Source: Paracoccaceae bacterium (lineage in GTDB: Bacteria; Pseudomonadota; Alphaproteobacteria; Rhodobacterales; Rhodobacteraceae). Taken from it: a stretch of 64,000 bases of DNA. Positions 1 through 64,000 of the stretch are shown here, piece by piece (positions within the stretch are counted from its first letter, which is position 1; each line of letters starts with the position of its first letter). The stretch is taken from positions 4,475-68,474 of the forward strand of contig JACONK010000026.1 in NCBI GenBank assembly GCA_014323795.1, given 5' to 3'. The notes below the pieces were generated by a model. That model saw only the letters and a program-made list of their open reading frames with translations, had not been told where the DNA came from and did not search any database. The position numbers and the translations under genes are program-made.

Positions 1-642
1 CACCTCCACGTGTCGTGCGTGCTGAATCATGCGTTCCAGGTATCCCGCGCCGTTGCCAAAGGCACTCTCTGCCTCCCGACGGCCTTCGCGCACCTTCTCC
101 TCCAACTCGCCCTCGTGCATGATCGGGCGCATCCCGCGCCCTCCGCCGCCCCGGCTGGCCTTGAGCATAAGGGGGTAGCCCACCGCGGTGGCCATCCTGC
201 GCACTTCAGCCATGTCGCCGGGCAGAATACCTGTGGCCGGAATAACGGGTACTCCCGCCTCAATCGCCACGCGACGGGCGGAGGCCTTGTCGCCCAGTTT
301 GCGCATTGTCCCGGCCTTTGGGCCAATGAATGTCAGCCCTGCCGACGCACAGGCATCCGCGAAATCCGGGTTCTCTGACAGCAGGCCATAGCCCGGATGT
401 ACTGCGTCACAGCCCGCCATCCGGGCCACGCGCACGATCTCGTCTATCGTCAGATAGGCTTCCACCGGTCCCAGACCTGCGCCGATCCTGTAGGCCTCAT
501 CCGCCTTGAACCGATGCAGCCCGAGCTTGTCCTCTTCCGCATAGACGGCGACAGTGCGCTTGCCCATCTCGTTGGCCGCACGCATCACCCGGATGGCAAT
601 CTCTCCCCGGTTGGCAACAAGGATTTTCCGGAAAATTTTCAT
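1..642 (-). CDS. pyc: Pyruvate carboxylase, N-terminal biotin carboxylase part (runs off window)
   Basis: Manual translation from ATG at 642: MKIFRKILVANRGEIAIRVMRAANEMGKRTVAVYAEEDKLGLHRFKADEAY; GGAGG RBS upstream. Confidence 0.88.
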   Translation of the reverse strand, partial: MKIFRKILVANRGEIAIRVMRAANEMGKRTVAVYAEEDKLGLHRFKADEAYRIGAGLGPVEAYLTIDEIVRVARMAGCDAVHPGYGLLSENPDFADACASAGLTFIGPKAGTMRKLGDKASARRVAIEAGVPVIPATGILPGDMAEVRRMATAVGYPLMLKASRGGGGRGMRPIMHEGELEEKVREGRREAESAFGNGAGYLERMIQHARHVEV

Positions 643-842
643 CTGATGGCCTCCGTGCCGTGGCGATATCAGGGTCTTAGGGCTGTCCTGGCAGCCGGAC
701 AATAAAATTATGTGCTGACGTGCCCGGCAAATTTCCGCGATGCAGCGATCCCTCTTCCAGTGCAAGGTCGGCCCTTAAGACACGCGGGCATATGGGGAAG
801 CTGACATCTTGTCTTGTGAATGCGCAGGGCTATGGTTCCCGC

Positions 843-3446
843 ATGGGTGGCCGGGATGAATCTGAAACCTTGGGGGCAGAGGCTGTGCCGTTGAGCCGGC
901 AGGCCATGGCAGGCCGTGCACCGCCATCATACCTTGACGGGTTGAATGAAGCGCAGCGGGAAGCGGTGGAACAGTTGACAGGCCCTGTTCTGATGCTGGC
1001 CGGGGCGGGTACCGGCAAGACAAGGGCACTGACAACACGCATCGCGCACCTGCTGCAAACCGGTCACGCACGACCTGACGAAATCCTCGCTGTCACTTTC
1101 ACCAACAAGGCCGCACGGGAAATGAAGAACCGTGTCGGGGGGCTTTTGGGCACAATGGTGGAGGGGATGCCCTGGATTGGCACCTTCCATTCGATCTGCG
1201 TCAAAATCCTGCGCCGCCATGCAGGGCTGATTACCGACAAGGCCGGCACACGGCACCTTAAGACCAACTTTACGATCCTCGATACAGATGATCAGCTGCG
1301 GCTTTTAAAACAGCTGATCCAGGCCGCCCATATCGATGAGAGACGCTGGCCTGCCCGGATGCTCGCCCGCCTGATCGAAGGCTGGAAAAACCGCGCATTG
1401 AATCCGGATAAAGTGCCCGCATCCGAGGCGAACGCCTACAGCGACAACGGCCCTGGCCTCTATGAGGCGTATCAGGAACGCCTGGTCACGCTCAATGCCT
1501 GTGATTTTGGCGACCTGCTGTTGCATGTGATCCATATCTTTCAGCACCACCGGGACGTGCGGGCGAATTACCAGGACTGGTTCCGGTTCATCCTTGTCGA
1601 TGAATATCAGGACACGAACGTGGCCCAGTACCTGTGGCTCAGGCGGCTGGCGCAGGGCCACCGAAACATCTGTTGCGTGGGCGATGATGACCAGTCGATC
1701 TACGGCTGGCGCGGGGCGGAGGTGGGCAATATCCTGCGGTTTGAAAAGGATTTTCCCGGCGCAAAGGTCGTGCGGCTGGAACAGAACTATCGCTCCACCC
1801 CCCATATACTGGAGGCCGCGAACGGGATAATCGTGCATAATCGTGAAAGGCTTGGAAAGTCCCTGCAAAGTGTGAGCGACACAGGCCACAAGGTTCAGCT
1901 CATCGGCCATTGGGATGCAGAGGAAGAAGCGCGCTGGGTTGGAGAAAGGATTGAGGATCATCATGCCGGGCGATCCCCGGAAGCCAGGAACAGGTATAAT
2001 CCGCGCCTGCAGGATTTCCGGCAAGAACAGGAGCGGCGTACGAAAGCCGGATTGGGGCCGATCAATCAGCAGGAATTTATCCGGCAATCATTTGAGAGCG
2101 ACCAGGTCTCCCGCGATTTGAAAACCCGGAACCTTGTCACGGAATTGCAGAAAAATGAACCGGAAGAATTGGATATGCGCGCCGCACCGCGGGCTTGTGA
2201 GGTTCAGAAATTCAGTCTCGATGAAATCGCGATCCTTGTGCGTGCCGGCCACCAGATGCGCGCTTTTGAGGATCGTTTCCTGGCCATCGGCCTGCCCTAC
2301 CGCGTGATCGGTGGCCCGCGCTTCTATGAGCGCATGGAAATCCGCGATGCCATGGCCTATTTCCGCGCAGCCGTCAGCCCGGACGACGGCCTGGCGTTTG
2401 AGCGCATCGTCAACACGCCGAAGCGCGGGCTCGGCGACAAGACCCGGCAGATCATCCATATCGCGGCGCGTGAAAACGGCGTCTCCCTGTTGGAAGGGGC
2501 GCGCATCCTCGTGGCTGAGGGCGACCTGGCACCGAAGGTGCGCACGGCTTTGCGGGATCTCTGCGAAGGTTTCGCCCGCTGGCACGGGCTGATCCGCGCA
2601 GACGACCTTGCCCACAAGGAAATCGCCGCGCAAATCCTGGAGGAGTCGGGCTACACCGATTACTGGCAGGAGATGGCCGCCAGGAAGGATATAAAGGCGG
2701 CGGGCAGGCTTGAAAACCTCAAGGAACTTATCGATGCACTGGAGCAATTTGAAAATCTGCAAGGCTTCCTGGAACATGTCAGCCTGATCATGGATAATGA
2801 CACCGAAGATGCCGCGGAAAAGGTGTCGATCATGACGCTGCACGCCGCCAAAGGCCTTGAATTCCCGGTCATCTTCCTTCCGGGGTGGGAGGACGGGCTT
2901 TTCCCCTCGCAACAGTCCATGGATGAAAGAGGTATGGGAGGCGTGGAGGAGGAGCGCAGGCTCGCTTACGTCGGCATCACGCGTGCGGAAGAGTGCTGCA
3001 CCATCAGCTTTGCTGCCAGACGGCGGATTTATGGCCAGTGGCAATCGACCCTGCCTTCCCGGTTCATCGACGAATTGCCCGCCGAACATGTTGAAATGCT
3101 GACTCCCCCGGCCCTTGATCGGGGCGGTTTTGGCACAGCATCTTCTGCCAACACCCTTGCTGGGTCGGATTTGGCAGGGAACGCGTCGCGGGCGGATGTC
3201 TACAATTCACCGGGATGGAGGCGGCTGCAGGCCCGGCTCGGCCCGCACGGGCCCCGCCGGCCGTACGAGGCCGAGAGCGTGATCATCGACAGTGAGGCGG
3301 TGTCATCCCCCGGGCCCGGTGATCGGGTGTTCCACCAGAAATTCGGTTATGGCACGGTGATTGCCATCGAAGGCGACAAACTGGAGGTCGCTTTTGAAAA
3401 GGCAGGGATAAAAAAGGTGCTGGCCGGCTTTGTGACGTCCCCGTAA
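843..3446 (+). CDS. uvrD: ATP-dependent DNA helicase UvrD/PcrA family, with a ~70-aa internal insertion
   Basis: AGAGTGKT, LVDEYQD, LEQNYRS, TLHAAKGLEF, EERRLAYVGITRA motifs; start at 843 chosen from recalled homolog N-termini (ORF track starts at 720). Confidence 0.93.
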   Translation: MGGRDESETLGAEAVPLSRQAMAGRAPPSYLDGLNEAQREAVEQLTGPVLMLAGAGTGKTRALTTRIAHLLQTGHARPDEILAVTFTNKAAREMKNRVGGLLGTMVEGMPWIGTFHSICVKILRRHAGLITDKAGTRHLKTNFTILDTDDQLRLLKQLIQAAHIDERRWPARMLARLIEGWKNRALNPDKVPASEANAYSDNGPGLYEAYQERLVTLNACDFGDLLLHVIHIFQHHRDVRANYQDWFRFILVDEYQDTNVAQYLWLRRLAQGHRNICCVGDDDQSIYGWRGAEVGNILRFEKDFPGAKVVRLEQNYRSTPHILEAANGIIVHNRERLGKSLQSVSDTGHKVQLIGHWDAEEEARWVGERIEDHHAGRSPEARNRYNPRLQDFRQEQERRTKAGLGPINQQEFIRQSFESDQVSRDLKTRNLVTELQKNEPEELDMRAAPRACEVQKFSLDEIAILVRAGHQMRAFEDRFLAIGLPYRVIGGPRFYERMEIRDAMAYFRAAVSPDDGLAFERIVNTPKRGLGDKTRQIIHIAARENGVSLLEGARILVAEGDLAPKVRTALRDLCEGFARWHGLIRADDLAHKEIAAQILEESGYTDYWQEMAARKDIKAAGRLENLKELIDALEQFENLQGFLEHVSLIMDNDTEDAAEKVSIMTLHAAKGLEFPVIFLPGWEDGLFPSQQSMDERGMGGVEEERRLAYVGITRAEECCTISFAARRRIYGQWQSTLPSRFIDELPAEHVEMLTPPALDRGGFGTASSANTLAGSDLAGNASRADVYNSPGWRRLQARLGPHGPRRPYEAESVIIDSEAVSSPGPGDRVFHQKFGYGTVIAIEGDKLEVAFEKAGIKKVLAGFVTSP

Positions 3447-3473
3447 GACAAACCGTTCCGGTCAAAAATGTAA

Positions 3474-3496
3474 AACGGCACCCGAAGGGTGCCGTT
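3474..3496. terminator. Hairpin terminator between convergent uvrD and DUF1127 genes
   Basis: AACGGCACCC-GAA-GGGTGCCGTT perfect 10-bp stem; T-rich tail on the minus strand. Confidence 0.75.
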
Positions 3497-3518
3497 CCAG
3501 GCAAACTGGTGCTTCAGA

Positions 3519-3734
3519 TCAGGCCGATTCGGCGGCTTGTCTGGAGACACGCTTGATATCGTGGCGCGCAATGCCCAGGTCCCGCAGTTCCCGGTCAGAC
3601 AGGCGCGACAGTTCTTTCACTGTGGTGAGGTAGATGCGGCGTTGCCTTATGTAGGCGACCAGGGCAGTAAGTACATTCGAAAAAACTGCGGTCACTGTGG
3701 CGCGTTGTGTTGAGCTGGTGTTCAGGATTGACAT
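3519..3734 (-). CDS. DUF1127 (YjiS-like) small protein
   Basis: RQRR...ELSRLSDRELRDLGIARHDI signature; GAGGA RBS. Confidence 0.9.
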   Translation of the reverse strand: MSILNTSSTQRATVTAVFSNVLTALVAYIRQRRIYLTTVKELSRLSDRELRDLGIARHDIKRVSRQAAESA

Positions 3735-3782
3735 TGGATTATCCTCTTGAAAGTTGGTTTTCCGTGTTCATCGGATATCCTG

Positions 3783-3847
3783 AAGATAGGCAAACCCCCG
3801 GTCAGATGTAGGTATATTTCGGCATTTCTGTTATGCGTCTGACGCAT
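3783..3847 (-). promoter_or_regulatory. Putative DUF1127 promoter: LysR-type dyad ATGC-N7-GCAT (3833-3847) and -10-like CCTATCTT (3790-3783)
   Basis: T-N11-A dyad; same two elements at nearly the same spacing recur at 4020-4085. Confidence 0.6.
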
Positions 3848-3875
3848 GTCTGTCGCGGGCAGGTTTCCACGATTC

Positions 3876-4013
3876 AAAAGAAAAGCGGTAGTGCAGGGAG
3901 GGTGCACTACCGCTTCAATCAATCAGATACGCATGTGGGAGGAAGTAAGCGCAGCTGATTTTCAGCCACTGTGGCGGATCATCCTGGTACGTCGGATGAT
4001 CCGTGGCTTTCCT
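3876..4013 (-). ncRNA. Candidate trans-acting sRNA: three hairpins, anti-SD loops (CUUCCUCCC, CCCUCCC), intrinsic terminator
   Basis: Stems at 3964-4008, 3921-3960 and a perfect 13-bp stem 3883-3915 followed by UUUUCUUUU; upstream promoter-like elements. Confidence 0.6.
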
Positions 4014-4019
4014 GAACCC

Positions 4020-4089
4020 AAGATAGGATTGCCGCGCTGCAGCAACAATCGCAAAGGTCACAAGTCAGATATGCGTTAAAAGCATATCT
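4020..4089 (-). promoter_or_regulatory. Putative sRNA promoter: dyad AGATATGC-N7-GCATATCT (4067-4089), TTGTTG-17-TATCTT
   Basis: 8-bp perfect dyad centred ~65 bp upstream of the inferred start; -10 CCTATCTT at 4027-4020. Confidence 0.55.
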
Positions 4090-4124
4090 CTTTCGGGCAA
4101 TTCCAATTGGGTTCGGCGCAGTTT

Positions 4125-4808
4125 TCAGATCGGTTTGCCGATCAGAAATGCCCGGGCCGCGGCACTGACCGGGCCTTCAAAGAAAGCGGCTGCCGGGGCA
4201 CTGTCGCACAACTGGCCTTTTGAGAAAAACAGAATTTGGTGTGCGATCCGGCAGGCCAGTGCAAGGTCGTGGGTGGACATCAGAATCGGCACCCGCATGC
4301 TGCAGGAGACGATGGCAGCCTCGATCTTTGCCGCGCTGGCCGGATCGAGCCCGGCAAAGGGTTCATCAAGGATCAGGACTTGTGGTTCGGTCACCAGGGC
4401 CCGTGCGAACGCCATGCGCCGCATCTCGCCGCCGGACAGGGTGGCGGCCGGGCTTTGTGCCTTGTGGGCAAGCTGCATATCGGCCAGCACCCCGTCGATC
4501 AGGTTCGAATCAGGGTGCGTCAGCGGATAGGCCACATTGGCCCGCACCGTGCGCCGCAGAACCACTGTCTGCTGATGCATATAGCTGCGGGTCGATTTGT
4601 TGGCCACAGCCGGCACCCCGTCCCATGTGACTGTTCCGGTTTCCGGCCGGGCAATCCCGTGGGCAAGCGCCAGGAACAGTGATTTTCCCGCCCCGTTGGG
4701 CCCCAGGATGCAGGTGATGCCGGACAGCGTGGCCTCATGACGGATCGGCCCCAGAAACGGTTGACCTTCCACAGCCAGTGCCGCGTCGGAAACCGAAAAG
4801 ACCGGCAT
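4125..4808 (-). CDS. tupC: Tungstate-type ABC transporter ATP-binding subunit
   Basis: GPNGAGKS, LSGGE, LILDEP; TGATG overlap with the upstream permease stop. Confidence 0.75.
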   Translation of the reverse strand: MPVFSVSDAALAVEGQPFLGPIRHEATLSGITCILGPNGAGKSLFLALAHGIARPETGTVTWDGVPAVANKSTRSYMHQQTVVLRRTVRANVAYPLTHPDSNLIDGVLADMQLAHKAQSPAATLSGGEMRRMAFARALVTEPQVLILDEPFAGLDPASAAKIEAAIVSCSMRVPILMSTHDLALACRIAHQILFFSKGQLCDSAPAAAFFEGPVSAAARAFLIGKPI

Positions 4809-5506
4809 CAACGGGTCACCTGATAGCATTCGCCCAGTCGGGATATCTTGTGGGTGATTGCGTTCACCGCAATCGAGATGGTGACAAGGATCAGCCCCAG
4901 CGCGAGTGCGAGCGTCAGATTGCCCCTGGACGTCTCCAGCGCGATTGTTGTCGTCATCACACGCGTCTGCCCGTTGATGTTGCCGCCCACGATGATGACC
5001 GCGCCAACCTCCGCCAGTGCGCGGCCAAAGCCTGCCAGCAGGGCGATGGAGACGGCAAAACGGGCATCCCGGATCAGGGTGCGCACCTGCTTGCCCCGCG
5101 ATGTATCGAGTGCTGCGAAAAGCGGCTTGTATTCGCGGGCAAGGGGCGCAATCGCCTGATGGGTCAGCGACAGGATAATCGGAAAGACGAGGATTGTCTG
5201 CGCAATCACCATGGCTGTCGGTGTGAACAGCAGCCCAAAACTGCCGAGCGGCCCGGCACGGGATAACAGCAGGTAGACCGCCAGCCCCACCACCACCGGA
5301 GGCAGTGCCATCATGGCGGTGCCCAAAACCAAAAGCACCCGATGCCCGGGGCAGCGCGTGATCGCAAGAAGGGTGCCAAGAGGTGTGGCCAAAAGGGCGG
5401 ACAGGACAGTTGCGCTACATGAGACGAACAGGCTCAGCCGCACGATCCGCGCAAGTTCCGCATCGCCTGAAAAGATCAGCCCCAAGGCCGTTGCAAGAAT
5501 TTCCAT
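4808..5506 (-). CDS. tupB: Tungstate-type ABC transporter permease
   Basis: MALPPVVVGL, FGRALAEVGAVIIVGGNI, TRVMTTTIALETSRG motifs. Confidence 0.85.
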   Translation of the reverse strand: MEILATALGLIFSGDAELARIVRLSLFVSCSATVLSALLATPLGTLLAITRCPGHRVLLVLGTAMMALPPVVVGLAVYLLLSRAGPLGSFGLLFTPTAMVIAQTILVFPIILSLTHQAIAPLAREYKPLFAALDTSRGKQVRTLIRDARFAVSIALLAGFGRALAEVGAVIIVGGNINGQTRVMTTTIALETSRGNLTLALALGLILVTISIAVNAITHKISRLGECYQVTR

Positions 5507-5597
5507 GCGCCGTGACCTTGCCCTTTCCGGCGATCATACAAAGTATTGGTGCGCAAGCGCACAAACGCAAGAGAACAAATGATGAGGATGCAATAGC

Positions 5598-6677
5598 GTG
5601 GCAATCACAGAGGAAGCGGTAAAACAGGCACTGGCGATGCTGAAACTGCCTGACGGGCGCGACATCGTCAGTGCTGATGTCATACGCGCCCTGTCGATTG
5701 ATGGCGGCTCTGTCCGCTTTGTACTGGAGGTGCCCCCGAAACTCGGCCCGCATCTGGAACCTGTCCGTAAGGCGGCTGAAAAGATCGTGGAAGACCTCGA
5801 CGGGGTGGATAATGCCCGCGTCCTTCTTACTGCCCATTCTGAACTGCCCAAAACACCTCCGAAGAAGGCACCACCCGATTTGCGGATCGGCGGCCATCCG
5901 CACCCGGCGGCAAACAGGGCACCGATTGCAGGGGTGAAACGCATCATCGCGATCGCCAGCGGCAAGGGGGGCGTGGGTAAATCAACGGTTTCCTCAAACC
6001 TCGCTGTTGCCCTCGCGCGGGCGGGCGTACGCGTGGGGCTGCTTGATGCAGATATCTACGGGCCCTCGCAGCCGCGCATGATGGGTGTGTCTGCACGTCC
6101 GGCCTCCCCTGATGGCAAGACGATTATTCCCCTCAAATCTCACGGGGTGACCATGATGTCCATTGGCCTGATGCTGGAGGAAGACCAGGCGGTTGTCTGG
6201 CGCGGGCCCATGCTGATGGGTGCCCTGCAGCAGATGCTGGGCCAGGTGCAGTGGGGTGTGCTCGATGTGCTGCTCGTGGACCTGCCGCCCGGCACCGGTG
6301 ACGTGCAACTGACGCTGAGCCAGAAGGCGGAGGTGACAGGTGCCATCGTGGTATCCACACCGCAGGATATCGCTCTTCTTGACGTGCGCAAGGCACTCGA
6401 TATGTTTGCCAAAACCGGGGTGCCGATCATCGGGATGATCGAAAACATGTCAACATTCTGCTGCCCCAAATGCGGACACGAGGAACCGCTGTTCGGCCAC
6501 GGCGGTGCCAGGGCGGAGGCGGCGCGTCTGGGCATCGGATTCCTGGGCGAAATTCCCCTTAGCCTGGACATCCGGGTCGCCGGCGATAGCGGCAAACCCA
6601 TCGCGCTGACGGATCGTCCGCCGGGGCAGGCCTATGCAGTGATCACGCAGGATCTGATCGCCAAGGGCCTTGTATGA
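5598..6677 (+). CDS. mrp: Mrp/NBP35 Fe-S cluster carrier ATPase (ApbC)
   Basis: [37 protein letters not shown]. Confidence 0.93.
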
Positions 6678-7474
6678 TTGACATTGATGCGGTCCGGCCT
6701 TTCGGCGCAGGTGTTGCCTTTGGCCAGACAGCCAGCGATTATGCCGCACACCGTGCAGGGTTTCCGGTGCAATTCTTCAAGGCACTGACAGATCGTGGCC
6801 TGTTGGCACCTGGCATGAAGGTGCTTGATATCGGCACGGGTACGGGCACCATTGCCCGCCGCCTGGCACAAGCTGGCGCGGTGGTTTCTGCCGTTGATCC
6901 TGCGGCAGAACTGATGGCGGCTGCGGCGAAACAGGACGCTGAGGTCGGCGTGACTGTGCGCTACAGGCAGGCATCGGCAGAAACACTGCCGTTTGCGCAG
7001 GGCACCTTCGACCTCGCCGTTGCCGGGCAGTGCTGGCACTGGTTTGATCGCCCCCGTGCGGCGGCCGAACTTGCCCGGGTACTGAAATCAGGTGGTACAG
7101 GGGTGATCGCTCATTTCGACTGGCTGCCCCTGCTTGGATCGGTGGCGGAGGCGACCGAATCGCTGATCCTTGCCCATAATCCGAACTGGGTCATGGCGGG
7201 CGGCACCGGTATCTATCCGCTTTGGCCCGGCGATCTGACAGGCGCAGGGCTGACGGGGGTGGAGACATTCTCGTTCGACGTCGTACACCCTTACACTCAT
7301 ATCGCCTGGCGCGGGCGGATAAGGGCCAGTGCCGGGGTGGCCGCCAGCCTGGATGCGGCCGGTGTTGCAGCCTTTGACGCAGCCCTTGCGAAGATGCTTG
7401 AAACCCGTTTCCCTGCCGACCCCCTGCAGGTGCCGCACCGGGTCTGGGCGGTGCGTGCCGGAAAACCTGAATGA
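6674..7474 (+). CDS. Class I SAM-dependent methyltransferase
   Basis: VLDIGTGTG motif [15 protein letters not shown]; ATGA overlap with mrp. Confidence 0.85.
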
Positions 7475-7499
7475 ACGCATTCCCGCACACCAAAACGGG

Positions 7500-7527
7500 T
7501 TGACAGCAGCTGCCATGCCGGTAGAAG
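7500..7527 (+). promoter_or_regulatory. sigma70-like promoter of rpmG
   Basis: TTGACA-16-TAGAAG about 50 bp upstream of the start. Confidence 0.5.
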
Positions 7528-7578
7528 GCCGGCTTCAGGATTTCTGAACCAGTGGCCCATCGGCCAGGGAGACAGTAT

Positions 7579-7746
7579 ATGGCAAAGCCAACCACGATGA
7601 AAATCCGCCTGAACTCCACCGCCGGAACCGGGCATTTCTACGTAACCAGGAAGAACGTGCGCACGATGACCGGGAAAATGTCCGCACGAAAGTACGACCC
7701 GGTGGCCCGCAAGCATGTGGAATACAGGGAAGGCAAGATCAAATAA
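7579..7746 (+). CDS. rpmG: 50S ribosomal protein L33
   Basis: [26 protein letters not shown]...[18 protein letters not shown]. Confidence 0.97.
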
Positions 7747-7857
7747 GGCTACCCTGCCCGCGGGTTCACGGGCACCGCCGTCCGGGCGGCCTTCTGTATC
7801 ATGCCCCGGGTGTTCTGCCAGGACAGGCCCGGGTTTGACAGAAGCCGGCCCTGCACA

Positions 7858-8530
7858 GGCGATGGCACGAACAGCATCTGTCTGCGGGACATCCCTCCGC
7901 AGCTCGTGTATGAATCGGACTTCATCTTCGCCTGAACCCTCGCAGGCTGAAATACACTCGGGGGCCATGCCGAAGGCGAGACACCCTCACGCACATCGAA
8001 AACCTGATTGGCACCGCGCAGGGCGATACGCTGACAGGCGATGACAAGGCGAACACCCTGGAAGGCGGTGCTGGCAACGATACGCTGAACGGCGGCGGTG
8101 GTGGTGACCTTCTGGACGGCGGTGCCGGGGATGACATACTGCGCGGCCAGGACGAAGCGGATGAGCTGGTCGGCGGTGATGGCAAGGACAGGCTGACCGG
8201 CCTGGGCGGCAATGATACCCTGACAGGCGGTGCGGGCCAGGACACGTTCATCTTCGATTCGGACGGCACCCACGACACCATGACCGTCTTTAAACCGGGG
8301 ATGGATAAAATCAGGTTCGCTGTTGATTATGTACGTGGGCAGGTGACCGAAGAAGACGGCGTTGCGATGATCATCTGGAATACCGCTTATCCGTCCGAAG
8401 GAGGGGAATTAAACAACAAGGTCACGCTTGAAGGCTTCACCGCCAAAAAAAGGCGCGAACGGTTCTGATCTCGAATTTGATTTGACAACAGGAAAATATC
8501 TGGTTCTAAATGAATCTATAGAAATGGCCT
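7858..8530 (+). pseudogene. Fragmented RTX/hemolysin-type Ca-binding repeat protein (type I secretion substrate) remnant
   Basis: GGHAEG|DTLTHIENLIGT and multiple GGxGxDxL nonapeptides in a frame with no start codon; C-terminal-type ...YESDFIFA* tip at 7858-7935; GA duplication at 7978-7981; A7 run at 8445-8451. Confidence 0.8.
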
Positions 8531-8648
8531 GACAAGCCCCGCCTCGGGCAGAAAGATGCGCATCCGGCCTGCGCCCTAATATATCCGGGGCCTGCCACAA
8601 GGGCCGGATACGGGGGCACCACCGCACGTATCGGGCACTAATCGGGCT

Positions 8649-8663
8649 TTAAATGCCGCTTAA
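8649..8663. promoter_or_regulatory. CtrA-box-like site
   Basis: TTAA-ATGCCGC-TTAA, exact TTAA-N7-TTAA in GC-rich intergenic DNA; no adjacent obvious target. Confidence 0.35.
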
Positions 8664-9034
8664 ACCGGTCTTTCTTTCACGGCACACGCCCATGCAAAAT
8701 CATTCCGCATCGGCAGACCTGATTACCACCCCACCAATATGCGCCGGGGATATCCTTGATTAACTGCTCCACACCCGATACAATCATGTAAGCTATGCCG
8801 ATGATTCGCGATCATGGTGTCCGGCGCAGACGCCTGCGCCAACGGATTCACAAAAATTTTCGCGGCGTTCAGCGTGATGAACCGGACGGTGGATGCGCTT
8901 GTGGCCCGCACAGGCCCTGACCCGCCGGCTTGTGCCGGTTGCGCACAAAACCGGATAGACGCCGGGGCCACAATCATCGGCAGCCGCCGCAAGGCCGGCC
9001 CGGCCCATAGCGCGAACCTGAAACGGAGGCCTGC

Positions 9035-9499
9035 ATGAAACTGTCCCCCCAGGCAATCACCACCATCGAAATGTGGCGCCTTGGTTTCGTGGCCACCGTC
9101 GGCACCGACGGGCGCCCGAATGTGAGCCCGAAGGGAACGTTTGTGGTGCTTGATCCGGAAACGATTGCCTTCGGGGAAATCCGGTCACCGCAGACGATCA
9201 CCAACCTGACAGCCAATCCGGAAACGGAGATTAACTTCGTTGACCAATTCACGCGCAAGGGGGTGCGTGTGCGCGGGCAGGCACAGATGGTGCCCCGCGG
9301 AACGGCGGAGTTTGACGGGCTGATCCCGCACTGGCAGGCGGGGTGGGGCGCACTGGCTGACAGGGTGAACATTATCGTCAGGATTCCCGTCGATCAGGCC
9401 AGACCTCTTGTCACACCGCCTTATGATGATGGCGCGACCGAAGAAGATATGATCGCCGCCTGGAAACAGAAATGCGCCGGGTTCTATCCAGGTGCCTGA
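9035..9499 (+). CDS. Pyridoxamine 5'-phosphate oxidase-like FMN-binding protein
   Basis: FVATVGTDGRPNVSPKG, NLTANP, KGVRVRG; GGAGG RBS. Confidence 0.85.
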   Translation: MKLSPQAITTIEMWRLGFVATVGTDGRPNVSPKGTFVVLDPETIAFGEIRSPQTITNLTANPETEINFVDQFTRKGVRVRGQAQMVPRGTAEFDGLIPHWQAGWGALADRVNIIVRIPVDQARPLVTPPYDDGATEEDMIAAWKQKCAGFYPGA

Positions 9500-9515
9500 G
9501 GCCGGAAACACTGAT

Positions 9516-11954
9516 ATGAACGTTCCTGCAAAAGCCCGCGCAGTCATCATCGGTGGCGGCATTGTCGGGGCGTCCGTCGCCTATCATCTGACGAAACTCG
9601 GCTGGACGGATGTGGTGCTGCTGGAACGAAAGGCCCTGACGTCGGGCACCACATGGCACGCGGCCGGGCTGATCGCGCAGTTGCGTGCAACGGCGAATAT
9701 GACGAGGCTCGCAAGGTATAGCCAGGAACTCTACGGCAGCCTTGAGGCAGAAACCGGGGTTGCCACGGGATTCAGACGAGTCGGCTCCATCACTGTCGCG
9801 TTAACCGCGGAACGAAAGGAAGAACTCTGGCGCGCCGCCTCCATGGCCCGGGCCTTCGGGGTGGAGATCGAAAAGATCAACTCCGACGAGGTGAAGCGGC
9901 GTTACGACCCCATCAATATAGACGGAGTAGTGGCTGGCGTTTACCTGCCCAGGGACGGGCAGGGGGATCCGGCCAACATTGCCCGTTCCCTCGCCAAAGG
10001 GGCGCGGAACCGCGGCGCACGGGTGATTGAGCGGGTAAAGGCAACGGGTGTGAACCGCACCGGCAACCGGATTATCGCCATTGCATGGGAGCATGAAAAC
10101 GGGGAATCCGGTCAGATTGAATGTGAACATGTGGTCAACTGTGCGGGCATATGGGGGCATGAAGTGGGGCGAATGCTCGGCACCAACATACCCCTGCAGG
10201 CCTGTGAGCACTTTTATATCGTGACCGGGCCCATCCCCGGCCTGCCGCAGCTGCCCGTGCTGCGGGTGCCGGACGAATGTGCCTACTACAAGGAAGACGC
10301 GGGCAAGATGCTTCTCGGCGCGTTTGAACCGGTCGCAAAGCCCTGGGGGCCGATCCCCGATGCCTTCGAGTTCGACCAGTTACCGGAGGATTTCGATCAC
10401 TTTGAGCCTATACTGGAGAAGGGTGTGAACCGGATGCCAATGCTCGAAAACGCGGGTATCCACACTTTCTTCAACGGGCCGGAGAGTTTCACTCCGGACG
10501 ATGCCTACCACCTCGGTCTTTGCCCGGGTATGGATAACGTGTGGGTGGCGGCCGGGTTTAACTCAATCGGGATTCAATCGGCCGGCGGTGCCGGGATGGC
10601 ACTCGCCGAGTGGATGGAAACAGGCGAAAAACCCTTTGACCTCGGCGATGTGGATATCACGCGGATGCAGCCGTTTCAGGGCAACAACAGCTATCTGAAG
10701 CACCGTGCGGCAGAGGTGCCGGGCCTGCTTTACGCTGACCACTTTCCCTTCCGTCAGAAGGCCACGGCCCGGGGGATCAGGCGAACGCCGTTCCACCCCT
10801 GCCTGGCCCGGTGCGGCGCGGTCTTCGGCGAGCTCGCCGGATGGGAACGTGCCAATTGGTTTGCTCCTGATGGCCGCAAGGCGGAATACGCCTACAGTTG
10901 GAAGCGGCAAACCTTCTTCGATTCTGTGCGCAAGGAGCATATGGCCGTGCGCCGGAACGTCGGCATGTACGATATGTCATCTTTCGGAAAACTGCGGGTG
11001 GAGGGGCCGGATGCGACAGCCTGCCTCAACTACCTGGCAGGCGGGCAGTATGACGTGCCAGTGGGCAAAATTGTCTATAGCCAGTTCCTCAATGCAACCG
11101 GCGGGATAGAGGCGGATGTGACCATCACGCGCCTGTCAGAAACCGCCTATCTGGTGGTAACGCCCGCGGCGACACGGCTGGCGGACCAGACATGGATGGA
11201 ACGCAACAAACGGGACTTTAATGTGGCGATTACCGATGTGACCGCCGCGGAAGGGGTCTTGGCAGTGATGGGCCCGCGGGCCCGGGATCTGCTAAAGGTG
11301 GTCAGCCCGAATGACTTTTCCAACCGGACAAACCCGTTTGGCACCGCCCGGGAAATCGAAATCGGCATGGGACTGGCACGCGCACACCGCGTAACCTACG
11401 TCGGCGAACTGGGGTGGGAGATCTATATCTCCGCCGACATGTGCGCCCATGTGTTTGAGATTTTGGCGGAGGCCGGGCAGGACTTCGATCTCGGACTTTG
11501 CGGGATGCACATGATGGATACCTGCCGGATTGAGAAAGGCTTCCGTCACTTCGGTCACGACATCACCTGCCAGGATCACGTGCTGGAGGCGGGGCTGGGC
11601 TTCGCCGTAAAGACGCATAAGCCGGATTTCATCGGGCGTGACGCGGTGCTGCGCAAGAAGGATGAAGGGCTGTCAACACGCCTTTTGCAGTTCAGACTGA
11701 CGGAGCCGGAGCCGCTGCTCTACCACAACGAGCCGATTTTGCGGGATGGGGAAATCGTGGGCTACCTGTCGTCCGGTGCCTATGGCCACGCGCTCGGGGC
11801 GGCTGTCGGCATGGGCTATGTGCCCTGCAGCGGAGAAAGCCCGGCGGATGTGCTCGCCTCCGGCTATGAGATTGAGGTCGCGGGCACCCGGGTGGTGGCG
11901 AAGGCAAGCCTGAAACCGATGTACGACCCGAAAGCGGAGCGGGTGAAGGTCTAG
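9516..11954 (+). CDS. GcvT-family FAD-dependent oxidoreductase (dimethylglycine/sarcosine dehydrogenase-like)
   Basis: IIGGGIVG, SGTTWHAAG, NGPESFTPD, C-terminal aminomethyltransferase domain. Confidence 0.9.
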   Translation: MNVPAKARAVIIGGGIVGASVAYHLTKLGWTDVVLLERKALTSGTTWHAAGLIAQLRATANMTRLARYSQELYGSLEAETGVATGFRRVGSITVALTAERKEELWRAASMARAFGVEIEKINSDEVKRRYDPINIDGVVAGVYLPRDGQGDPANIARSLAKGARNRGARVIERVKATGVNRTGNRIIAIAWEHENGESGQIECEHVVNCAGIWGHEVGRMLGTNIPLQACEHFYIVTGPIPGLPQLPVLRVPDECAYYKEDAGKMLLGAFEPVAKPWGPIPDAFEFDQLPEDFDHFEPILEKGVNRMPMLENAGIHTFFNGPESFTPDDAYHLGLCPGMDNVWVAAGFNSIGIQSAGGAGMALAEWMETGEKPFDLGDVDITRMQPFQGNNSYLKHRAAEVPGLLYADHFPFRQKATARGIRRTPFHPCLARCGAVFGELAGWERANWFAPDGRKAEYAYSWKRQTFFDSVRKEHMAVRRNVGMYDMSSFGKLRVEGPDATACLNYLAGGQYDVPVGKIVYSQFLNATGGIEADVTITRLSETAYLVVTPAATRLADQTWMERNKRDFNVAITDVTAAEGVLAVMGPRARDLLKVVSPNDFSNRTNPFGTAREIEIGMGLARAHRVTYVGELGWEIYISADMCAHVFEILAEAGQDFDLGLCGMHMMDTCRIEKGFRHFGHDITCQDHVLEAGLGFAVKTHKPDFIGRDAVLRKKDEGLSTRLLQFRLTEPEPLLYHNEPILRDGEIVGYLSSGAYGHALGAAVGMGYVPCSGESPADVLASGYEIEVAGTRVVAKASLKPMYDPKAERVKV

Positions 11955-12451
11955 GGACCACGCGGCAAAGAGGCATCGGAAGGCACACCCCGCAGATATT
12001 CAACAGGCCCGGGAACCACACGCATGGCCGCAGGCCCGTGGCGGGCACAGCGTTGTGTGATGGGGCACTTTCCTGGCGAACGCCTGCTCCCCGGAAGATG
12101 TTGTAAAAAGCCTGTGTTGGCAGGCTGACCGCCAGGAAATTTTCCCCTGACTCCCCCGCCCTCTTCCCTGACTCCGGCGAAACAGTCTGCACCGGCCCGC
12201 CTGTAGCAACCCCGTCACACACTTTTGTCATCTGCACCCGGACAAAAGAAAGAGGCCGCGTGATTAATCGGGCGGGGAACAGCTGCCTTGGGGTTCCCTT
12301 CTCCCGTCATCCGGCTATAGACAAAACCCTGAAAGATATTTCTGCCGCCACACCGGAACCGCAGCGCACCTGCGCCGGGGGCATGTCGGCGGCGGTTCCG
12401 CCCGGACAGGGGATGCTGTGATGGATACGGACAGGCAGCCTGGCAATATGC

Positions 12452-12550
12452 CAAAAAGACACGGCACCGTTCTGGCCCCGCTACGCAATCAGGGATGTCT
12501 GCGCACGTGCTGCGATTCTGGCGGTCTGCGTGGCCATCGTCGGTTCCATA
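12452..12550 (+). repeat. Degenerate 99-bp copy of an internal petB segment (19891-19989)
   Basis: Ungapped manual alignment, 84/99 identical. Confidence 0.85.
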
Positions 12551-12755
12551 GGGTTCAGCCAGTGGACGGTGTACCCGGCACGTCCGTCTGCCTGTGGCGC
12601 GGACACCTGCCCGCCCTTCCCGCACTGCTTTCAGGGCACCGTCAGCCGCGCCTTCCCGTCGCCCTCCAGCACTACTTATTTATAAACCGTACCGGATGGT
12701 ACCGCAAAACACACTCTTTTCATTCACATCCGGGCGAACAAACAAGGAGCCCGCC

Positions 12756-13898
12756 ATGGCCACCGACCCCGTAGAATTAACGCGCGCCCTAATCCGCTGC
12801 CCATCAGTTACCCCGGCAGAGGCCGGTGCCCTGACCATTTTGGAAAACCTGCTGGGCGACGCCGGTTTCGCCTGCACTCGGGTAGATCGCAACGGTATCC
12901 CAAACCTGTTTGCGCGCTGGGGACAAGCGGCAGATGGGCAGACTTTTGGCTTCAACGGCCACACGGATGTTGTGCCCGTCGGCGATGAAACTGCCTGGCG
13001 GTTTGACCCCTTCGGGGCAGAGGTCAGGGACGGCTGGCTTTACGGGCGCGGGGCCACAGACATGAAATCCGGCGTAGCCGCTTTTGCTGCAGCGGCTGTG
13101 GATTTTGTCAATGACACGCCGCCCGATGGATCTGTCGTGCTGGCGATCACTGGTGATGAGGAGGGTGTTGCCGCTGACGGCACGGTTGCATTGCTCGACT
13201 GGATGAAAGCGGAGGGAGAGCGCATCAACCATTGCCTGGTGGGGGAGCCAACCTGCCCGGAACAATTGGGCGAGATGATAAAGATCGGGCGCCGCGGATC
13301 CTTGACTGCTTTTTTCAACGCAATTGGTGTGCAGGGCCATTCGGCATATCCGCACCACGCACGCAACCCGGTCCCCGCCATGGCGGCCCTGATGGTGCAT
13401 CTGGCGGCGATAACGCTGGATGAAGGGTCCTGCGACTTTGGCCCCTCCACGCTTGCCGTCACCGCTATAGATACCGGCAACCCGGCCGACAACGTGATCC
13501 CGGCAGGCTGCCAGGCGACCGTTAATATCCGCTTCAACGACCATTGGCGAAGCGATCAGTTGATTGACATGCTGCGCGGTGCGGCCCGGAATATGGGGGC
13601 GACCCACGGTATCGGGTTCGAGATGACAACCCGGGTCAGCGGCGAGAGCTTTCTTACACCGCCCGGTGACTTGTCCGACCTCGTTGCAAAGGCTGTACAG
13701 GCAGAGACGGGCCTGTCCCCGGTTCTGTCCACCTCTGGCGGCACGTCGGACGCACGGTTCCTTAGAACCCATTGCCCGGTGGTGGAATTCGGGCTCGTCG
13801 GCAAGACGATGCATCAGGCGAACGAACGGGTGGAAGTGGCGCAGATCTACCGGCTCAAGGCCATCTACAGCCGTATCCTGCGGGATTACTTTGCGTGA
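12756..13898 (+). CDS. dapE: Succinyl-diaminopimelate desuccinylase
   Basis: [41 protein letters not shown]; AAGGAG RBS. Confidence 0.95.
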
Positions 13899-14464
13899 AA
13901 TACACGCTGTATACCATGGTCAAGGTTCCGCGCCCCGGCCGCGTGAAGACCCGCCTGGGCCGGGATATTGGGCATATCCGGGCGACCTGGTGGTTCCGCT
14001 GGCAGGTGGCCGGGCTGTTACGCCGCCTGCGTGACCCGCGCTGGCAGGTGTTTCTGGCTGTAACCCCTGACGCGGAGGGATTGACCTCCGGGATATGGCC
14101 ACAAGATTTGCCGCGCGTCGCTCAAGGTCAAGGAAACCTCGGCACCCGAATGGCCCGGGTTTTCCGTGCGGCACCGCCAGGCCCGGCCTGTATCATCGGC
14201 GCGGACATCCCCGGTATCACCCGCACCCATATCGCCCGTGCGTTCAAGGAGCTGGGTGAGGCAGAGGCGGTGTTCGGCCCCTCCCCGGACGGCGGCTACT
14301 GGCTTGTCGGTTTGCGTCACCCTCACCGTCTGCGGGCCAACGCTCTGGACCGGATAGCCTGGGGCACGGATACCTCCCTGGCAGATACCATGGATTGCCT
14401 GCATCCGCGCACGATCAGATTAATTGACACCTTACGGGACGTGGATACGGTCTTGGATCTTTGA
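13895..14464 (+). CDS. DUF2064 / TIGR04282-type nucleotidyltransferase-like protein
   Basis: [42 protein letters not shown]; GTG start overlapping dapE stop. Confidence 0.8.
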
Positions 14465-14552
14465 TTGGTTAAAAAAAATTACCGCAGGCCGGGAACCCTG
14501 CCGCCTGCTGTGCGTTACGTGATCAGCGTTTGGGGCTAATTCGGAGGCTTGC

Positions 14553-15734
14553 ATGGCCGTGCGCGTATTTGGAGTGTCATCTGAAGTCGCAGCCGGGCTT
14601 GTGCTCGCAGCCGGGGCTGTACTCGGACTTATTTTTGAAAACATTGCCTTTTTGTCGGTGATTTACGACCGGCTTCTCGATACCGTGATGACAATTGCTG
14701 TAGGGGAATCCAAAATTGAGAAGCCGTTGCTTTTATGGATCAATGATGGGTTGATGGCGATATTTTTTCTCTACGTGGCGTTGGAGATCAAAAAGGAGAT
14801 TGTGCGCGGTGCCCTTTCAACCTGGACTCGTGCCGCAATGCCCGTCTACGGCGCAATCGGCGGAATCGTAGCACCTGCACTGGTTTTCATCGGGATTGTT
14901 GGTATCGACTCAGCAGAAGCCAGAGGCTGGGCCATTCCGGCCGCGACTGACATCGCCTTCGCACTGGGGGTGCTGAGCCTTTTGGGCAACCGTGTCCCGC
15001 CGGAGTTGAAAACTTTCCTTCTCGCACTGGCCGTGGTGGATGACCTCGCTGCCATTATGATAATTGCGATATTCTATACCGCGGGTATGTCCTTCGCCGC
15101 TCTTGTCACCGCTGCCGTGGCAAGCGGGGTGCTCTTCTTCATGAACCGGCGGCGTGTCACGTCTGCGGCACCGTATATCATCGTGGGTCTGATTATGTGG
15201 GCGGCGGTGCTGAAATCCGGTGTGCATGCGACGCTCGCCGGTGTGGTGCTGGGCCTCTTTATCCCGATTTCGGAAGACAAGAATGGTCGCTCGCTTGCCA
15301 TCGATATGAAAAACGGCTTGCATAATTGGGTGGCTTTCCTGATCATGCCCGTGTTTGCCTTCGCCAATGCAGGTGTGCCGCTGGCGGGCTTTACGCTCGA
15401 AACCCTCATGCAGCCTCTGCCCCTGGCCATTGCTGCAGGTCTGTTCATCGGTAAGCAGATCGGCGTTTTCGGGTGTACATTCGCAGCCGTGAAACTCGGG
15501 CTCGCTTTCAAGCCGGATGTTATCACCTGGCGCAAGGTTTACGGCACGGCGTGTCTGGCCGGTATCGGCTTTACCATGTCGCTCTTTATCGGTGGCCTCG
15601 CCTTTCCTGATCCTGAGCCCCAGAACCTTGTGCGTGCAGGTGTGCTGGTGGGTTCTCTCGCCTCCGGCGTCCTCGGTATGACACTGCTGATGTGGTCGCG
15701 CAAAAATGAGCCGGTGCGTACCTTCGGCGAATAG
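14553..15734 (+). CDS. nhaA: Na+/H+ antiporter NhaA
   Basis: WINDGLMAIFF, GWAIPAATDIAF, LAVVDDL, KSGVHAT, GIGFTMSLFI. Confidence 0.95.
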   Translation: MAVRVFGVSSEVAAGLVLAAGAVLGLIFENIAFLSVIYDRLLDTVMTIAVGESKIEKPLLLWINDGLMAIFFLYVALEIKKEIVRGALSTWTRAAMPVYGAIGGIVAPALVFIGIVGIDSAEARGWAIPAATDIAFALGVLSLLGNRVPPELKTFLLALAVVDDLAAIMIIAIFYTAGMSFAALVTAAVASGVLFFMNRRRVTSAAPYIIVGLIMWAAVLKSGVHATLAGVVLGLFIPISEDKNGRSLAIDMKNGLHNWVAFLIMPVFAFANAGVPLAGFTLETLMQPLPLAIAAGLFIGKQIGVFGCTFAAVKLGLAFKPDVITWRKVYGTACLAGIGFTMSLFIGGLAFPDPEPQNLVRAGVLVGSLASGVLGMTLLMWSRKNEPVRTFGE

Positions 15735-15795
15735 CGAGCCCCGGATAGCGTTATTTCAGTGACTCCGCCCGCCCATCTGTGTTAGCCGGCGGACT

Positions 15796-18021
15796 ATGGC
15801 AGATTTACCTTCCAGGCAAGACATCCTCAACTGGATCAGGGACAACCCGTCCAGGGCCTCCGGGCGTGATGTGGCGCGGGCATTCGGCATAAAGGGCAGT
15901 GCGCGGATTGATTTGAAACGTCTGCTGAGGAATCTGGCCGAAGACGGCCTTATCGAAAAGCGCAAGATCCACTGCCGTGCAGCAGGAGAGTTGCCGCCGG
16001 TTACTGTGCTGATGATCGAGGCGATAGACGGCGGTGATCTGACCGCCCGCCCGATAGAATGGCAGGGGGAAGGTGTGATGCCTCGTGCGCTTGTCATTCC
16101 CCGGGCAAAAGACCCTGCGCTGACAACCGGCGACCGCATCCTGGCGCGGTTATCCAAGGTTCGGGATGATGAATTCCAATACCACGCCCGCCTGATCCGC
16201 CGTATCGGCTCCGGTTCCACGCGGGTGCTGGGGGTTTACCATGCCAGCCCTGAAGGGGGGCGCATGATCCCGGTCGATAAGCGTAAGGGCCGGGACTGTA
16301 TCGTCCCCGCAGGCCAAACTGGCGGGGCGAAAAACGGGGAGCTGGTGCAGGCGGAAAACATCTTCTGCCCCACGTGCGTGGGCCTCGGCAAGGTGCGGAT
16401 CGTGGATCGCCTGGGTGACCCCACAGCACCCGGTTCTGTCAGTCTGATCGCAATTCACCAGCATGGCATCCCGGATCACTTCCCCGATGCGGCGATCATC
16501 GAGGCGGAAAAGGCATCGGCCGTGGAACCTGGTGAGCGTATCGATCTGCGCCACCTGCCGCTTTTTACTATCGATCCTTGGGATGCCCGTGATCGCGATG
16601 ATGCGATATGTGCGGTACCGGACGAAGACCCGAGAAACGCAGGTGGTCACATCGTGTGGGTCGCCATTGCCGATGTTGCGCACTACGTGCGGCCCGGTTC
16701 CGCGCTCGACACAGAGGCGAAGAGACGCGGCAACTCCACCTACTTTCCCGACCGGGTGGTGCCGATGCTGCCCGATGTCCTGTCGGGTGACCTCTGTTCG
16801 TTGCACGAAGGAGTGGACCGGGCGTGTCTGGCCGTGCGTATCCGGCTGAACTCAATTGGAGAAAAACTTGATCACGAGTTTCACCGTGGCCTGATGCGCT
16901 CGCCCGCGTCCATGAACTACAAACAGGCGCAAGCTGCGGCAGAAGGTACGTATGATGAGATGACGGCACCGCTTGCCGGGCCGATTCGCAATCTCTTCGC
17001 CGCCTATGAAAGCGCGGTGAAGGCCCGTGATGCACGTCAACCCCTTAACCTTGACCTGCCGGAGCGGGAGATCGTGTTGTCTGACGATGGCCGGGTCACG
17101 GGCATTGCCTTCAAGGAGCGGCTCGAAGCTCACAGGCTGGTCGAAGAATTCATGATTATGGCCAACGTTTGTGCCGCCGAAACGCTCGAACAGAAGCGAC
17201 GACACCTGCTCTACCGTGTTCATGAACAGCCTTCGCCCGAAAAAATCGATGCGCTGCGCGAGGTGGCGGAAGCCGCAGGGCTGAAGTTCCCCAAAGGGCG
17301 GATGCTAAAGACAGCGCAGCTCAACCGCCTGCTCGCTGCTGTGGCGGGGAAGGAAAATTCCGAAACCGTTTCAATGGCTGTGCTGCGCTCCATGACGCAA
17401 GCCTTCTACGGGCCGGAAAATCTCAGCCATTTCGGGCTGAACCTGAAGCGTTATGCCCACTTCACGTCACCTATCCGGCGCTACGCTGATCTGATCGTGC
17501 ACCGTGCGCTGATTACCGCCCACGGCTGGGGTGACGATGGAATCAGAGACGACGATACGGAGACGCTGCAGGCAACCGGTGACTGGATCAGCCAGACAGA
17601 GCGGCGGTCCATGCTTGCGGAACGGGACACAACGGATCGTTACCTTGCGACATTCCTGAGCGAGCGGGTGGGCGAACACTTCACCGGACGCGTCAGTGGC
17701 ATCACCAGGTTCGCGCTGTTCGTGAAATTTGACGGCTCCGGCGCGGACGGGATGGTACCGCTGAGCCATTTGGGAACCGAATATTGGGTTTATTCGCAGC
17801 AAAACAACAGCCTGACCGGTGATAAATCGGGCCGCGTGATCCGGGCCGGTGATCCGGTTGTGGTGCGCCTGTCGGATGCCGCGCCCCTGACGGGTGGGTT
17901 GACGGCTGAATTGCTGGAGATCGGCGGCAAGCCCCTGCCCAAAATGGCGAACGGGCGGCGTACGCATGCCAGGAAAAAGCGCGACAAGCGGAAGATTATG
18001 AAAAGCGACCGGCGGCGGTGA
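15796..18021 (+). CDS. rnr: Ribonuclease R
   Basis: TIDPWDARDRDDA, RGNSTYFP, HRLVEEFMI, HFTSPIRRYADL, C-terminal S1 domain and basic tail. Confidence 0.95.
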   Translation: MADLPSRQDILNWIRDNPSRASGRDVARAFGIKGSARIDLKRLLRNLAEDGLIEKRKIHCRAAGELPPVTVLMIEAIDGGDLTARPIEWQGEGVMPRALVIPRAKDPALTTGDRILARLSKVRDDEFQYHARLIRRIGSGSTRVLGVYHASPEGGRMIPVDKRKGRDCIVPAGQTGGAKNGELVQAENIFCPTCVGLGKVRIVDRLGDPTAPGSVSLIAIHQHGIPDHFPDAAIIEAEKASAVEPGERIDLRHLPLFTIDPWDARDRDDAICAVPDEDPRNAGGHIVWVAIADVAHYVRPGSALDTEAKRRGNSTYFPDRVVPMLPDVLSGDLCSLHEGVDRACLAVRIRLNSIGEKLDHEFHRGLMRSPASMNYKQAQAAAEGTYDEMTAPLAGPIRNLFAAYESAVKARDARQPLNLDLPEREIVLSDDGRVTGIAFKERLEAHRLVEEFMIMANVCAAETLEQKRRHLLYRVHEQPSPEKIDALREVAEAAGLKFPKGRMLKTAQLNRLLAAVAGKENSETVSMAVLRSMTQAFYGPENLSHFGLNLKRYAHFTSPIRRYADLIVHRALITAHGWGDDGIRDDDTETLQATGDWISQTERRSMLAERDTTDRYLATFLSERVGEHFTGRVSGITRFALFVKFDGSGADGMVPLSHLGTEYWVYSQQNNSLTGDKSGRVIRAGDPVVVRLSDAAPLTGGLTAELLEIGGKPLPKMANGRRTHARKKRDKRKIMKSDRRR

Positions 18022-18365
18022 GCCGATTTGCTGCGCCCGAAGGCGACCCCTGCAACGTATGGATCCGGCACGGAATCAGGGTAGTGCAAGACCTGATTTT
18101 ACCGCGAATGTCGCGGTGATCCCGCAAGGGTGATCGCAGCGGTAGCGCGGTTTGGGCTGCGGGTCTCAGCGGCAATCCGGATAATCATCCATACATCTGC
18201 GGCCCCATGTATGCAGGTGTGGCATACAGGCGGTCTCCCGCCGTAAAGATTTGATAAATAAGGAAAATCATAAGGTTCGATGGCAGTAGTATCTTTCCCG
18301 AAAACAGTGCGTCAGATATCATGCGTTTTACCAATGGGCTAAATCCTTGCGCCAGGTCAAAATCC

Positions 18366-18383
18366 TGCCGCGACAAACGCGCA
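18366..18383. promoter_or_regulatory. Possible RegA/PrrA-type GC-rich site upstream of petABC
   Basis: TGCCGCGACAAACGCGCA resembles GCGNC/GTCGC half-sites; weak match. Confidence 0.25.
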
Positions 18384-18615
18384 CAGATCGACGCAAAATC
18401 CTTGTTTTGATACGGATTTCGGACTGGTTTTCGCAATGTCCGGGGCAAAGCCCCGTTCGGGCATGATTGGGATTGACTGCATCTGAAACTTTGCTAAAGG
18501 ATGTAGTTTGCGAGGCTATTTCCCCTCCGGTGCGGGGGAAGGCCGCGCAGTGCGCAGAACATCTGGCCAGCCCGGCATGCGGTGGCAGGCCGGAGCCAGA
18601 CAAGGAGACAGAACC

Positions 18616-19164
18616 GTGGCCGAGGAGGTAAGTGAAAATCGTCGCGATTTTCTCTATGTTGCCACCGCTGCAACCGGGGCGATTGTAACGGCTTCTGCCG
18701 TCTGGCCCCTGATAAACCAGATGAATCCATCCGCAGATGTGCAGGCGCTCGCTTCCATAGATGTGGATCTCTCCGCGGTGGCACCAGGTAGCCAGATTAC
18801 TGTAAAGTGGCTGGGCAAGCCGGTATTCATCCGTCGCCGTACGAAAAAAGAGATTGAGGCCGCACGCAACGTTGACCTTTCAGAACTGCCGGACCCGATC
18901 GGGCGCAACGACAACAGGCCGGGTGAGCCGGCCACGGACGAGAACCGCACACTTGACGAATCCGGCGAATGGCTGGTGATGATGGGCGTGTGCACACACT
19001 TGGGCTGTGTGCCATTGGGCAATGCCGGTGACTTCGGCGGCTGGTTCTGCCCGTGCCACGGCTCCCACTATGATACTGCGGGCCGTATCCGCAAAGGGCC
19101 AGCGCCGACCAACATGCCGGTACCCACCGCGGTTCTGAACGGCACGACGCTGACTTTGGGTTAA
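18616..19164 (+). CDS. petA: Ubiquinol-cytochrome c reductase Rieske Fe-S subunit
   Basis: Tat RRDFL, CTHLGC, CPCHGS; AAGGAG RBS before GTG at 18616. Confidence 0.96.
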
Positions 19165-19179
19165 GAAGGAGGAAGACAT

Positions 19180-20508
19180 ATGGCCGGTATCCCCCACGAC
19201 CGCTATGAGCCCAGGACAAAATCGGAAAAATGGCTCCACCGCCGCCTTCCGGTCATCGGGCTTCTGTACGATACGCTGATGATCCCCACGCCCAAGAACC
19301 TGAACTGGATGTGGATATGGGGCATCATTCTGACCTTCTGTCTGGCATTGCAGATCATAACCGGCGTCGTTCTGGTGATGCACTACACGCCGCATGTGGA
19401 CCATGCTTTCGATTCGGTCGAACATATCATGCGCAACGTTAACGGCGGCTGGGCGATGCGATATCTGCACATGAACGGTGCCTCGCTGTTCTTTGTGGCC
19501 GTCTACATGCATATCTTCCGCGGCCTCTACTACGGCTCCTATAAGGAACCGCGTGAGGTGACGTGGATAATCGGCATGTTGATCTACCTGTTGATGATGG
19601 GCACCGCTTTTATGGGGTACGTGCTGCCTTGGGGGCAGATGTCCTTTTGGGGCGCGACTGTGATCACTGGCCTTTTCGGCGCAATCCCGGGCATCGGCGA
19701 AGTACTGCAAACCTGGCTGCTCGGAGGGCCGGCCGTAGATAACTACACGCTGAACCGCTTCTTCAGCCTGCACTATCTGCTGCCGTTCGTTATTGTGGGT
19801 CTTGTGGCCGTACACATCTGGGCCTTCCACACCACGGGTAACAACAACCCGACCGGGGTCGAGGTGCGCCGTGCATCAAAGGCAGAAGCGCAAAAAGACA
19901 CGGTACCGTTCTGGCCCTACTACGTAATCAAGGATCTCTTCGCGCTTGCCGTGATACTGGCGGTCTTCGTGGCCATCGTCGGTTTCATGCCGAACTACCT
20001 CGGTCACCCGGACAACTATATCGAGGCGAACCCGCTGGCGACACCGGCACACATCGTGCCTGAATGGTACTTCTTGCCGTTCTACGCGGTTCTGCGTGCG
20101 ATTACCTTCGACATCCTGTTCCTGGATGCGAAATTCCTTGGCGTACTCGCCATGTTCGGTGCCATCGCCGTGATGGCAATTGCACCGTGGCTTGATACGT
20201 CGAGTGTGCGTTCCGGCAAGTATCGCCCTATGTTCAAAGTGTTCTTCTGGCTTCTGGTTCTGGACTTCCTCATATTGACCTGGGCCGGGTCGCAACCGGC
20301 AGAAGGTATCGTTCCGCTGGTTTCGCTCCTGGGCACGATCTATTGGTTTGCGTACTTCCTGATCGTCCTGCCGCTGCTCGGCGTGATTGAGAAGCCGCTG
20401 CCGCAGCCTGAGACGATCGAGGATGACTTCGATGCACACTACCCGCCGGATATGAAAACTGACGGAACCCGCAGTGTCGGTGATGCGCAAGCGACCCCGG
20501 CTGAGTAG
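19180..20508 (+). CDS. petB: Cytochrome b
   Basis: [22 protein letters not shown] motifs. Confidence 0.97.
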
Positions 20509-20513
20509 CCAAG

Positions 20514-21335
20514 GTGAGCCTGATGGATATGAAAAAAATTCTGACAGCAGCGGTTGTTGCCTTGGGGCACAGCACACAGGTGGCCTGCGCTGCAGGCGGC
20601 GCGGGGGAGGTAAAGGACGTTGACTTTTCTTTCGACGGGCCACTTGGCACCTATGACCAGATGCAACTCCAGCGCGGCCTGCAGGTCTACACGGAGGTCT
20701 GCTCGGGGTGTCATGGTCTGCGTCAGGTGGCGTTCCGCACCCTGACCGACCTTGGCTATTCCCCTGACCAGGTTAAGACCTACGCGTCCCGGATCGAAAT
20801 CTGGGATCCGGAGCTGCTTGATGGTGAAGGTGACTTTCGCCCGGCTGCTCCGGCAGACCATTTCCCGGCGGTGACCAGTGCTGGCGCACCGGACCTTTCG
20901 ATGATGGCCAAGGCCCGTGCGGGTTTCCACGGGCCCTACGGCCTCGGCCTGAACCAGCTTTGGTATGGCATGGGCGGCCCGGAATATATCGTGGCCCTTC
21001 TCGACGGCTACACTGGTGAGGAGAAAGAAGAAGCCGGGGTTATCCTTTACGAAAACAAGGCTTTCCCGGGTGGCTGGATTTCAATGAGCCCGGTGCTTTA
21101 CGGCGATGATGTGGAGTTCGCCGATGGTCACGCGACGGATGTTTACAACCTGTCCAGGGATGTGGCTGCCTTCCTGATGTGGGCCGCAGAACCGAAGCTG
21201 CCGCAACGCAAGCAGTTTGGACTGGTGGGAGTGGGCATGCTGACGATCCTGTCAATCCTGCTCTATCTGACCAACAAGAAGTTATGGAAGCCGATCAAGT
21301 ATCGCGGTGGCAGGACCGTCAGGCCGGCAGAATAA
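20514..21335 (+). CDS. petC: Cytochrome c1
   Basis: [22 protein letters not shown]-terminal TM anchor; start may be a few codons later. Confidence 0.95.
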
Positions 21336-21368
21336 TCTCTCACGTCCATCGGAGTTCAAACCAGTCTC

Positions 21369-22115
21369 ATGGAATGGCGTGACACTGGCATAATTCTGAC
21401 ATCACGACCCCATGGAGAATCCGCAGCGATCCTTGAAGTGCTGACAGAGCGTCACGGTCGCCACCTGGGTGTCGTGCACGGCGGTGCATCGCGTAACAAA
21501 GCCCCGCTTCTGCAACCCGGCAATCAGGTAAATCTTGAATGGCGGGCTCGCCTGGAGGAACACATCGGCAGTTACCGGGTAGAACTGCTGCGCAGCCGCA
21601 TGGCGATCCTTTCAAACAGGCGGGCCTTGGCGGCCATGGGATCAATCACCGCACTCCTGTCCTTTGCATTGCCGGAGCGGATGGAACTGCCGGGGATCTA
21701 CACGCCCACGCTGATGCTCGCGGACCGGCTGCTGTCAGCCGATGACAGCTGGATCAGTGATTATGCGCTGTGGGAGCTGACTGTGCTGGCTGAACTGGGT
21801 TACATGCTTGATCTGACCCAATGCGCCGCCACCGGCACACGGCAAAACCTTGTCTGGGTATCCCCCAGGTCTGGCCGTGCGGTCAGCGCGGAGGCAGGTG
21901 TACCTTACCTGGACAGGCTTCTGCCGCTGCCCGCCTTCCTGTTGTCCGGCGATTCCGCCGGGGCCGCTGACACCTTGGCAGCACTGAAGCTGACCGGATA
22001 TTTTTGGGAAAATCGGCTTGCGCCCGCGCTCGGTGCTCGCCTGCTGCCGGGCGCACGCGCCAGGTTTGTGGCCATGGTGCGAAAACTGCACGGCAGCATG
22101 GATGATGAACTCTGA
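21369..22115 (+). CDS. recO: DNA repair protein RecO
   Basis: MEWRDTGII, HGESAAI, LQPGNQV, CAATG...VSPRSGRAVS. Confidence 0.95.
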   Translation: MEWRDTGIILTSRPHGESAAILEVLTERHGRHLGVVHGGASRNKAPLLQPGNQVNLEWRARLEEHIGSYRVELLRSRMAILSNRRALAAMGSITALLSFALPERMELPGIYTPTLMLADRLLSADDSWISDYALWELTVLAELGYMLDLTQCAATGTRQNLVWVSPRSGRAVSAEAGVPYLDRLLPLPAFLLSGDSAGAADTLAALKLTGYFWENRLAPALGARLLPGARARFVAMVRKLHGSMDDEL

Positions 22116-22636
22116 TATAATACGTATTCTGGCGAAGATCGCAAAGATGGGGCGGAAGCATCGGAGGCACCTCTGACAGGCATGCCCGAAATGCTGCACA
22201 TTGTTGATTCGAACAACGACAGGCTGCCGTCGGAATCTTCAGCGCGGATATTTCAGGCGGGCTTCAACCAGCGATTGAAAAGAAGCGATCTTCCACGGCT
22301 TTAACGGGTTGTTTCCCGGCGGTGATGTCAGGATGTCCCGGAATTCCGCCACAAAGGACATCTGAATTGCGCGGCACACCAAAAGATATTATCCGTGCGC
22401 AACCCCGCGCTGTTCCACGAGGTATTGGATTGCCTTCAGCAGTCTCTGCCGGTTTCCGGTTTCCCGGAATCGGGATGTAAAGTACAGGAAGCAGATGGTG
22501 AAACGGTTCACCTATGGCGCGAAAAACCTGTAAGAACAGTTACTTGAAATCTGATGAGGCACCCCGGGCCGGGGCATGTGCCAATTTTCTGGCCCGAAAT
22601 TGTGAACCCGCCACAACCGCGGCGCAGGGTCAGGGA

Positions 22637-23731
22637 TCAGTCTCCGGTGTGTGCCTCTATCGAAAAACTATCCGGTATCCGCGCTGTTCCTTCCAGGCAA
22701 TTCGCCAGGGTTTCCCCCACCTTGGCTGCCAGACCAAAACCGATCTTAAAGGCACCCAGGGCGACAAAGTGTCGGTCAAGCCCGGGAACAGGCCCCAGCA
22801 TCGGGTTGCGCTTGCGTGGTTTGGGGCGCAAACCGGCCCACCGCTGCAAGACATGCGCCCCGGCAAGTGCCGGCACCTGCCGTTGTGCCCGGGCGATCAA
22901 CGCATCCAGCTGCGCGTCCGTGGCTGTCGGATGGTCAAAAATATCCTCCGACGTGCTGCCCACGGCAACTGTCCCGTCGCTGTGCGGCACGATGTAGAGC
23001 CCGTCCGCATAAATCTGCGCACAGGTACCGAGGTCACATTTCAAAAGTGCGGCTTGCCCCTTCTGGCCCGCTCCCGGCGTACGGGCCGTGTGGGGGGCCA
23101 ACAGATCAAATCCGCCAACCCCGGCGGCCAGGATCACCGCGTCCGCATGCTTGTCGCCACATTCGGTATGTACGCCGCTGTCCGACAGGCCATGCACGGC
23201 CACACCTTCCGTGATGGTTACACCTGTCGCCTGACACGCCGCTGCCAGTGCCCGGGTCGCCTTGGCCGGGTGGATGCGGGCGCTCAGGTTGTCACGGATC
23301 ACACCGCAGGGGGCGCACACCGGGGCGATCCAGTCCGGGGCATCCTCAACTGTCCAGGTTGTGCGGCCCTGCCAAACCTCCTGTGCACACACTGCCCGCG
23401 CCAACGCCAGGGTTCGGGCCTTGTGCGTCAGGATCGGTTGCAGGCGTTCGATCCGGCCATAACCGGTGGGCAGGCCGGACAGGTGTTCCACTTCTTCCCA
23501 AAAGAGGGTGGCGGTTTCGAGTGCCTGAAACTGAAACTGCTTCTTGGCAGTCCATCGGTCCGGTGTATGCGGAGCCATGGCACCTACCACGCCGCCCGAT
23601 GCACCGGCACCGACACGATCTTTTTCCAGCACCGTGACGCGCCAACCGTGCCTGGCGCAGGCGAGTGCGCAGGACAGCCCCCAGACACCGGCACCCGCAA
23701 CGATCAGGGAATTTCCTTTCTTACCCATCAT
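22637..23731 (-). CDS. FAD-dependent oxidoreductase (DAO family; MnmC C-terminal-like)
   Basis: IVAGAGVWG, GASGGVVG, VGSTSE, WAGLRP; divergent from the MnmD-like gene. Confidence 0.8.
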   Translation of the reverse strand: MMGKKGNSLIVAGAGVWGLSCALACARHGWRVTVLEKDRVGAGASGGVVGAMAPHTPDRWTAKKQFQFQALETATLFWEEVEHLSGLPTGYGRIERLQPILTHKARTLALARAVCAQEVWQGRTTWTVEDAPDWIAPVCAPCGVIRDNLSARIHPAKATRALAAACQATGVTITEGVAVHGLSDSGVHTECGDKHADAVILAAGVGGFDLLAPHTARTPGAGQKGQAALLKCDLGTCAQIYADGLYIVPHSDGTVAVGSTSEDIFDHPTATDAQLDALIARAQRQVPALAGAHVLQRWAGLRPKPRKRNPMLGPVPGLDRHFVALGAFKIGFGLAAKVGETLANCLEGTARIPDSFSIEAHTGD

Positions 23732-23753
23732 CGAACCCCTATGCGAACCCGGC

Positions 23754-24431
23754 ATGGATGACCAGTCGCAGACAGACGCCCTTGAATGGCGCAACCGGGA
23801 TGTGCCCGTCTCCCGTCGATTTGACGACCCGTATTTCAGCCTGGAAAACGGCCTGGCAGAAACACGGCATACCTTCCTGGCCGGCAATGACCTGCCGACA
23901 CGTTTTGTGCCGGGATTTCATATCGCGGAACTTGGTTTTGGGTCCGGCCTGAACCTGCTTGCGGCCTGGGCGGAATGGGAGCGTGCGGGCATTCCCGGCC
24001 CGCTACACTATACCGGCTTTGAAGCCTGGCCCATGACGCCCGCGCAGATGGAACGTGCGCTGACCGCCTTTGCGGAACTGGCCCATTGGCGGGAGAGATT
24101 TATTGGCCATTGGGATGCCACAATCCATTCTGTCACAACACCGGTGCTACAGGCCCGCGTGATCATCGGCGACGCCCGGCAAACCCTGCCCGGTTGGGAC
24201 GGCAGGGCCGATGCCTGGTTTCTGGACGGGTTCTCACCAGCCAAAAATCCGGAGATTTGGGAAGAAAGCCTGCTGATGGCCGTGGGCATGCACACCAGGC
24301 CCGGGGGCACCTGTGCCAGCTACACGGCCGCGGGCCAGGTCCGCCGCAGGCTACAGGCTGCGGGTTTCACTGTCACCCGCACCGCCGGCTTCGGGCGCAA
24401 GCGGCACATGACGCGAGGTGTAAGGCCATGA
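23754..24431 (+). CDS. mnmD: tRNA mnm5s2U34 methyltransferase domain (MnmC N-terminal / MnmD)
   Basis: FDDPYFS, ELGFGSGLN, DAWFLDGFSPAKNPEIW, SYTAAG, GFGRKRHM. Confidence 0.88.
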   Translation: MDDQSQTDALEWRNRDVPVSRRFDDPYFSLENGLAETRHTFLAGNDLPTRFVPGFHIAELGFGSGLNLLAAWAEWERAGIPGPLHYTGFEAWPMTPAQMERALTAFAELAHWRERFIGHWDATIHSVTTPVLQARVIIGDARQTLPGWDGRADAWFLDGFSPAKNPEIWEESLLMAVGMHTRPGGTCASYTAAGQVRRRLQAAGFTVTRTAGFGRKRHMTRGVRP

Positions 24432-25303
24432 ACGGCCGCGGTATCGTTGTGATGTGTGGCGCGATGTTCATTTTCGCAGCCCAGGACGGGCTCAGCCGAT
24501 ATCTGGCCGAAGAGTACAACGTTTTCATGGTGGTTATGATTCGATACTGGTTCTTCATGGCCTTTGTGCTTGCCATCAGCCGTTTGCGCCACGGGTCCGT
24601 GGGTGCCGTTGCCCGCACACGCCGGCCGACCTTCCAATTGATGCGCGGCATGCTGCTGGGTGCGGAGATACTGGTGACTGTCGTCAGCTTCACCTTGCTG
24701 GGTCTGGTGGAGGCTCATGCAATCTTTGCCATCTACCCGCTGATCGTGACCGGGCTCAGCGGGCCGGTTCTGGGTGAACGCGTTGGTCGGCGGCGCCGGG
24801 TTGCCGTCGGCGCAGGTGCCATTGGCATGCTGATCATCCTGCAACCGGGCATCGCCGCGTTTTCCCCCTATGCCCTGGTACCGGTTCTGGGGGCATTGCT
24901 ATTTGCGCTCTACAACCTGTCAAACCGCTATGCGACGCGGTTCGATAGCGCGGCCACATCATTTTTCTGGACGGGTCTTGGCGGGTTTGTCCTGATGACA
25001 GCTATCGGGCCGTTCTTTTGGGAACCGATGACCGGTGCCGACTGGGTGGTGATGGCGATTCTCTGCGTGACTGGCGCGACAGGGCACTTTCTGTTGATCA
25101 AGGCCTACGAATTGGCAGAGGCGAGTGCCGTGCAGCCCTTTGCCTATTTTCAGCTGGTTTTCGCTGCCGCTATTGGCGTGACAATATGGGAAGAAGCTTT
25201 GCCCTGGACCACTGTGCTGGGTGCTGCAGTGATCGTTGCGGCAGGAGTATTTACGGCCGTGCGTGAGCGGGCGGTATCAGGAGAATCGGCTTGTGGGGTG
25301 TAA
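24428..25303 (+). CDS. DMT/EamA family transporter
   Basis: About 10 hydrophobic segments, AVQPFAYFQLV; ATGA overlap with mnmD. Confidence 0.88.
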   Translation: MNGRGIVVMCGAMFIFAAQDGLSRYLAEEYNVFMVVMIRYWFFMAFVLAISRLRHGSVGAVARTRRPTFQLMRGMLLGAEILVTVVSFTLLGLVEAHAIFAIYPLIVTGLSGPVLGERVGRRRRVAVGAGAIGMLIILQPGIAAFSPYALVPVLGALLFALYNLSNRYATRFDSAATSFFWTGLGGFVLMTAIGPFFWEPMTGADWVVMAILCVTGATGHFLLIKAYELAEASAVQPFAYFQLVFAAAIGVTIWEEALPWTTVLGAAVIVAAGVFTAVRERAVSGESACGV

Positions 25304-27266
25304 TATCTGAACGCAACCCGTTTACCCCCCTGAGCAGATCCTCAGATATGCGAACCGGTTCTGCCGCCCCGGTCAGGCGCATACGATAAACATGCAGGCT
25401 CTCCATCACCCGCATAACGTAGTTGCGGGTTTCGCGGAAAGGAATGTGTTCAATCCAGTGGATCCGGTCCACGCGGCTGTCACGCGGGTCACCGAAGCGT
25501 TCTATCCACTGCTCTGCCCTATGCGGTCCCGCGTTGTAGGCGGCGAAAGCGAGGATGTAGGAGCCTTCATAAAGATCCAGAAGCCCGCCCAGATAGGCAG
25601 TGCCGAGATTTGCATTGTAGTGCCAGTCGGTTGTCAGGCGATTCCTAGAGTAATCCATGCCGATCTTACCTGCAACCTCGCGGGCGGTGGCAGGCATGAC
25701 CTGCATCAGGCCGCGGGCACCTGCGGGGCTGACAGCTTCCGGGTTAAACTCGCTTTCGCGCCGGGCGATGGCTAGGGCGACCTCCGGGGCCACGTCGGAA
25801 GAAAAATCTGCAAGTTCGGTCACAGGAAAATAACTGCGCGGGATCACAATGCCCCGCCTGGCTGCATCTTTCGCCACGCCGAGTGCCACGTAAGGCCTGC
25901 CGAGGTCCAGTGCCAGGTCGGCCAGCTGCGCGGCCTCGGTCGCGGTCATCGTCTCTGCAATATGCGAAAAGAACCAGCGCATCATGCCAGGTTCTTCCGC
26001 GAAGTGAAAGAGCATCGCGGCGCGCACCACGTCGCGGTTGAGAAATTCTGTTTCGCGCCATGATGGCACATCTGATTTACCGATCAGACCCAGGTCGCCG
26101 GCGATACCCAGGCGTTCTGCCGACAGTTGGCCGTAAAAGCTCGTCTGATGCTTTGCGCCAGCGTTGAACGCATCTGCGGCCGCATGAAAATCCTTTCGCA
26201 TCTCTTCGGCCCGGCCAACCCAATACCCGGCCCGGCCGAGACTGATCGGAGTCTTCACGGCGGCCTGATAGTTTTTGAAATGAACCAGTGCCTGTTCCGG
26301 GGCATCCAGGCTTGTCAGCGCGACATAACCCGATATCCATTCGAGGTCAGCATAATGTGCGCCCGCCGACAGCCCGTGCCGGGACGCGAGCCAATAGGCC
26401 AAAACTTCTTCATCGGCACGCATGGCGCGGCGGGCAAAAATGCGGCGCCAGTCGGCCCATTTCCCGGGCATACCGAGTTTTGCGATGTCGGCGGATTGTT
26501 TGACGAGTAGTTTTTGCGCGTCATCCCACCGGTTTTTCTTCACCCGCCACCGGAACCGATCAAAGGCCAAACCCGGGTCGTCACGCAGAGCGTCAGGCAC
26601 AGCCTTAATCAGAGTATCCACATCTGCGGCGGCGCGCTGCAGCGCGATACGGGCTTTTGCCAGTTTCTGTCGGGCGGGTGGGACGCGCGACAAGTGCCGT
26701 TCCGCTGCTTTCGTATAGTCATTCCATAAAAGAAATTCGAGCCGCTTGAGGTGGTGCTGCTCCAGTGTACCGCGGTATTTGTCGAGCAGTTTTTCTTCTT
26801 CAAACCGGGTCAGGGCCAAGCTGGTCCAGGCGCGCTGCACCTCTGACCTGGCTTCTGACGTGCGGCCCTGTTCTGCGTAAGCCTCTGCCAGACGCAGGCT
26901 GCCGACGCCGGTTTGCGGCAGTTGGTCGGCAAAATAGGCGCGTACCGTGGCCGGGTCATATCCTGCCGGGATTACGGCTTCCCCGCGTTGGCGCAGGCGT
27001 TTCAGACCCGGCCAGTCGCCATGGTTTTCCAGGAACGCCAGATATTCCTCCCAGCCGCCTTCGCCACGGCGCAGTCGATGCCAGGTTATCAGAACTCTGC
27101 CTAACCCATCTTTCATCTCTGAGGCATAGTGATCGGCTGTGTTCCAGTCGCCCGCCGCAGCCGCGGACCAGGCGATAGCCAGAAAGTTGCCGTCCGCCTC
27201 TGACTGTTCAGCCAGGGCCGGGGTGCACAGAAACAGCAGAACTGCCCATATATTGAATCGCCGCAT
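25251..27266 (-). CDS. slt: Soluble lytic murein transglycosylase
   Basis: Signal peptide; [30 protein letters not shown]. Confidence 0.9.
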
Positions 27267-27404
27267 GGAATTCTCCGGATTTTTCGGATCACGTCCGTGA
27301 CGTGGGGCATAAAGCGCATCTTTTCAATTCAAAGATGCGGCACTACAACCCACCCACCCGGGGTTTCCGGGCCGAGTCAGCCAGCCCCCAAAAGGATGAG
27401 CCCC

Positions 27405-28277
27405 ATGTTCAAAGGTTCCTATGTCGCACTGATCACCCCGTTCCGGAACGGCAAGGTGGATGACATGGCACTGAAGGGCCTCGTCGACTGGCAGATTGAT
27501 GAGGGTAGTCACGGTTTGGTGCCGGTTGGGACAACGGGCGAAAGCCCGACGTTGACTCATGATGAGCATGAGCAGGTAATCCGCACTGTGGTTGAAGCCG
27601 CCGCCGGCCGTGTGCCTGTGATTGCGGGTGCGGGTTCCAACAACACGGATGAAGCACTGCGGTTCACCCGGTTCGCCAGGGACGTGGGTGCGGACGGTGC
27701 ACTTGTGGTCACTCCTTATTACAACAAGCCGACCCGACGCGGGCTGATTGCGCACTATGAGGCACTGAATGAAGTCGGTGTGCCGATCATCATCTATAAT
27801 ATCCCGCCGCGCAGCGTGGTCGATATCTTGCCGGAAACCATGGGCCAACTCGCCCGTTTGCCCAACATTGTCGGCGTAAAGGACGCCACAGCGGATATCA
27901 GCCGCGTAAGCTGGCAGCGCATGGCCTGCGGTGAGGCGTTCATCCAACTGTCCGGCGAAGACGCAACGGCCCACGGTTTCAACGCCCAGGGCGGGCAAGG
28001 CTGTATCAGCGTGACGGCCAATGTGGCACCGAACCTTTGCAGCCGTATGCAGCAGGCCTGCCTTGACGGCGACTACGCCACTGCGCTGGATATCCAGGAT
28101 CAGCTGATGCCGCTCCATAAGGCAGTTTTCACAGAACCGGGCCTGTGCGGCGCAAAGTACGGTGTGCATGTTCTCGGCAAATGCTCCGACGAAGTGCGCC
28201 TGCCTCTGGTCACGCTCAGCGATGACACCAAGGCCGAAATGCACACGGCCATGCGGCATGCGGGGTTGATTAGCTAA
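27405..28277 (+). CDS. dapA: 4-hydroxy-tetrahydrodipicolinate synthase
   Basis: [34 protein letters not shown]. Confidence 0.96.
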
Positions 28278-28699
28278 CCAGGGCGATACACGCCCAAACG
28301 CGGTCGCGTATCTGGATTGAAAGGTACCGCAACACTGCCCGCCGTGATGCGGCATGTTTCAGGGGCAGTCCGCTGGCGTTTTGTTGCCGGTCATGCAGAC
28401 ATTACCGGTCGCTATTCGCGTTATATTGTCGCCGACTTCACCACTGCAGCCATTGTTCTGCTCTAGGGGTGGTGGCCTTCGTCCCCACATCGCCCCACGG
28501 GCCACCAATGCGTTTTGCCACAACGGATTTGATCATTTCTTGTCGTTCCGGGAATATGCTGTGCATCCTGGCACCTGTTTTATACAGGCAGCACCCCTTG
28601 TCACCGCGTGACAGCCATGATTATCGGGGCGCGTTTAACCCGCTTGCGAACCGGAACCGGCCAGGCGGCATTACGACCCCTGAATACTTTCGGACCATA

Positions 28700-29179
28700 A
28701 TGATGGCAAAGAAAAAGGCAGATCCGAATAAAAGGCTGATCGCTGAAAATCGCCGCGCACGGTATGATTATGCGGTTGAGGATACGCTTGAGTGCGGGAT
28801 TGTACTGGAAGGATCAGAGGTCAAATCGTTGCGCCAGGGCGGAGCAAACATTGCCGAAAGCTACGCTGGTGTAGAAGCAGGTGAACTGTGGCTGATCAAC
28901 GGGTATATCCCGGCCATCAAACAGGCCCGCACCTTCGGCCATAACGAACGCCGCCCTCGCAAGCTGCTGGTGTCGGGGAGACAACTGAGCAGTTTGTGGA
29001 ACGCCACGCAACGCCAGGGCATGACGATTGTGCCGCTGAAAATATACTTCAACGACCGCGGTATGGCGAAACTGTTGATCGGCACGGCCAGGGGCAAGAA
29101 GAAGGCCGACAAGCGCGAGACCGAGAAAAAGCGCGATTGGCAAAAGCAGAAAGCCCGGTTGATGCGTAATCACGGCTGA
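28700..29179 (+). CDS. smpB: SsrA-binding protein
   Basis: [33 protein letters not shown]. Confidence 0.96.
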
Positions 29180-29540
29180 GTTTTCCCCAATCCGGCGGTC
29201 TGAAGTTAAATTTTTTTATCCGGTCTATTCTGCGTCATGCACGGGTGAATGCTTGTCTGGCCAACCTCACTTCCCATACCGGGCTAACGGCAGTGGTGGG
29301 GACTGCTGCTTTAAACAGGGGAGTATCACGGTGCTGATTATCCTGCCACAGTCGCCGGGCGTACCGGGATAACGTTGCTGGCCTTTCGTTGAACAAATCC
29401 GATCAGGGCAGGCACCTCAACGCCAGCCAATTATACAAAATTTCCAGGGGGAATACACACTTCCGGGGGATCCCGCTTGATTATCGGCCAGCGCGGGGGT
29501 AAGCATTCAGCACCACGAACGCAGACACGGGGTCCGCACT

Positions 29541-30398
29541 ATGGCTGAGGTAGACAACGCACCTGTCGTCTCCACGCAGTGGTTGGCAGATCATCTTGAC
29601 GCACCGGATCTCCGGATACTGGATGGCTCCTGGTATCTGCCGGTGATGGAGCGTGACCCGAAGGCGGACTATGAAGCCCGACACATTCCGGGCGCGCGGT
29701 TCTTTGATATAAATGACGTTTCAGACAGCAACTCCAACCTGCCGCATATGGCACCGCCAGTGGAAAAGTTCACGTCGCGTATGCGCGATCTGGGCGTTGG
29801 CGATGGCCACCGGGTGGTGGTCTACGATGGTGCCGGGCTGTTTTCCGCGGCGCGGGTCTGGTGGATTTTCCGGCTGATGGGGCAGCGTGATGTGGCCGTG
29901 CTCGACGGTGGCTTGCCAAAGTGGCTTGCCGAAGGTCACCCGGTTGAAGACATGCCGCCAGTTATTCGGGAACGCCACATGACCGCCCGGCGGGATGCGC
30001 AGCTCATCAGGGACGTGACGCAGGTGGCGGCGGCATCCGGGTTCGGTACAGCGCAAATCGTTGACGCCCGCGGGGCGGAACGGTTTCGCGGCGACGCGCC
30101 GGAATCGCGTCCGGGTCTGCGGGCGGGGCATATCCCGAATGCCCGAAACCTGCCGTTCGCCACGCTCCTGAAGGAAGATCACACGCTGAAATCCGAAAGC
30201 GACCTGCGGGCTGCGTTCGAAGCGGCGGGTGTGGATCTGAACCGGCCGATCATCACATCCTGCGGATCAGGCGTGACGGCCGCGATACTCAGCCTCGCAC
30301 TGGAGCTGGTCGGCCACCGCAACCACGCGCTCTATGACGGGTCGTGGGTTGAATGGGGGGCCTGCGAAGATTTGAAACTGGCCACTGGGCCCGCCTGA
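29541..30398 (+). CDS. sseA: 3-mercaptopyruvate sulfurtransferase
   Basis: Tandem rhodanese; HIPGARFFD, CGSGVTA, YDGSWVEW. Confidence 0.93.
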   Translation: MAEVDNAPVVSTQWLADHLDAPDLRILDGSWYLPVMERDPKADYEARHIPGARFFDINDVSDSNSNLPHMAPPVEKFTSRMRDLGVGDGHRVVVYDGAGLFSAARVWWIFRLMGQRDVAVLDGGLPKWLAEGHPVEDMPPVIRERHMTARRDAQLIRDVTQVAAASGFGTAQIVDARGAERFRGDAPESRPGLRAGHIPNARNLPFATLLKEDHTLKSESDLRAAFEAAGVDLNRPIITSCGSGVTAAILSLALELVGHRNHALYDGSWVEWGACEDLKLATGPA

Positions 30399-30412
30399 GA
30401 AAGGGGAAGACA

Positions 30413-31597
30413 ATGCTGGAAACCATCACTCCGCAACCGCCCGACAAGATCATCCAACTCAGCCAGATGTTCCGTTCGGACCAACGCGAGAACAAGATTG
30501 ACCTGGGCGTTGGGGTTTATAAGGACGTGCAAGGCCACACACCGATCATGCGCGCCGTAAAAGCGGCGGAGCGGCGGTTGTGGGATGAGGAAACGACCAA
30601 GACCTACACGGCGATTGTCGGCGACGGTGGGTTTCACAAGGCGATGGGGAACCTCGTGTTGGGGGACAGCGCGGCTGCTGACAGGCTCAGCTTTGCGCAT
30701 ACCCCCGGCGGTACCGGTGCCGTGCGGCAAATTCTGGAGCTGATAAAGACCGCTGCCCCGGATGCCACCCTGTGGCTGTCGGACCCGACATGGCCCAACC
30801 ACCCGGCCATGGCAAACGCGGTTGGTATACCGGTGAAGACCTATGCCTACTTCAATTCGGAAACCCGGTCCGTGCAGTTTGACAACATGATGGCCGACCT
30901 GCGCATGGCAGAACCGGGCGACGTGGTTCTTCTTCATGGCTGTTGCCACAACCCGACCGGTGCCAACCTGAATAAGGCACAATGGGGCGGGCTCGCAATG
31001 CTGCTGAAAGAACGCAACCTGACGCCATTCGTCGATATTGCTTATCAGGGATTCGGTGACGGCATTGATCAAGATGCCTACGGTGTGCGCCTTTTGGCCG
31101 GCAAACTGCCGGAATTGCTGATCGCGGCAAGCTGTTCCAAGAACTTCGGTATCTACCGTGAACGCTGCGGGCTCGTGATCACTGTCTCCCGCGATGCGGG
31201 GCAGGCCAGGTTAACCCAGGGCATGTTGTCCCGCCTCAACCGTCTTAACTTCTCCTTTCCGCCTGATCACGGTGCGCGGCTGGTGACCATGGTTTTGACA
31301 GACCCGGCACTGTGCGCCGATTGGCAGGCGGAGCTCAAGGGAATCCGTGATGGCATGGCCGGGCTGCGCTGCCTTCTGGCAGATGCCCTGCGGGCAGAAA
31401 CCGGGTCGGACCGCTACGGCTTTGTTGCCGAGCACCGCGGCATGTTTTCCCGCCTTGGCTTGACGCCGGAACAGGTGGTGACACTGCGTGAAGACTACGG
31501 CGTCTACATGATCGGCGACAGCCGGGTGAATATCGCAGGCCTCAGTCCTGAACGCATCAAGGTTCTTGCCAGGGCGATTGTGGCTGTTGGCGGGTGA
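30413..31597 (+). CDS. tyrB: Aromatic amino acid/aspartate aminotransferase
   Basis: DLGVGVYKD, PGGTGA, HGCCHNPTG, DIAYQGFG, SCSKNFGIYRER. Confidence 0.88.
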   Translation: MLETITPQPPDKIIQLSQMFRSDQRENKIDLGVGVYKDVQGHTPIMRAVKAAERRLWDEETTKTYTAIVGDGGFHKAMGNLVLGDSAAADRLSFAHTPGGTGAVRQILELIKTAAPDATLWLSDPTWPNHPAMANAVGIPVKTYAYFNSETRSVQFDNMMADLRMAEPGDVVLLHGCCHNPTGANLNKAQWGGLAMLLKERNLTPFVDIAYQGFGDGIDQDAYGVRLLAGKLPELLIAASCSKNFGIYRERCGLVITVSRDAGQARLTQGMLSRLNRLNFSFPPDHGARLVTMVLTDPALCADWQAELKGIRDGMAGLRCLLADALRAETGSDRYGFVAEHRGMFSRLGLTPEQVVTLREDYGVYMIGDSRVNIAGLSPERIKVLARAIVAVGG

Positions 31598-32372
31598 CCG
31601 TCGGCCCGCGCAGCGGCAATCGTTCCGCTGGGGCATTTGATGTCCGAACGGGCGCAGCCCTGACATACCGCCGGTTTCTTCCGTTCGCCTGCTTTGGGAG
31701 CACCAGACCTGGGGCGCGATCTTGCCCTGTCTGCGGATGTGGCGGCGAAAGGCATGTTTGATTCGGGTGAGCATGTCCCGATGTGCCTGTAGCGGGGTGG
31801 CTTTGCGTATGCCCCGGATCCCGGTTGCAAATTTCGTACGCCTGCAAAAGGATCATATCAGCGGTCTGGTGCACCTTGCCGGATTTAGACGCAACCGGTG
31901 TGGCACTCATAACTATACGTTTGGATTGTCTATCAGATTATTAAGACCTCCCGGTGTGGCGATCTCCGGGTGTCGCACACAGGTTGCCTGTGGCCCACAC
32001 GAGCGTTCGAAGCCGCGCCCGTAACACGACGCAGATGGAATCCCGCCCCTTGGCCCGTCTCACCGCAGCCTGATTGCAAAGCCCGATTGGGTCGTCCTGT
32101 TTGCTCCCTGTGCCGTTGATCCGGAGCATCCAGGCCGAGCCATGCGCTGACCGCTTCCGCGTGTCTGTGCCTTGAGGGCCTGGCGAGGGTTTTTCCGGCC
32201 TTGGGTGTCGGTCCGGTCGGTGGCGGGGATTGGGCCGCCGCAAGAAAGCGGGGCCGTGCAACCGGTGCAGTCCCGGGCACCGGGCGTACATCGGCAGCGG
32301 GGCATTCCGCCTAGGCGGGGTGGTCAGGGAGGGGCATGTGCGGAACCAACTGCCACAACCGCTATCCGGCCC

Positions 32373-32401
32373 TTGACGGGCCCGCGGTGCCCATGTATAT
32401 G
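32373..32401 (+). promoter_or_regulatory. sigma70-like promoter for the rpsM operon
   Basis: TTGACG-17-TATATG. Confidence 0.55.
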
Positions 32402-32558
32402 CGCCTCCTATCCGTTGCCGCATATCCTTTCATTAATGGAATGATTCAATGGAATGATTCGCTTATGGAGGCCACCGGATGTGCATCCCGCCATCCGGTG
32501 TTTGTTGTAAAAAAGGTTCTTATGCTGAGGAACCGCAACCCGAAAGGACATACCGAAC

Positions 32559-32927
<369 letters not shown>

Positions 32928-32939
32928 GGGGCTGATCCA

Positions 32940-33329
32940 ATGGCACGTGAAAAACTTCGCACAAAGAAGAAGGTCAAAAAGAACATCACCACCGGTGTGG
33001 CGCATGTCAATTCGTCTTTCAATAACACCAGAATCCTGATTACTGATGCACAGGGTAATGCCATATCCTGGTCTTCTGCCGGGACCATGGGCTTCAAGGG
33101 ATCGCGCAAGTCGACGCCCTATGCCGCACAGATGGCTGCCGAGGACGCTGGCCGTAAAGCACAGGAACACGGCGTACGCACCCTGGAAGTGGAGGTACAG
33201 GGCCCTGGTTCAGGCCGCGAAAGCGCATTGCGTGCCTTGGCTGCCGTGGGTTTAAACATCACGTTGATCCGCGATGTTACGCCGATTGCCCACAACGGTT
33301 GCCGTCCGCCGAAACGTCGTCGCGTTTAA
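32940..33329 (+). CDS. rpsK: 30S ribosomal protein S11
   Basis: [31 protein letters not shown]. Confidence 0.97.
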
Positions 33330-33442
33330 GAAATTCTACGCTTGGACACCCATGTGGTAACGTGCGTCCGGGCGTTTTGATTTAGATCCCCCGGGCTTTC
33401 CCTGACCCCCGGATCCGGTCGGGAAAAAGAATGGAGACATCT

Positions 33443-34459
33443 ATGATCCACAGGAATTGGCAGGAACTTATCCGCCCCATGAAAATTGAGATTAAACCCG
33501 GCAGCGACCCGCTGTGCCAGGCAACCGTTGTGGCTGAACCGCTGGAACGGGGCTTTGGCCTGACGCTCGGCAACGCCTTGCGCCGTGTGCTCCTGAGTTC
33601 GCTGCAAGGTGCTGCTATTACTGGTGTGCAGATCGATAACGTGCTGCACGAGTTTTCTTCCGTTGTCGGTGTGCGCGAGGATGTCATCGATATTGTGTTG
33701 AACCTCAAGGGCGTCGCTGTCGCCATGGAGGCCGAAGGCAAGAAGCGCGTGTCTGTCGCTGCCAAAGGTCCGGGTGTTGTCACTGCCGGGGACATCACCG
33801 AGACGGCTGACATCCGTATCCTGAACAAGAATCACGTGATCTGTCACCTCGACGACGGTGCGATCCTGTTCATGGAGATGACTGTGGAGAGTGGCAAAGG
33901 CTACGTGCCCGCCGATAAAAACCGCCCGGAAGACGCACCTATCGGTCTGATCCCGATCGATGCGCTCTATTCGCCGGTCGTGAAGGTCAGCTATGATGTT
34001 CAGCCAACGCGTGAGGGCCAGGTGCTCGACTACGACAAACTGACGCTGAAGCTGGAAACCGATGGTTCCATCACACCGGAAGACGCTGTGGCGTTCGCTG
34101 CGCGTATCCTGCAAGATCAGCTGTCTGTCTTCGTCAGTTTCGACGAGCCCGAAAGTTTGCGCCGTCAGGGCGATGATGATGATTTTGAATTCAACCCGCT
34201 TCTCTTGAAAAAAGTAGACGAGCTTGAACTGTCTGTCCGGTCTGCGAATTGCCTGAAGAACGACAACATCGTCTACATCGGTGACCTTATCCAGAAGACC
34301 GAGGCAGAAATGTTGCGTACGCCGAATTTCGGCCGTAAGTCCCTCAACGAGATTAAGGAAGTCCTGACCGGAATGGGCCTTGGTTTCAGCATGGATATTG
34401 GCGACTGGCCACCCGACAATATGGAAGACCTGGCCAAGAAGTTCGAAGACCAGTTGTAA
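33443..34459 (+). CDS. rpoA: RNA polymerase alpha subunit
   Basis: [38 protein letters not shown]. Confidence 0.97.
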
Positions 34460-34588
34460 AAGCGCGGCGGGGGACTCCGCCACTCCGATATTTGCACCTG
34501 GCTGGGACTGACTTGGCCAAGGATGCTCCAAGATCCCCGAATCTCAAGGCAGGTTCGCCGGATGAAAGATGAAAAGGAGAACGATATC

Positions 34589-35008
34589 ATGCGTCACGCA
34601 TGCGGATACCGCCGGTTGAACCGGACCCATGAGCACCGCAAGATGCTTTTTTCCAACATGGCTGGTTCTCTTATTGAGCATGAGCAAATCAAGACGACCC
34701 TGCCCAAAGCCAAGGAACTGCGCCCCTACGTTGAAAAGCTGGTCACGTTCGCCAAACGCGGTGATCTGCATGCCCGCCGTCAGGCCGCAGCAAAGCTGAA
34801 AGAGGCCAAGGACGTATCGAAACTTTTCGACGTGCTTGGCCCCCGCTATGCGGATCGCAATGGCGGCTACACCCGTGTCATAAAAGCGGGCTTCCGTTAC
34901 GGTGATATGGCACCGATGGCGATCATCGAATTCGTGGACCGTGACACGGACGCCAAGGGCGCGGCCGACAAGGCCCGCGAATCCGCAATGCAAATGGCAG
35001 AAGAGTAG
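34589..35008 (+). CDS. rplQ: 50S ribosomal protein L17
   Basis: [32 protein letters not shown]. Confidence 0.97.
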
Positions 35009-35027
35009 TAATTCGCCGTCCCTTCAG

Positions 35028-35069
35028 AAGGCGACCCCGCCCGGGCTTGTTGCGGCGGGGAAGCCTTTT
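35028..35069 (+). terminator. Intrinsic terminator after rplQ
   Basis: AAGGC..CCCCGCC / GGCGGGG..GCCTT stem followed by TT. Confidence 0.6.
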
Positions 35070-35130
35070 GCAGGCTGTGTAATTGATCGGACAGGTTAAG
35101 GAAAGTGCCGGGTAAATCGGGCGACCATCC

Positions 35131-36945
35131 ATGCAAAACCTTCTCGATGACCTGACCGGGCTTTTGCAGGCCGAACAGGCGTTCATCTCTGACGGGGCGA
35201 TCCTGAGGAATACGGTGATCAAGGCGGCACTGAACCTGGAGCCGCGCCTGCTGACCCTGCTGATGCGATCCGACAGGATTAAGGCGCATTTCTTTACCGA
35301 AGTTGCGGGGGTATTGGTCTTTGACAAGGTGAAGTTTCAGGATTTCGTATCCAGCAAAGCCTTCCTGCCCGACAGCTACACGGCCTTTAAAAACCGCATT
35401 GGCCTGACGGACGGACGCGGCACTTACCTGAGACAGTCACGTGACGTTGTGCTGTCCTGGCCCTACAAGGATTGTGTGCTGGAAGGCGGCATGACGAAAG
35501 AGGATCGGGGCCGTGACGAGGTGTTCTGGAACACGACACTTGCCCCGGATGACATCACGCGGCTGTTTGAACCCAAGGTGCTGACCGGCTGGGATGCCTG
35601 GGCGGTGGCAGAGGGGCGCACCAGGCCCGTGGGCACGGTGTCGGATGAGGATAACCTGCTGATCAAGGGCAACAACCTGCTGGTGCTGCATTCCCTGAAA
35701 GCACGTTACGCGGGCAAGGTGAAGCTGATCTATATTGACCCGCCCTATAATACCGGCAATGACGGGTTTCGGTATAATGATCGCTTCAACCATTCATCCT
35801 GGCTGACCTTCATGCGGAACCGGCTGGAGGTGGCGAAGGATTTGCTGAGCCGGGATGGTCTTCTGTTTGTCCATTGTGACAGAAATGAATTTGCTTACCT
35901 CAAGGTGCTATTAGATGAAGTCATGATTGATGGTGTATTCATCGAGTGCATCACCGTGGTCAATAATCCGGGAGGACGGGACTATGGTGGTATTGCAAAT
36001 ATGCACGAGTATATTCTTTGCTATTCAAAAAGCCCGAACTATGAAATTAGTAGGCTTGATGATCCTGAAAAGCAGTTTCCTTACAGAGATGAAATCGGTG
36101 ATTTTGAACTAAGAGAATTGAGAAACAGGAACACAACTTTCAACCAAGCCAATCGACCTAACCTCGTTTACCCATTCTACACAAACCCCGATGATACAGA
36201 TGATAATGGGCTTCACACCATCAGTCTCGAACCCAAAGCCGGTTGGAAAAAGGTCATGCCTGCAAAGTCTCAAGGCATTCAAACCGTCTGGCGTTGGGGA
36301 AAACCGCGGTCTCAAGAGAATTTGAATACCGATATCAAAGCCAAAAAAATAAAAGATGATCGGTTTCAGATTGTAGAAAAATACCGTAATAAAAAACGAA
36401 TGGCACGTTCTGTTTGGTGGGACAAAGAAGTTAATTCAGCACGCGGCACATTGCATGTGAAGTCGTTGGTGGGAAAGCAATTATTTACATATCCAAAGCC
36501 CGAGGAAACATTAAACCGAATACTTGAAATGACCACCACACCCGGCGACCTTGTATTGGATTTCTTCGCGGGTTCCGGAACAACCACAGCCGTTGCGCAC
36601 AAGATGGGGCGGCGATGGATCGCGGTGAAACAGATGGATTACATTGAAAATTTGACCAAAACCCGCCTCAAGAAAGTCATCGAAGGGGCACGAGATATTC
36701 CAACGCTGCAGGCCATTCACACGGATATGGTGGATACGGGGTATCTGCGCTACCATCTGGACCTGACGCAATTCAATACGCAGGATTTCGCTGCACTTGC
36801 CTTGGAAGACGCCAGGCGCACCCTGATGGACTGCCTGGATGCCAACCATTTTTATGTCAATATCGGTTCCCTTGGCGACGCGGATTTTGACATCCCCCAA
36901 GAAGACGCCTGCACGACCCGTGCATTCTACGGGATTGCGAAATGA
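35131..36945 (+). CDS. mod: Type III R-M modification methylase (Mod), possibly inactivated
   Basis: IYIDPPYNTG, DFFAGSGTT; AT-rich central TRD; AVKQMDY in place of the usual GIEQMDY; short C-terminus. Confidence 0.85.
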   Translation: MQNLLDDLTGLLQAEQAFISDGAILRNTVIKAALNLEPRLLTLLMRSDRIKAHFFTEVAGVLVFDKVKFQDFVSSKAFLPDSYTAFKNRIGLTDGRGTYLRQSRDVVLSWPYKDCVLEGGMTKEDRGRDEVFWNTTLAPDDITRLFEPKVLTGWDAWAVAEGRTRPVGTVSDEDNLLIKGNNLLVLHSLKARYAGKVKLIYIDPPYNTGNDGFRYNDRFNHSSWLTFMRNRLEVAKDLLSRDGLLFVHCDRNEFAYLKVLLDEVMIDGVFIECITVVNNPGGRDYGGIANMHEYILCYSKSPNYEISRLDDPEKQFPYRDEIGDFELRELRNRNTTFNQANRPNLVYPFYTNPDDTDDNGLHTISLEPKAGWKKVMPAKSQGIQTVWRWGKPRSQENLNTDIKAKKIKDDRFQIVEKYRNKKRMARSVWWDKEVNSARGTLHVKSLVGKQLFTYPKPEETLNRILEMTTTPGDLVLDFFAGSGTTTAVAHKMGRRWIAVKQMDYIENLTKTRLKKVIEGARDIPTLQAIHTDMVDTGYLRYHLDLTQFNTQDFAALALEDARRTLMDCLDANHFYVNIGSLGDADFDIPQEDACTTRAFYGIAK

Positions 36946-39572
36946 CCCAAAGCCTTGCGGCAGAGTTTGACGCACTGGCCAAATATGGTGCGCTCAATAG
37001 CGACCTTCCCGATGATATCACCGGCAATCTTGCACCCCGGATCACCCTGCGCTCCTATCAGCGCAGGGCACTGGAACGCTGGCTGTTCTACATTGACAGA
37101 TACGAGCAACGGCCCAAAGCTCCGCACCTGCTGTTCCATATGGCCACGGGCAGCGGCAAGACTGTGTTGATGGCGGCCCTGATCCTTGACCTGTATCGGC
37201 GCGGCTATCGTAACTTTCTGTTTTTTGTGAATTCCGCCCAGATTATCGGGAAGACCAGGGAAAACTTCCTGAACCCCGCATCGGCCAAGCACCTGTTCGC
37301 GCCTGCCATCCGCATTGACGACACGCCTGTGGACGTCCGCGCACCGGATACTTTTGACGCCGTGCCGGACGATGCGATCAACATCCATTTCACCACGATT
37401 CAGGGGCTGCACACACTGATGCAGGCCCCGAAAGAAAACGCGGTCACTATCGAGGATTTCCAGGAGCGGAAGGTGGTGCTGATCTCGGACGAGGCGCACC
37501 ACCTGAATGCCGGGACCAGAAAGACGCCGACCAGGGGTGAGGCTGAGCACAAGGCCAGTTGGGAAAGCACGGTGTCAGGGATTTTCCGCCAGCACCCCGA
37601 AAACGTGCTGCTGGAGTTTACCGCAACCGTGGATCTGGGCCACGAGGCGATCCGGGAAAAGTATCAGGACAAGATACTCTATGACTATGCGCTGCGGCAG
37701 TTTCGCGAAGACGGCTATTCAAAGGACATCAGGCTGCGGCAGGCCGATTTACCCCCGGCGGAACGAATGATGCAGGCGATGGTTCTAAGCCAGTATCGCC
37801 GCAACGTGGCCGCGGCGCATAGGCTGCACTGCAAGCCGGTGATCCTGATGAAGTCAAGGACGATCATGGACAGTGCCAAAAACGAAGCGATCTTCAATGC
37901 AATGGTTAAGGGGCTTACGGGCGCGGTGCTGGATGATCTTCGGGTGGCATCCGGGCACGATGAAACCCTTGCGCGGGCCTTTGCCTTCATCATGGACGAA
38001 CAGGCCATGAGCGGTGCGGATTTCGCCCGCGAATTGCAGGGGGATTTTGCCCCGGAAAAGGTGGTGAATGTCAACAATCCGAAGGATTTGGAAAACCGGC
38101 AGATCGAGTTGAACGCCCTGGAGGATCACGACAGTGAGATACGGGTGATCTTTGCCGTTGACAAGCTGAACGAAGGCTGGGATGTGCTCAACCTGTTTGA
38201 CATCGTGCGGCTTTATGACACCCGCGATGGCAAGGCGAACAAGGTGGGTAAAACCACCATGGCCGAGGCCCAGTTGATCGGACGCGGGGCGCGGTACTTC
38301 CCCTTCACAGCCCTTGGCCAGCCTGACGCGGCCCGGGAACAGCGCAAGTATGATAGTGCTGTGGATACACCCCTGCGGATCCTGGAGGAATTGCACTACC
38401 ACTGTTCGCACAACCCCAGGTATATCCATGATATTCGCAACGCCCTGATTGAGGCCGGGATGCTGGATGAAACCGCCCGGACGGTGCGGCTGCGGCTCAA
38501 GGACAGTTTCAGGCAGACCGGGATATATAAACAGGGCCATGTCTGGATCAATGACCGCGTGAAGAACCCGCACGATGGGGTGGCGGGGCTGGACGCTTAC
38601 AAGATAGAATGCCGTTTCATCTATCCCGACCTGATGACTGGCCGGGTGACGGAAGCCTCTGCCTTTGACGATTCCCCGCTGGTGCTGCAACCAGGCGCGA
38701 AAGAGCCCGTATCCCGCGACTTCAGGCTGGCAGATTTCGGCAGGGCCATCCTGGGCTTTGCGATGGATTCCAATGATTTCTTCCACTTCGCCAGCCTGCG
38801 CACCTGGTTCCCGCCGCTTAAAAGTGCCGCGCAATTTATCACTTCGGATGCTTATCTTGGCGGCGTGAGCGTAAGTGTGCGCGGTTTACCAGATGACCTT
38901 GACAATCTGACCGCGCAGCAAAAGATGAACATCACACGCTACGTCCTGCGGCAGATTGAAAGTGGTGTGAAACGGGAAGAGATTGAATATGTCGGCACCC
39001 GGGACTTCAAGCCTTATCCTGTCAGGGACCGTTTTACCGATAAGACGCTGAAACTGCGGTGCGAAGGTGAGACGGGCCTGAGTTGGGTTAAGGGCGAAAG
39101 CAACCTGCCCGGACTTGATCAGATCAATCTGGGCGGCAAGGACTGGTACGCCTATGACGACAGTTACGGCACAGAGCAGGAAAAGCACTTCATCAAATAC
39201 ATGCACGATCAGGAAGCGCGGTTGCGGGACATGTATGACGAATTCTGCCTGCTGCGCAATGAGAAGGCGGTGAAACTGTATGCCTTTGATACAGGACGCG
39301 CCTTTGAACCGGATTTTGTTCTGTTTCTGAAAAAGAAGATGCAGGAAAACAGCACAATCCTGCAGCTTTTCATCGAGCCAAAAGGCGACCATCTGCGCCC
39401 GCAGGATGACTGGAAACAGGATTTCCTTGCGCAACTAAAATGCGAGGCCAGACTGCAAACCATATTCCAGGGTCGGGACTATACCGTATCCGGCTTGCCA
39501 TTCTTCAACGAAACGGGGCAGGCTAACAAGGACTTCAGATCAGCATTTGAGGCCAGTGTGCTGGCCGTATAA
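36942..39572 (+). CDS. res: Type III restriction endonuclease Res (SF2 helicase + PD-(D/E)xK nuclease)
   Basis: MATGSGKT, SDEAHH, LNEGWDV, QLIGRGAR, FEPDF...FIEPKG; ATGA overlap with mod. Confidence 0.88.
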   Translation: MTQSLAAEFDALAKYGALNSDLPDDITGNLAPRITLRSYQRRALERWLFYIDRYEQRPKAPHLLFHMATGSGKTVLMAALILDLYRRGYRNFLFFVNSAQIIGKTRENFLNPASAKHLFAPAIRIDDTPVDVRAPDTFDAVPDDAINIHFTTIQGLHTLMQAPKENAVTIEDFQERKVVLISDEAHHLNAGTRKTPTRGEAEHKASWESTVSGIFRQHPENVLLEFTATVDLGHEAIREKYQDKILYDYALRQFREDGYSKDIRLRQADLPPAERMMQAMVLSQYRRNVAAAHRLHCKPVILMKSRTIMDSAKNEAIFNAMVKGLTGAVLDDLRVASGHDETLARAFAFIMDEQAMSGADFARELQGDFAPEKVVNVNNPKDLENRQIELNALEDHDSEIRVIFAVDKLNEGWDVLNLFDIVRLYDTRDGKANKVGKTTMAEAQLIGRGARYFPFTALGQPDAAREQRKYDSAVDTPLRILEELHYHCSHNPRYIHDIRNALIEAGMLDETARTVRLRLKDSFRQTGIYKQGHVWINDRVKNPHDGVAGLDAYKIECRFIYPDLMTGRVTEASAFDDSPLVLQPGAKEPVSRDFRLADFGRAILGFAMDSNDFFHFASLRTWFPPLKSAAQFITSDAYLGGVSVSVRGLPDDLDNLTAQQKMNITRYVLRQIESGVKREEIEYVGTRDFKPYPVRDRFTDKTLKLRCEGETGLSWVKGESNLPGLDQINLGGKDWYAYDDSYGTEQEKHFIKYMHDQEARLRDMYDEFCLLRNEKAVKLYAFDTGRAFEPDFVLFLKKKMQENSTILQLFIEPKGDHLRPQDDWKQDFLAQLKCEARLQTIFQGRDYTVSGLPFFNETGQANKDFRSAFEASVLAV

Positions 39573-39743
39573 TCTGCATTTGCCTGTCCGCATATGCGTT
39601 ACCGGGGGCAGGATATATCCCCCGGTTGCCGGTATTTGATAGTTGGAAATCCTGTCCCAAAGTAGCATTGCAGAGCAATCAATAACCGGGCTTCCGGGCA
39701 TTGCTGTTTGACTTTTTCGCCCCACACCGGTTCTGGTGCTGTT

Positions 39744-41051
39744 GTGGCAGATCTATTTGACAGCGTTGCCTCGCACACTGCTTCAGCCTCACCAGGGCCG
39801 CTTGCGGACCGGTTGCGGCCAAAGCACTTTGACGAGGTCGTAGGCCAGCAGCACCTGCTGGGCGAAGACGGTGCCCTGCGCGTGATGCTGGAATCCGGGC
39901 AGTTGTCGTCTATCATCTTCTGGGGTCCGCCGGGTGTGGGCAAAACCACGCTCGCCAAACTGTTGGCTGATGAAACGGACCTGGAATTTATACAGATCAG
40001 TGCGGTCTTCTCAGGTGTGGCCGATCTGAAGAAATTGTTTGATAATGCCAAACTCCGCCGCCAGACCGGGCGCGGCACACTCCTCTTCGTAGACGAAATT
40101 CACCGCTTCAACAAAGCGCAGCAGGACGGGTTTCTGCCGCATATGGAAGACGGGACAATCGTGCTGGTCGGCGCCACGACGGAAAACCCGTCGTTCGAGC
40201 TGAACGCCGCACTCATGTCCCGGGCGCAAGTCATGGTGCTGGAACGCCTGACGCTGTCTGACCTTGAACGCCTGACACAGCGTACGGAACAGGAGCTTTC
40301 GCGCAAATTGCCGCTGACAGCGGGCGCACGCGAAACTGTTCTGGATATGGCTGACGGCGACGGTCGTGCGCTGCTCAATATCCTGGAACAGGTTTTTTCC
40401 TGGAACGCGGATAAATCCGTCAGCCCGAAGGAATTGGGAAAACGCCTGTCCCGGCGCGCCCCGAAATACGACAAATCGGGCGACGAACATTACAATCTGA
40501 TTTCCGCCCTGCATAAATCCGTCAGAGGGTCAGATCCGGATGCAGCACTTTACTGGTTTACCCGAATGCTGGCAGGTGGCGAAGATCCGCGATATCTGGC
40601 GCGTCGTATTACGCGGATGGCGGTTGAAGATATCGGCCTGGCCGACCCTCAGGCCCAGGCCATCTGCCTGCAAGGCTGGGAAACCTATGAGCGGCTGGGA
40701 TCTCCCGAAGGTGAGCTGGCCCTGGCCCAGGCGATCATTTATCTGGCCCTGGCCCCGAAATCGAACGCCGCTTATGTGGCTTACAAAGGGGCAACCAAGG
40801 CTGCGCAATCCACAGGATCAGAGCCGCCGCCCAAACATATCCTCAATGCACCGACGCAATTCATGAAAGATCAGGGCTACGGTGTCGATTACGCTTATGA
40901 TCACGATGCACCGGACGCCTTTTCAGGGAAAGATTATTTCCCTGAACGAATGAAACGCGGGGTTTATTACACTCCGGTTGATCGGGGTTTTGAAAGGGAG
41001 CTTAAAAAGCGCCTGGATTATTTTGCAAAACTCAGACATCAAGGAAGATGA
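39744..41051 (+). CDS. rarA: Replication-associated recombination protein A
   Basis: WGPPGVGKTT, FVDEIHRFNKAQQD, GATTENPSF, SALHKSVRGSDPDAA. Confidence 0.95.
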   Translation: MADLFDSVASHTASASPGPLADRLRPKHFDEVVGQQHLLGEDGALRVMLESGQLSSIIFWGPPGVGKTTLAKLLADETDLEFIQISAVFSGVADLKKLFDNAKLRRQTGRGTLLFVDEIHRFNKAQQDGFLPHMEDGTIVLVGATTENPSFELNAALMSRAQVMVLERLTLSDLERLTQRTEQELSRKLPLTAGARETVLDMADGDGRALLNILEQVFSWNADKSVSPKELGKRLSRRAPKYDKSGDEHYNLISALHKSVRGSDPDAALYWFTRMLAGGEDPRYLARRITRMAVEDIGLADPQAQAICLQGWETYERLGSPEGELALAQAIIYLALAPKSNAAYVAYKGATKAAQSTGSEPPPKHILNAPTQFMKDQGYGVDYAYDHDAPDAFSGKDYFPERMKRGVYYTPVDRGFERELKKRLDYFAKLRHQGR

Positions 41052-41528
41052 TTATCGGTCCGCCTCATCCCCCTGACCTCACTGCCCGAATTGGTCAAGA
41101 GGAGACGAATAAGAGGGGGCGGCTGAAGAATTTCCGCCACACGGGCCTCCTTGCCATGGTATTGAAACTGTTCTCGGGGCTTTGCTGCATCGAATAACTT
41201 CCACACAAAAAGTAAAGAAGCCGCTGGCCCGCCCCGCGGTCACCAGGCGGTTGGAAATCGGTGGATGCACCGCCCTGTTACGTGTGCCGTGCGACAAGGG
41301 CCTGCAAATCCCTGACGGATTTCTTGTGCGGTATGGAACGGTGCTGATCCTGCTGATTCAGGGGAAACATTGCGCAGCTTTCAATTTTGTGGAGGCGATA
41401 ATCCGCAAAAGTATGATAACTTCTATTGAGGTATTGCCCAAAACAGACGTTGATACCCGCAGCCGGCCTTGCGAAGGTCATGAACAATCCGTTAGACAAT
41501 GCCTGAAAAGAACGTCTCTGACAGAGGG

Positions 41529-41903
41529 ATGATGTTTCCCATACTTCAGGTTGCCTTGGGCGGCGCACTGGGTGCGGTGTTGCGCTATGGCATGGTGACA
41601 GGTGTAGCCCGGCTTTTGGGCACTGGATTTCCGTTGGGCACGGTGGCCGTGAACATCACGGGATCGTTTCTGATGGGGGTTTTGATGGCGTGGTTCGCTG
41701 CCCGGGCCTCTGCAGTCTGGGCAGTACCCCTTTTAACTGCTGGCCTGCTGGGTGGCTTCACCACGTTTTCCGCATTTTCTCTGGAAACTGTCGCGCTCTG
41801 CGAACAAGGTCGCTGGTTGGCGGCATCGGTTTATGTGGTTGTTTCCGTGGCCGGCTCTGTCGTTGCCCTGGCTGGCGGGTTGACCCTGATGCGCGGGGTC
41901 TGA
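41529..41903 (+). CDS. crcB: Fluoride efflux channel Fluc
   Basis: GGALGAVLRY, GTVAVNITGS, GLLGGFTTFSAF. Confidence 0.93.
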   Translation: MMFPILQVALGGALGAVLRYGMVTGVARLLGTGFPLGTVAVNITGSFLMGVLMAWFAARASAVWAVPLLTAGLLGGFTTFSAFSLETVALCEQGRWLAASVYVVVSVAGSVVALAGGLTLMRGV

Positions 41904-41904
41904 T

Positions 41905-42936
41905 GTGGTGTCCGGCGTCCAAATGATAGAGGTGGCATGGGACGCAGCACCCCAGCGGCTGGACCGTTGGCTGCGGCGCGTGTTTCCGCAGTTGCGCCAG
42001 GGGCAGATCGAAAAGATGTGCCGCAAGGGCCAGGTGCGTGTGGATAAGGCGCGTGCCAAAGCAGGCACCCGGATTAATCCGGGGCAGGTTGTGCGTGTGC
42101 CGCCGCTGCCCGATTCGTATGCCCAACGGCCCGCGCCAAAGATTTCCGACGCGGATGCAAGTATGATCCGTAACTGCGTGATCTACCGTGATGATGAGGT
42201 GATCGCGCTGAACAAACCGCCGGGTCTGCCGGTACAGGGCGGCAGCGGCCAAACCCGGCACGTCGACGGAATGGCAGAGGCTTTGGCCTTCGGCGGGGCC
42301 CCGCCGAAGCTGGTCCATCGGCTGGACAAGAACACTTCCGGCGTTTTGCTTATGGCGCGCACAGGTCGCGCTGCAACGGCACTGGCGAAATCATTCCACG
42401 CCCGAACAACGCGCAAGATATACTGGGCACTCGTCGCAGGTGTGCCCGGTTTGCGGTTTGGCACCATCCGCTATGGGCTGGCAAAGGTCGCCGGGCAGGG
42501 GGGGCGCGGTGCCGGGGAGCGGATGCACACCATCCACCCGGATGCTGTGGCGCGCACACCCGGAGCACAACACGCCCGGACCGACTATGCGGTGGTTGAA
42601 GCCTTGGCCCGACGCGCCGCCTGGGTGGCACTTGAGCCAGTAACCGGGCGCACCCACCAGTTGCGCGCCCATCTGGCAGAGATCGGCCACCCTATCGCGG
42701 GGGACGGCAAATACGGCGGCTTTTCCCAGGAAAATCCGGGCACCGGGTGGGGTGCGGGTCTCGGTGCCGGGATGAGTCGAAAGTTGCACTTGCATGCCTG
42801 GTCCCTGACGATTCCCCACCCGACCAGCGGGGCTGCATTGCACCTGACAGCCCCCTTGCCGGACCATATGGCCCGCACCTGGGATACGCTGGGATTTGAC
42901 GTCTCCGCCCCGGAATATCCGCTTTTTAAAGGATAA
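41905..42936 (+). CDS. RluA/RluC-family pseudouridine synthase with S4 domain
   Basis: QRLDRWLRR, LNKPPGLPVQGG, HRLDKNTSG, TGRTHQLR. Confidence 0.93.
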   Translation: MVSGVQMIEVAWDAAPQRLDRWLRRVFPQLRQGQIEKMCRKGQVRVDKARAKAGTRINPGQVVRVPPLPDSYAQRPAPKISDADASMIRNCVIYRDDEVIALNKPPGLPVQGGSGQTRHVDGMAEALAFGGAPPKLVHRLDKNTSGVLLMARTGRAATALAKSFHARTTRKIYWALVAGVPGLRFGTIRYGLAKVAGQGGRGAGERMHTIHPDAVARTPGAQHARTDYAVVEALARRAAWVALEPVTGRTHQLRAHLAEIGHPIAGDGKYGGFSQENPGTGWGAGLGAGMSRKLHLHAWSLTIPHPTSGAALHLTAPLPDHMARTWDTLGFDVSAPEYPLFKG

Positions 42937-42941
42937 TCTCA

Positions 42942-43661
42942 TTGGCCCTGATCAAGGCAAAACGCTTTTGGACCGATGTCACCGTTGAAAAAGAGGACGG
43001 GGGCTGGGCTGTCGCGCTGGATGGTCGCCGCGTATCCACTCCGGCAAAAGCCGTGCTTGTTTTGCCAACGGAGAAAGCGGCTCAAATGGTCGCTGACGAA
43101 TGGAAAGCGGTGGAGGATGAGATTGATCCAAGGCATATGCCCGCAACCCGCCGGGCCAATTCGGCAGTCGACAGGGTCGTGCCACAACGCGACAGTCTCA
43201 TCGCCATGCTGGCCGGATACGGCGGCAGCGACTTGTTGTGCTACCGCGCAGATCGGCCTGTCGGGTTACAAGCAATCCAGGCGGAAGCGTGGGATCCGCC
43301 GCTCGCCTGGGCCGCGGCGGTTCTGGACGCGCCGCTGACGGTCATCCAAGGCATCAGCCCGATAGTGCAACCGGCAGATTCGCTCGAAAATCTGTGCGCT
43401 GTCCTTGAAACCCTCGATGCCTTTGCCTTGGCGGCTGTGCACGATCTCGTCACGATTTCCGGTTCTCTTGTTCTTGGGCTTTCCGTGGCGCGGGGTGCGA
43501 TGGATGTGGATGAAGCCTGGGCTGCCAGCCGGGTGGATGATGTCTGGCAAATCGCCCAATGGGGTGCGGATGCGGAGGCAGAATCGTCCGCCGCAGCCAA
43601 AAAGGCTGACTTCGATTCTGCTGCCCACACGCTTACAGCCCTGGGCTATCCGGTGGCCTGA
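42942..43661 (+). CDS. ATP12 family F1-ATPase chaperone
   Basis: KRFWTDV, LDGRRVSTP, SDLLCYRA, WQIAQWGAD; TTG start. Confidence 0.88.
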   Translation: MALIKAKRFWTDVTVEKEDGGWAVALDGRRVSTPAKAVLVLPTEKAAQMVADEWKAVEDEIDPRHMPATRRANSAVDRVVPQRDSLIAMLAGYGGSDLLCYRADRPVGLQAIQAEAWDPPLAWAAAVLDAPLTVIQGISPIVQPADSLENLCAVLETLDAFALAAVHDLVTISGSLVLGLSVARGAMDVDEAWAASRVDDVWQIAQWGADAEAESSAAAKKADFDSAAHTLTALGYPVA

Positions 43662-43882
43662 TCACGCCTGCCTTGCATAATGCATCAGCAGCCCCGGATT
43701 TTCAGGGGTATTTATGGGGCAAACCGAAATAAAGACAACCGCACAAACCGCTTGACATACCTGCTGGATCGCGGGCAGGGTGGCTTGGCCTGTGCAAAAG
43801 TCTTGCAACAGTAGGATAACCCGGAGGGAACACGACCTCCATTGCCGCCCCCGACAGGGCGGTGCTTCAGGAAGAGGTAAAA

Positions 43883-44902
43883 ATGAAAAAATCAACTTTC
43901 TTCGGTGCTTTCGCAGCCGCCGCCATGGCTGTCGGTTTTGCAACCGCGGGTACGCTCGATGATGTGAAGGCCAAGGGCTTCCTTCAGTGTGGCGTGAACA
44001 CCGGACTGACCGGCTTCGCCACTGCCGACGCCAACGGGAATTGGGATGGCTTCGATATAGCTGTGTGCCGCGCTGTTGCCGCTGCCGTTCTTGGCGATCC
44101 GAAAGCCGTCAAATTCACCCCGACCACTACCAAATCCCGCTTCACCGCGCTGGCTTCGGGCGAGGTAGACATGCTTTCACGGAACACAACCTGGACGTTT
44201 TCCCGCGATGTTGACCTGAAGTTCACCTTCGCCGGAATTAATTACTATGACGGTCAGGGCTTCATGGTTCCCAAAGAGCTGGGTGTATCTTCCGCCAGGC
44301 AACTGGATGGTGCAACCATCTGCATCCAGACTGGTACCACGACCGAACTGAATCTGGCGGATTTCTTCCGTGTGAACAACATCAGCTACGAGCCTGTTCC
44401 GATTGAGACCAATGCTGAAGCACAAGCCCAGTACCTCGCACGTTCCTGTGACGTCTACACCACGGACGCTTCCGGTCTGGCAGCGACCCGCGCAACCTTT
44501 GAAGATCCTTCCGCACACGTCGTGCTGCCGGAGATTATCTCCAAAGAACCGCTGGGCCCGCTTGTTCGTCACGGCGACAACCAGTGGGGCGATATCGTGC
44601 GCTGGACACTTAATGCCCTGATCGCGGCCGAAGAGCTGGGCATCACCTCCGCCAACATCAGCGAGATGTCATCTGCGCCGACCAGCAACCCGGAAATCAA
44701 CCGCATGATGGGTACCGAAGGCAGCCTTGGAGAGATGCTGGGCCTGTCCGCTGACTTTGCGAAGAATGCGATTGCAGCTGGCGGCAACTATGGCGAAATC
44801 TTCGAAAGGTACGTCGGTGAGAATACGCCGCTTGGCCTGTCCCGCGGCCTGAACGCCCAGTGGACAGACGGTGGCCTGCTCTACAGCCCGCCGTTCCGCT
44901 AG
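43883..44902 (+). CDS. aapJ: General L-amino acid ABC transporter substrate-binding protein
   Basis: Signal peptide, RNTTWTFSRD, QTGTTTELN, ISKEPLGP, YSPPFR. Confidence 0.92.
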   Translation: MKKSTFFGAFAAAAMAVGFATAGTLDDVKAKGFLQCGVNTGLTGFATADANGNWDGFDIAVCRAVAAAVLGDPKAVKFTPTTTKSRFTALASGEVDMLSRNTTWTFSRDVDLKFTFAGINYYDGQGFMVPKELGVSSARQLDGATICIQTGTTTELNLADFFRVNNISYEPVPIETNAEAQAQYLARSCDVYTTDASGLAATRATFEDPSAHVVLPEIISKEPLGPLVRHGDNQWGDIVRWTLNALIAAEELGITSANISEMSSAPTSNPEINRMMGTEGSLGEMLGLSADFAKNAIAAGGNYGEIFERYVGENTPLGLSRGLNAQWTDGGLLYSPPFR

Positions 44903-44912
44903 GACAACGGAT

Positions 44913-44946
44913 AGGGGCGCGCTGCTGAAATAGTCGCGCCCCTTTT
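44913..44946 (+). terminator. Intra-operon hairpin after aapJ (attenuator/stabiliser)
   Basis: AGGGGCGCG / CGCGCCCCT stem followed by TTT. Confidence 0.55.
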
Positions 44947-45061
44947 GATTAAGGAACTTTAAAACAACAATATACGGTCAGCCAGTTCCCCCGCATCCGG
45001 GCTTAAAAGCTGCACCGACGACCCTGCAAACGGGGCGTCTGATAAGGGAAGGAAGACATTT

Positions 45062-46330
45062 ATGTCATCCAAATCGGCTCCCGTGCAAGGTGGCTTCCGG
45101 TTTAGCCAGCTTATCTACGACACGCGCTATCGGTCGAATACGATTCAGACGGTTGCCCTTATCGCGCTGATGGCACTGATCTGGTGGCTCGTGAACAACA
45201 CGCTGACAAACCTGGAGGCTTCGGGAAAAGGCCTCGGTTTCAGTTTTTTGACAGAGACATCCGGTTACGACATTAACCAGCACCTGCTGGAGTACGATGC
45301 TCGCGACAGCCACCTGCGGGCCTCTTTAATCGGGGTTTTGAACACGCTTTTGCTTGCCTTCATGGGCTGTGTTACCGCGACAATCGTCGGTGTGTTTGTG
45401 GGTGTTCTGCGCCTGTCAAAGAACTGGCTCATTGCGCGAATCATGACAGTCTATATTGAGATGTTCCGCAATATTCCGGTGCTTTTGTGGATACTTATCG
45501 TCTTTGGTGTGATGATCGAGATCATGCCAACGCCCCGTGACTTTCGGGGGGACAACCCGGCGGCCTCCATGATGCTGTTTGACAGTGTTGCGATCACAAA
45601 CCGCGGTATCTACATACCTGAGCCGCTGTTTTCGCGGCCCATCGGCGATGTGTCCTTTTTCCCCAAATCCAGCATGCGGTTTGATGTCAGCCTGGAACTG
45701 GTTGCTTTTTTGATCGCGCTTGGTGCGGGCATTTTCGCCTCTGGCCGGCTGAAGCGTCGTGCGGACAGAATTCAAAACGAAACAGGTGACCGTCCGACCA
45801 CCTGGTGGCAACGCACAGTTTGCGTCGTCGTCCTGCCCGTACTGGTGCTGATCGCGTGTGGTTTCCACCTCGGTTATCCGGAGCTGAAAGGCTTCAACTT
45901 CCAGGGTGGTACTTACATGCGCAACTCGTTGATTGCGCTCTGGCTCGCCCTGTCGCTCTACACTGCGGCATTCATCGCGGAGATCGTTCGTGCCGGCATC
46001 ATGGCAATTTCGAAAGGCCAGACGGAAGCGTCCCTTGCGCTGGGTATAAGCCCAGGTCGCACAATGAGCCTCGTGGTTTTGCCACAGGCACTGCGGGTGA
46101 TTATCCCGCCGCTGATTTCGCATTATCTGAACCTGACCAAGAACTCATCACTCGCCATTGCCGTGGGCTACATGGATATCACCGGAACGCTGATGGGCAT
46201 CACGCTCAACGTGACCGGCCGGGAGATAGAGACGGTCCTTCTGGTGATGCTCATCTATCTGTCAATATCCCTGAGCATTTCTGCGGTGATGAACGTGTAC
46301 AACAATCGCGTTAAACTGGTGGAGCGGTGA
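45062..46330 (+). CDS. aapQ: Amino acid ABC transporter permease
   Basis: IEMFRNIP, AEIVRAGI, NLTKNSSLA. Confidence 0.9.
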   Translation: MSSKSAPVQGGFRFSQLIYDTRYRSNTIQTVALIALMALIWWLVNNTLTNLEASGKGLGFSFLTETSGYDINQHLLEYDARDSHLRASLIGVLNTLLLAFMGCVTATIVGVFVGVLRLSKNWLIARIMTVYIEMFRNIPVLLWILIVFGVMIEIMPTPRDFRGDNPAASMMLFDSVAITNRGIYIPEPLFSRPIGDVSFFPKSSMRFDVSLELVAFLIALGAGIFASGRLKRRADRIQNETGDRPTTWWQRTVCVVVLPVLVLIACGFHLGYPELKGFNFQGGTYMRNSLIALWLALSLYTAAFIAEIVRAGIMAISKGQTEASLALGISPGRTMSLVVLPQALRVIIPPLISHYLNLTKNSSLAIAVGYMDITGTLMGITLNVTGREIETVLLVMLIYLSISLSISAVMNVYNNRVKLVER

Positions 46331-46331
46331 T

Positions 46332-47636
46332 ATGGCCCAGGTTGCTTATGTCCGCCATAAAATGCTGCCGGAACAGACACCGCCGCCCAACAGCGTCGGT
46401 ACGATAGGCTGGCTTCGCACAAACCTGTTTTCCGGCTGGTTCAATACCCTTCTGACCATTGTCGCGGTGCTGTTGATCTTCCGGCTTTTGGCGAATGTAC
46501 TCCCTTGGGCACTGGTGCCGACCTGGGGCGGGACAAGCCTCGGCAACTGTCGGGAAATCCTGCAAGAAATGGGCCGGGAAGGGCATTTCGCAGGCGCGTG
46601 CTGGGGGGTCATCCGGGAACGCTGGCTGCAGCTCTTCTTTGGGTTTTACCCGTCGGAGATTTACTGGCGCCCGATCCTGGCCTTCTTCGGGCTTTTTGTG
46701 GCCTTATCACCGATCCTGTTCCCGGAACACGCATTCAGGCTGATCGGGTTTTCGGCGATCTATCCCTTCATCGTGGTCTATCTGATCTGGGGCGGGTCAA
46801 TCTGGGGGCCGGTCATGGCACTGCTGGGCTTTGTCATCGGTTACATGGTACTCAAATTCCTGACGGAGCCTTTGGGTCGGTTGGCCGCAACGATTGCTGC
46901 TTTCCTCTTGCCCGTGCTGTGGTGGCTGTTCCTAGCGTCGCCAATAGCGGGCACATTTGCTAACGTTCTGCCTCTGGCATTGCAACCGGTTGAATCCGCC
47001 AAGGTTGGCGGTTTCATGCTCGCCTTTATCATCGGCGTAACCGGCATTGCCGCTTCATTGCCCATTGGCATCGTACTGGCACTGGGCCGTCGATCAGATC
47101 TTATCATCCTGAAAGGTATCTGCGTCGGCTTCATTGAATTCATTCGCGGTGTACCTCTGATTACGCTCCTCTTCGTGGCTTCCACGCTGCTCAACATCTT
47201 CATGCCACCTGGCACCAAATTCGACCTGGTGTTGCGCGTGACCATCATGGTGACACTGTTTTCATCCGCCTATATGGCAGAGGTGATACGCGGTGGCCTC
47301 GCAGCCCTGTCCAAAGGTCAGTACGAAGCAGCGGACAGTCTTGGCCTCGACTACTGGCAGTCGCAGAGGCTGATCATCATGCCGCAAGCACTGAAGATTT
47401 CGATTCCCGGGATCGTTGGTAACTTCATCGGTCTTTTCAAAGACACCACGCTGGTGTCGGTTATCGCCCTGTGGGATCCGATCCTTCTATCCACAAACAT
47501 CCGTGCGGACACGAACTGGAACGGTATCCTGTGGGAACTTTACGGATTTATCGCTGTGGTTTTCTTTATCACCTGTTTCTCGATGTCCCGATATTCCATG
47601 TATCTTGAGCGCAAGCTCGCTACAGATCATCGCTAG
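46332..47636 (+). CDS. aapM: Amino acid ABC transporter permease
   Basis: [23 protein letters not shown]. Confidence 0.9.
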
Positions 47637-47647
47637 GGAGACCTCTT

Positions 47648-48415
47648 ATGGATGAATCTGCACAAATGACAGTGAGCAACGAGGTCGCGATCCGGATCAT
47701 CAGTATGAACAAGTGGTATGGGGCATTTCACGTGCTGCGCGATATCGACATGACCGTTTATCGCGGGGAGCGGATCGTGATCTGCGGGCCTTCCGGTTCC
47801 GGCAAATCGACGCTGATCCGCTGCATCAATGCGCTGGAAGAACACCAGAAAGGCAAGATTGTGGTCGATGGCACGGTGCTGTCTTCGGACCTCAAGAACA
47901 TAGATAAAATCCGTTCAGAAGTTGGTATGTGCTTTCAGCATTTCAACCTGTTTCCACATCTGACGATCCTGGAAAACTGCACACTTGCCCCGATCCAGGT
48001 GCGCAGGGTACCGAAGAAAGAAGCAGAAGAAACGGCGATGCACTTCCTGGAAAAGGTGAAAATTCCTGAACAGGCAGACAAGTACCCCGGCCAATTGTCC
48101 GGCGGTCAGCAGCAGCGGGTGGCGATTGCGCGATCCTTGTGCATGCGCCCGCGGATCATGCTTTTTGACGAGCCGACATCCGCGCTCGACCCGGAGATGA
48201 TCAAAGAAGTACTGGATACCATGATCCAGCTCGCCGAAGAGGGGATGACCATGCTCTGCGTGACCCACGAGATGGGGTTTGCCCGGCAGGTGGCGAATCG
48301 GGTCATTTTCATGGACGATGGCCAGATCGTGGAACAGAACGAGCCGGAAGAGTTCTTCGGCAAACCGCGGTCGGACCGTACCAAACTGTTCCTGAGCCAG
48401 ATCCTCGGACACTAG
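47648..48415 (+). CDS. aapP: Amino acid ABC transporter ATP-binding protein
   Basis: [27 protein letters not shown]. Confidence 0.93.
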
Positions 48416-48416
48416 G

Positions 48417-48920
48417 TTACGAAAATAATTGACCTGAAAGGGAAGCGCAGCTGTCTGTCACTGTGGTCAGGCTTTTGTCCGTACTTTTAGGGGATTTCTG
48501 TTCCTCACACTGAAGTATTTCACCCAGGGAAGTCTGTGCCCCGTGGATTTTTTCCAGGGCGGTTCGGAGCTGGGCTGTCAGTGCTTCAAAGGCTTCCGAG
48601 GTTGTCGCGTCTTTCCTGCCTATGAGCACGTAATCCCAGCCGGGCCGGGCGGCGGTCGGAAGAGTGAGCCGTGCGATTTCCCGGAGGCGGCGTTTGGCGC
48701 GGTTTCGGGCGACTGCATTGCCCACTTTTCTGGAGCAGGTGAAGCCGACATTGACCGCCGGTTTTCCGTCGCGCCGGTCACGGGCTTGCAGAACAAAGGC
48801 CCTGGTTCCGAAATGCCGCTGATTGTTGCAGGCCAGAAACTGCGTACGCTTGCGCATCGTGTAAACAGCAACTGGCGACGGGACGACTTCCGGCCCCATC
48901 GGCGGTTTCAAATCCGTCAT
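48417..48920 (-). CDS. rnpA: Ribonuclease P protein component, with C-terminal extension
   Basis: VGFTCSRKVGNAVARNRAKRRLRE RNR motif. Confidence 0.92.
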   Translation of the reverse strand: MTDLKPPMGPEVVPSPVAVYTMRKRTQFLACNNQRHFGTRAFVLQARDRRDGKPAVNVGFTCSRKVGNAVARNRAKRRLREIARLTLPTAARPGWDYVLIGRKDATTSEAFEALTAQLRTALEKIHGAQTSLGEILQCEEQKSPKSTDKSLTTVTDSCASLSGQLFS

Positions 48921-48934
48921 GGAAGTGCTGCCTG

Positions 48935-49069
48935 TCAGGCACTCAGATTTTTGCGGCCTTGCGCCCGGCGGCGGTTCAATACCTTGCGGCCACCCCTCGT
49001 TGCCATACGGGCACGAAAGCCGTGGCGGCGTTTGCGAACCAGTTTTGACGGCTGATATGTGCGTTTCAT
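48935..49069 (-). CDS. rpmH: 50S ribosomal protein L34 (below ORF-track size cutoff)
   Basis: [44 protein letters not shown]. Confidence 0.97.
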
Positions 49070-49283
49070 TTGGTCCAGGCTCCGCTTGTTTATCCAGGGT
49101 CCAGATCGTGATAATTCGAAAGGCCCGTGCCTTCAGGAACAGTTGCTTACAGCCGTGTGCAGAGCAAGTCAATTGCTGCAAACACGCTTTTCTGCCAATA
49201 TTTTCAGTGGATTCTCATGTCCATTTCAGTCATGTCAGTGCTTGTTTCATGCCTTTTCAAACGGATCTGTACATGTATGCCTC

Positions 49284-50036
49284 ATGGAAAACGAAAAGGA
49301 TGCTGAAATGGGTACTGTTAAACAACCGGCCGAGGGCCGTATCAAACGCCTGTTACCCTTGATCGTGATCGGGCTTGTGGCCCTGCTGGGATACGTATTC
49401 CTGCATGACTTTCTGACGTTCGAGACCTTGAGCGATAACCGGGAAACGCTGATCGATTGGCGCGACAGAAACTACCTTCTGGCTGCGGTGGCCTTTATCG
49501 GGCTTTACGCTGTCGTGGTTGTCTTCTCTCTGCCGGGGGCCGCGATCCTGACGCTGACGGGTGGCTTCCTCTTTGATATTTTCCCCGGTTCAATCTTCTG
49601 CGTTCTGGGTGCGACGTTGGGTGCGGTCGGCATTTTTATGGCTGCCAAAACAGGTTTGGGCAACCTGCTGCAGGAAAAGATCAAGGGCCAGAAAGGCATG
49701 ATGGCCCGTATCGATGCCGGCCTGAAAGAAAATGAGATCAGTTATCTTCTCCTGATGCGTTTGGTTCCGGCAATACCCTTTTTCCTGGCAAACCTCGCCC
49801 CGGCTTTCCTGGGAGTATCCTTGCGCAACTACATTTTCACGACATTCTTCGGTATCATGCCCGGGGCGGTGGTTTACGCCAGTGTCGGTGCCGGCCTGGG
49901 CGAGGTGTTCGCCCGCGGCGAGATACCCGACCCTGGCATTATCTTTACGCCAAATATTCTGGGCCCGATCCTGGGGCTCTGTGTGCTGGCCACCTTGCCA
50001 ATCATTATCAAACGCTTCCGAAAAGCGAAGGACTAA
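49284..50036 (+). CDS. TVP38/TMEM64 (DedA/SNARE-associated) membrane protein
   Basis: FSLPGA, RLVPAIPFFLANL, TTFFGIMPG; start approximate. Confidence 0.88.
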   Translation: MENEKDAEMGTVKQPAEGRIKRLLPLIVIGLVALLGYVFLHDFLTFETLSDNRETLIDWRDRNYLLAAVAFIGLYAVVVVFSLPGAAILTLTGGFLFDIFPGSIFCVLGATLGAVGIFMAAKTGLGNLLQEKIKGQKGMMARIDAGLKENEISYLLLMRLVPAIPFFLANLAPAFLGVSLRNYIFTTFFGIMPGAVVYASVGAGLGEVFARGEIPDPGIIFTPNILGPILGLCVLATLPIIIKRFRKAKD

Positions 50037-50041
50037 GACCC

Positions 50042-51457
50042 ATGGAACGAATCATGACGGATATCTGTGTGATCGGCGGTGGCTCCGGTGGCCTGTCGGT
50101 CGCTGCAGGGGCGGTGCAGATGGGGGCGAAGGTGGTTCTGCTCGAAGGGCACAAGATGGGTGGTGATTGTCTGAACTACGGCTGCGTTCCTTCCAAGGCC
50201 CTGATTGCCGCCGGCAAACACGCCCATTGTACGGGCAGCGGTGCGCCCTTTGGTGTCACACCGGCAGAGACGAAGGTGGACTACGCCGCAGCCAAAGACC
50301 ATGTCCGATCGGTCATCGCAGGCATTGAGCCGCACGACAGTGTTGACCGGTTCAAGGGATTGGGTGTCAACGTCATCACCGAATACGGCAGCTTCGTTTC
50401 ACCGACCGAAGTGCAGGCAGGCGATACGATTATTAAAGCGCGTCGGTTTGTGATTTCCACCGGTTCCGGTCCCTTCGTGCCGGCGATCCCGGGTATTGAT
50501 GACACACCGCATTTTACTAACGAGAATATCTTTGAACTGCGCGACAGGCCGGATCACTTGATCGTAATTGGCGGCGGCCCCATAGGAATGGAAATGGCGC
50601 AGGCACACGTCCGGCTGGGCTGCAGGGTAACAGTGCTCGAAGGCATGAAGGCACTCGGCAAAGATGATCCGGAACTGGCGGCTGTCGTGCTCGAAAATAT
50701 CCGGGCAGAGGGTGTACAGATTGTCGAAGACGCCACCGCTGTGCAGCTGCGCGGGACAGGGGGTATCATAGAGGTCAAAATTAAGAACGGCCAGGTGTTC
50801 AAGGGCAGCCATCTGTTGATGGCCGTCGGGCGCACCCCAAACATTGACAAACTGGGGCTGGAGGCTGCGGGCATCGAACACACCCGTACCGGCATAACGG
50901 TCGACGACAGCCTAAAGACCAGCAATCGCAAAGTCTATGCCATCGGTGATGTGGCCGGTGGTCTGCAGTTCACACATGTCGCGGGCTACCACGCTGGCGT
51001 CATCATCCGCTCCGCCCTGTTCGGCCTGCCGTCGAAGGCTAAAAATACACATATTCCCTGGGCCACCTACACCGACCCGGAACTGGCGCAGGTCGGCATG
51101 ACGGAGGCGCAAGCCAAAGAAGCTTATGGCGAGAGGCTGGAGGTCGTACGCTTCCCCTACGCGGAAAATGACCGCGCCCGGGCGGAACTGAAAACTCAAG
51201 GCATGGTCAAGGTCATGGTTGTGAATGGTCGTCCCGTCGGTGCTTCCATTGCGGGTGCCCAGGCGGGCGAACTGATTGGCACCTGGGCACTCGCGCTCGC
51301 CAACAAAATGAAGATGAGCCAGGTCGCTGCCATGGTCGTGCCGTATCCCACGCTCGGCGAAATCAACAAACGTGCAGCGGGACAGTATTTCTCTCCCCGA
51401 CTCTTTGAAAGCGATACGGTCAAGCGCGTTGTTCGATTCGTGCAGCGTTTCGGTTGA
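50042..51457 (+). CDS. Pyridine nucleotide-disulphide oxidoreductase (MerA/Lpd-like)
   Basis: IGGGSGG, GGDCLNYGCVPSK, GGGPIGMEMA, YPT at C-terminus. Confidence 0.9.
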   Translation: MERIMTDICVIGGGSGGLSVAAGAVQMGAKVVLLEGHKMGGDCLNYGCVPSKALIAAGKHAHCTGSGAPFGVTPAETKVDYAAAKDHVRSVIAGIEPHDSVDRFKGLGVNVITEYGSFVSPTEVQAGDTIIKARRFVISTGSGPFVPAIPGIDDTPHFTNENIFELRDRPDHLIVIGGGPIGMEMAQAHVRLGCRVTVLEGMKALGKDDPELAAVVLENIRAEGVQIVEDATAVQLRGTGGIIEVKIKNGQVFKGSHLLMAVGRTPNIDKLGLEAAGIEHTRTGITVDDSLKTSNRKVYAIGDVAGGLQFTHVAGYHAGVIIRSALFGLPSKAKNTHIPWATYTDPELAQVGMTEAQAKEAYGERLEVVRFPYAENDRARAELKTQGMVKVMVVNGRPVGASIAGAQAGELIGTWALALANKMKMSQVAAMVVPYPTLGEINKRAAGQYFSPRLFESDTVKRVVRFVQRFG

Positions 51458-51507
51458 ACGCAGGCGGGCAGTCCCGGAACAGGGTCTATGGCACTGAAGG
51501 CACTGCC

Positions 51508-52902
51508 ATGGTTTTGAAGTCACTATCAGGCCGGTTTCTGATACTGACCATCATTTTTGTGATGCTGGCAGAGGTGTTGATCTTTGTGCCGTCCGTGTCT
51601 CGCTTCCGGGCGGACTATCTGCAGGAGCGATTGGAGCGATCCCGAATCGCGGTCTTGTCTGTGCTTGCCACCCCTGACGGTATGCTGATGGAACACCTGG
51701 AAAAAGAACTTTTGGATAGTGCCAATGTGCTTCACATCGTTTTGCATCGGGATGAAATGCAAGAATTGATTCTCGACTCTCCCATGCCTGGGATGGCAGA
51801 TGCGTATTTTGACTTGCGCGGCGTCAGTCCCTGGCGGCTGATCATGGATGCCTGCGGTACGCTTGCGACCGACAGGGACCGGGTGATCCGGGTGCTGGGT
51901 GAGCCTGTAAAAGGCGCGGGTCTTTTGATTGAGGTCTCGCTGGAAGAGGCGCCCCTGCGGATGGCCATGATCGATTACGGTTGGCGTATTTTGCAACTGT
52001 CGCTGGTGATCTCCGTCATTACCGCCTGTCTTCTGTTCGTGACCGTGCGCCGTTTCATGGTGCGGCCCATCGAACATCTGGTGCGCCAGATCAAGAGCTA
52101 TGAGGAGGCACCGGAAGATGTGCGTCGCATCATCCGGCCGCGTGCGTCAGTTACCGAAATCCGCGAGGCGGAGGTGGCACTCAATTCCATGGAAACCCGG
52201 TTGAGCCAGTCGCTCCGCCAGAAGGAACGGCTCGCCGCGCTGGGTGCGGCGGTCAGCAAGATTAGCCACGATTTGCGCAACATCCTGACAACCACGCAAC
52301 TGCTTGTGGACCGCATGGAGTATTCGGAAGATCCGCAGGTGCGCCGGTCTGCGCCCAAGCTCGTGAACTCCATCAGCCGGGCGGTGAATCTCTGCGAAAG
52401 CACACTCGCTTTTGGCAAGGCAGAGGAAAGGCATCCCAACATTACCAATGTTTCCTTAAATGTGCTCTTCAATGATGTGGCCGAGGCTGAACGGCTCGTC
52501 ATCGGAGAGGCACCGGTTAAGATCAGGGTCGCAGATGTTGGCGGGATGCAGGTGGACGCAGACCGTGACCATCTGTTCCGCGTAATCTCCAACCTTGTGC
52601 GCAACGGGCGGCAGGTTCTGATGGAGACAACGGATGGGGGCACGATAAGCCTCGGCGCGGTGGAGGTGGCGGGTGGCTGGCATATTACCGTGCACGATAC
52701 CGGGCCGGGCCTGCCGGAAAAGGCTATCGATAACATCTTCAAACCTTTCTCTGGCAGTGCGCGCAAGGGCGGGACGGGGTTGGGGCTTGCGATTTCTGCC
52801 GAGCTGATCGCCGCCCATGGTGGACGGCTGGAACTGGTGGAAAACTCCGCCGATGGGGCGGCATTCCGCATCTGGCTACCGTGTGTGACAGAGATGAATT
52901 GA
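51508..52902 (+). CDS. Membrane sensor histidine kinase (HAMP)
   Basis: Two TM segments, ISHDLRN, NLVRNG, DTGPG, GGTGLGL. Confidence 0.92.
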   Translation: MVLKSLSGRFLILTIIFVMLAEVLIFVPSVSRFRADYLQERLERSRIAVLSVLATPDGMLMEHLEKELLDSANVLHIVLHRDEMQELILDSPMPGMADAYFDLRGVSPWRLIMDACGTLATDRDRVIRVLGEPVKGAGLLIEVSLEEAPLRMAMIDYGWRILQLSLVISVITACLLFVTVRRFMVRPIEHLVRQIKSYEEAPEDVRRIIRPRASVTEIREAEVALNSMETRLSQSLRQKERLAALGAAVSKISHDLRNILTTTQLLVDRMEYSEDPQVRRSAPKLVNSISRAVNLCESTLAFGKAEERHPNITNVSLNVLFNDVAEAERLVIGEAPVKIRVADVGGMQVDADRDHLFRVISNLVRNGRQVLMETTDGGTISLGAVEVAGGWHITVHDTGPGLPEKAIDNIFKPFSGSARKGGTGLGLAISAELIAAHGGRLELVENSADGAAFRIWLPCVTEMN

Positions 52903-53024
52903 CGATATCCACTGCCGCAAAGCTGCCTTGCGGCAGAATACTTAATACTTTTGGGGAAACTGCGGAAATTCCATATCCGGTTCGGATAATCTGCCCGGTG
53001 TGATTCTATCTTGGGAGCCTTGTC

Positions 53025-54026
53025 ATGATCCAAACCCCGTACCTTCTGTTTCTGGGCGACGCGCCCGATGCGCTTGCCGCCAAAGTGGCGCAAGGCATCA
53101 GGGACTTTCGTCCCGCCGCATCGCTCGGCCAATTGCGGCTGGATGCCTGCAACGCGGACATGGGGCTGATCGACATGACAGTGGCAGAGGCTGCTGCCGC
53201 AGGTTGCAAAACAATGGTGATTGGCGTGGCGAACTGTGGCGGTGTGATCTCCGCTACCTGGAAAGATGTGATGGTTGAGGCACTTGATGCGGGTATGGAT
53301 CTTGCCGCCGGCCTGCACAATCTTCTGCGCGATGAGCCGGATCTTGTGGAAGCTGCCCGGCGCAGTGGCCGTGTGCTCCACGATGTGCGGGTTCCTACCG
53401 TTCAATACCCGATTGCCAACGGCAAAAAGCGCATAGGCAAGCGCTGCCTTGCAGTCGGCACGGATTGTTCTGTCGGCAAGATGTATACGGCCATGGCCAT
53501 GGATCGGGAAATGCGGAAGCGTGGCATGAAATCCACTTTCCGTGCCACGGGACAGACCGGTATCCTCATCGAAGGGGATGGCGTCCCGCTTGATGCAGTG
53601 GTCGCGGACTTCATGGCAGGTTCAGTTGAATGGCTGACGCCGGATAATGACCCGGACCACTGGGATTTGATTGAGGGGCAAGGCTCCCTGTTCCACATCA
53701 GTTATTCTGGTGTGGCCATGGCTCTCGTGCACGGCGGACAGCCGGATGCGCTGATCCTGTGTCATGAACCGACCCGCACCCACATGCGCGGGTTGCCGGA
53801 ATACCGGCAGCCGAGCCTTGCAACCCTGCGCGATACTGCGCTGCCGCTGGCCCGGGTCGCTAATCCGGCCTGTAAGGTGCTTGGTATTTCGATCAACACC
53901 AGGCATATGTCCGGGGAAGATGCCAACGCCTGTCTGGCGGAAGTTGAGGCGGAAATGGGCTTGCCGACGGTCGATCCGTTCCGTCACGGCCCTGGTCGGT
54001 TGATTGACGCGCTGGCTGAGGTGTAA
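53025..54026 (+). CDS. dgcN: DUF1611 family D-glutamate N-acetyltransferase
   Basis: VGTDCSVGKMYT, ATGQTG, IEGQGSL; adjacent to an enolase-family epimerase. Confidence 0.85.
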   Translation: MIQTPYLLFLGDAPDALAAKVAQGIRDFRPAASLGQLRLDACNADMGLIDMTVAEAAAAGCKTMVIGVANCGGVISATWKDVMVEALDAGMDLAAGLHNLLRDEPDLVEAARRSGRVLHDVRVPTVQYPIANGKKRIGKRCLAVGTDCSVGKMYTAMAMDREMRKRGMKSTFRATGQTGILIEGDGVPLDAVVADFMAGSVEWLTPDNDPDHWDLIEGQGSLFHISYSGVAMALVHGGQPDALILCHEPTRTHMRGLPEYRQPSLATLRDTALPLARVANPACKVLGISINTRHMSGEDANACLAEVEAEMGLPTVDPFRHGPGRLIDALAEV

Positions 54027-54107
54027 AGATACAGGTGTATCGGGCCTAATCCGGTATATCTGACAAACAGGCAGGAGGCCCGGGTCACACCCGGGGGTGC
54101 GGAGCAT

Positions 54108-55076
54108 ATGAAATGCAACGTTACCGCGGATACCTTCCCGCTTGCCCGGGTTTTTACCATAGCACACGGTTCAAGGACAGAAGCCCGGGTGCTGACCGTG
54201 CGGCTGGATGGCGGTGAAGCCTTGGGATGGGGCGAATGTGTGCCTTATGCCCGATACGGCGAAACGCTGGAAAGCGTGACCGGGCAGATCCAGGAGCTGC
54301 CCGACCAATTTGATCGCCATGCGCTTTACGATCTGCTGCCCGCCGGTGCCGCACGCAACGCTGTGGACTGCGCGTTGTGGGATCTGGAAGCCAAACGCAC
54401 CCGGATCCCTGTGTGGAAGCGCGCCGGGATCACCCGCCCGAAGCCGGAGGTGACAGCATACACCCTGTCGCTCGCCGATCCCGCCGCGATGCAAAAACAG
54501 GCGGTGGAGAATGCCCATCGCCCGCTTTTGAAAACCAAACTTGGCGGAGGCGAAGAAGACGTGGCCCGCATCGAGGCCGTGCGCAAAGGTGCACCCGGCG
54601 CACGGATCATCGTTGACGCGAATGAAGGCTGGACGCCGGAACTCTATAAAACGCTCGCGCCTGTGCTCGTGCGGCTGGGCGTGGAGATGGTTGAACAACC
54701 GCTCCCCGCCGGCGAAGATGACGCGCTTTTGGAACTTGACCATGTTTTGCCCGTCTGTGCGGACGAAAGCTGTCATGACAGGGACAGCCTGCCGGGACTG
54801 AAAGGCAAATACAACATCGTTAACATCAAACTTGATAAGACCGGTGGTCTGACGGAGGCACTGGCACTCCGTACTGCCGCACGGGAGGCGGGCTATGGCG
54901 TCATGGTCGGTTGTATGGTCGGGTCGTCCCTTGCCATTGCTCCGGCGACGCTGGTGGCACAAGGTGCACTGTTCACCGACCTCGATGGGCCGCTCCTGCT
55001 CGCCGAAGACCGCGTTCCGCCCATTACTTTTGACGATGCGGGCATCCACCCGCCTGATGCGGCACTCTGGGGTTGA
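54108..55076 (+). CDS. dgcA: N-acetyl-D-Glu racemase / L-Ala-D/L-Glu epimerase family
   Basis: GECVPYARYGE, KTKLG, VDANEGW, EQP, ADES, KLDKTGG, DLDG. Confidence 0.85.
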   Translation: MKCNVTADTFPLARVFTIAHGSRTEARVLTVRLDGGEALGWGECVPYARYGETLESVTGQIQELPDQFDRHALYDLLPAGAARNAVDCALWDLEAKRTRIPVWKRAGITRPKPEVTAYTLSLADPAAMQKQAVENAHRPLLKTKLGGGEEDVARIEAVRKGAPGARIIVDANEGWTPELYKTLAPVLVRLGVEMVEQPLPAGEDDALLELDHVLPVCADESCHDRDSLPGLKGKYNIVNIKLDKTGGLTEALALRTAAREAGYGVMVGCMVGSSLAIAPATLVAQGALFTDLDGPLLLAEDRVPPITFDDAGIHPPDAALWG

Positions 55077-55231
55077 ACTATGGGCCGTGCAGCAGGCGTT
55101 CGATATCCGGCCTGCCAGATGGGCCCATTACCCGGAAGGGGGTGAATCGGTGCTGTCAGATTCAGCCGCCGTAAACACCGATAATACCCGCCCCCCGTTG
55201 ACGCCGCGGCCCGGGCGGGTATCAGGGGGCC

Positions 55232-56605
55232 ATGGCCCCATCCGCCCCAGCTTTTGTCTGTTCCGCCTGCGGCAGTGCCCGCCAGAAGTGGGCGGGCCGC
55301 TGCGATGCCTGCGGGGAATGGAACACCATTGTGGCGGAAACCCCGCTCGGCACAGGGCCGTCGGGCAAATCGCCGGGCACCGCAAAGGGGCGCAAGGTGG
55401 CCCTGTCAGACCTGGCAGAAGAAGATCACCCGCTGCCCCGGCACCTGGTCGGCATCGGCGAATTTGACCGTGTGCTGGGCGGTGGTCTGGTGCCTGCCTC
55501 CGCCGTGCTTGTGTGCGGTGATCCCGGCATTGGTAAATCCACGCTCCAGCTGCAGGTCGCCGCCCGCTTTGCCCTGGCAGGCCACCGCACGATCTATATT
55601 TCCGGCGAGGAGGCCTCCGCCCAGGTGCGTATGCGTGCGCAGCGGCTGGGGCTGGCCGGGGCACCGCTCCGCCTTGCGGCGGCGACTGGCCTGCGCGATA
55701 TCCTGATGACGCTGGAGGCGGAAAAGCCCGAGCTCGTGATTATCGATTCTGTCCAGACCCTGTGGGCAGACACGGTTGACAGCGCACCCGGTTCTGTGGC
55801 GCAGGTGCGTGCGGTCGCCCATGAACTTGTCACCTTTGCCAAACGCCGGGGGGTGGCGGTGATACTCGTGGGTCATGTCACAAAGGACGGTCAGATCGCG
55901 GGGCCCCGTGTGGTGGAACATATGGTTGATACCGTGCTTTATTTTGAAGGCGAACGGGGGCACCAGTTCCGCATCCTGCGGTCGGTCAAAAACCGCTTCG
56001 GCCCAGCGGACGAAATCGGGGTTTTTGAGATGACAGGCACAGGGCTTGCCGAGGTACGTAACCCCTCTGCCCTGTTCCTGTCGGAACGGGGCGAGATCTC
56101 CCCCGGGTCGGTTGTTTTTGCCGGGATCGAGGGCACGCGCCCGCTGTTGATGGAAATCCAGGCCCTGGTTGCGGTATCACAGCTTGCCAATGCCCGCCGG
56201 ACGGTTGTGGGCTGGGACAGCAGCCGCCTGGCCACGATTCTGGCGGTGCTGGAGGCCCGCTGCGGCCTTACATTTTCCGGCATGGACGTCTATCTGAACG
56301 TTGCCGGCGGGCTGCGGATATCGGAACCGGCCGCCGACCTGGCCGTTGCAGCCGCGCTTTTATCAGCGCGCCAGGACAGGGCACTGCCTGCCGATTGCGT
56401 TGTTTTTGGCGAAATCAGTCTGTCCGGCGCGTTGCGCCCCATCGCCCAGGCTGAAACCCGCCTGCGGGAGGCCGCAAAACTGGGATTTTCACAGGCGTTC
56501 GCGCCGGCGGGCAAATCGGGCACCGGCGCACAGACAATAGCTGTGCATCAGGCCCGTCATCTGGGTGGTTTTATCCAAACCGCATTCGGTGATATCGTAA
56601 CATAA
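55232..56605 (+). CDS. radA: DNA repair protein RadA/Sms
   Basis: CSACG..CDACG zinc finger, GDPGIGKST, KNRFG. Confidence 0.96.
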   Translation: MAPSAPAFVCSACGSARQKWAGRCDACGEWNTIVAETPLGTGPSGKSPGTAKGRKVALSDLAEEDHPLPRHLVGIGEFDRVLGGGLVPASAVLVCGDPGIGKSTLQLQVAARFALAGHRTIYISGEEASAQVRMRAQRLGLAGAPLRLAAATGLRDILMTLEAEKPELVIIDSVQTLWADTVDSAPGSVAQVRAVAHELVTFAKRRGVAVILVGHVTKDGQIAGPRVVEHMVDTVLYFEGERGHQFRILRSVKNRFGPADEIGVFEMTGTGLAEVRNPSALFLSERGEISPGSVVFAGIEGTRPLLMEIQALVAVSQLANARRTVVGWDSSRLATILAVLEARCGLTFSGMDVYLNVAGGLRISEPAADLAVAAALLSARQDRALPADCVVFGEISLSGALRPIAQAETRLREAAKLGFSQAFAPAGKSGTGAQTIAVHQARHLGGFIQTAFGDIVT

Positions 56606-56634
56606 GCCGAAAAACCCGGGGAAAGGGGCAGTGC

Positions 56635-57219
56635 ATGGAAGGCTTTACATACGTTGACGGCGGGGTAGCAGTGGTTATCCTGGTATCGGCCATTCTTGCT
56701 TACGCACGGGGGCTGTTGCGGGAAATCCTGTCGATTGCGGGCTGGGTGCTGGCAACCGTTGCAGCCTATAGCCTGACCCCGGCGGCGGAACCGCTGGTGC
56801 GTGAAATCCCGGTTATACGCGATATTATCACGCAATCCTGCGCCTTGTCGCGGGTCACTGCCTTTGCGGTGGTTTTTGCCTTGGCCCTGATCGTTGCCTC
56901 TGTCTTCACGACGCTCCTTTCGGGCATGGTTCAGCACTCTGCCCTCGGCGGGATTGACCAGGGGCTTGGCTTGCTCTTCGGTGTGGCCCGCGGGGTGCTG
57001 CTTGTCCTGATTGCGCTGATCCTTTATGACTCGATATTCCCGGAAGGGAAGCGTCTGGCCTGGGTGGAGCAATCCCTGTCCCGCGAAATCCTGAACGGCA
57101 GCCAGACCCGCCTGGCAGAGATGCTGCCGACCGAGGTGCCGCCATGGCTGGAGGATCGGTATGAGGCATTCTTCGATGCCTGCGGCCAGCCGGAAGGTGG
57201 CCCCGGGGGCGAAACATGA
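56635..57219 (+). CDS. cvpA: CvpA (colicin V production) family membrane protein
   Basis: ARGLLREILS, DQGLGLLFGVARG; upstream of purF. Confidence 0.9.
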   Translation: MEGFTYVDGGVAVVILVSAILAYARGLLREILSIAGWVLATVAAYSLTPAAEPLVREIPVIRDIITQSCALSRVTAFAVVFALALIVASVFTTLLSGMVQHSALGGIDQGLGLLFGVARGVLLVLIALILYDSIFPEGKRLAWVEQSLSREILNGSQTRLAEMLPTEVPPWLEDRYEAFFDACGQPEGGPGGET

Positions 57220-57257
57220 TCGCCGCACCGGCACCAACCCTTCCAACAGTGACTCGA

Positions 57258-57592
57258 TTAAGATTCCGCACACACCCGTGCACGGGATTCTATGGCGACC
57301 AGCCTGCCTTTGGCACCAGCCAGTTCACCATCCACTTCACTCCCTACCATTGACCCCAAAGGGAGCCATATTAAGAGGACACCGACAGTATCCGCAGTCC
57401 GGACACCGCGTTGCTGGCTCTCCAGCCTGTCCACTTCAGCACGAACCCGTGCAAGTTCAACCGGAACCCGGTTACACGGCAGGGTACCATACACGTCACC
57501 CACATAAGCCGGGGCAATGGCGGCGGGGGGGAGGCACACCCGGCCACCACGAGCCCTGCCACAGCGACAGCAGGCCATGTTTTCAGTTTCAT
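57258..57592 (-). pseudogene. Small lipoprotein frameshifted in a C7 run (C8 gives an intact 111-aa protein)
   Basis: MKLKTWPAVAVAGLVVAGC lipobox in one frame; PAAIAPAYV...DTVGVLLIWLP...AKG in the next; G7 at 57525-57531 on +. Confidence 0.75.
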
Positions 57593-57918
57593 TTTTATTC
57601 CTTCCGTATAGATGCCGGGAGCGAACCAGCAGAATCTCACAACATTTAGGCCACATTCTCCCGCATTCACAAGCCCATTGCAAGACCTGAATCATTCACC
57701 CCCCTTCGCAGTCCGGGGCATATCCGGGCTCAACCATACACTCAAACAGCCATATATAGTGATCGCCGGCTCACATGCCCGCCACAGTGAACCGGCTGGC
57801 CGCTGACAGGCCGGGCCCGGGCGGCCCCGAATGCCGTATATCCGCTGTGGCTGGTGGACTCCGCCATCGGTGTGGCCTATAAGCCGGGCTTCGGATTACG
57901 CTGCCGGGAACCTGACCA

Positions 57919-59394
57919 ATGCTTGCAGATCAGCCGCCGTTTTCTGGTGCCCCGCCCGATCACGATAAAATCAGGGATGAATGCGGGGTTTTCGGCATCA
58001 TCGGCCTGGCCGATGCGGCCAACTACGTGGCACTTGGCCTGCATGCGTTGCAGCATCGCGGGCAGGAGGCCGCAGGGATTGTGGCCCATGACGGGGATCA
58101 TGGTTTCAACTCCGCCCGGCGCTTTGGCTACGTGCGCGACAACTTCACCTCTGTCTCCACGATGAAGACCCTGCCCGGGACGCTTGCCATCGGGCATGTG
58201 CGCTATTCCACCGCCGGGTCAAAGGGGTACACGGCCATCCGCGACGTGCAGCCGTTTTTCGGGGAGTTCGCCATGGGCGGGGCGGCGATTGCCCATAACG
58301 GCAATATCACCAACGCCAGGGAGCTGCGGCGCGGCCTGATTGAACGCGGCGCGATCTTTCAAAGCTCGTCCGATACCGAATGTATTATTCATCTGATGGC
58401 CCGCTCCATGGGCCGGACCATCCCTGACCGGATGAAAGAGGCCCTGCGCCAGGTCGAGGGCGCGTTTTCCGTGGTTGCCATGACCCGATCAAAGCTGATC
58501 GGCCTGCGCGATCCCTTGGGCATCCGCCCGCTGGTGCTGGGCCAGATGGGGGGCGCACATATCCTGGCGTCTGAGACATGCGCGCTCGACATAATCGGTG
58601 CCGGGTTCATGCGCCAGGTTGACCCCGGCGAAATGGTGGTGATCAATGCCGATGGCCGGATCGACAGCTACCGCCCGTTCGAACCGCAAAAGCCCCGGCC
58701 CTGTATTTTTGAGTTCGTCTATTTCAGCCGTCCCGACAGCGTGATTGACGGCAAATCGGTTTATGAGGTGCGCCGCAACATTGGCAGGGAATTGGCCCGC
58801 GAAGCCCCGGTTGTGGCGGATATGGTCTGCCCCATACCGGACAGCGGCACCCCTGCGGCCATCGGCTACAGCCAGGAAAGCGGCATCCTGTTTGAGATGG
58901 GGATCGTGCGCAACCAGTACGTGGGCCGAACCTTTATTGAGCCGACGGAACAGATCCGCAACATGGGCGTGCGGCTGAAGCTGAACGTGAACCGGTCGCT
59001 GCTGCGCGGCAAGCGGGTGATCCTGGTGGACGACAGCGTGGTGCGCGGCACCACCAGCCGCAAGATCAAGGATATGGTGGTGGAAGCGGGTGCGCGGGAG
59101 GTGCACTTTCGCGTGGCTTCCCCGCCGACCCTCTGGCCGGATTTCTATGGTGTGGACATGCCCGACCGGGATGAGCTTCTGGCGGCTCATATGTCGGAAG
59201 AGGAAATGCGGGAGTACCTGGGCGTGGCCTCGCTCCGGTTTGTTTCTATTGACGGGCTTTACCGCGCGATGGGTGAACAAGGCGGCCGCGACCCGCAAAA
59301 CCCCGCCTACCACGACGCGGTCTTTACCGGGGATTACCCGGTGCCACCGGCCGATATGATGGAACGGGGATTCCGGCTGAAAGCGGCGGAATAA
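57919..59394 (+). CDS. purF: Amidophosphoribosyltransferase
   Basis: ECGVFG, QHRGQE, GHVRYST, HNGN, VDDSVVRGTT. Confidence 0.96.
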   Translation: MLADQPPFSGAPPDHDKIRDECGVFGIIGLADAANYVALGLHALQHRGQEAAGIVAHDGDHGFNSARRFGYVRDNFTSVSTMKTLPGTLAIGHVRYSTAGSKGYTAIRDVQPFFGEFAMGGAAIAHNGNITNARELRRGLIERGAIFQSSSDTECIIHLMARSMGRTIPDRMKEALRQVEGAFSVVAMTRSKLIGLRDPLGIRPLVLGQMGGAHILASETCALDIIGAGFMRQVDPGEMVVINADGRIDSYRPFEPQKPRPCIFEFVYFSRPDSVIDGKSVYEVRRNIGRELAREAPVVADMVCPIPDSGTPAAIGYSQESGILFEMGIVRNQYVGRTFIEPTEQIRNMGVRLKLNVNRSLLRGKRVILVDDSVVRGTTSRKIKDMVVEAGAREVHFRVASPPTLWPDFYGVDMPDRDELLAAHMSEEEMREYLGVASLRFVSIDGLYRAMGEQGGRDPQNPAYHDAVFTGDYPVPPADMMERGFRLKAAE

Positions 59395-59699
59395 CACAGG
59401 CCCGGGCAATTTTCGGGCCACCCAAGGGGTGCCGGTGTGGCGGCGATATTCACCAGGTGTAGCTTAGGCCGGGCAGGTGTGTCTCGGATCGCATCATGTG
59501 CAGGTGGCGCAGGTATTTGTGCGCATCGGAAAATCCGGCACCCTACACCCCCCAGGCTTATCGCTGTGAAAGACTTGGCGATACGCTCGACCAGCTGATT
59601 TTTGCCGTTAATTTCCGGCGCAATATCACACGGGGCCACTGGCTGGCGCGGATGACCCGGCGGGCCTGCACTGGCCGGGGAAAGGGTCCGGGCGCGGGC

Positions 59700-60068
59700 T
59701 CAGCCCGTGCCGTAAAATGCCTCTTTTACGATCCTGCCGTCGGCCACGTGGTAAATCGCAACCTCCCGCACGGGCATGCGCCGGCCCGAATTTTTCTCTG
59801 TCGCATCGATTGCGAAGATAACGGCGAATTGGTCCGTGCCGTGCAGAAACGGGCCCTCCACTTCCGCGCTGTGAACCTCAAAATTCGCGTCCCACCAGGC
59901 GTGTTTGCCGCGAATGCCGTCCACGCCTTTCGTTTCACGCCCGGTGCCGCTGAAATCAGCCGCCTCAACCGAAACGGCATCGGGGTGATAAAGGGCGTCA
60001 AGGTTTGCGTCCTCCTGCCCGGTCCTGCAGCCGTCAACCAGTTTTTCCGCGATTTCTTCAAGTGTCAT
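59700..60068 (-). CDS. SnoaL-like / NTF2 family protein
   Basis: LYHPDAVSVEA, GIRGKHAWW, EVAIYHVADGRIVKEAF. Confidence 0.8.
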   Translation of the reverse strand: MTLEEIAEKLVDGCRTGQEDANLDALYHPDAVSVEAADFSGTGRETKGVDGIRGKHAWWDANFEVHSAEVEGPFLHGTDQFAVIFAIDATEKNSGRRMPVREVAIYHVADGRIVKEAFYGTG

Positions 60069-60262
60069 GGAACCTTTGCCTCCGTTCAGATATTTCCTGT
60101 GCACCCCTTACCGTACCACATCCGGGCAAAGGCGGCAAGTGCCGCTGGAAATCCGCGGTTTTGACGGGCACCAGGTGCGGGCCGAACCCGGCTGGTGCAG
60201 GGTGCCCGGGCGGCTGGTGGCACCGCGGGATTGGGGCAGGCCCTTTCATCGGTATCAGGAGG

Positions 60263-60802
60263 TCATGCCGGGCGTATCTCTGCCTGTTTTATTCTGAAGT
60301 CGGGCTCCCGTTTTATTTTGAAGTCGAGCTCCCGGTAGAGCTCAAAATCATCAATGCACCTGATGCCAAGATCGGCGCATGCATCGGGAAGCTTTGTTGC
60401 CCCAAGGCGTTTGCTCGGCCCTGATTTTTCCCGCGTCACAACAGTTCGGTTTCGTCGGTCGGCAAGCGCATAATCGATAAGAACAGGATCCTTGCCACAT
60501 TTCTCGAGCTCAATGTCATTAAACGCCGGATCAGCCCCCTGATACCCACCCTGGATCACCTGTTGCACCAGTTCGGGTTTCGCCGCTTCATCCAGGATAA
60601 GGGCAGATTTCACGTCAGGATCTTTGATCCACTCTACATGAGGCCCGTCACCGGTGAACTCCTGGTGGATTTCCCTTGGCATTTTGATCACTCCGGCATC
60701 AGCCTGCGCATGAAGCCAATCCCAAAAGGGCCTGATCCTGTCGACAGGATAAAAGGTTTCATGCGCCTCTATCAGCGTGTTTGCGTCCAGCAGATACATC
60801 AT
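60263..60802 (-). CDS. DUF4411 family PIN-like protein
   Basis: YLLDANTLI, FWDWL, DPVLIDYA, VVTRE, KLPDAC. Confidence 0.85.
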   Translation of the reverse strand: MMYLLDANTLIEAHETFYPVDRIRPFWDWLHAQADAGVIKMPREIHQEFTGDGPHVEWIKDPDVKSALILDEAAKPELVQQVIQGGYQGADPAFNDIELEKCGKDPVLIDYALADRRNRTVVTREKSGPSKRLGATKLPDACADLGIRCIDDFELYRELDFKIKREPDFRIKQAEIRPA

Positions 60803-62049
60803 GCCCGGTGGCCGTCGCGCTGCCTCTGTTTCCGCCTGGCCTTTTCCACAAAGTCAAAAAAAGCGCGGGACCGTGACAGCCTTCATACCAAGCAGACGCG
60901 CCGCGGCCGTGTGGGTCAGGCTACGGTCCTGAAAGGCGCGGTGCACGACATCCACCAAAGCCTGGCCCAGGGCATGGTGCCTAGTCACGTGCCAGGACGG
61001 CCCGCCCTCATTTTCTTTTTGCCTGGCTTTTCCTTTTTTGACCTCTTCCAGCCAGCGTTTGCGATACCGCTCGCACAAGGTCTGGTAGGCAGCCGCCGAT
61101 AGTGCACCCGTTCTTCGGAAGTGCCAGGCGACCATTGGTGCGCTGACCGCCCATTGGCGGGCGACCCGTTCAATGCAGGTGTGCGCCGCTTCAATGTCAT
61201 CGGGGTCAAAGTGATCCCCCGCCTCCCTGAACTGCCCTTCCGGCAACAGGAATGCGCCCGCAACATCATTGCAGAATTGTTCAACCCTGGCCGTTTCAGT
61301 CTTTGGCGATGCGGTTGAAAAATCGCCGCTCACCCCCGTCTGGCCAAGCCAGATGTGCGCCAGTTCGTGGATTAGCGTGAAAGCGCGGGCAGGGCGCGCA
61401 TCATGTGCGTTGATCACCACGAATGGCGCAACCGGGTCCGCAATTGCAAACCCGCGGAAAACATCGGCCCCGATCCTCGACGTGTAATGGCCCAAATCCC
61501 CGAGGACAAGAACAAAAACACCGGCCTCTTCCGCCGCCCGCCGCAGCTGTGCGAACAATTTATCCGGACCACCCCTGCGCAGGGAAACATCCGTATGATT
61601 AAAGCTCAGCGTATCGGCGATCCGCCGAACAAGTTTGCCAACCCCAAGCCCCGGTTTTGCCGACCCCGCAAAGCCCGGGGCCCTGAAATCCTCTTCATCA
61701 AGAAGAAGATCGCGCAGCAGTTCCTGTCTGGCCTTCACATCCCGCAAAAGCGTGTCCAGCATCCCGTTTTCACGGGTTCCGCGGGCGTCCGGCGTTTGCC
61801 GAAAATCCTGCCCCCGCTGCCCGGTTTTGCCAGATAGAAAGTGGCCAACGGGCGTTTGTAGACGCGGGCACATGTGGCCAGCTGCGTTTGCGTGGGCTGC
61901 TTCTCTCCCGCTTCCAGCACCTCTAATTTCTCTTTGGCGGAACTCAGTGCCGAATCGTGCAAACCCAATTTGTGCGCAGCCTCATCAACATCAAATCCGG
62001 CGGTTTGACGCGCCTGGACAAGAATATCCGGATTGACTGCGATGCCCAT
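60799..62049 (-). pseudogene. XRE-HTH + ImmA/IrrE (COG2856-type) metallopeptidase, split by frameshifts
   Basis: N-terminal HTH ORF 61735-62049; peptidase ORF 60854-61873 with FRGFAI and HELAH; shift at ~61818 and at T7 (60856-60862). Confidence 0.8.
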
Positions 62050-62228
62050 GGTTTGCCTCTGCCTGAGGAAATTTGGTGATAGAAATCCGGGCCGGATGTG
62101 TCAATCAGCCGGGATGCCAGGGTCAATGGCCTTCCGGAACACGGTTTCCATCTGCATCTCGAGGAAACAGAAAATGATACAATCACAAGGCTTCCGCCGC
62201 ACCCGATCTATTGATAGAATATCTGTCA

Positions 62229-62238
62229 CCCCCCCCCC
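62229..62238 (+). repeat. C10 homopolymer in the loop of a CTGTC/GACAG hairpin
   Basis: ATCTGTCA-C10-AGACAGGT, between TAGAAT (62215-62220) and the resolvase ATG. Confidence 0.8.
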
Positions 62239-62255
62239 AGACAGGTATGACCCTT

Positions 62256-62372
62256 ATGAAAACCGGATATGCACGAGATTCCACTGAAGAACAAGGACTT
62301 GATCTGCAAACCGAGGTGCTGACCAAGGCTGGCCCCAGCCTGACCCGGTGTGCGCTTGCCGCGAGTGGATGA
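62256..62372 (+). pseudogene. Serine recombinase (resolvase/invertase) N-terminal stub
   Basis: MKTGYARDSTEEQGLDLQTEVLTKAG resembles the GYARVS..Q.L..Q..L motif; stops after 38 codons. Confidence 0.75.
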
Positions 62373-63296
62373 TGGACGAGATTCAGCACTACTGCTACCA
62401 GCTCATGTTCAGAAACGCTTTCCTCGAAAAACAGGGGCAGGCGTTTGAGGATATGTTTTCCCGGATCATGGGCCATGCTTTTTCGGAAGACTTTCAACCG
62501 GTGCGTCCTTACGGCAACAAGGGTGATTTGAAGTGCGATGGATACCGCGCCAGCGACAAGACCGTTTTTCAGTGCTACGCCCCCCGCACCATGAAACTCG
62601 CCGGGCTGAAGGCAAAGATCGATGCCGATTTCAGATGCCGATTTCAACGGTGCCGTCGGCCATTGGGGCAACCGGATGGAGCGGTGGATTTTCGTTCACA
62701 ACGATGAAACCGGCCCGCCTGCCGAGGCGATACAGCAACTGGACGAGATTAACACCGCACACCCGAACGTAAGCCTTGGCCAGTGGGGGTACGCCGAGCT
62801 CTTCAAAATTGTCATGGAACTGGGCTTGCCACAGCTCGCTGGCCTGTTCGGGCGGGTACCCACGCAGGAAACGTTTGCGGAACTTGGCTTTCAGCAGCTA
62901 CAACCGGTGATTAACTCGATCCGGCGTATGCAACCCGACAGGAACCACCTGATAACGGCACCGTCGCCGGCGAAACTCCAGGCCAACGACCTGTCCGATG
63001 CGACGGCCGGTCTTCTTCGTGTGGGGCGCCGGAAGGAACAACTTGTTGAGCACTTCCCGAACCAATACCCCGACCCTGCCTTTGGTAAAGAGATCGCCCA
63101 GGGTTTCCGGAATCGCTATCAGACCCTTCGGGACGAGGGGCTCAAACCCGAGAAAATCTTTGAAAAGTTGCAGCAGTTCGCCGGTGGCATGACCGGCACC
63201 CCCGAACGGCAGGCGGCGGTTATGGCCATTATGTCGTATTTCTTCGAACGCTGCGATATTTTTGAGGACCAGGTTGTGGGGAATACCACAGCATGA
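62369..63296 (+). pseudogene. ABC three-component (Lamassu-like, LmuA-type) effector with predicted nuclease domain, frameshifted by a 13-bp duplication
   Basis: FEDMF...GDLKCDGY...FQCYAP N-terminus and YFFERCDIFE C-terminal motif; removing one repeat gives a 304-aa ORF. Confidence 0.78.
62621..62646 (+). repeat. Exact 13-bp tandem duplication GATGCCGATTTCA x2
   Basis: Read directly at 62621-62633 and 62634-62646. Confidence 0.97.
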
Positions 63297-63541
63297 TTCT
63301 GCCAACCAAACACATGCGTCCTGAGCGGGCACTCCTTACCGTGGGGGCGGATATTCTTGCCCTTCTCAGCCGCCATCCCATGACGGTTTCCGGGGTCTGG
63401 GATGAAGTGCGCAAACAGCGCGGCACACCTGCCAACGTCGCGCCGATCAATTACGAATGGTTCGTTCTGGCCCTTGACCTGCTGTTTATGCTCAAGGCCG
63501 TGACCTTCCGGGATGGCCTGCTGCGGAAGGCAGTGCCATGA
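63293..63541 (+). CDS. ABC three-component middle component (LmuC-type)
   Basis: MILPTKHMRPERALL...YEWFVLALDLLFML; ATGA overlaps on both sides. Confidence 0.78.
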   Translation: MILPTKHMRPERALLTVGADILALLSRHPMTVSGVWDEVRKQRGTPANVAPINYEWFVLALDLLFMLKAVTFRDGLLRKAVP

Positions 63542-64000
63542 TCCATTCCGTCACCAGCGATCTTGAGACTTTCAAAACCCTGACTTTCGGGCCGGGGCTC
63601 AACATCATTCTGGCCGACAAAACCGCTGAATCCACGGATCGGCAAACCCGCAACGGCGCGGGGAAATCCAGTTTTGTCGAACTGATCCATTTCATCTACG
63701 GGGCCAATGCAGGCCCCAAAAGCATTTTTCGGTCGGCGGAACTTGGACCCCATACGTTTGAGGCCAAGGGCGATATTGGCGGGCATGTCGTCACCGTGTC
63801 CCGGTCGGGCGCGAAACCATCCGAGATCAGAATTCAGGGGGCGACGGAACACTGGCCTGTCAGGCCCAAACTGGACAGGAAGACCGGTGATCTGATCCCG
63901 TCCCAAACTAATTATCTGATCCTGTCCCAGACTAATTGGAGACAGGTTCTCGGCGCGCTTCTGTTTGATCTTCGGGCCAGCGAAGAGGCAAGGGGGCGTT
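63538..64000 (+). CDS. SMC-like ABC ATPase (DUF2326-type, LmuB-like), partial at window edge
   Basis: Manual translation MIHSVTSDLETFKTLTFGPGLNIILAD...RNGAGKSSFVELIHF; no stop before 64000. Confidence 0.82.
   Translation, partial: MIHSVTSDLETFKTLTFGPGLNIILADKTAESTDRQTRNGAGKSSFVELIHFIYGANAGPKSIFRSAELGPHTFEAKGDIGGHVVTVSRSGAKPSEIRIQGATEHWPVRPKLDRKTGDLIPSQTNYLILSQTNWRQVLGALLFDLRASEEARGR
63890..63937 (+). repeat. Degenerate in-frame 24-bp tandem duplication
   Basis: ATCTGATCCCGTCCCAAACTAATT / ATCTGATCCTGTCCCAGACTAATT (22/24); LIPSQTNY-LILSQTNW. Confidence 0.85.

Follow-up and report, generated by a model that had tools for sequence, protein, structure and literature searches.

Organization of the locus

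The window, a stretch of 64,000 nucleotides from a Paracoccaceae genome of 2.58 Mb, carries two neighboring transcription units on its minus strand. One unit is predicted to specify a small RNA (sRNA), and the other encodes a 71-aa protein of the DUF1127 family. The original prediction had read a duplicated promoter layout ahead of these units, and its two minus-strand dyads lie exactly where it placed them, centered at 4078 and 3840. The features of both units, in the order in which they would be transcribed, are as follows:

4062–4088, minus strand: site 1, ATGC (4085–4082)-TTTTAAC-GCAT (4074–4071) followed by the extension ATC-TG-ACT-T (to 4062)
4043–4048, minus strand: -35-like TTGTTG of the sRNA promoter, with TTG at 4048–4046 and then 18 nt to CCTATCT
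4027–4020, minus strand: -10 box 1, CCTATCTT, with the hexamer TATCTT at 4025–4020, 45 nt past dyad 1
3877–4013, minus strand: candidate sRNA, about 137 nt and three hairpins, both ends predicted
3824–3850, minus strand: site 2, the perfect palindrome ATGCGTCAGACGCAT (3847–3833) followed by AAC-AG-AAA-T (to 3824)
3790–3783, minus strand: -10 box 2, CCTATCTT, with the hexamer at 3788–3783, 44 nt past dyad 2
3519–3734, minus strand: DUF1127 gene, 71 aa (Pfam PF06568, E 8.7e-12, 45 bits against a cut-off of 23.3)
3471–3499, minus strand: intrinsic terminator of the DUF1127 gene, from terminator prediction

On the minus strand, site 1 reads GATATGC (4088–4082), TTTTA, and ACGCATA (4076–4070), with its T-N11-A pattern running from T4084 to A4072. 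Site 2 reads GACATGC (3850–3844), GTCAG, and ACGCATA (3838–3832), and its half-sites, ATGC (3847–3844) and GCAT (3836–3833), are separated by 7 nt within a palindrome that is perfect over all 15 nt. The identical CCTATCTT octamers at 4027–4020 and 3790–3783 and the distances of 53 and 52 nt between the dyad centers and the first base of TATCTT are likewise as originally described. From the -10 boxes, transcription is predicted to start at about 4013 for the sRNA and at about 3776 for the DUF1127 gene. The -35 position of the DUF1127 promoter, as read from the sequence, is occupied by CCTACA (3812–3807) and contains no TTG. The DUF1127 gene itself follows 143 nt after the tail of the sRNA terminator and has a ribosome-binding site, AAGAGGA, before its ATG.

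Upstream, the two units are flanked by genes for the ATPase and permease of an ABC transporter (4125–5506, minus strand), and downstream by a convergent gene for a UvrD-type helicase of 908 aa (720–3446, plus strand). The same ABC transporter and UvrD-type flanks are present in a congener (G034). Anti-Shine-Dalgarno (anti-SD) sRNAs of the cuckoo type usually target ABC transporter mRNAs.

The combination of dyad and -10 box is confined to the two promoters

Neither the dyad nor the octamer is rare by itself. Across the 2.58-Mb genome, ATGC-N7-GCAT occurs 39 times where 34 occurrences are expected, and CCTATCTT occurs 34 times where 47 are expected. Their combination is rare: the dyad followed at the matching distance by TATCTT (or CTATNT) is found twice in the genome, with 0.024 occurrences expected. 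Both occurrences are the promoters in the window, which stand at a distance of 238 bp from one another on one strand, each ahead of a transcription unit. The genome-wide scan suggested together with the original prediction, for the dyad and TATCTT, thus returned only the two window sites.

Just upstream of the dyads, the two promoters also have in common the stretch TGCCCG..A.AGA.ATGC (4086–4104 and 3848–3866, minus strand), in which 13 of 19 bases are shared. This stretch is not kept in congener G034 and may represent the trace of a local duplication.

The sRNA is of the cuckoo type

The candidate sRNA is predicted to fold with -58.7 kcal/mol (z -7.2). Its second loop is CUUCCUCCCA and its third is CCCUCCC; the third loop belongs to the last hairpin of the sRNA (3916–3882), which is an intrinsic terminator. 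The Rfam model ar14 matches the candidate partially, at 35.5 bits (E 9.5e-5), which is below the gathering score of 58.8, and the Rfam model of CcsR1 gave no match to it. C/U-rich anti-SD loops and an adjoining DUF1127 gene are both present at the locus. The CIN1 neighborhood likewise consists of a cuckoo RNA beside a DUF1127 gene.

The locus had been likened to the AbcR sRNAs and DUF1127 proteins that are controlled together in Rhizobiales. The DUF1127 half of this analogy stands, supported by the match to PF06568, and the AbcR half does not. An AbcR identity was rejected for the sRNA, with no match to Rfam ar15 between 3300 and 4300 at E values up to 10; in contrast, the Rhizobiaceae loci carry ar15 RNAs scoring 81–118 bits. 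Judged from its loops, its partial family match, and its neighbor, the candidate sRNA is of the ar14/NfeR1/CcsR (“cuckoo”) type and not of the AbcR/ar15 type.

The dyads match the published LsrB/VtlR site

The published box of the LysR-type transcriptional regulators (LTTRs) VtlR and LsrB is GCAT-N3-TG-N3-T (PMC7486931). Site 1 agrees with this box exactly (GCAT-ATC-TG-ACT-T), and site 2 agrees with one mismatch, AG for TG (GCAT-AAC-AG-AAA-T). The predicted position of the sites with respect to the promoters is also similar. In Sinorhizobium meliloti, the LsrB box of PabcR1 extends from -61 to -49. The T-N11-A motif of PnfeR1, TGCA-N6-GCAT, extends from -72 to -57 (PMC10746234). If transcription of the sRNA starts 7 nt past TATCTT (about 4013), dyad 1 would lie at -72 to -58 and its box would end at -49; dyad 2 would lie at about -71 to -57 from the predicted start near 3776. 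This register of -72 to -57 is itself a prediction because the start sites were taken from the predicted -10 boxes. The reading of the dyads as LsrB/VtlR-type sites is therefore borne out by the published motif in sequence and, with the predicted start sites, in position.

Both kinds of gene found at the locus have precedents as targets of this regulator. The ar14 sRNA NfeR1 of S. meliloti requires LsrB, as demonstrated with EMSA, point mutants, and an lsrB deletion (PMC10746234). In Brucella abortus and Agrobacterium tumefaciens, the VtlR/LsrB regulon includes the abcR sRNAs, vrsA, and small DUF1127 proteins, among them BAB1_0914 and Atu1667; in Brucella and Agrobacterium, VtlR activates the small proteins directly (PMC7486931). 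A later paper counts the VtlR-activated small proteins of Brucella as DUF1127 proteins. The best precedent for the locus is the activation of NfeR1 by LsrB, rather than that of AbcR.

A single LsrB/VtlR ortholog is encoded on another contig

The genome has only five matches to the LysR-type helix-turn-helix domain. One of these belongs to the following gene on contig C1, in agreement with the proposal that the regulator is encoded elsewhere:

C1:119296–120288, minus strand: LsrB/VtlR ortholog, reciprocal best hit with four Rhizobiaceae

In each of the four Rhizobiaceae genomes, the C1 protein has one clear best counterpart, with 42–43% identity and E of about 1e-78, and the next match is at 1e-44. 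These counterparts directly adjoin ar15/AbcR genes, and a position beside the AbcR gene is the published context of lsrB. In the reverse search of the window's genome with the Rhizobiaceae LTTRs, the C1 protein was found at E of about 1e-80 and the next protein at 1e-29. Its top match in the PDB is 9HH1 (1.9e-78), which is LsrB of A. tumefaciens, and the next LTTR follows at 8.6e-27. The identity to LsrB is 77% over the first 65 residues, which form the DNA-binding domain, and 34% over the remainder. NCBIfam could not be used to name the regulator, as it contains no VtlR/LsrB model and all matches were far under their cut-offs; a large protein database names the C1 protein merely “LysR family transcriptional regulator.” The ortholog is present in a single copy in all 53 good genomes of the family. 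A 2025 paper describes LsrB as unique to Rhizobiales.

The hallmarks of LsrB in Rhizobiales are an operon with trxB and the redox cysteines Cys144 and Cys273 (A. tumefaciens numbering). No trxB lies upstream of the C1 ortholog, where a divergent open reading frame without a Pfam match is found. In an alignment, the positions of Cys144 and Cys273 are occupied by V and L in the C1 ortholog and by V and A in the ortholog of Pseudooceanicola. The equivalence to the Rhizobiales regulon that was originally proposed thus extends to the binding site and to the orthology of the regulator, and it does not extend to the redox cysteines or the linkage to trxB. Lacking both this context and the cysteines, the C1 ortholog could have diverged in function, and since the redox cysteines are missing, its input signal may differ.

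A third site lies beside the regulator gene

The two promoters had been proposed to form a single-locus regulon. This view has to be extended to at least three promoters, since a third box is found directly 3' of the gene for the LsrB ortholog. It is located at C1:119269, has the sequence ATGCATGGAATGCAT-GGC-TG-GTA-T, and is an exact box of the LsrB type. It is followed by a candidate SorY/SorX-like sRNA and a terminator (C1:119190–119270; locus L113, 1770–1607, minus strand). The third site differs in its spacing, with about 53 nt between the dyad and the -10 box versus 44–45 nt at the promoters in the window. The regulator-adjacent sRNA scores 46.4 bits for SorY and 35.3 bits for SorX and contains the motifs CUCCCA and CUCCCUGUUGGAC. 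Its identity as SorX was partly supported. It is called SorY/SorX-like here because its SorX score falls under the cut-off of that family and because SorX of Rhodobacter sphaeroides was published as the ompR-1 3' UTR.

This arrangement is common among relatives. A dyad is present 3' of the ortholog gene in 28 of 30 genera, where about 3–14% would be expected by chance, and an RNA of the SorY/SorX family was found beside the ortholog gene at all 17 loci tested. The SorY-like sRNA beside the regulator parallels the lsrB-abcR1 arrangement of Rhizobiaceae.

The sites 3' of the ortholog also provided a position matrix that is independent of the window, as it was built only from such sites in 25 other genera. 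When all 5.16 million positions of the genome were scanned with this matrix, site 2 of the window ranked first, the C1 site second, and site 1 sixth. Three other high-ranking matches were considered as regulon members and set aside as chance matches: the match at rank 3 and the start codon of a methyltransferase gene overlap, and those at ranks 4 and 5 lie inside long open frames.

The promoter architecture is conserved in relatives

A DNA search of relatives with the 656-bp locus returned one congener (G034) and one spurious match (L003). The locus is too diverged for DNA searches, and relatives were therefore compared by protein, RNA-family, and pattern searches. In the congener, the gene order is ABC ATPase, dyad, CCUCCC sRNA, dyad, DUF1127 gene, and convergent uvrD. 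The DUF1127 loci of the same genus retain the ATGC and GCAT half-sites, the extension A-N-C-(G/T)G-N3-TTG, and a CCTA-type -10 box at a fixed distance; the 7-nt spacer and the flanks of the dyad vary among them. In Rhizobiaceae, most of the loci examined have two dyads: one stands about 155 nt ahead of the DUF1127 match, and the other, still further upstream, precedes a genuine ar14 sRNA (88–122 bits). The distance from dyad to -10 hexamer in Rhizobiaceae is 45 nt, as at the locus described here. The dyads are thus kept before both types of gene in congeners, other Rhodobacterales, and Rhizobiaceae, in accordance with their reading as parts of LsrB/VtlR-type promoters.

Core promoters and the CcsR operons of the family

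The octamer shared by the two promoters had been regarded as part of their duplicated layout. Its presence at both is real, but a special shared element it is not: the same kind of -10 box is found at dnaK and clpB. The dnaK and clpB promoters of this genome have the form TTG-N18-CCTAT(A/T)T, and the promoter at site 1 has the form TTG-N18-CCTATCT. As a -10 box of the RpoH/sigma-70 type, CCTATCTT is ordinary for Alphaproteobacteria. If A4024 is taken as -12, the TTG of the sRNA promoter lies at -36 to -34. The published RpoHI/HII logos of R. sphaeroides show TTG at -36 to -34 and a CC(C/T)ATNT -10 box (A-12, T-9). The geometry of the sRNA promoter fits these logos, and the alphaproteobacterial sigma-70 consensus is equal in geometry. 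An assignment of the sigma factor from geometry was therefore rejected, as the consensuses of RpoH1 and sigma-70 do not differ in spacing. The DUF1127 promoter is without the TTG of RpoHI/RpoHII-type promoters, and this lack of a -35 TTG would fit dependence on an activator.

Among 151 genera of the family, 98 were found to have CcsR-type RNAs. The Rfam gathering cut-off of CcsR1 is exceeded at five loci, which were taken as true CcsR1 loci. Upstream of the DUF1127-CcsR operons, the dyad and its extension are present at 26 of 28 loci of other genera, including all five above the cut-off. At these CcsR loci (L144–L173), the site consists of ATGC-N7-GCAT plus (A/G)GCAGCATTG and stands 45 nt before a CCCCATGTT or CCTATCTT box. 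The ccaF1-CcsR and SorY promoters of R. sphaeroides have been published as RpoHI/HII-dependent, with no activator mentioned.

A model for activation of both promoters

The same signature at both promoters suggests that a circuit of the LsrB/VtlR type also exists in marine Rhodobacterales. On its features, the locus would contain two independent promoters of the same class, one for a cuckoo-type anti-SD sRNA and one for a 71-aa DUF1127 protein. The plan of each promoter would comprise the dyad at about -72 to -57, the extension N3-(T/A)G-N3-T, and the CCTATCTT box 44–45 nt further on. Most likely, the dyads are bound by the single LsrB/VtlR ortholog of the genome, and with good probability the ortholog acts through them as the activator of both promoters. 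Like LsrB of S. meliloti at nfeR1, it would be a class I activator that recruits RNA polymerase from its upstream position. The sRNA core promoter looks RpoH/sigma-70-like, and the DUF1127 promoter, having no -35 TTG, should depend more strongly on the activator. The ortholog probably also drives the SorY-like sRNA that adjoins the 3' end of its gene. Because this regulator is without the redox cysteines of LsrB, thiol oxidation is probably not the signal to which it responds.

Other explanations can be weighed against activation by the ortholog. The two could be plain RpoHI/RpoHII stress promoters, with the dyad serving as the site of another protein or as an enhancer-like element unrelated to the LsrB ortholog. 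This is unlikely, even though the TTG-N18-CCTATCT geometry of site 1 equals that of dnaK and clpB and fits TTG at -36 to -34, A-12, and T-9, the CcsR and SorY promoters have been reported to depend on RpoHI/HII, and uncharacterized enhancers upstream of RpoH boxes have been mentioned for S. meliloti. It leaves unexplained why the dyad coincides in sequence and position with an experimentally defined LsrB site and why the motif stands beside the gene for the LsrB ortholog in 28 of 30 genera. Furthermore, site 2 is without the -35 TTG that both RpoH paralogs need. The explanation is also not exclusive, since an RpoH-type core combined with an LsrB-type activator is compatible with all of the data.

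Alternatively, the LsrB ortholog could bind the dyads as a repressor or a dual regulator instead of a simple activator. LTTRs can activate or repress, the switching cysteines of Rhizobiales LsrB have been lost so that the regulatory logic may have changed, and the third site differs in spacing. However, a site centered near -65, upstream of the -35 region, occupies the classic position of an activator and matches PnfeR1 and PabcR1, and the poor -35 region at site 2 calls for activation; a repressing or dual role is thus quite improbable. That the likeness of the promoters is due to chance, or was left behind by a local duplication and means nothing for regulation, has a very low probability. 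The single elements are indeed not rare, with 39 dyads and 34 octamers in the genome, and the 13 of 19 shared bases upstream of the dyads, which are not conserved in the congener, would fit a duplication. Against this, two composites are observed where 0.024 are expected, and a matrix from unrelated loci ranks the window sites first and sixth in the genome. In addition, genera of two orders have kept the half-sites, extension, and spacing, in contrast to the variable 7-nt spacer and flanks. With activation by the LsrB ortholog as the preferred reading, the original interpretation is largely right and partly supported, with four corrections: to the AbcR analogy, the single-locus regulon, the shared octamer, and the equivalence to Rhizobiales.

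Comparison with characterized systems

The nfeR1 promoter of S. meliloti resembles the locus in several respects. Both have an ar14-type anti-SD sRNA with an adjoining DUF1127 gene, a T-N11-A dyad that ends with GCAT and precedes a TTG/CTAT-type core (at -72 to -57 in nfeR1 and, from the predicted start sites, here), and an orthologous LTTR encoded in the genome. In contrast to nfeR1, the sRNA described here scores under the ar14 cut-off and has at its 5' end an additional hairpin that lacks an anti-SD loop; an NtrC site (TGC-N11-GCA) was not seen either. The host, a member of Rhodobacterales, is marine, and its regulator is without redox cysteines.

With the VtlR regulon of Brucella and Agrobacterium, the locus shares the box GCAT-N3-TG-N3-T and, by analogy, a co-regulated pair of sRNA and DUF1127 protein; in both systems an sRNA gene adjoins the regulator gene. 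They differ in that no AbcR (ar15) is present here, where the regulator-adjacent sRNA is SorY/SorX-like, and in that the DUF1127 protein is of the long, 71-aa type whereas those of the VtlR regulon are of the arginine-rich type with 47–48 aa.

The third comparable system, ccaF1-CcsR1-4 of R. sphaeroides, belongs to the same family as the locus and also has a 71-aa DUF1127 protein beside sRNAs of the CCUCCUCCC type (PMC8034643). The core promoters are homologous (ATTGT.GC..GCAGC...CC.AT.TT), and loci of the ccaF1-CcsR type have the upstream dyad as well, in all five CcsR1 loci above the cut-off. In ccaF1-CcsR, the order begins with the protein gene, processing of its 3' UTR yields the sRNAs, and one promoter serves them all, with RpoHI/HII as its only published regulators (PMC8034643). 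Unlike in ccaF1-CcsR, the sRNA is the leading unit in the window, and the sRNA and the protein gene have a boxed promoter each, as is the case in Rhizobiaceae.

A circuit that may be older than the Rhizobiales

In rhizobia, Agrobacterium, and Brucella, LsrB/VtlR has a key part in regulating the interaction with the host. Four results speak for an origin of the circuit before Rhizobiales and Rhodobacterales diverged, and for its being core to the marine roseobacters, an abundant lineage: the ortholog is present in 53 of 53 genomes, the box precedes the same classes of targets, an sRNA adjoins the regulator gene, and the box recurs at the CcsR operons. On balance, we favor the broader view that the LsrB/VtlR circuit is an ancient alphaproteobacterial module, made up of the LTTR, the ATGC-N7-GCAT box, anti-SD sRNAs, and DUF1127 proteins. 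The module would be core to Rhodobacteraceae, where the cysteine-less ortholog would control the cuckoo/CcsR, DUF1127, and SorY-like promoters together. If this is true, R. sphaeroides and the roseobacters have an unrecognized master activator in their stress-sRNA network. It would respond to some signal that is not thiol oxidation and act at cuckoo/CcsR, DUF1127, and SorY-like promoters that have so far been ascribed to RpoHI/RpoHII only. R. sphaeroides is genetically tractable, and the regulation of CcsR and SorY has been studied in it for years as purely sigma-factor driven.

Variations in the arrangement of DUF1127 genes and sRNAs

The genome contains a second DUF1127 gene (contig C37:33060–33350, locus L035), which has no dyad upstream. 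It is followed by a region with a weak ar14-like hairpin (28.8 bits), in an order like that of ccaF1-CcsR. Tandem arrangements occur in other genomes. In Shinella granuli (L077), two tandem ar14 sRNAs, each with its own dyad, are found ahead of the DUF1127 gene. In another genome (G035, locus L006), three tandem DUF1127 genes lie about 404 bp apart and are accompanied by three dyads with equal spacing.

Follow-up and report, generated by a model that had tools for sequence, protein, structure and literature searches.

On its minus strand, at positions 4013-3876, the window (the whole 64,000-nucleotide stretch of Paracoccaceae DNA analysed here) very probably carries the gene of a trans-acting small RNA (sRNA) of the cuckoo superfamily, which has its own predicted promoter and terminator and would be co-activated by a LysR-type transcriptional regulator (LTTR) together with a neighbouring DUF1127 gene. 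By sequence and predicted structure the RNA appears to be a divergent member of the superfamily that includes CcsR, NfeR1 and ar14, with an organisation closest to that of NfeR1. Standard annotation at the Rfam gathering threshold misses this gene, which is well supported and whose ends, promoter and terminator are predicted here.

The element and its gene neighbourhood

The preliminary description of this DNA, made from the letters alone, proposed three minus-strand hairpins, which we refer to as HP1 to HP3 in 5' to 3' order (Table 1), and the sequence is as it described. RNAfold reproduces all three in the region 4020-3870 at -65.8 kcal/mol, against a mean of -37.9 +/- 3.7 kcal/mol for dinucleotide shuffles (z = -7.5), and none of the 200 shuffles was as stable. 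The hairpins are 45, 40 and 35 nt long with 15, 11 and 14 stem pairs, respectively, and are joined by linkers of 3 and 4 nt. The stem arms of HP1 read AGCCAC-GGATCATCC and GGATGATCC..GTGGCT on the minus strand, or AGCCAC-GGAUCAUCC and GGAUGAUCC-GCCACA-GUGGCU in RNA letters. HP2 is formed of two stacked helices of 6 and 5 bp, and its loop has the core CUUCCUCCC at 3945-3937. The hairpin proper of HP3 spans 3916-3882, with the loop CCCUCCC at 3902-3896 and the tail UUUUCUUUU at 3884-3876; by the terminator scan its stem has 14 pairs, 13 of them perfect and followed by a closing G-U/A-U. The proposal of anti-Shine-Dalgarno (anti-SD) loops stands for HP2 and HP3, the only two hairpins with a C-rich loop, but not for HP1, whose loop is without the motif.

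Table 1. Features of the sRNA-DUF1127 region, in window positions
Feature	Positions	Strand	Description or basis
Permease of the ABC transporter	5506-4808	minus	TupB/ModB-like, below NCBIfam cut-off
ABC-transporter ATPase, upstream neighbour	4829-4125	minus	
LTTR-type box of the sRNA promoter	4085-4071	minus	ATGCTTTTAACGCAT (T-N11-A); -72 to -58 of the predicted start
sRNA core promoter (predicted)	4048-4020	minus	TTGTTG 4048-4043, 17-nt spacer, TATCTT 4025-4020; predicted start about A4013
Predicted sRNA transcript	4013-3876	minus	About 138 nt; motif-less 5' hairpin, two anti-SD hairpins and U-tail
HP1	4008-3964	minus	15-bp interrupted stem, loop GACGUACCA, no anti-SD motif
HP2, first anti-SD hairpin	3960-3921	minus	16-nt loop UUACUUCCUCCCACAU at 3948-3933
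HP3, second anti-SD hairpin and intrinsic terminator	3916-3876, including tail	minus	Terminator scan
DUF1127 promoter (predicted)	3847-3783	minus	Box ATGCGTCAGACGCAT 3847-3833, CTACAT 3811-3806, 17-nt spacer, TATCTT 3788-3783
DUF1127 gene	3734-3519	minus	71 aa, CcaF1-like small protein; Pfam PF06568, E 8.7e-12
Plain intrinsic terminator after the DUF1127 gene	3499-3471	minus	Terminator scan

That no credible open reading frame covers the element was also borne out, the only frames across it being short and unconserved (48 aa at 4061-3915 and 66 aa at 3922-3722). It is extremely improbable that one of them encodes a small protein, or that the hairpins are a chance or repetitive cluster of palindromes. 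Both frames are open, but the start codon of the 48-aa frame lies upstream of the predicted transcription start, and the primary sequence of the region is unconserved even within the genus while its pairing is kept by compensatory changes; a cluster of repeats is contradicted by the single copy of the site in the genome.

The gene downstream is a DUF1127 gene, as had been stated. Its start codon lies about 142 nt beyond the 3' end of the sRNA on the same strand, and the gap of 390 nt that separates it from the ATPase gene contains all three hairpins. The ABC-transporter ATPase gene, the sRNA, the DUF1127 gene and a convergent uvrD follow one another in this order throughout the genus and also in several further genera of the Rhodobacteraceae, and DUF1127 homologues occur in 19 of 41 related genomes. 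With both synteny and structure conserved in relatives, the sRNA and the DUF1127 gene form a conserved tandem module, as the preliminary description had suggested. A single-protein scan with the DUF1127 protein returned mostly DUF1127 genes of the Rhizobiaceae.

Relationship to the cuckoo RNAs

An Infernal search of Rfam, which had been suggested as a check, returned no match at the gathering threshold anywhere in the 64-kb window. In E-value mode, a search of 1 kb gave ar14 (RF02344) as the best family, at 3963-3880, with a score of 35.5 bits (E 9.5e-5) that falls below the curated gathering threshold of 58.8 bits. In this alignment HP2 and HP3 correspond to hairpins one and three of the model, and the middle 35 model positions are deleted. 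A blastn search with the 161-nt region against 300 genomes, one for each genus of the family, found no match beyond the window itself; the primary sequence is thus too divergent for such a search, and a structure-aware one was needed. Aligning the window together with its relatives by MAFFT and RNAalifold recovered only HP3, because HP2 fell out of register, and a model made from relatives only was therefore used instead. Nine upstream RNAs of relatives, with the window left out, gave a two-hairpin RNAalifold consensus from which a covariance model, R1, was built.

R1 has a single match in the 64-kb window, at 3967-3874 (45.6 bits, E 8.3e-10), and the same site is its single match across the 2.58-Mb genome. 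As the model was trained on other genomes and matches only here in 2.58 Mb, the window RNA is more than a chance resemblance, and as the element is single-copy it is not a dispersed repeat. R1 found homologues in 46 of the 56 genomes of the genus, where the matches commonly occur two at a time, one on each side of the DUF1127 gene and about 430 nt from each other, and, under strict filters, in 115 of the 300 genera of the family. No 3' cuckoo RNA was found after the DUF1127 gene of the window, R1 having no second match genome-wide.

Covariation at uvrD-DUF1127 loci, a further check that had been proposed, gave a clear result. In a model-guided alignment of 44 distinct homologous sequences, 18 of the 20 stem pairs carry compensatory changes on both sides, and 94.2% of cells are paired, a percentage inflated by the fitting of the alignment to R1, which favours structure. 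None of 500 shuffles reached the observed values, and sliding the partners by one to three columns reduced pairing to 32-64%. The eight model pairs of the HP2 helix all show compensatory changes among relatives, as do 10 of the 12 pairs of HP3, where 98.7% of cells are paired in this structure-favouring alignment; at three HP3 pairs the window and the commonest sequence of the relatives differ by compensatory changes. An independent MAFFT alignment still contains compensatory changes in 8 of the 12 HP3 pairs.

HP1, which lies outside the two-hairpin consensus, is also seen elsewhere. The exact layout of the window, a motif-less 5' hairpin followed by two anti-SD hairpins, occurs at five other loci (L109-L112 and L123), and the ..GGCUGAA junction that follows the motif-less hairpin is conserved in relatives. 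Because of this shared layout, HP1 is to be seen as a conserved element of the RNA structure rather than as a palindrome that happens to lie beside it; it is probably a protective stem-loop that stabilises the 5' end. HP1 was also considered as a terminator of the ABC operon and rejected, there being no U-run after it and its site lying downstream of the predicted start.

When the loci of the genus were scanned for hairpins with C-rich loops, two arrangements emerged. The first consists of classical arrays of three to four two-hairpin units downstream of the DUF1127 gene (L007-L011), and the second of an sRNA of two to four hairpins located about 130-160 nt upstream of the DUF1127 gene (L012, L014-L029), often with a further unit added downstream of it. 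Some of the members found by R1 (L010, L014 and L118 among them) carry the full ACCUCCUCCC motif, which ties the window RNA to the canonical cuckoo RNAs. Thus, although the ar14 threshold was not reached and the published motif rules are broken, R1 and synteny connect the element with orthologues bearing ACCUCCUCCC, and it is best regarded as a divergent member of the superfamily.

The rules in question belong to the cuckoo thermodynamic matcher of Reinkensmeier and Giegerich (2015; PMC4615179), which asks for between two and four neighbouring hairpins, each 24-50 nt long with a helix of 6 bp or more and separated by no more than 10 nt, and for every loop to be of 9-27 nt and to contain CCUCCUCCC or an accepted variant. 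In number, size, helix and linkers of its hairpins the window RNA agrees with this definition, and an adjacent DUF1127 orthologue, the context termed CIN1 there, is present and conserved in relatives. The loops depart from it: that of HP2 has 16 nt and matches the motif at eight of nine positions (CUUCCUCCC), that of HP3 has only 7 nt and a truncated motif, and HP1 is motif-less. With a 7-nt loop in HP3 and shortened motifs, it is uncertain how strongly the loops would regulate. The Rhodobacteraceae contain cuckoo RNAs that have shortened motifs and no motif in the 5' hairpin, and neither the ar14 covariance model nor the rules of the published matcher captures them. The family model likewise has hairpin stems that vary in sequence, and Sulfitobacter is reported to have cuckoo RNAs on either side of the gene, an arrangement shared by many genomes of the genus studied here.

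The preliminary description compared the RNA with both the AbcR-type and the cuckoo/CcsR RNAs; the cuckoo part of this comparison held, while the closest relative proved to be NfeR1/ar14 and not AbcR. It was right, too, that the RNA lies upstream of the DUF1127 gene, but this arrangement is not new. CIN1, the pairing of cuckoo RNAs with DUF1127 genes, has been defined since 2015 (PMC4615179); cuckoo RNAs 5' of DUF1127 genes have been described for Sinorhizobium NfeR1 (PMC8034643, PMC4615179), and both orientations, together with Sulfitobacter RNAs on both sides of the DUF1127 gene, were described in 2021 (PMC8034643).

NfeR1 of Sinorhizobium meliloti (Smr14C, the founder of ar14, RF02344) is, as is predicted for the window RNA, the product of an independent sigma-70-type gene upstream of a DUF1127 gene (PMC10746234, PMC8034643), and it has the same three-hairpin body with C-rich anti-SD loops and an intrinsic terminator. 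The promoters are also alike, N17-CTATAT in NfeR1 and N17-(C)TATCTT here, with an LTTR box at -72 to -57. The two differ in that all three loops of NfeR1 contain the full CCUCCUCCC, whereas here HP1 is motif-less and the others contain CUUCCUCCC and CCCUCCC; in the sub-threshold ar14 score of the window RNA, with the middle of the model deleted in the match; and in their hosts, Rhizobiaceae there and Rhodobacteraceae here.

Cuckoo RNAs of the host family itself include CcsR1-4 (RSs0680a-d) of Rhodobacter sphaeroides, two-hairpin anti-SD modules that adjoin the gene of a 71-aa DUF1127 protein, CcaF1 (RSP_6037), again in the CIN1 context. Relatives from this genus also have classical arrays of three to four tandem units downstream of a DUF1127 gene (L007-L011). 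The window RNA is not of this type: it is single and upstream, with its own predicted promoter, an LTTR-type box and an extra 5' hairpin, and a plain terminator follows its DUF1127 gene, whereas CcsR is cut by RNase E from the ccaF1 3' UTR and depends on an RpoHI/HII promoter. Given this use of RpoHI/HII in R. sphaeroides, regulation may differ between lineages.

Two promoters with a common box

The claim that the RNA has promoter-like elements and a terminator of its own is supported by a conserved box, a -35/-10 layout and HP3, and it is from these signals that we infer transcription of the element and its exact ends. Weak -35 hexamers with a T-N11-A palindrome centred at about -65 are typical of the classical LysR-type-activated promoter, and a generic sigma-70 scan missed the sRNA promoter because its -35 is weak. 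The box ATGCTTTTAACGCAT has the form TGCN-N6-GCAT (T-N11-A) that marks LsrB/VtlR-type promoters about 60-70 bp upstream of the start, the start here being a predicted one. Its 3' extension, GCAT-ATC-TG-ACT-T at 4074-4062, fits the published VtlR/LsrB box of Brucella and Agrobacterium, GCAT-N3-TG-N3-T, which is found before abcR sRNAs and small DUF1127 genes (PMC7486931). In S. meliloti the NfeR1 gene has a sigma-70 promoter with N17-CTATAT and, at -72 to -57, a conserved TGCA-N6-GCAT box to which LsrB binds and without which the gene is not transcribed (PMC10746234). The predicted sRNA promoter, with its box at -65 and a spacer of 17 nt, likewise fits an activator-dependent sigma-70 promoter.

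An RpoH-type -35 element (CTTG at 4064-4061) was tried and ruled out, since 33 nt separate it from the -10; the -10 region itself, CCTATCTT, does look like the heat-shock type CYTATNT.

The DUF1127 gene has a near-identical arrangement, with a predicted start near 3776 and the box at -71 to -57. When the spacers between sRNA terminator and DUF1127 start were aligned for 16 loci, a conserved block CATGC-N7-GCATAnCGGnnnTG was seen, which continues in these intergenic regions with about 10 nt, CTACTC, 17 nt and TAtnT. Almost all 5' sRNAs of the genus have the same box in front of them at a constant distance, the geometry of box, 21-22 nt, hexamer, 17 nt and TAnnnT recurs among relatives, and in 11 of 12 loci from other genera the box also accompanies the DUF1127/cuckoo module. 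These features point to separate promoters for the sRNA and for the DUF1127 gene, both of them predicted.

The palindrome ATGC-N7-GCAT occurs 39 times in the genome, about the level expected by chance, and is therefore uninformative alone, so a 28-nt weight matrix was used instead. It was built from 49 distinct boxes in other genomes of the genus, and the genome of the window was scanned with it on both strands. Among 5.2 million positions the highest score went to a site on contig C1 (29.6 bits), followed by the DUF1127 promoter (28.6 bits) and the sRNA promoter (24.1 bits), and the fourth-best score genome-wide is 18.8 bits.

These results bear on an alternative that we consider very unlikely, in which the hairpins are no more than the terminator and 3' UTR of the ABC-transporter operon upstream and any sRNA arises by processing of that mRNA. 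In its favour, the terminator scan found no further intrinsic terminator from the ATPase stop codon (4125) to HP3, most relatives have the ATPase gene as their conserved neighbour upstream, and sRNAs derived from 3' UTRs, CcsR included, are common in the group (PMC8034643, PMC8625941). However, dozens of genomes have a conserved box and a -35/-10 layout, at constant spacing, in the interval from the ATPase stop codon to HP1, the sRNA box is among the three best matrix matches of the genome, and the same promoter layout is found before the adjacent DUF1127 gene and before an sRNA that is not linked to it; termination, moreover, would not require three hairpins whose C-rich loops are conserved. 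Some of the sRNA pool may nevertheless come from read-through of the operon.

Equally relevant is the second promoter, which argues against the element being a structured 5' leader of the DUF1127 mRNA in which transcription from 4013 passes HP3 under some conditions, HP3 acts as an attenuator and the sRNA is a by-product. Such a leader would suit an element on the same strand and only 142 nt upstream of the start codon, and attenuation has recently been reported for a DUF1127 gene of S. meliloti (bioRxiv 10.1101/2025.01.31.635925). It is very unlikely here, though, since the 14-bp stem and U-tail of HP3 make a strong terminator, a complete and conserved second promoter with its own box separates HP3 from the gene, and the RNAfold structure offers no alternative anti-terminator pairing. 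An independent sRNA unit, the reading we prefer, may coexist with read-through from the ABC operon or into the DUF1127 gene.

A candidate regulator and the proposed mode of action

Candidates for the protein that reads the boxes were sought with LsrB queries, for which we took the LTTR encoded directly after trxB in two Rhizobiaceae genomes, following published synteny (PMC11975290). The best match in the genome of the window lies on contig C1 (C1:119299-120288; 41% identity over 301 residues, E 4e-79), and the next-best LTTR reaches 31% over part of its length only. In the reverse search the trxB-linked LTTR came first in both Rhizobiaceae genomes, with 266 and 265 bits against 143 and 153 bits for the next-best LTTRs. 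By sequence, then, the C1 protein is the reciprocal best match of the trxB-linked LsrB of the two Rhizobiaceae, to which it is 41-42% identical. Of 120 genera of the family, 118 have exactly one gene of this LsrB-like type, usually with 57-72% identity. There is no lsrB-trxB operon in the genome of the window, where the LsrB-like LTTR is without trxB linkage. An LTTR gene does lie convergent to trxB, but it is a different one from the LsrB-like gene.

The best box of the whole genome is found directly downstream of this C1 gene. Behind it comes a candidate sRNA, about 85 nt long, which contains the motifs CUCCCACAG and CUCCCUGUUGGAC and ends in a terminator; it matches the Rfam families SorY (46.4 bits) and SorX (35.3 bits), in both cases below the threshold. 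The same box with a ACCUCCCUGUUGGAC sRNA likewise follows the LTTR gene in at least 15 of 30 other genera. This mirrors the lsrB/vtlR-abcR adjacency of the Rhizobiales and is the main reason for thinking that the C1 LTTR reads the box; by this analogy, both boxes in the window are most likely bound by the LsrB/VtlR-like LysR-type regulator encoded on C1. The LsrB/VtlR regulon of the Rhizobiales (AbcR1/2, NfeR1 and small DUF1127 proteins, among them Atu1667 and BAB1_0914) similarly has an LTTR box before anti-SD sRNAs and DUF1127 genes (PMC7486931, PMC10746234), and there as here an sRNA gene adjoins the regulator gene. It differs in that the regulator here is encoded outside a trxB operon and is only 41-42% identical, with binding proposed by analogy.

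LsrB has been called unique to the Rhizobiales (PMC11975290). A family-wide LsrB-type box with an LsrB-like regulator in the Rhodobacteraceae goes beyond the literature we searched, and we give an even chance to the wider proposition that the LsrB/VtlR circuit reaches beyond the Rhizobiales and that a single-copy LsrB-like regulator controls a compact Rhodobacteraceae regulon through the box at -65. If this were true, the regulon here would comprise three or four promoters, those of a SorY/AbcR-like sRNA beside the regulator, the cuckoo sRNA and the DUF1127 gene among them, and the sRNA and the DUF1127 gene would be two separately boxed units of one ancient module. Because the same box precedes the sRNA, the DUF1127 gene and the sRNA adjacent to the LsrB-like gene, and recurs across the family, the findings suggest that the sRNA/DUF1127/LsrB circuit studied in rhizobia, Agrobacterium and Brucella has an earlier origin and a wider distribution than has been stated. 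The genome would also offer a compact three-promoter system for probing what DUF1127 proteins do for their partner sRNAs.

We propose that the sRNA is transcribed from its own promoter and ended by HP3 as its own intrinsic terminator, with HP1 probably protecting the 5' end. The exposed C-rich loops, CUUCCUCCC in HP2 and CCCUCCC in HP3, would pair with the Shine-Dalgarno regions of target mRNAs, block translation initiation and probably speed mRNA decay. Anti-SD seeds match most ribosome-binding sites; among relatives, NfeR1 silences ABC-transporter binding-protein mRNAs and ntrB, and CcsR1-4 act on one-carbon (C1) and pyruvate metabolism. The DUF1127 gene would be a second transcription unit with a near-identical promoter layout, and if both T-N11-A boxes are read by the C1 LTTR, the sRNA and the small protein would be switched on together, so that one regulator delivers RNA and protein at the same time. 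By analogy with CcaF1 (PMC8034643), the DUF1127 protein encoded here may bind RNA and modulate the stability or the action of the sRNA. The Hfq dependence that the preliminary description thought probable may or may not apply: the genome contains an hfq gene (contig C35, 52% identity to E. coli Hfq) and the predicted RNA has a terminator with a U-tail at its end, but among the relatives RSs0680a binds Hfq while NfeR1 is Hfq-independent (PMC10746234).

The LTTR-type box as a companion of the DUF1127/cuckoo module

An LTTR-type (T-N11-A) box scoring 20-31 bits adjoins the DUF1127/cuckoo module in 11 of 12 loci from other genera of the family (L127-L137), most commonly in the order box, DUF1127 gene and 3' sRNA. 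This makes the box a companion of the module across the family, whichever the orientation of the sRNA. When the whole genome was scanned with the box weight matrix, the top match (29.6 bits; ATGCATGGAATGCAT-GGC-TG-GTA-T) lay on contig C1, directly 3' of the LsrB-like LTTR gene, the reciprocal best match of the trxB-linked LsrB of two Rhizobiaceae. It is followed by TTGATC-N16-TATATG and then by an sRNA candidate of ~85 nt, with the motifs CUCCCACAG and CUCCCUGUUGGAC and a terminator, which scores 46.4 bits with the Rfam model of SorY (threshold 111) and 35.3 bits with that of SorX (threshold 46.6). At least 15 of 30 other genera have this module of box and sRNA in the corresponding place, 3' of their LTTR gene.

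Coordinates of the features in the window and on other contigs of the same genome
Feature	Location	Strand	Models
LsrB-like LTTR gene	C1, L142 2489-1497	minus	
Box and sRNA candidate, downstream of LTTR gene	C1, L142 1307-1470	minus	
Second DUF1127 gene	C37, L001 1314-1522		
Two weak hairpins after second DUF1127 gene	C37, L001 1501-1602		
trxB region	C18, L139 3670-5416		
ABC permease, TupB/ModB-like	window 4808-5506	minus	NF041773, ABC_perm1
ABC ATPase, generic	window 4125-4829	minus	
Divergent Mrp/ApbC-like gene	window, start 5598		
Longer perfect inverted repeat containing sRNA-proximal box	window 4068-4088	minus	

The trxB region on contig C18 shares with Rhizobiaceae (L141) a divergent Lrp/AsnC-type regulator paired with trxB, although lsrB follows trxB in Rhizobiaceae and is absent there in this genome. 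Between trxB and a convergent, unrelated LTTR lie ~690 nt without a credible gene.

Other DUF1127 loci

The fourth-best box-like site of the genome (18.8 bits; C37 position 32978, minus strand) lies ~85 nt upstream of the second DUF1127 gene, in the opposite orientation. The hairpins after this gene, the second of which has the loop GGCCUCCA and a U-tail, score 28.8 bits with ar14 and gave no match with R1, the covariance model from nine relatives, in the own-genome search.

Classical CcaF1-type loci occur in the same genus (L007, L008, L009, L011, L013). There a 76-aa DUF1127 gene is immediately followed by a second DUF1127-like ORF, and 3-4 tandem two-hairpin CcsR-like units with the loops UCGUUCCUCCCAGAUC and ACCUCCUCCC come next; such an array is absent from the window's genome.

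Genes and inverted repeat upstream of the window sRNA

The label 'tupC', used in the preliminary description, is only approximate. The permease is indeed TupB/ModB-like and exceeds the cut-off of ABC_perm1, but it reaches only 160 bits with NF041773 (cut-off 320), the ATPase is generic, and no substrate-binding protein gene adjoins the pair, since the Mrp/ApbC-like gene begins next to it. The repeat around the sRNA-proximal box reads AGATATGC-TTTTAAC-GCATATCT and is not followed by a U-run; wherever transcription of the ABC operon reads through, it would form an 8-bp hairpin in the RNA.

Follow-up and report, generated by a model that had tools for sequence, protein, structure and literature searches.

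In this study, we find that a 99-base stretch resembling petB, located upstream of dapE in the window (the whole 64,000-nucleotide stretch of DNA analysed here), is very probably a non-functional mutational scar, a judgement that applies to the following explanation taken as a whole. A single copying event would have placed some 95–99 bases of the genome's own petB gene, located at a distance of 7.4 kb on the same strand, in the 3′ portion of a YHYH-family gene that ancestrally stood directly upstream of dapE. Afterwards, the patch and the remainder of the dead gene would have drifted without constraint, and a later deletion or rearrangement would have taken most of the YHYH gene along with two further genes, for an amine oxidase and an RluA-like protein. 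The features on which this explanation is built are collected in Table 1.

Table 1. Coordinates in the window of the petB-like patch, its source, its flanks and its neighbours.
Feature	Position	Strand	Basis and remarks
Remaining part of the putative deletion scar, 455 nt of unrecognisable origin	11955–12409		Synteny in the relatives G056, G054, G005 and G002
Left YHYH remnant, approximately residues 205–219 (...DG....WQYAK), frame 0	12410–12455	+	tblastn, shuffles, nhmmer
CAAA microhomology at the left joint	12452–12455	+	Read directly from petB (GCG CAAAAAGAC) and the YHYH gene (GCC AAA GGG)
petB-derived patch, equal to petB codons 238–270	12452–12550	+	84/99 identity to 19891–19989
Right YHYH remnant, approximately residues 220–262, with small deletions and a 1-nt insertion	12551–12667	+	blastn, tblastn, HMMs
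dapE (M20 peptidase), downstream neighbour and synteny anchor	12756–13898	+	Pfam Peptidase_M20 and M20_dimer; present in 50 of 55 genus genomes
Source segment within the intact petB (cytochrome b) gene, 19180–20508	19891–19989	+	Pfam domains on the 442-aa product

The similarity to petB had been pointed out in an earlier note made from the letters alone, and it stands as described there: 84 of 99 positions are identical, without gaps, on the same strand and at an offset of 7439 bases, with an E value of about 1e-22 in the genome (2.6e-22 and 5e-26 in two blastn searches of the 2.58-Mb assembly). When the 801-base spacer between the neighbouring genes was compared with its own genome by blastn, this was the sole significant similarity. 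Straight outside the 99 bases, identity is at background level; no petB homology was found beyond them on either flank, where gapped alignments scored as shuffled sequence does, and no second piece of petB was found elsewhere in the genome. If the four bases CAAA at the left edge are counted with the recipient, the inserted DNA proper comprises positions 12456–12550 (95 nt). The patch covers 33 of the 442 petB codons and is flanked by DNA from another gene, so that it does not represent a copy of a cytochrome b (PF00033) gene or pseudogene. The donor gene itself is intact; its product of 442 aa carries the Pfam domains Cytochrome_B, Cytochrom_B_N_2 and Cytochrom_B_C, and its neighbours are a Rieske gene on one side and a cytochrome c1 gene on the other. 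We also recovered the petB-frame peptides as they had been quoted, together with the upstream stop and the missing start: the reading frame of the patch opens after a TGA at 12419–12421, and no ATG, GTG or TTG occurs in the petB frame between this stop and the patch. Furthermore, the segment is real, as the spacer is base for base the same in four public assemblies (ENA ERZ23486280, JGI 3300017830, Logan SRR10406138 and SRR3667357), and since the patch is just 85% identical to petB, it is no assembly chimera of petB reads.

The spacer that harbors the patch is bounded by a gcvT-like gene (9492–11954) and dapE, and the patch had been regarded as intergenic. Comparison with relatives places it instead within a YHYH-family gene, at the 3′ end, which has decayed. 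A distance of 1.7–3.5 kb separates the gcvT-like gene from dapE in G056, G054, G005 and G002. The gap in G056 and G005 contains an amine oxidase gene on the opposite strand and, on the strand of dapE, an RluA-like pseudouridine synthase gene and a YHYH-family gene (PF14240) of 250–260 codons; in G054 it holds the RluA-like and YHYH genes, and in G002 the RluA-like gene alone was recognised. A full YHYH gene is present in 14 of 55 genus genomes and lies directly upstream of dapE in 13 of these 14. The Pfam model PF14240 gives no match in the genome studied here because the remnant is too short, whereas a custom HMM that we built from the 14 YHYH orthologues recovers it. What survives of the gene amounts to about 55 terminal codons in three different frames, that is, to a pseudogene remnant. 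The remaining 455 nt (11955–12409) occupy the place that in relatives is taken by the amine oxidase and RluA-like genes together with the 5′-most 620 nt of the YHYH gene; compared with those three genes and with the rest of the genome, they gave no significant similarity except for a weak match at C4:2039–2130. Altogether, the gene order in relatives indicates that the 801-base "intergenic" spacer is the leftover of three lost genes.

Several further observations concern the same spacer and the same gene families. Two other RluA-family genes persist in the genome (C26 46652–47326 and C10 15027–15752). In another species of the genus, the locus L027 (G017:C351, approximately 2398–2493) carries the last 32 YHYH codons alone, upstream of dapE, which suggests that the gene there either decayed independently or differs in its N-terminal part. 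On the minus strand of the spacer, 12317–12388 matches YHYH residues 216–238 at the protein level (E 0.05) and 12072–12116 matches the RluA motif HRLD..SG (E 0.04–0.09); neither match has support at the DNA level, and each may be either an inverted fragment of a lost gene or a product of chance. An imperfect palindrome of 47 nt, 77% self-complementary, occupies 12354–12400 just upstream of the left YHYH remnant. A long imperfect hairpin at 12062–12150, about 110 nt downstream of the stop of the gcvT-like gene, has fold z-scores of −2.8 (+) and −2.6 (−) and a single 70%-similar copy, which is intergenic (C4:2039–2130) and downstream of an RTX-repeat gene; this hairpin may act as a terminator or form a small RNA, or it may belong to a small repeat element.

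On both sides of the patch, the flanking DNA can be aligned with the YHYH gene of relatives. For the left remnant, tblastn pairs DGYGQAAWQYAK with DGTFVEDWQYAK; its last 16 bases, CTGGCAATATGCCAAA, agree with G056 at 15 of 16 positions, with a local score of 16 that was reached in none of 2000 shuffles, and nhmmer lists the remnant as its second-best match, collinear and on the correct strand. The right remnant is secure from 12576 (approximately residue 232) and plausible from 12551 (GGG...). Between 12576 and 12655, blastn finds 70–72% identity over 80 nt (E 9e-8 for G056 and 1e-7 for G054), the translation matches the conserved C-terminal motif of YHYH proteins (tblastn E 2e-5), and HMM searches give E values of 2e-4 with the protein model of the 14 orthologues and 1e-3 with the codon model. 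Both remnants are collinear and lie on the dapE strand, as the gene does in relatives. Upon removal of 12456–12550, the joint reads CTGGCAATATGCCAAA followed directly by GGG and the sequence of G056 reads CTGGCAATACGCCAAAGGG, an agreement of 18 of 19 positions across the joint that none of 5000 shuffles attained. Past the GGG the similarity is weak (TTCAGCCAGT against GCAGGCAAT) and becomes firm again from 12576; taken alone, the 25 nt that follow the patch show no significant likeness to YHYH.

With this in mind, we interpret the patch as DNA that entered the YHYH gene between codons K219 and G220. As YHYH-derived, collinear DNA is present on both sides, the inserted DNA can have measured at most about 120 bases, and because 95 bases are not a multiple of three, the insert would have broken the YHYH frame if the gene was still alive at the time. 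Recipient bases show no clear loss at the insertion site. An allele without the patch would be predicted to read ...TGGCAATATGCCAAAGGG..., and no such empty-site allele was seen in the collections searched, in which G056 is the closest relative (dapE 80% identical at the amino acid level). No relative closer than G056 was found, the best dapE match being 80% aa in genome contigs and 71% in metagenome contigs. The left joint carries the 4-nt microhomology CAAA. At the right joint, any microhomology would amount to at most 1–2 nt, and the joint itself is not resolvable past 1–2 bases because no close relative supplies the exact ancestral sequence of the recipient.

The petB genes of six relatives, aligned to the patch segment as outgroups, allowed us to address both the donor and the direction of change. 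The patch agrees with its own petB at 84 of 99 positions and with the outgroup genes at 61–66 of 99. Seven sites are common to the patch and its own petB and occur in none of the six outgroups, while no site points the other way; hence, the donor is the lineage's own petB, copied after the split from the outgroups. Eleven of the 15 differing sites have the petB base in the outgroup majority (six of six outgroups at 10 sites, five of six at one), and the remaining four, three of them third positions, are without clear polarity. Changes on the side of the copy would include ATG to ATA and all 11 differences at codon positions 1 and 2; two further sites, both of them third positions, would have changed in the source. 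Codon position 2 holds nine of the 15 differences (binomial p 0.03), and third positions differ at 4 of 33. The copy has thus taken up about 0.11 substitutions per site, similar to the value at third positions (4/33), a rate that would be expected of neutral, unconstrained decay.

The composition of these changes was inspected as well. Of 11 polarised AT/GC changes, 10 run from AT to GC (p ~0.02 against drift to 60% GC), an excess somewhat above simple drift to that value, and the GC content of the patch has gone up from 0.54 to 0.61, where it matches the spacer around it. The petB segment encodes a membrane helix and has T at 17 of 33 second positions; loss of second-position T after selection ended accounts for most of the substitution pattern. 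As to age, the petB third positions of this genome and of G056 differ at 48% (the G056 petB has ~80% nucleotide identity), and the patch event is much younger than that split. The insertion may have come before or after the death of the YHYH gene, and before or after the larger deletion.

Two routes may lead to such an insertion. A single-stranded petB fragment would anneal at a microhomology at the replication fork and be built in, as proposed for SPDIR, or the nascent strand would switch briefly to the nearby petB template and then return. We consider SPDIR or a transient template switch the most likely mechanism, and sequence cannot separate the two. SPDIR produces microindels of 3 to ~100 bp when intragenomic single strands anneal at microhomologies, and its outcome is usually deleterious or neutral (bioRxiv 10.1101/2023.11.22.568220). 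The patch resembles its products in being a short ectopic stretch from the same genome, here 95–99 nt from 7.4 kb away, that sits in an unrelated site with a microhomology crossover (CAAA on the left), an intact donor and collinear recipient flanks. There are also differences. SPDIR expects microhomology at both joints, whereas the patch has a clear one on the left and at best a minimal one on the right; the patch looks like a pure insertion and not like a replacement of recipient bases, and the annealing of a single strand is a step that we infer. Moreover, SPDIR is otherwise known from laboratory Acinetobacter baylyi, where it occurs at very low frequency, whereas the patch would be an old, fixed and decayed natural footprint in a marine, Rhodobacterales-like genome and not a laboratory-selected mutant. 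The SPDIR suppressors recA, recJ, dprA and recO are all present in the genome, and we accordingly rejected an SPDIR-prone genotype.

Template-switch insertions of the MMBIR/FoSTeS type (PMC5120786, PMC7954356) likewise involve a nearby copy in direct orientation, microhomology at the switch point and an intact donor. These models are mainly eukaryotic, however, and describe larger or much shorter-range events, and the patch has no demonstrable second switch or complex rearrangement.

Other origins were weighed against this copying route. If the YHYH gene had suffered a double-strand break, its repair by NHEJ or by microhomology-mediated end joining could have captured filler DNA and left the same sequence outcome, in which a short ectopic insert shows microhomology at one of its joints; the region has also lost several kilobases, which would fit repeated breakage. 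Yet neither Ku (PF02735), part of the Ku/LigD system expected for NHEJ filler, nor a reverse-transcriptase-type repair polymerase was found in the 98%-complete assembly, and the recipient seems to run on directly at either side with nothing lost to resection, a less usual result of end joining. As no Ku was found, end joining with filler becomes the less likely course, and we regard it as improbable. Orientation and distance, same strand and 7.4 kb, would also suit a decayed segmental duplication, of which the patch would be the last remnant while the rest of the petB or petABC-region copy was deleted or decayed, and the genome does hold other decayed partial gene copies. Such a larger event is very hard to reconcile with a petB similarity that ends sharply at both ends of the patch, with flanks that are both YHYH-derived and collinear and so limit the insert to about 120 nt, and with the lack of any second petB piece in the genome. 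The earlier proposal of a scar that is free of protein selection and stems from a past duplication hence holds for the scar itself and for a duplication of such a short patch, but not for one of petB or its operon at large.

The alternative that the patch is a retro-copy, also raised in the earlier note, gained no support. Its length of ~100 nt and scattered mismatches superficially recall the template and variable repeats (TR/VR) of a diversity-generating retroelement (DGR). The mismatches, however, are not adenine-specific, with at most eight of 15 on A of one petB strand and no mismatch at an A of the copy that follows the required pattern, and petB is a conserved housekeeping gene and not a variable target. 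No reverse transcriptase (PF00078) was found in the 98%-complete assembly, which makes any other cDNA copy of the petB mRNA less likely too. The mismatch types and the absent enzyme led us to reject the DGR reading, and to reverse transcription in any form we attach next to no credence. A short copy made by SPDIR or template switching is the origin that we prefer.

It might still be asked whether the patch has acquired a role, either as a minus-strand RNA acting in trans as antisense on the petABC mRNA or as part of a small protein encoded by an overlapping ORF. The patch indeed offers 99 nt that are 85% complementary to petB mRNA, with perfect runs of 13, 13 and 17 bases, and one public gene call falls on the plus-strand ORF, on a truncated contig. 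A trans-encoded antisense sRNA would be recognised by a promoter and a terminator and by conservation or structure above chance. Against such a role, a scan of both strands of 11800–12900 turned up neither a sigma-70-like promoter nor an intrinsic terminator, Rfam searches at a permissive threshold returned chance-level scores and no family, and RNA folding showed no excess over shuffled sequence (z +0.45 and +0.66 on the two strands). The earlier note had also suggested sister genomes as a check, and no counterpart was found there: 40 relatives did not yield the spacer, and the 55 genomes of the genus did not yield another piece of petB. Two ORFs overlap the patch, 12418–12774 (+) and 12215–12625 (−); they have no Pfam match, and their GC content by codon position is non-coding-like and atypical in comparison with the neighbouring genes; in the three public assemblies that hold the full context, neither ORF was called. 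The substitutions, too, are of the decay type. We thus hold a functional element of either kind to be very doubtful, and that a minus-strand patch RNA tunes the petABC (bc1 complex) mRNA in trans through these 99 nt of 85% complementarity would be just as surprising. If true, it would be a regulatory RNA born of a copying accident inside a dead gene.

The patch had further been proposed as a substrate for recombination with petB. RecA-dependent recombination needs roughly 20–30 identical bases, and the longest identical run between patch and petB is 17 bases; a role of this kind is therefore unlikely. The resulting deletion would take dapE, nhaA, rnr and petA and truncate petB.

The petB scrap is one of several decaying fragments in this genome. 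Self-comparison of the assembly revealed other two-copy matches of 100–250 nt and 79–84% identity, on contigs C11/C18, C17/C20, C10, C37/C34 and C15. In each pair, a copy in or beside a single-copy gene is matched by one in non-coding DNA, and the differences are spread evenly over codon positions; the genes concerned are a pncB-like gene, a type III R-M methylase, a 748-aa membrane protein, the start of acnA and the upstream region of fumC. Counted from source to copy at codon positions 1 and 2, six fragment pairs show 62 AT to GC against 31 GC to AT changes, with a polarity that is assumed and was outgroup-tested for petB alone. This surplus may be a sign that fixation is GC-biased where DNA is free of constraint. 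Multi-copy repeat families, for their part, make up 157.6 kb (6%) of the assembly, including 7858–8691 of the window; many of them are found at contig ends and next to genes for RTX-type repeat proteins, and they probably cause assembly breaks.

In summary, as a mutational scar the patch is ordinary and its kind is known, and it matters little for the biology of the organism. Its value lies in being a clean natural footprint of a rare type of mutation that is mostly known from laboratory selection: the sequence preserves the donor and the recipient, one joint together with its microhomology, and the neutral decay that followed. For annotation it carries a warning, since what is listed as an "intergenic" spacer is the residue of three genes that were lost. 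Finally, such scraps provide neutral substitutions in a small sample that is polarised internally; here, in a marine alphaproteobacterium of 59% GC, 10 of 11 polarised AT/GC changes run towards GC.

Follow-up and report, generated by a model that had tools for sequence, protein, structure and literature searches.

A 13-bp tandem duplication in the effector gene of a Lamassu-family operon of a sponge symbiont, probably an early step of defence-gene decay

A type II Lamassu-family operon with a divided effector gene

The window, i.e., the whole 64,000-nt stretch of DNA analyzed here, belongs to GM7ARB2, the metagenome-assembled genome (MAG) of a Rhodobacteraceae bacterium that lives as a symbiont in the sponge Lamellodysidea herbacea and has a reduced genome (PMC7313196, Table 1), at 2.58 Mb vs ~4.0 Mb for a free-living relative (PMC7313196). 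Its last genes, on the forward strand, follow the order effector, middle component (MC) and ATPase, with ATGA overlaps at 63293 and 63538, and the same order is found in about 70 related loci. The effector gene lies in two pieces. The 5′ piece (lmuA-like; 62372..62707, +) encodes native residues 1–87, with the GDxKxDG...QxY motif conserved at the core of a restriction-endonuclease-like domain, and then ~24 out-of-frame residues and a TGA. The 3′ piece (62622..63296, +) is a 224-aa ORF, also annotated by gene callers, in which MPIS is followed by native residues 84–303, i.e., the rest of the N-domain and the CTD10 domain. The MC gene (LmuC-like; 63293..63541, +; 82 aa) is intact and overlaps its neighbors by ATGA on both sides. 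The ATPase gene (ABC/SMC-like, LmuB-like) has its 5′ part in the window (63538..64000, +) and runs 1,319 nt past the window end; in the genome contig it is complete, with 593 aa and no stop. The original prediction had named inactivating lesions in this distal part of the ATPase as a mark of plain decay, and we found none there.

Profile searches gave consistent assignments for all three proteins. The effector matched Pfam CTD10 (E 2e-15, 57.9 bits, cutoff 28.1) and PADLOC PDC-M68A (3.3e-25), with a weak match to the LmuA profile (8.4e-5). The MC matched Pfam MC6 (E 2.4e-21, 75.9 bits, cutoff 27.2). The ATPase matched DUF2326 in its C-terminal part (3.2e-40) and PDC-M68B over its full length (4.1e-158), with a weak LmuB match over residues 12–443 (2.1e-9), and carries a Walker A motif RNGAGKS and a deviant Walker B motif LIHDS. 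None of the three had an NCBIfam match. Judged from these domains, the operon is an ABC-3C/type II Lamassu-family system, i.e., an effector with CTD10, an MC6 middle component, and a DUF2326 ABC ATPase, corresponding to PADLOC candidate PDC-M68. ABC-3C has been placed in the Lamassu superfamily as type II Lamassu, LmuA-LmuC-LmuB (PMC10586767; bioRxiv 10.1101/2025.06.23.660979). The earlier label “Lamassu-like” is hence fair at the superfamily level, the branch at hand being CTD10/MC6/PDC-M68.

The resemblance to type II Lamassu systems such as DdmABC of Vibrio cholerae extends to the order of effector, small middle component, and SMC/Rad50-like ABC ATPase, to an effector predicted from sequence and model to combine an N-terminal enzymatic domain with a C-terminal docking domain, to a Walker A motif paired with a deviant Walker B motif as reported for LmuB, and to the weak LmuA and LmuB profile matches. 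There are differences too: the characterized Vibrio system is of the CTD7/MC3 type, whereas the window operon is CTD10/MC6 and its ATPase carries DUF2326; the Lamassu N-domain is a Cap4/DUF4297 nuclease, whereas the effector here would have a restriction-endonuclease-like fold with the GDxKxDG...QxY motif; and the effector is frameshifted here, with PADLOC listing the system only as candidate PDC-M68. Our literature search found no experimental work on the CTD10/MC6 branch.

The effector N-domain had no Pfam or NCBIfam family match. An AlphaFold (AF2) model of an intact relative (P0003, from a 100-sequence alignment; pLDDT 85.6) has an alpha/beta core, and a Foldseek search of the PDB returned weak matches to restriction-endonuclease-fold proteins, namely EcoT38I (E 0.0096, TM 0.32), the Avs4 nuclease domain and Can2. 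Because these were the best PDB matches of the model, the N-domain is likely a nuclease, an assignment as weakly supported as the matches themselves.

Two further observations concern the ATPase. Its residues 297–416 (L004:7805-8164), in the coiled-coil region, also match Pfam CTD10 (E 4e-13), the model of effector C-termini, which could reflect a shared helical architecture or homology between a docking domain and its partner. It also contains an imperfect 24-bp tandem duplication (63890..63937, +; 91%), which is in frame and adds 8 aa (DLIPSQTN/YLILSQTN) in a variable loop; this addition is absent in all 69 relatives.

Directly upstream of the effector lies a 53-aa ORF (62211..62372, +) with a below-cutoff match to Pfam Resolvase (E 0.021, profile positions 3–27), probably a serine recombinase remnant that kept only the N-terminal ~25 residues after a large internal deletion. 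Homology to the corresponding locus of GM7ARB1 (L071), a symbiont from the same sponge sample and the closest relative of the effector operon at the DNA level, starts directly after this ORF. The divergent neighbors on the reverse strand are an XRE-type HTH gene (61735-62049, −), an ImmA/IrrE metallopeptidase gene (60854-61873, −) and a DUF4411 PIN-like protein gene (60263-60802, −). The HTH and ImmA/IrrE ORFs overlap in different frames around ...FYLAKPG / GQRGQDFR..., possibly as a frameshifted fusion, and two separate genes are also conceivable from the sequence. Near its 3′ end, the DUF4411 gene carries a 24-bp (92%) in-frame tandem duplication (60286-60334; ELDFKIKR/EPDFRIKQ).

Downstream of the operon, the reading frame of an MmeI-like type IIG restriction-modification gene is interrupted by one stop codon (L004:10014-10016), ~2 kb past the window and beyond the end of the genome contig. 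The gene reads ...GQGQA*PQCPD..., where GM7ARB1 reads ...GQGQGYTQFPD... with Tyr at the stop; on this comparison, the stop is a derived nonsense mutation. The island around the effector operon had no DNA match in the 40 related genomes searched, and the operon probably forms part of a defence island that GM7ARB2 gained by horizontal transfer and that is now decaying.

A recent and derived 13-bp duplication

The two effector pieces result from an exact tandem duplication. As the original prediction had described, positions 62621..62633 (+) and 62634..62646 (+) are identical copies of GATGCCGATTTCA (Tandem Repeats Finder, TRF: 2.0 copies, 100% match), and this 13-mer occurs at no other site of the window on either strand. 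The first copy contains the ATG (62622) that opens the 224-aa ORF, and no additional bases or microhomology are present at the junction. With both copies, the reading frames are 62348/62372..62707 and 62622..63296. With one copy, the gene reads ...KAKIDADFNGAVGHW... and is open for 303 aa from ATG 62372, or for the predicted 304 aa if ATG 62369 is taken as start, without any further stop or frameshift. The duplication falls on the invariant effector residues K82, D86, and F87, located in the helix that follows the GDxKxDG...QxY strands, and thus splits the catalytic domain in two. Since the one-copy reading aligns over its full length to hundreds of relatives in which D86 and F87 are invariant, the claim that the duplication shuts off the effector holds up well. 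What annotation presents as an odd 224-aa “CTD10 protein” would then be a freshly inactivated Lamassu-family system.

GM7ARB2 is a short-read MAG, and the second copy might in principle be an assembly or sequencing artefact rather than part of the DNA. Against this, the 26-bp two-copy sequence is also present in an ENA megahit contig (k127; SRR3667357, sponge metagenome) and in a JGI contig (3300017830), which match the genome at 100% identity for 8.9 and 8.5 kb, respectively, and differ from it in their contig ends. Since three assemblies (NCBI MAG, JGI, and ENA megahit), two of them from metagenomes, came out of different pipelines in base-for-base agreement, an assembler artefact is very unlikely, to the point of being close to negligible. 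Judging by its name, the ENA contig was built with k = 127, a length at which the 26 bp would fit inside single read-derived k-mers. Four contigs have a record of the 224-aa fragment, which covers the junction with its N-terminus, and we inspected two of them.

The ancestral state is given by GM7ARB1, whose MC and ATPase are 95% and 88% identical to those of the window (tblastn). Its locus has a single GATACCGATTTCA, with a clean 13-nt gap opposite the second copy of the window, and because this closest relative carries one copy, the duplication is derived. The copies being identical, the closest relative having one copy, and the MC and ATPase being undegraded, the event must also be recent, as had been proposed. 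Among 5.8 billion proteins we recovered 725 effector homologues, the best full-length ones having 302–303 aa with 57–74% identity and 97–100% coverage, and no full-length effector exceeded 74% identity to the one-copy reading. The one-copy allele was found in no assembly, these assemblies probably deriving from one sponge specimen and representing consensus sequences that hide minority alleles, and every contig found to encode proteins identical to the MC and ATPase has the effector in its two-copy form. The two-copy lesion is the majority allele of the sampled population and probably fixed.

Short tandem duplications across the genome

Exact short tandem duplications are a general feature of this genome. 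We counted 92 with a unit of at least 10 bp and 49 with a unit of at least 13 bp, compared to 3–11 and 0–1, respectively, in genomes simulated from a 3rd-order Markov model of GM7ARB2 with a primitive-unit filter. The duplication in the effector is therefore not a chance repeat. The window itself contains a second exact 13-bp duplication (AATGGAATGATTC ×2; 32435-32460), located in a spacer ~100 nt upstream of rpsM (S13), where no gene is broken.

The same type of lesion affects a second defence gene. In a type I-E CRISPR-Cas locus, an exact 13-bp tandem duplication (AACGGGGCTTGCC ×2; contig C18:230701-230726, L084:9702-9728) shifts the reading frame of cas1. Around it, Cas6e, Cas2, Cas3, Cse1, Cas7, Cas5, and Cse2 all have full-length Pfam matches, and a small CRISPR array of five 30-nt repeats, spaced at 61 nt, lies between cas2 and cas3. 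Screening for ORFs that are gained when one copy is deleted flagged ~10 loci, of which only two, the effector and cas1, could be confirmed as broken genes. Most of the flagged loci were either spurious antisense frames in GC-rich DNA or duplications that lay just beyond a gene (upstream of argB, at the 3′ end of prmA, and upstream of a flavoprotein gene), and a probable membrane-transporter break at C6:70453 had no Pfam support.

These data also bear on whether the two copies are the 13-bp target-site duplication left by an excised mobile element, as the original prediction had considered. The copies abut without junction microhomology, as fill-in of a staggered cut would give, and mobile elements are associated with the island (the recombinase remnant) and with the effector in relatives: foreign DNA replaces the GM7ARB1 effector from 24 nt downstream of the duplication site, and an ISL3-type element sits within another effector (L080). 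However, the 92 duplications vary widely in unit length (10–54 bp) and show no peak at 13 bp, and junction microhomology is lacking at half of those with two copies, the effector site included, so that the duplications reflect a general process rather than the target-site duplication of one element. Moreover, neither element termini nor residual bases are present between the copies, and precise excision in bacteria normally also removes one target-site copy. An excision footprint thus retains little probability.

Recurrent loss of the effector and the meaning of the lesion

Next, we asked how often such operons lose individual genes, using a census of 78 related loci from named genomes, of which 69 have a full-length ATPase (no stops or shifts) and 74 an intact MC. 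The effector alone was destroyed in 7 of the 69 operons with a full ATPase, by seven different lesions: replacement of ~546 nt by 700 nt of foreign DNA (L071), an ISL3-type insertion (L080), in-frame internal deletions that removed the catalytic core (L083 and L074), truncations (L081 and L036), and two frameshifts (L073), the last in a long-read MAG and conceivably due to sequencing errors. Such errors cannot account for the other six lesions, which are structural. By contrast, a truncated ATPase was seen in only one further locus (L077), and the MC was intact in 74/74. With the ATPase ~twice as long as the effector and lesions taken as proportional to gene length, finding 7/7 in the effector has a binomial p = 2.9e-4, and counting L077 (7/8) gives about 0.002. 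Effector loss is therefore recurrent, having struck seven related operons vs a single one for the ATPase, and the window effector is an eighth independent case. It is the effector, and not the twice-as-long ATPase, that is repeatedly destroyed, both across unrelated lineages and in two symbionts residing in the same sponge, which lost it independently. A side observation concerns the L074 and L083 deletions, which keep the extreme N-terminus and CTD10 of the effector, so that the short remaining ORFs could still dock on the sensor complex.

Conservation differs between the effector and its partners. Of 119 columns conserved to at least 95%, the effector read with one copy deviates at 5, where relatives average 1.5 deviations and as many as five occur in only 7/100. 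Among its deviations is E235K, a position that does not vary in 100 relatives, so that even an exact reversion might leave the effector short of full function. The MC deviates at 0 of 14 conserved columns and the ATPase at 1 of 116. The dN/dS ratios vs GM7ARB1 (0.09 for MC, 0.34 for ATPase; 0.09–0.36 overall) do not discriminate between hypotheses.

The pattern of effector-only loss fits a costly or autotoxic abortive-infection effector, and a role of the sensor pair that is independent of the effector is also conceivable from these comparisons. A Vibrio Lamassu system is known to be toxic (PMC10586767; bioRxiv 10.1101/2025.06.23.660979). Constraint on the ATPases of effector-broken relatives was not measurably relaxed (Mann-Whitney p = 0.40).

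One way in which the divided gene might still be used is through its 3′ piece: the 224-aa ORF would dock via CTD10 on the MC-ATPase complex as a nuclease-less adaptor, yielding an effector-free or dominant-negative complex and keeping translational coupling to the MC and ATPase. Several features speak for this. The 3′ piece is in frame with the ATG at 62622, and an AAGG lies 9 nt before this codon, resembling the ATPase’s own site; from this arrangement, the ORF may be translated, which would preserve the coupling. CTD10 lies wholly inside the ORF, the C-terminal domain of the VcLamassu effector is its complex-binding part (bioRxiv 10.1101/2025.06.23.660979), and the MC and ATPase are intact in the seven relatives that lack the catalytic part of the effector, two of which (L074 and L083) kept CTD10. 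On the other hand, the ATG is a chance product of the duplication, and because the ATPases of effector-broken relatives are not different, there is no specific sign of a new function. We regard continued use of the split gene as quite improbable.

The original prediction had also proposed population bet-hedging through reversion at appreciable frequency. As a contingency switch, the OFF state of a toxic effector would revert often enough to keep some ON cells and would be maintained by selection. The copies are exact and losing one restores the frame precisely, the remaining operon is intact and undegraded, and cas1 is broken by the same type of lesion. ON/OFF switching by short tandem duplications also has precedents in cap3A of Streptococcus pneumoniae and phcA of Ralstonia solanacearum, and the recurrent effector loss in the family suggests a costly effector. 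As in cap3A and phcA, a short exact duplication within the ORF gives the OFF state here, and losing one copy would restore ON. Unlike in these genes, where both states and reversion were seen experimentally and different duplications recur in the same gene, the effector site shows the OFF state only, was seen once, and lies in a genome full of similar neutral duplications, such as the one at 32435 upstream of rpsM. There are two copies of the 13-bp unit and no hypermutable multi-copy tract; the relatives lost their seven effectors through lesions that cannot revert (IS insertion, deletions, truncations, replacement), and the nonsense codon in the neighboring MmeI-like gene is likewise irreversible; and the effector carries E235K plus four further conserved-column deviations. 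With no one-copy allele in any assembly or protein collection searched, and in a context of general decay, frequent reversion is unsupported, and we consider such a switch unlikely.

A related idea is that the OFF state itself is selected, the duplication being revertible and the sensor pair kept, either as a reserve of ON revertants or for an effector-independent role of that pair. The latter, if true, would also explain the effector-only loss in 7 of 69 relatives. We hold selection of this kind to be an outside chance as well. Should mixed alleles be found in reads, this would be, to our knowledge, the first tandem-duplication switch on a defence system.

Taken together, these results lead us to favor, with a probability of roughly 0.7, a recent spontaneous 13-bp duplication that frameshifted the lmuA-like effector, i.e., ordinary early decay of a defence gene and not a proven reversible switch. 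Plain recent decay is favored because the genome holds 92 duplications, cas1 is broken likewise, a nonsense codon interrupts the MmeI-like gene, and none of the assemblies showed a one-copy allele. Two observations run counter to it: the MC and ATPase are undegraded, which also fits an OFF state worth keeping, and the copies are still identical, with short tandem duplications known to revert (pneumococcal cap3A, Ralstonia phcA). Thus, of what had been predicted, a recent and formally revertible knock-out of a Lamassu-family effector stands, while bet-hedging does not find support and an excision footprint is unlikely.

By analogy with Lamassu structures and a review of these systems, a nuclease-like effector would normally be kept inactive on an LmuB dimer with LmuC until the complex senses foreign DNA ends or structures, whereupon the active effector would be released and kill the cell. 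The duplication breaks off the effector after residue 87, midway through its restriction-endonuclease-like core, and the killing arm would therefore be off while the MC and ATPase remain intact. We see this lesion as an instance of two broader trends, the accumulation of exact short tandem duplications in this genome and the preferential loss of the effector in this family. The latter may stem from the cost or autotoxicity of an abortive-infection effector, from life in a sponge, where defence may be needed less, or from both. Precise loss of one copy, which may occur independently of RecA, would restore the frame, with no sign of a useful rate or of selection.

The locus resembles host-restricted symbionts whose defence genes and other accessory genes turn into pseudogenes, in that the genome is reduced, the effector, cas1, and the MmeI-like gene each bear a single fresh lesion, and the co-resident sister symbiont GM7ARB1 has lost the same effector independently. 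It differs in that the lesions are few and very recent and the MC, ATPase, and other cas genes are intact, which places it at an early stage and not among eroded loci. Overall, we favor the view of an ordinary but clean case of early defence-gene decay in a symbiont, with recurrent effector-only loss as a modest by-product.

Finally, the GM7ARB1 lesion has features of its own. The 700-nt insert in the middle of its effector (L071:5287-5986) is unrelated to the gene and includes a G/C hairpin and an 81-aa ORF. Its left breakpoint lies only 24 nt downstream of the position of the window’s duplication, a closeness that may be coincidence or may mark a fragile spot.
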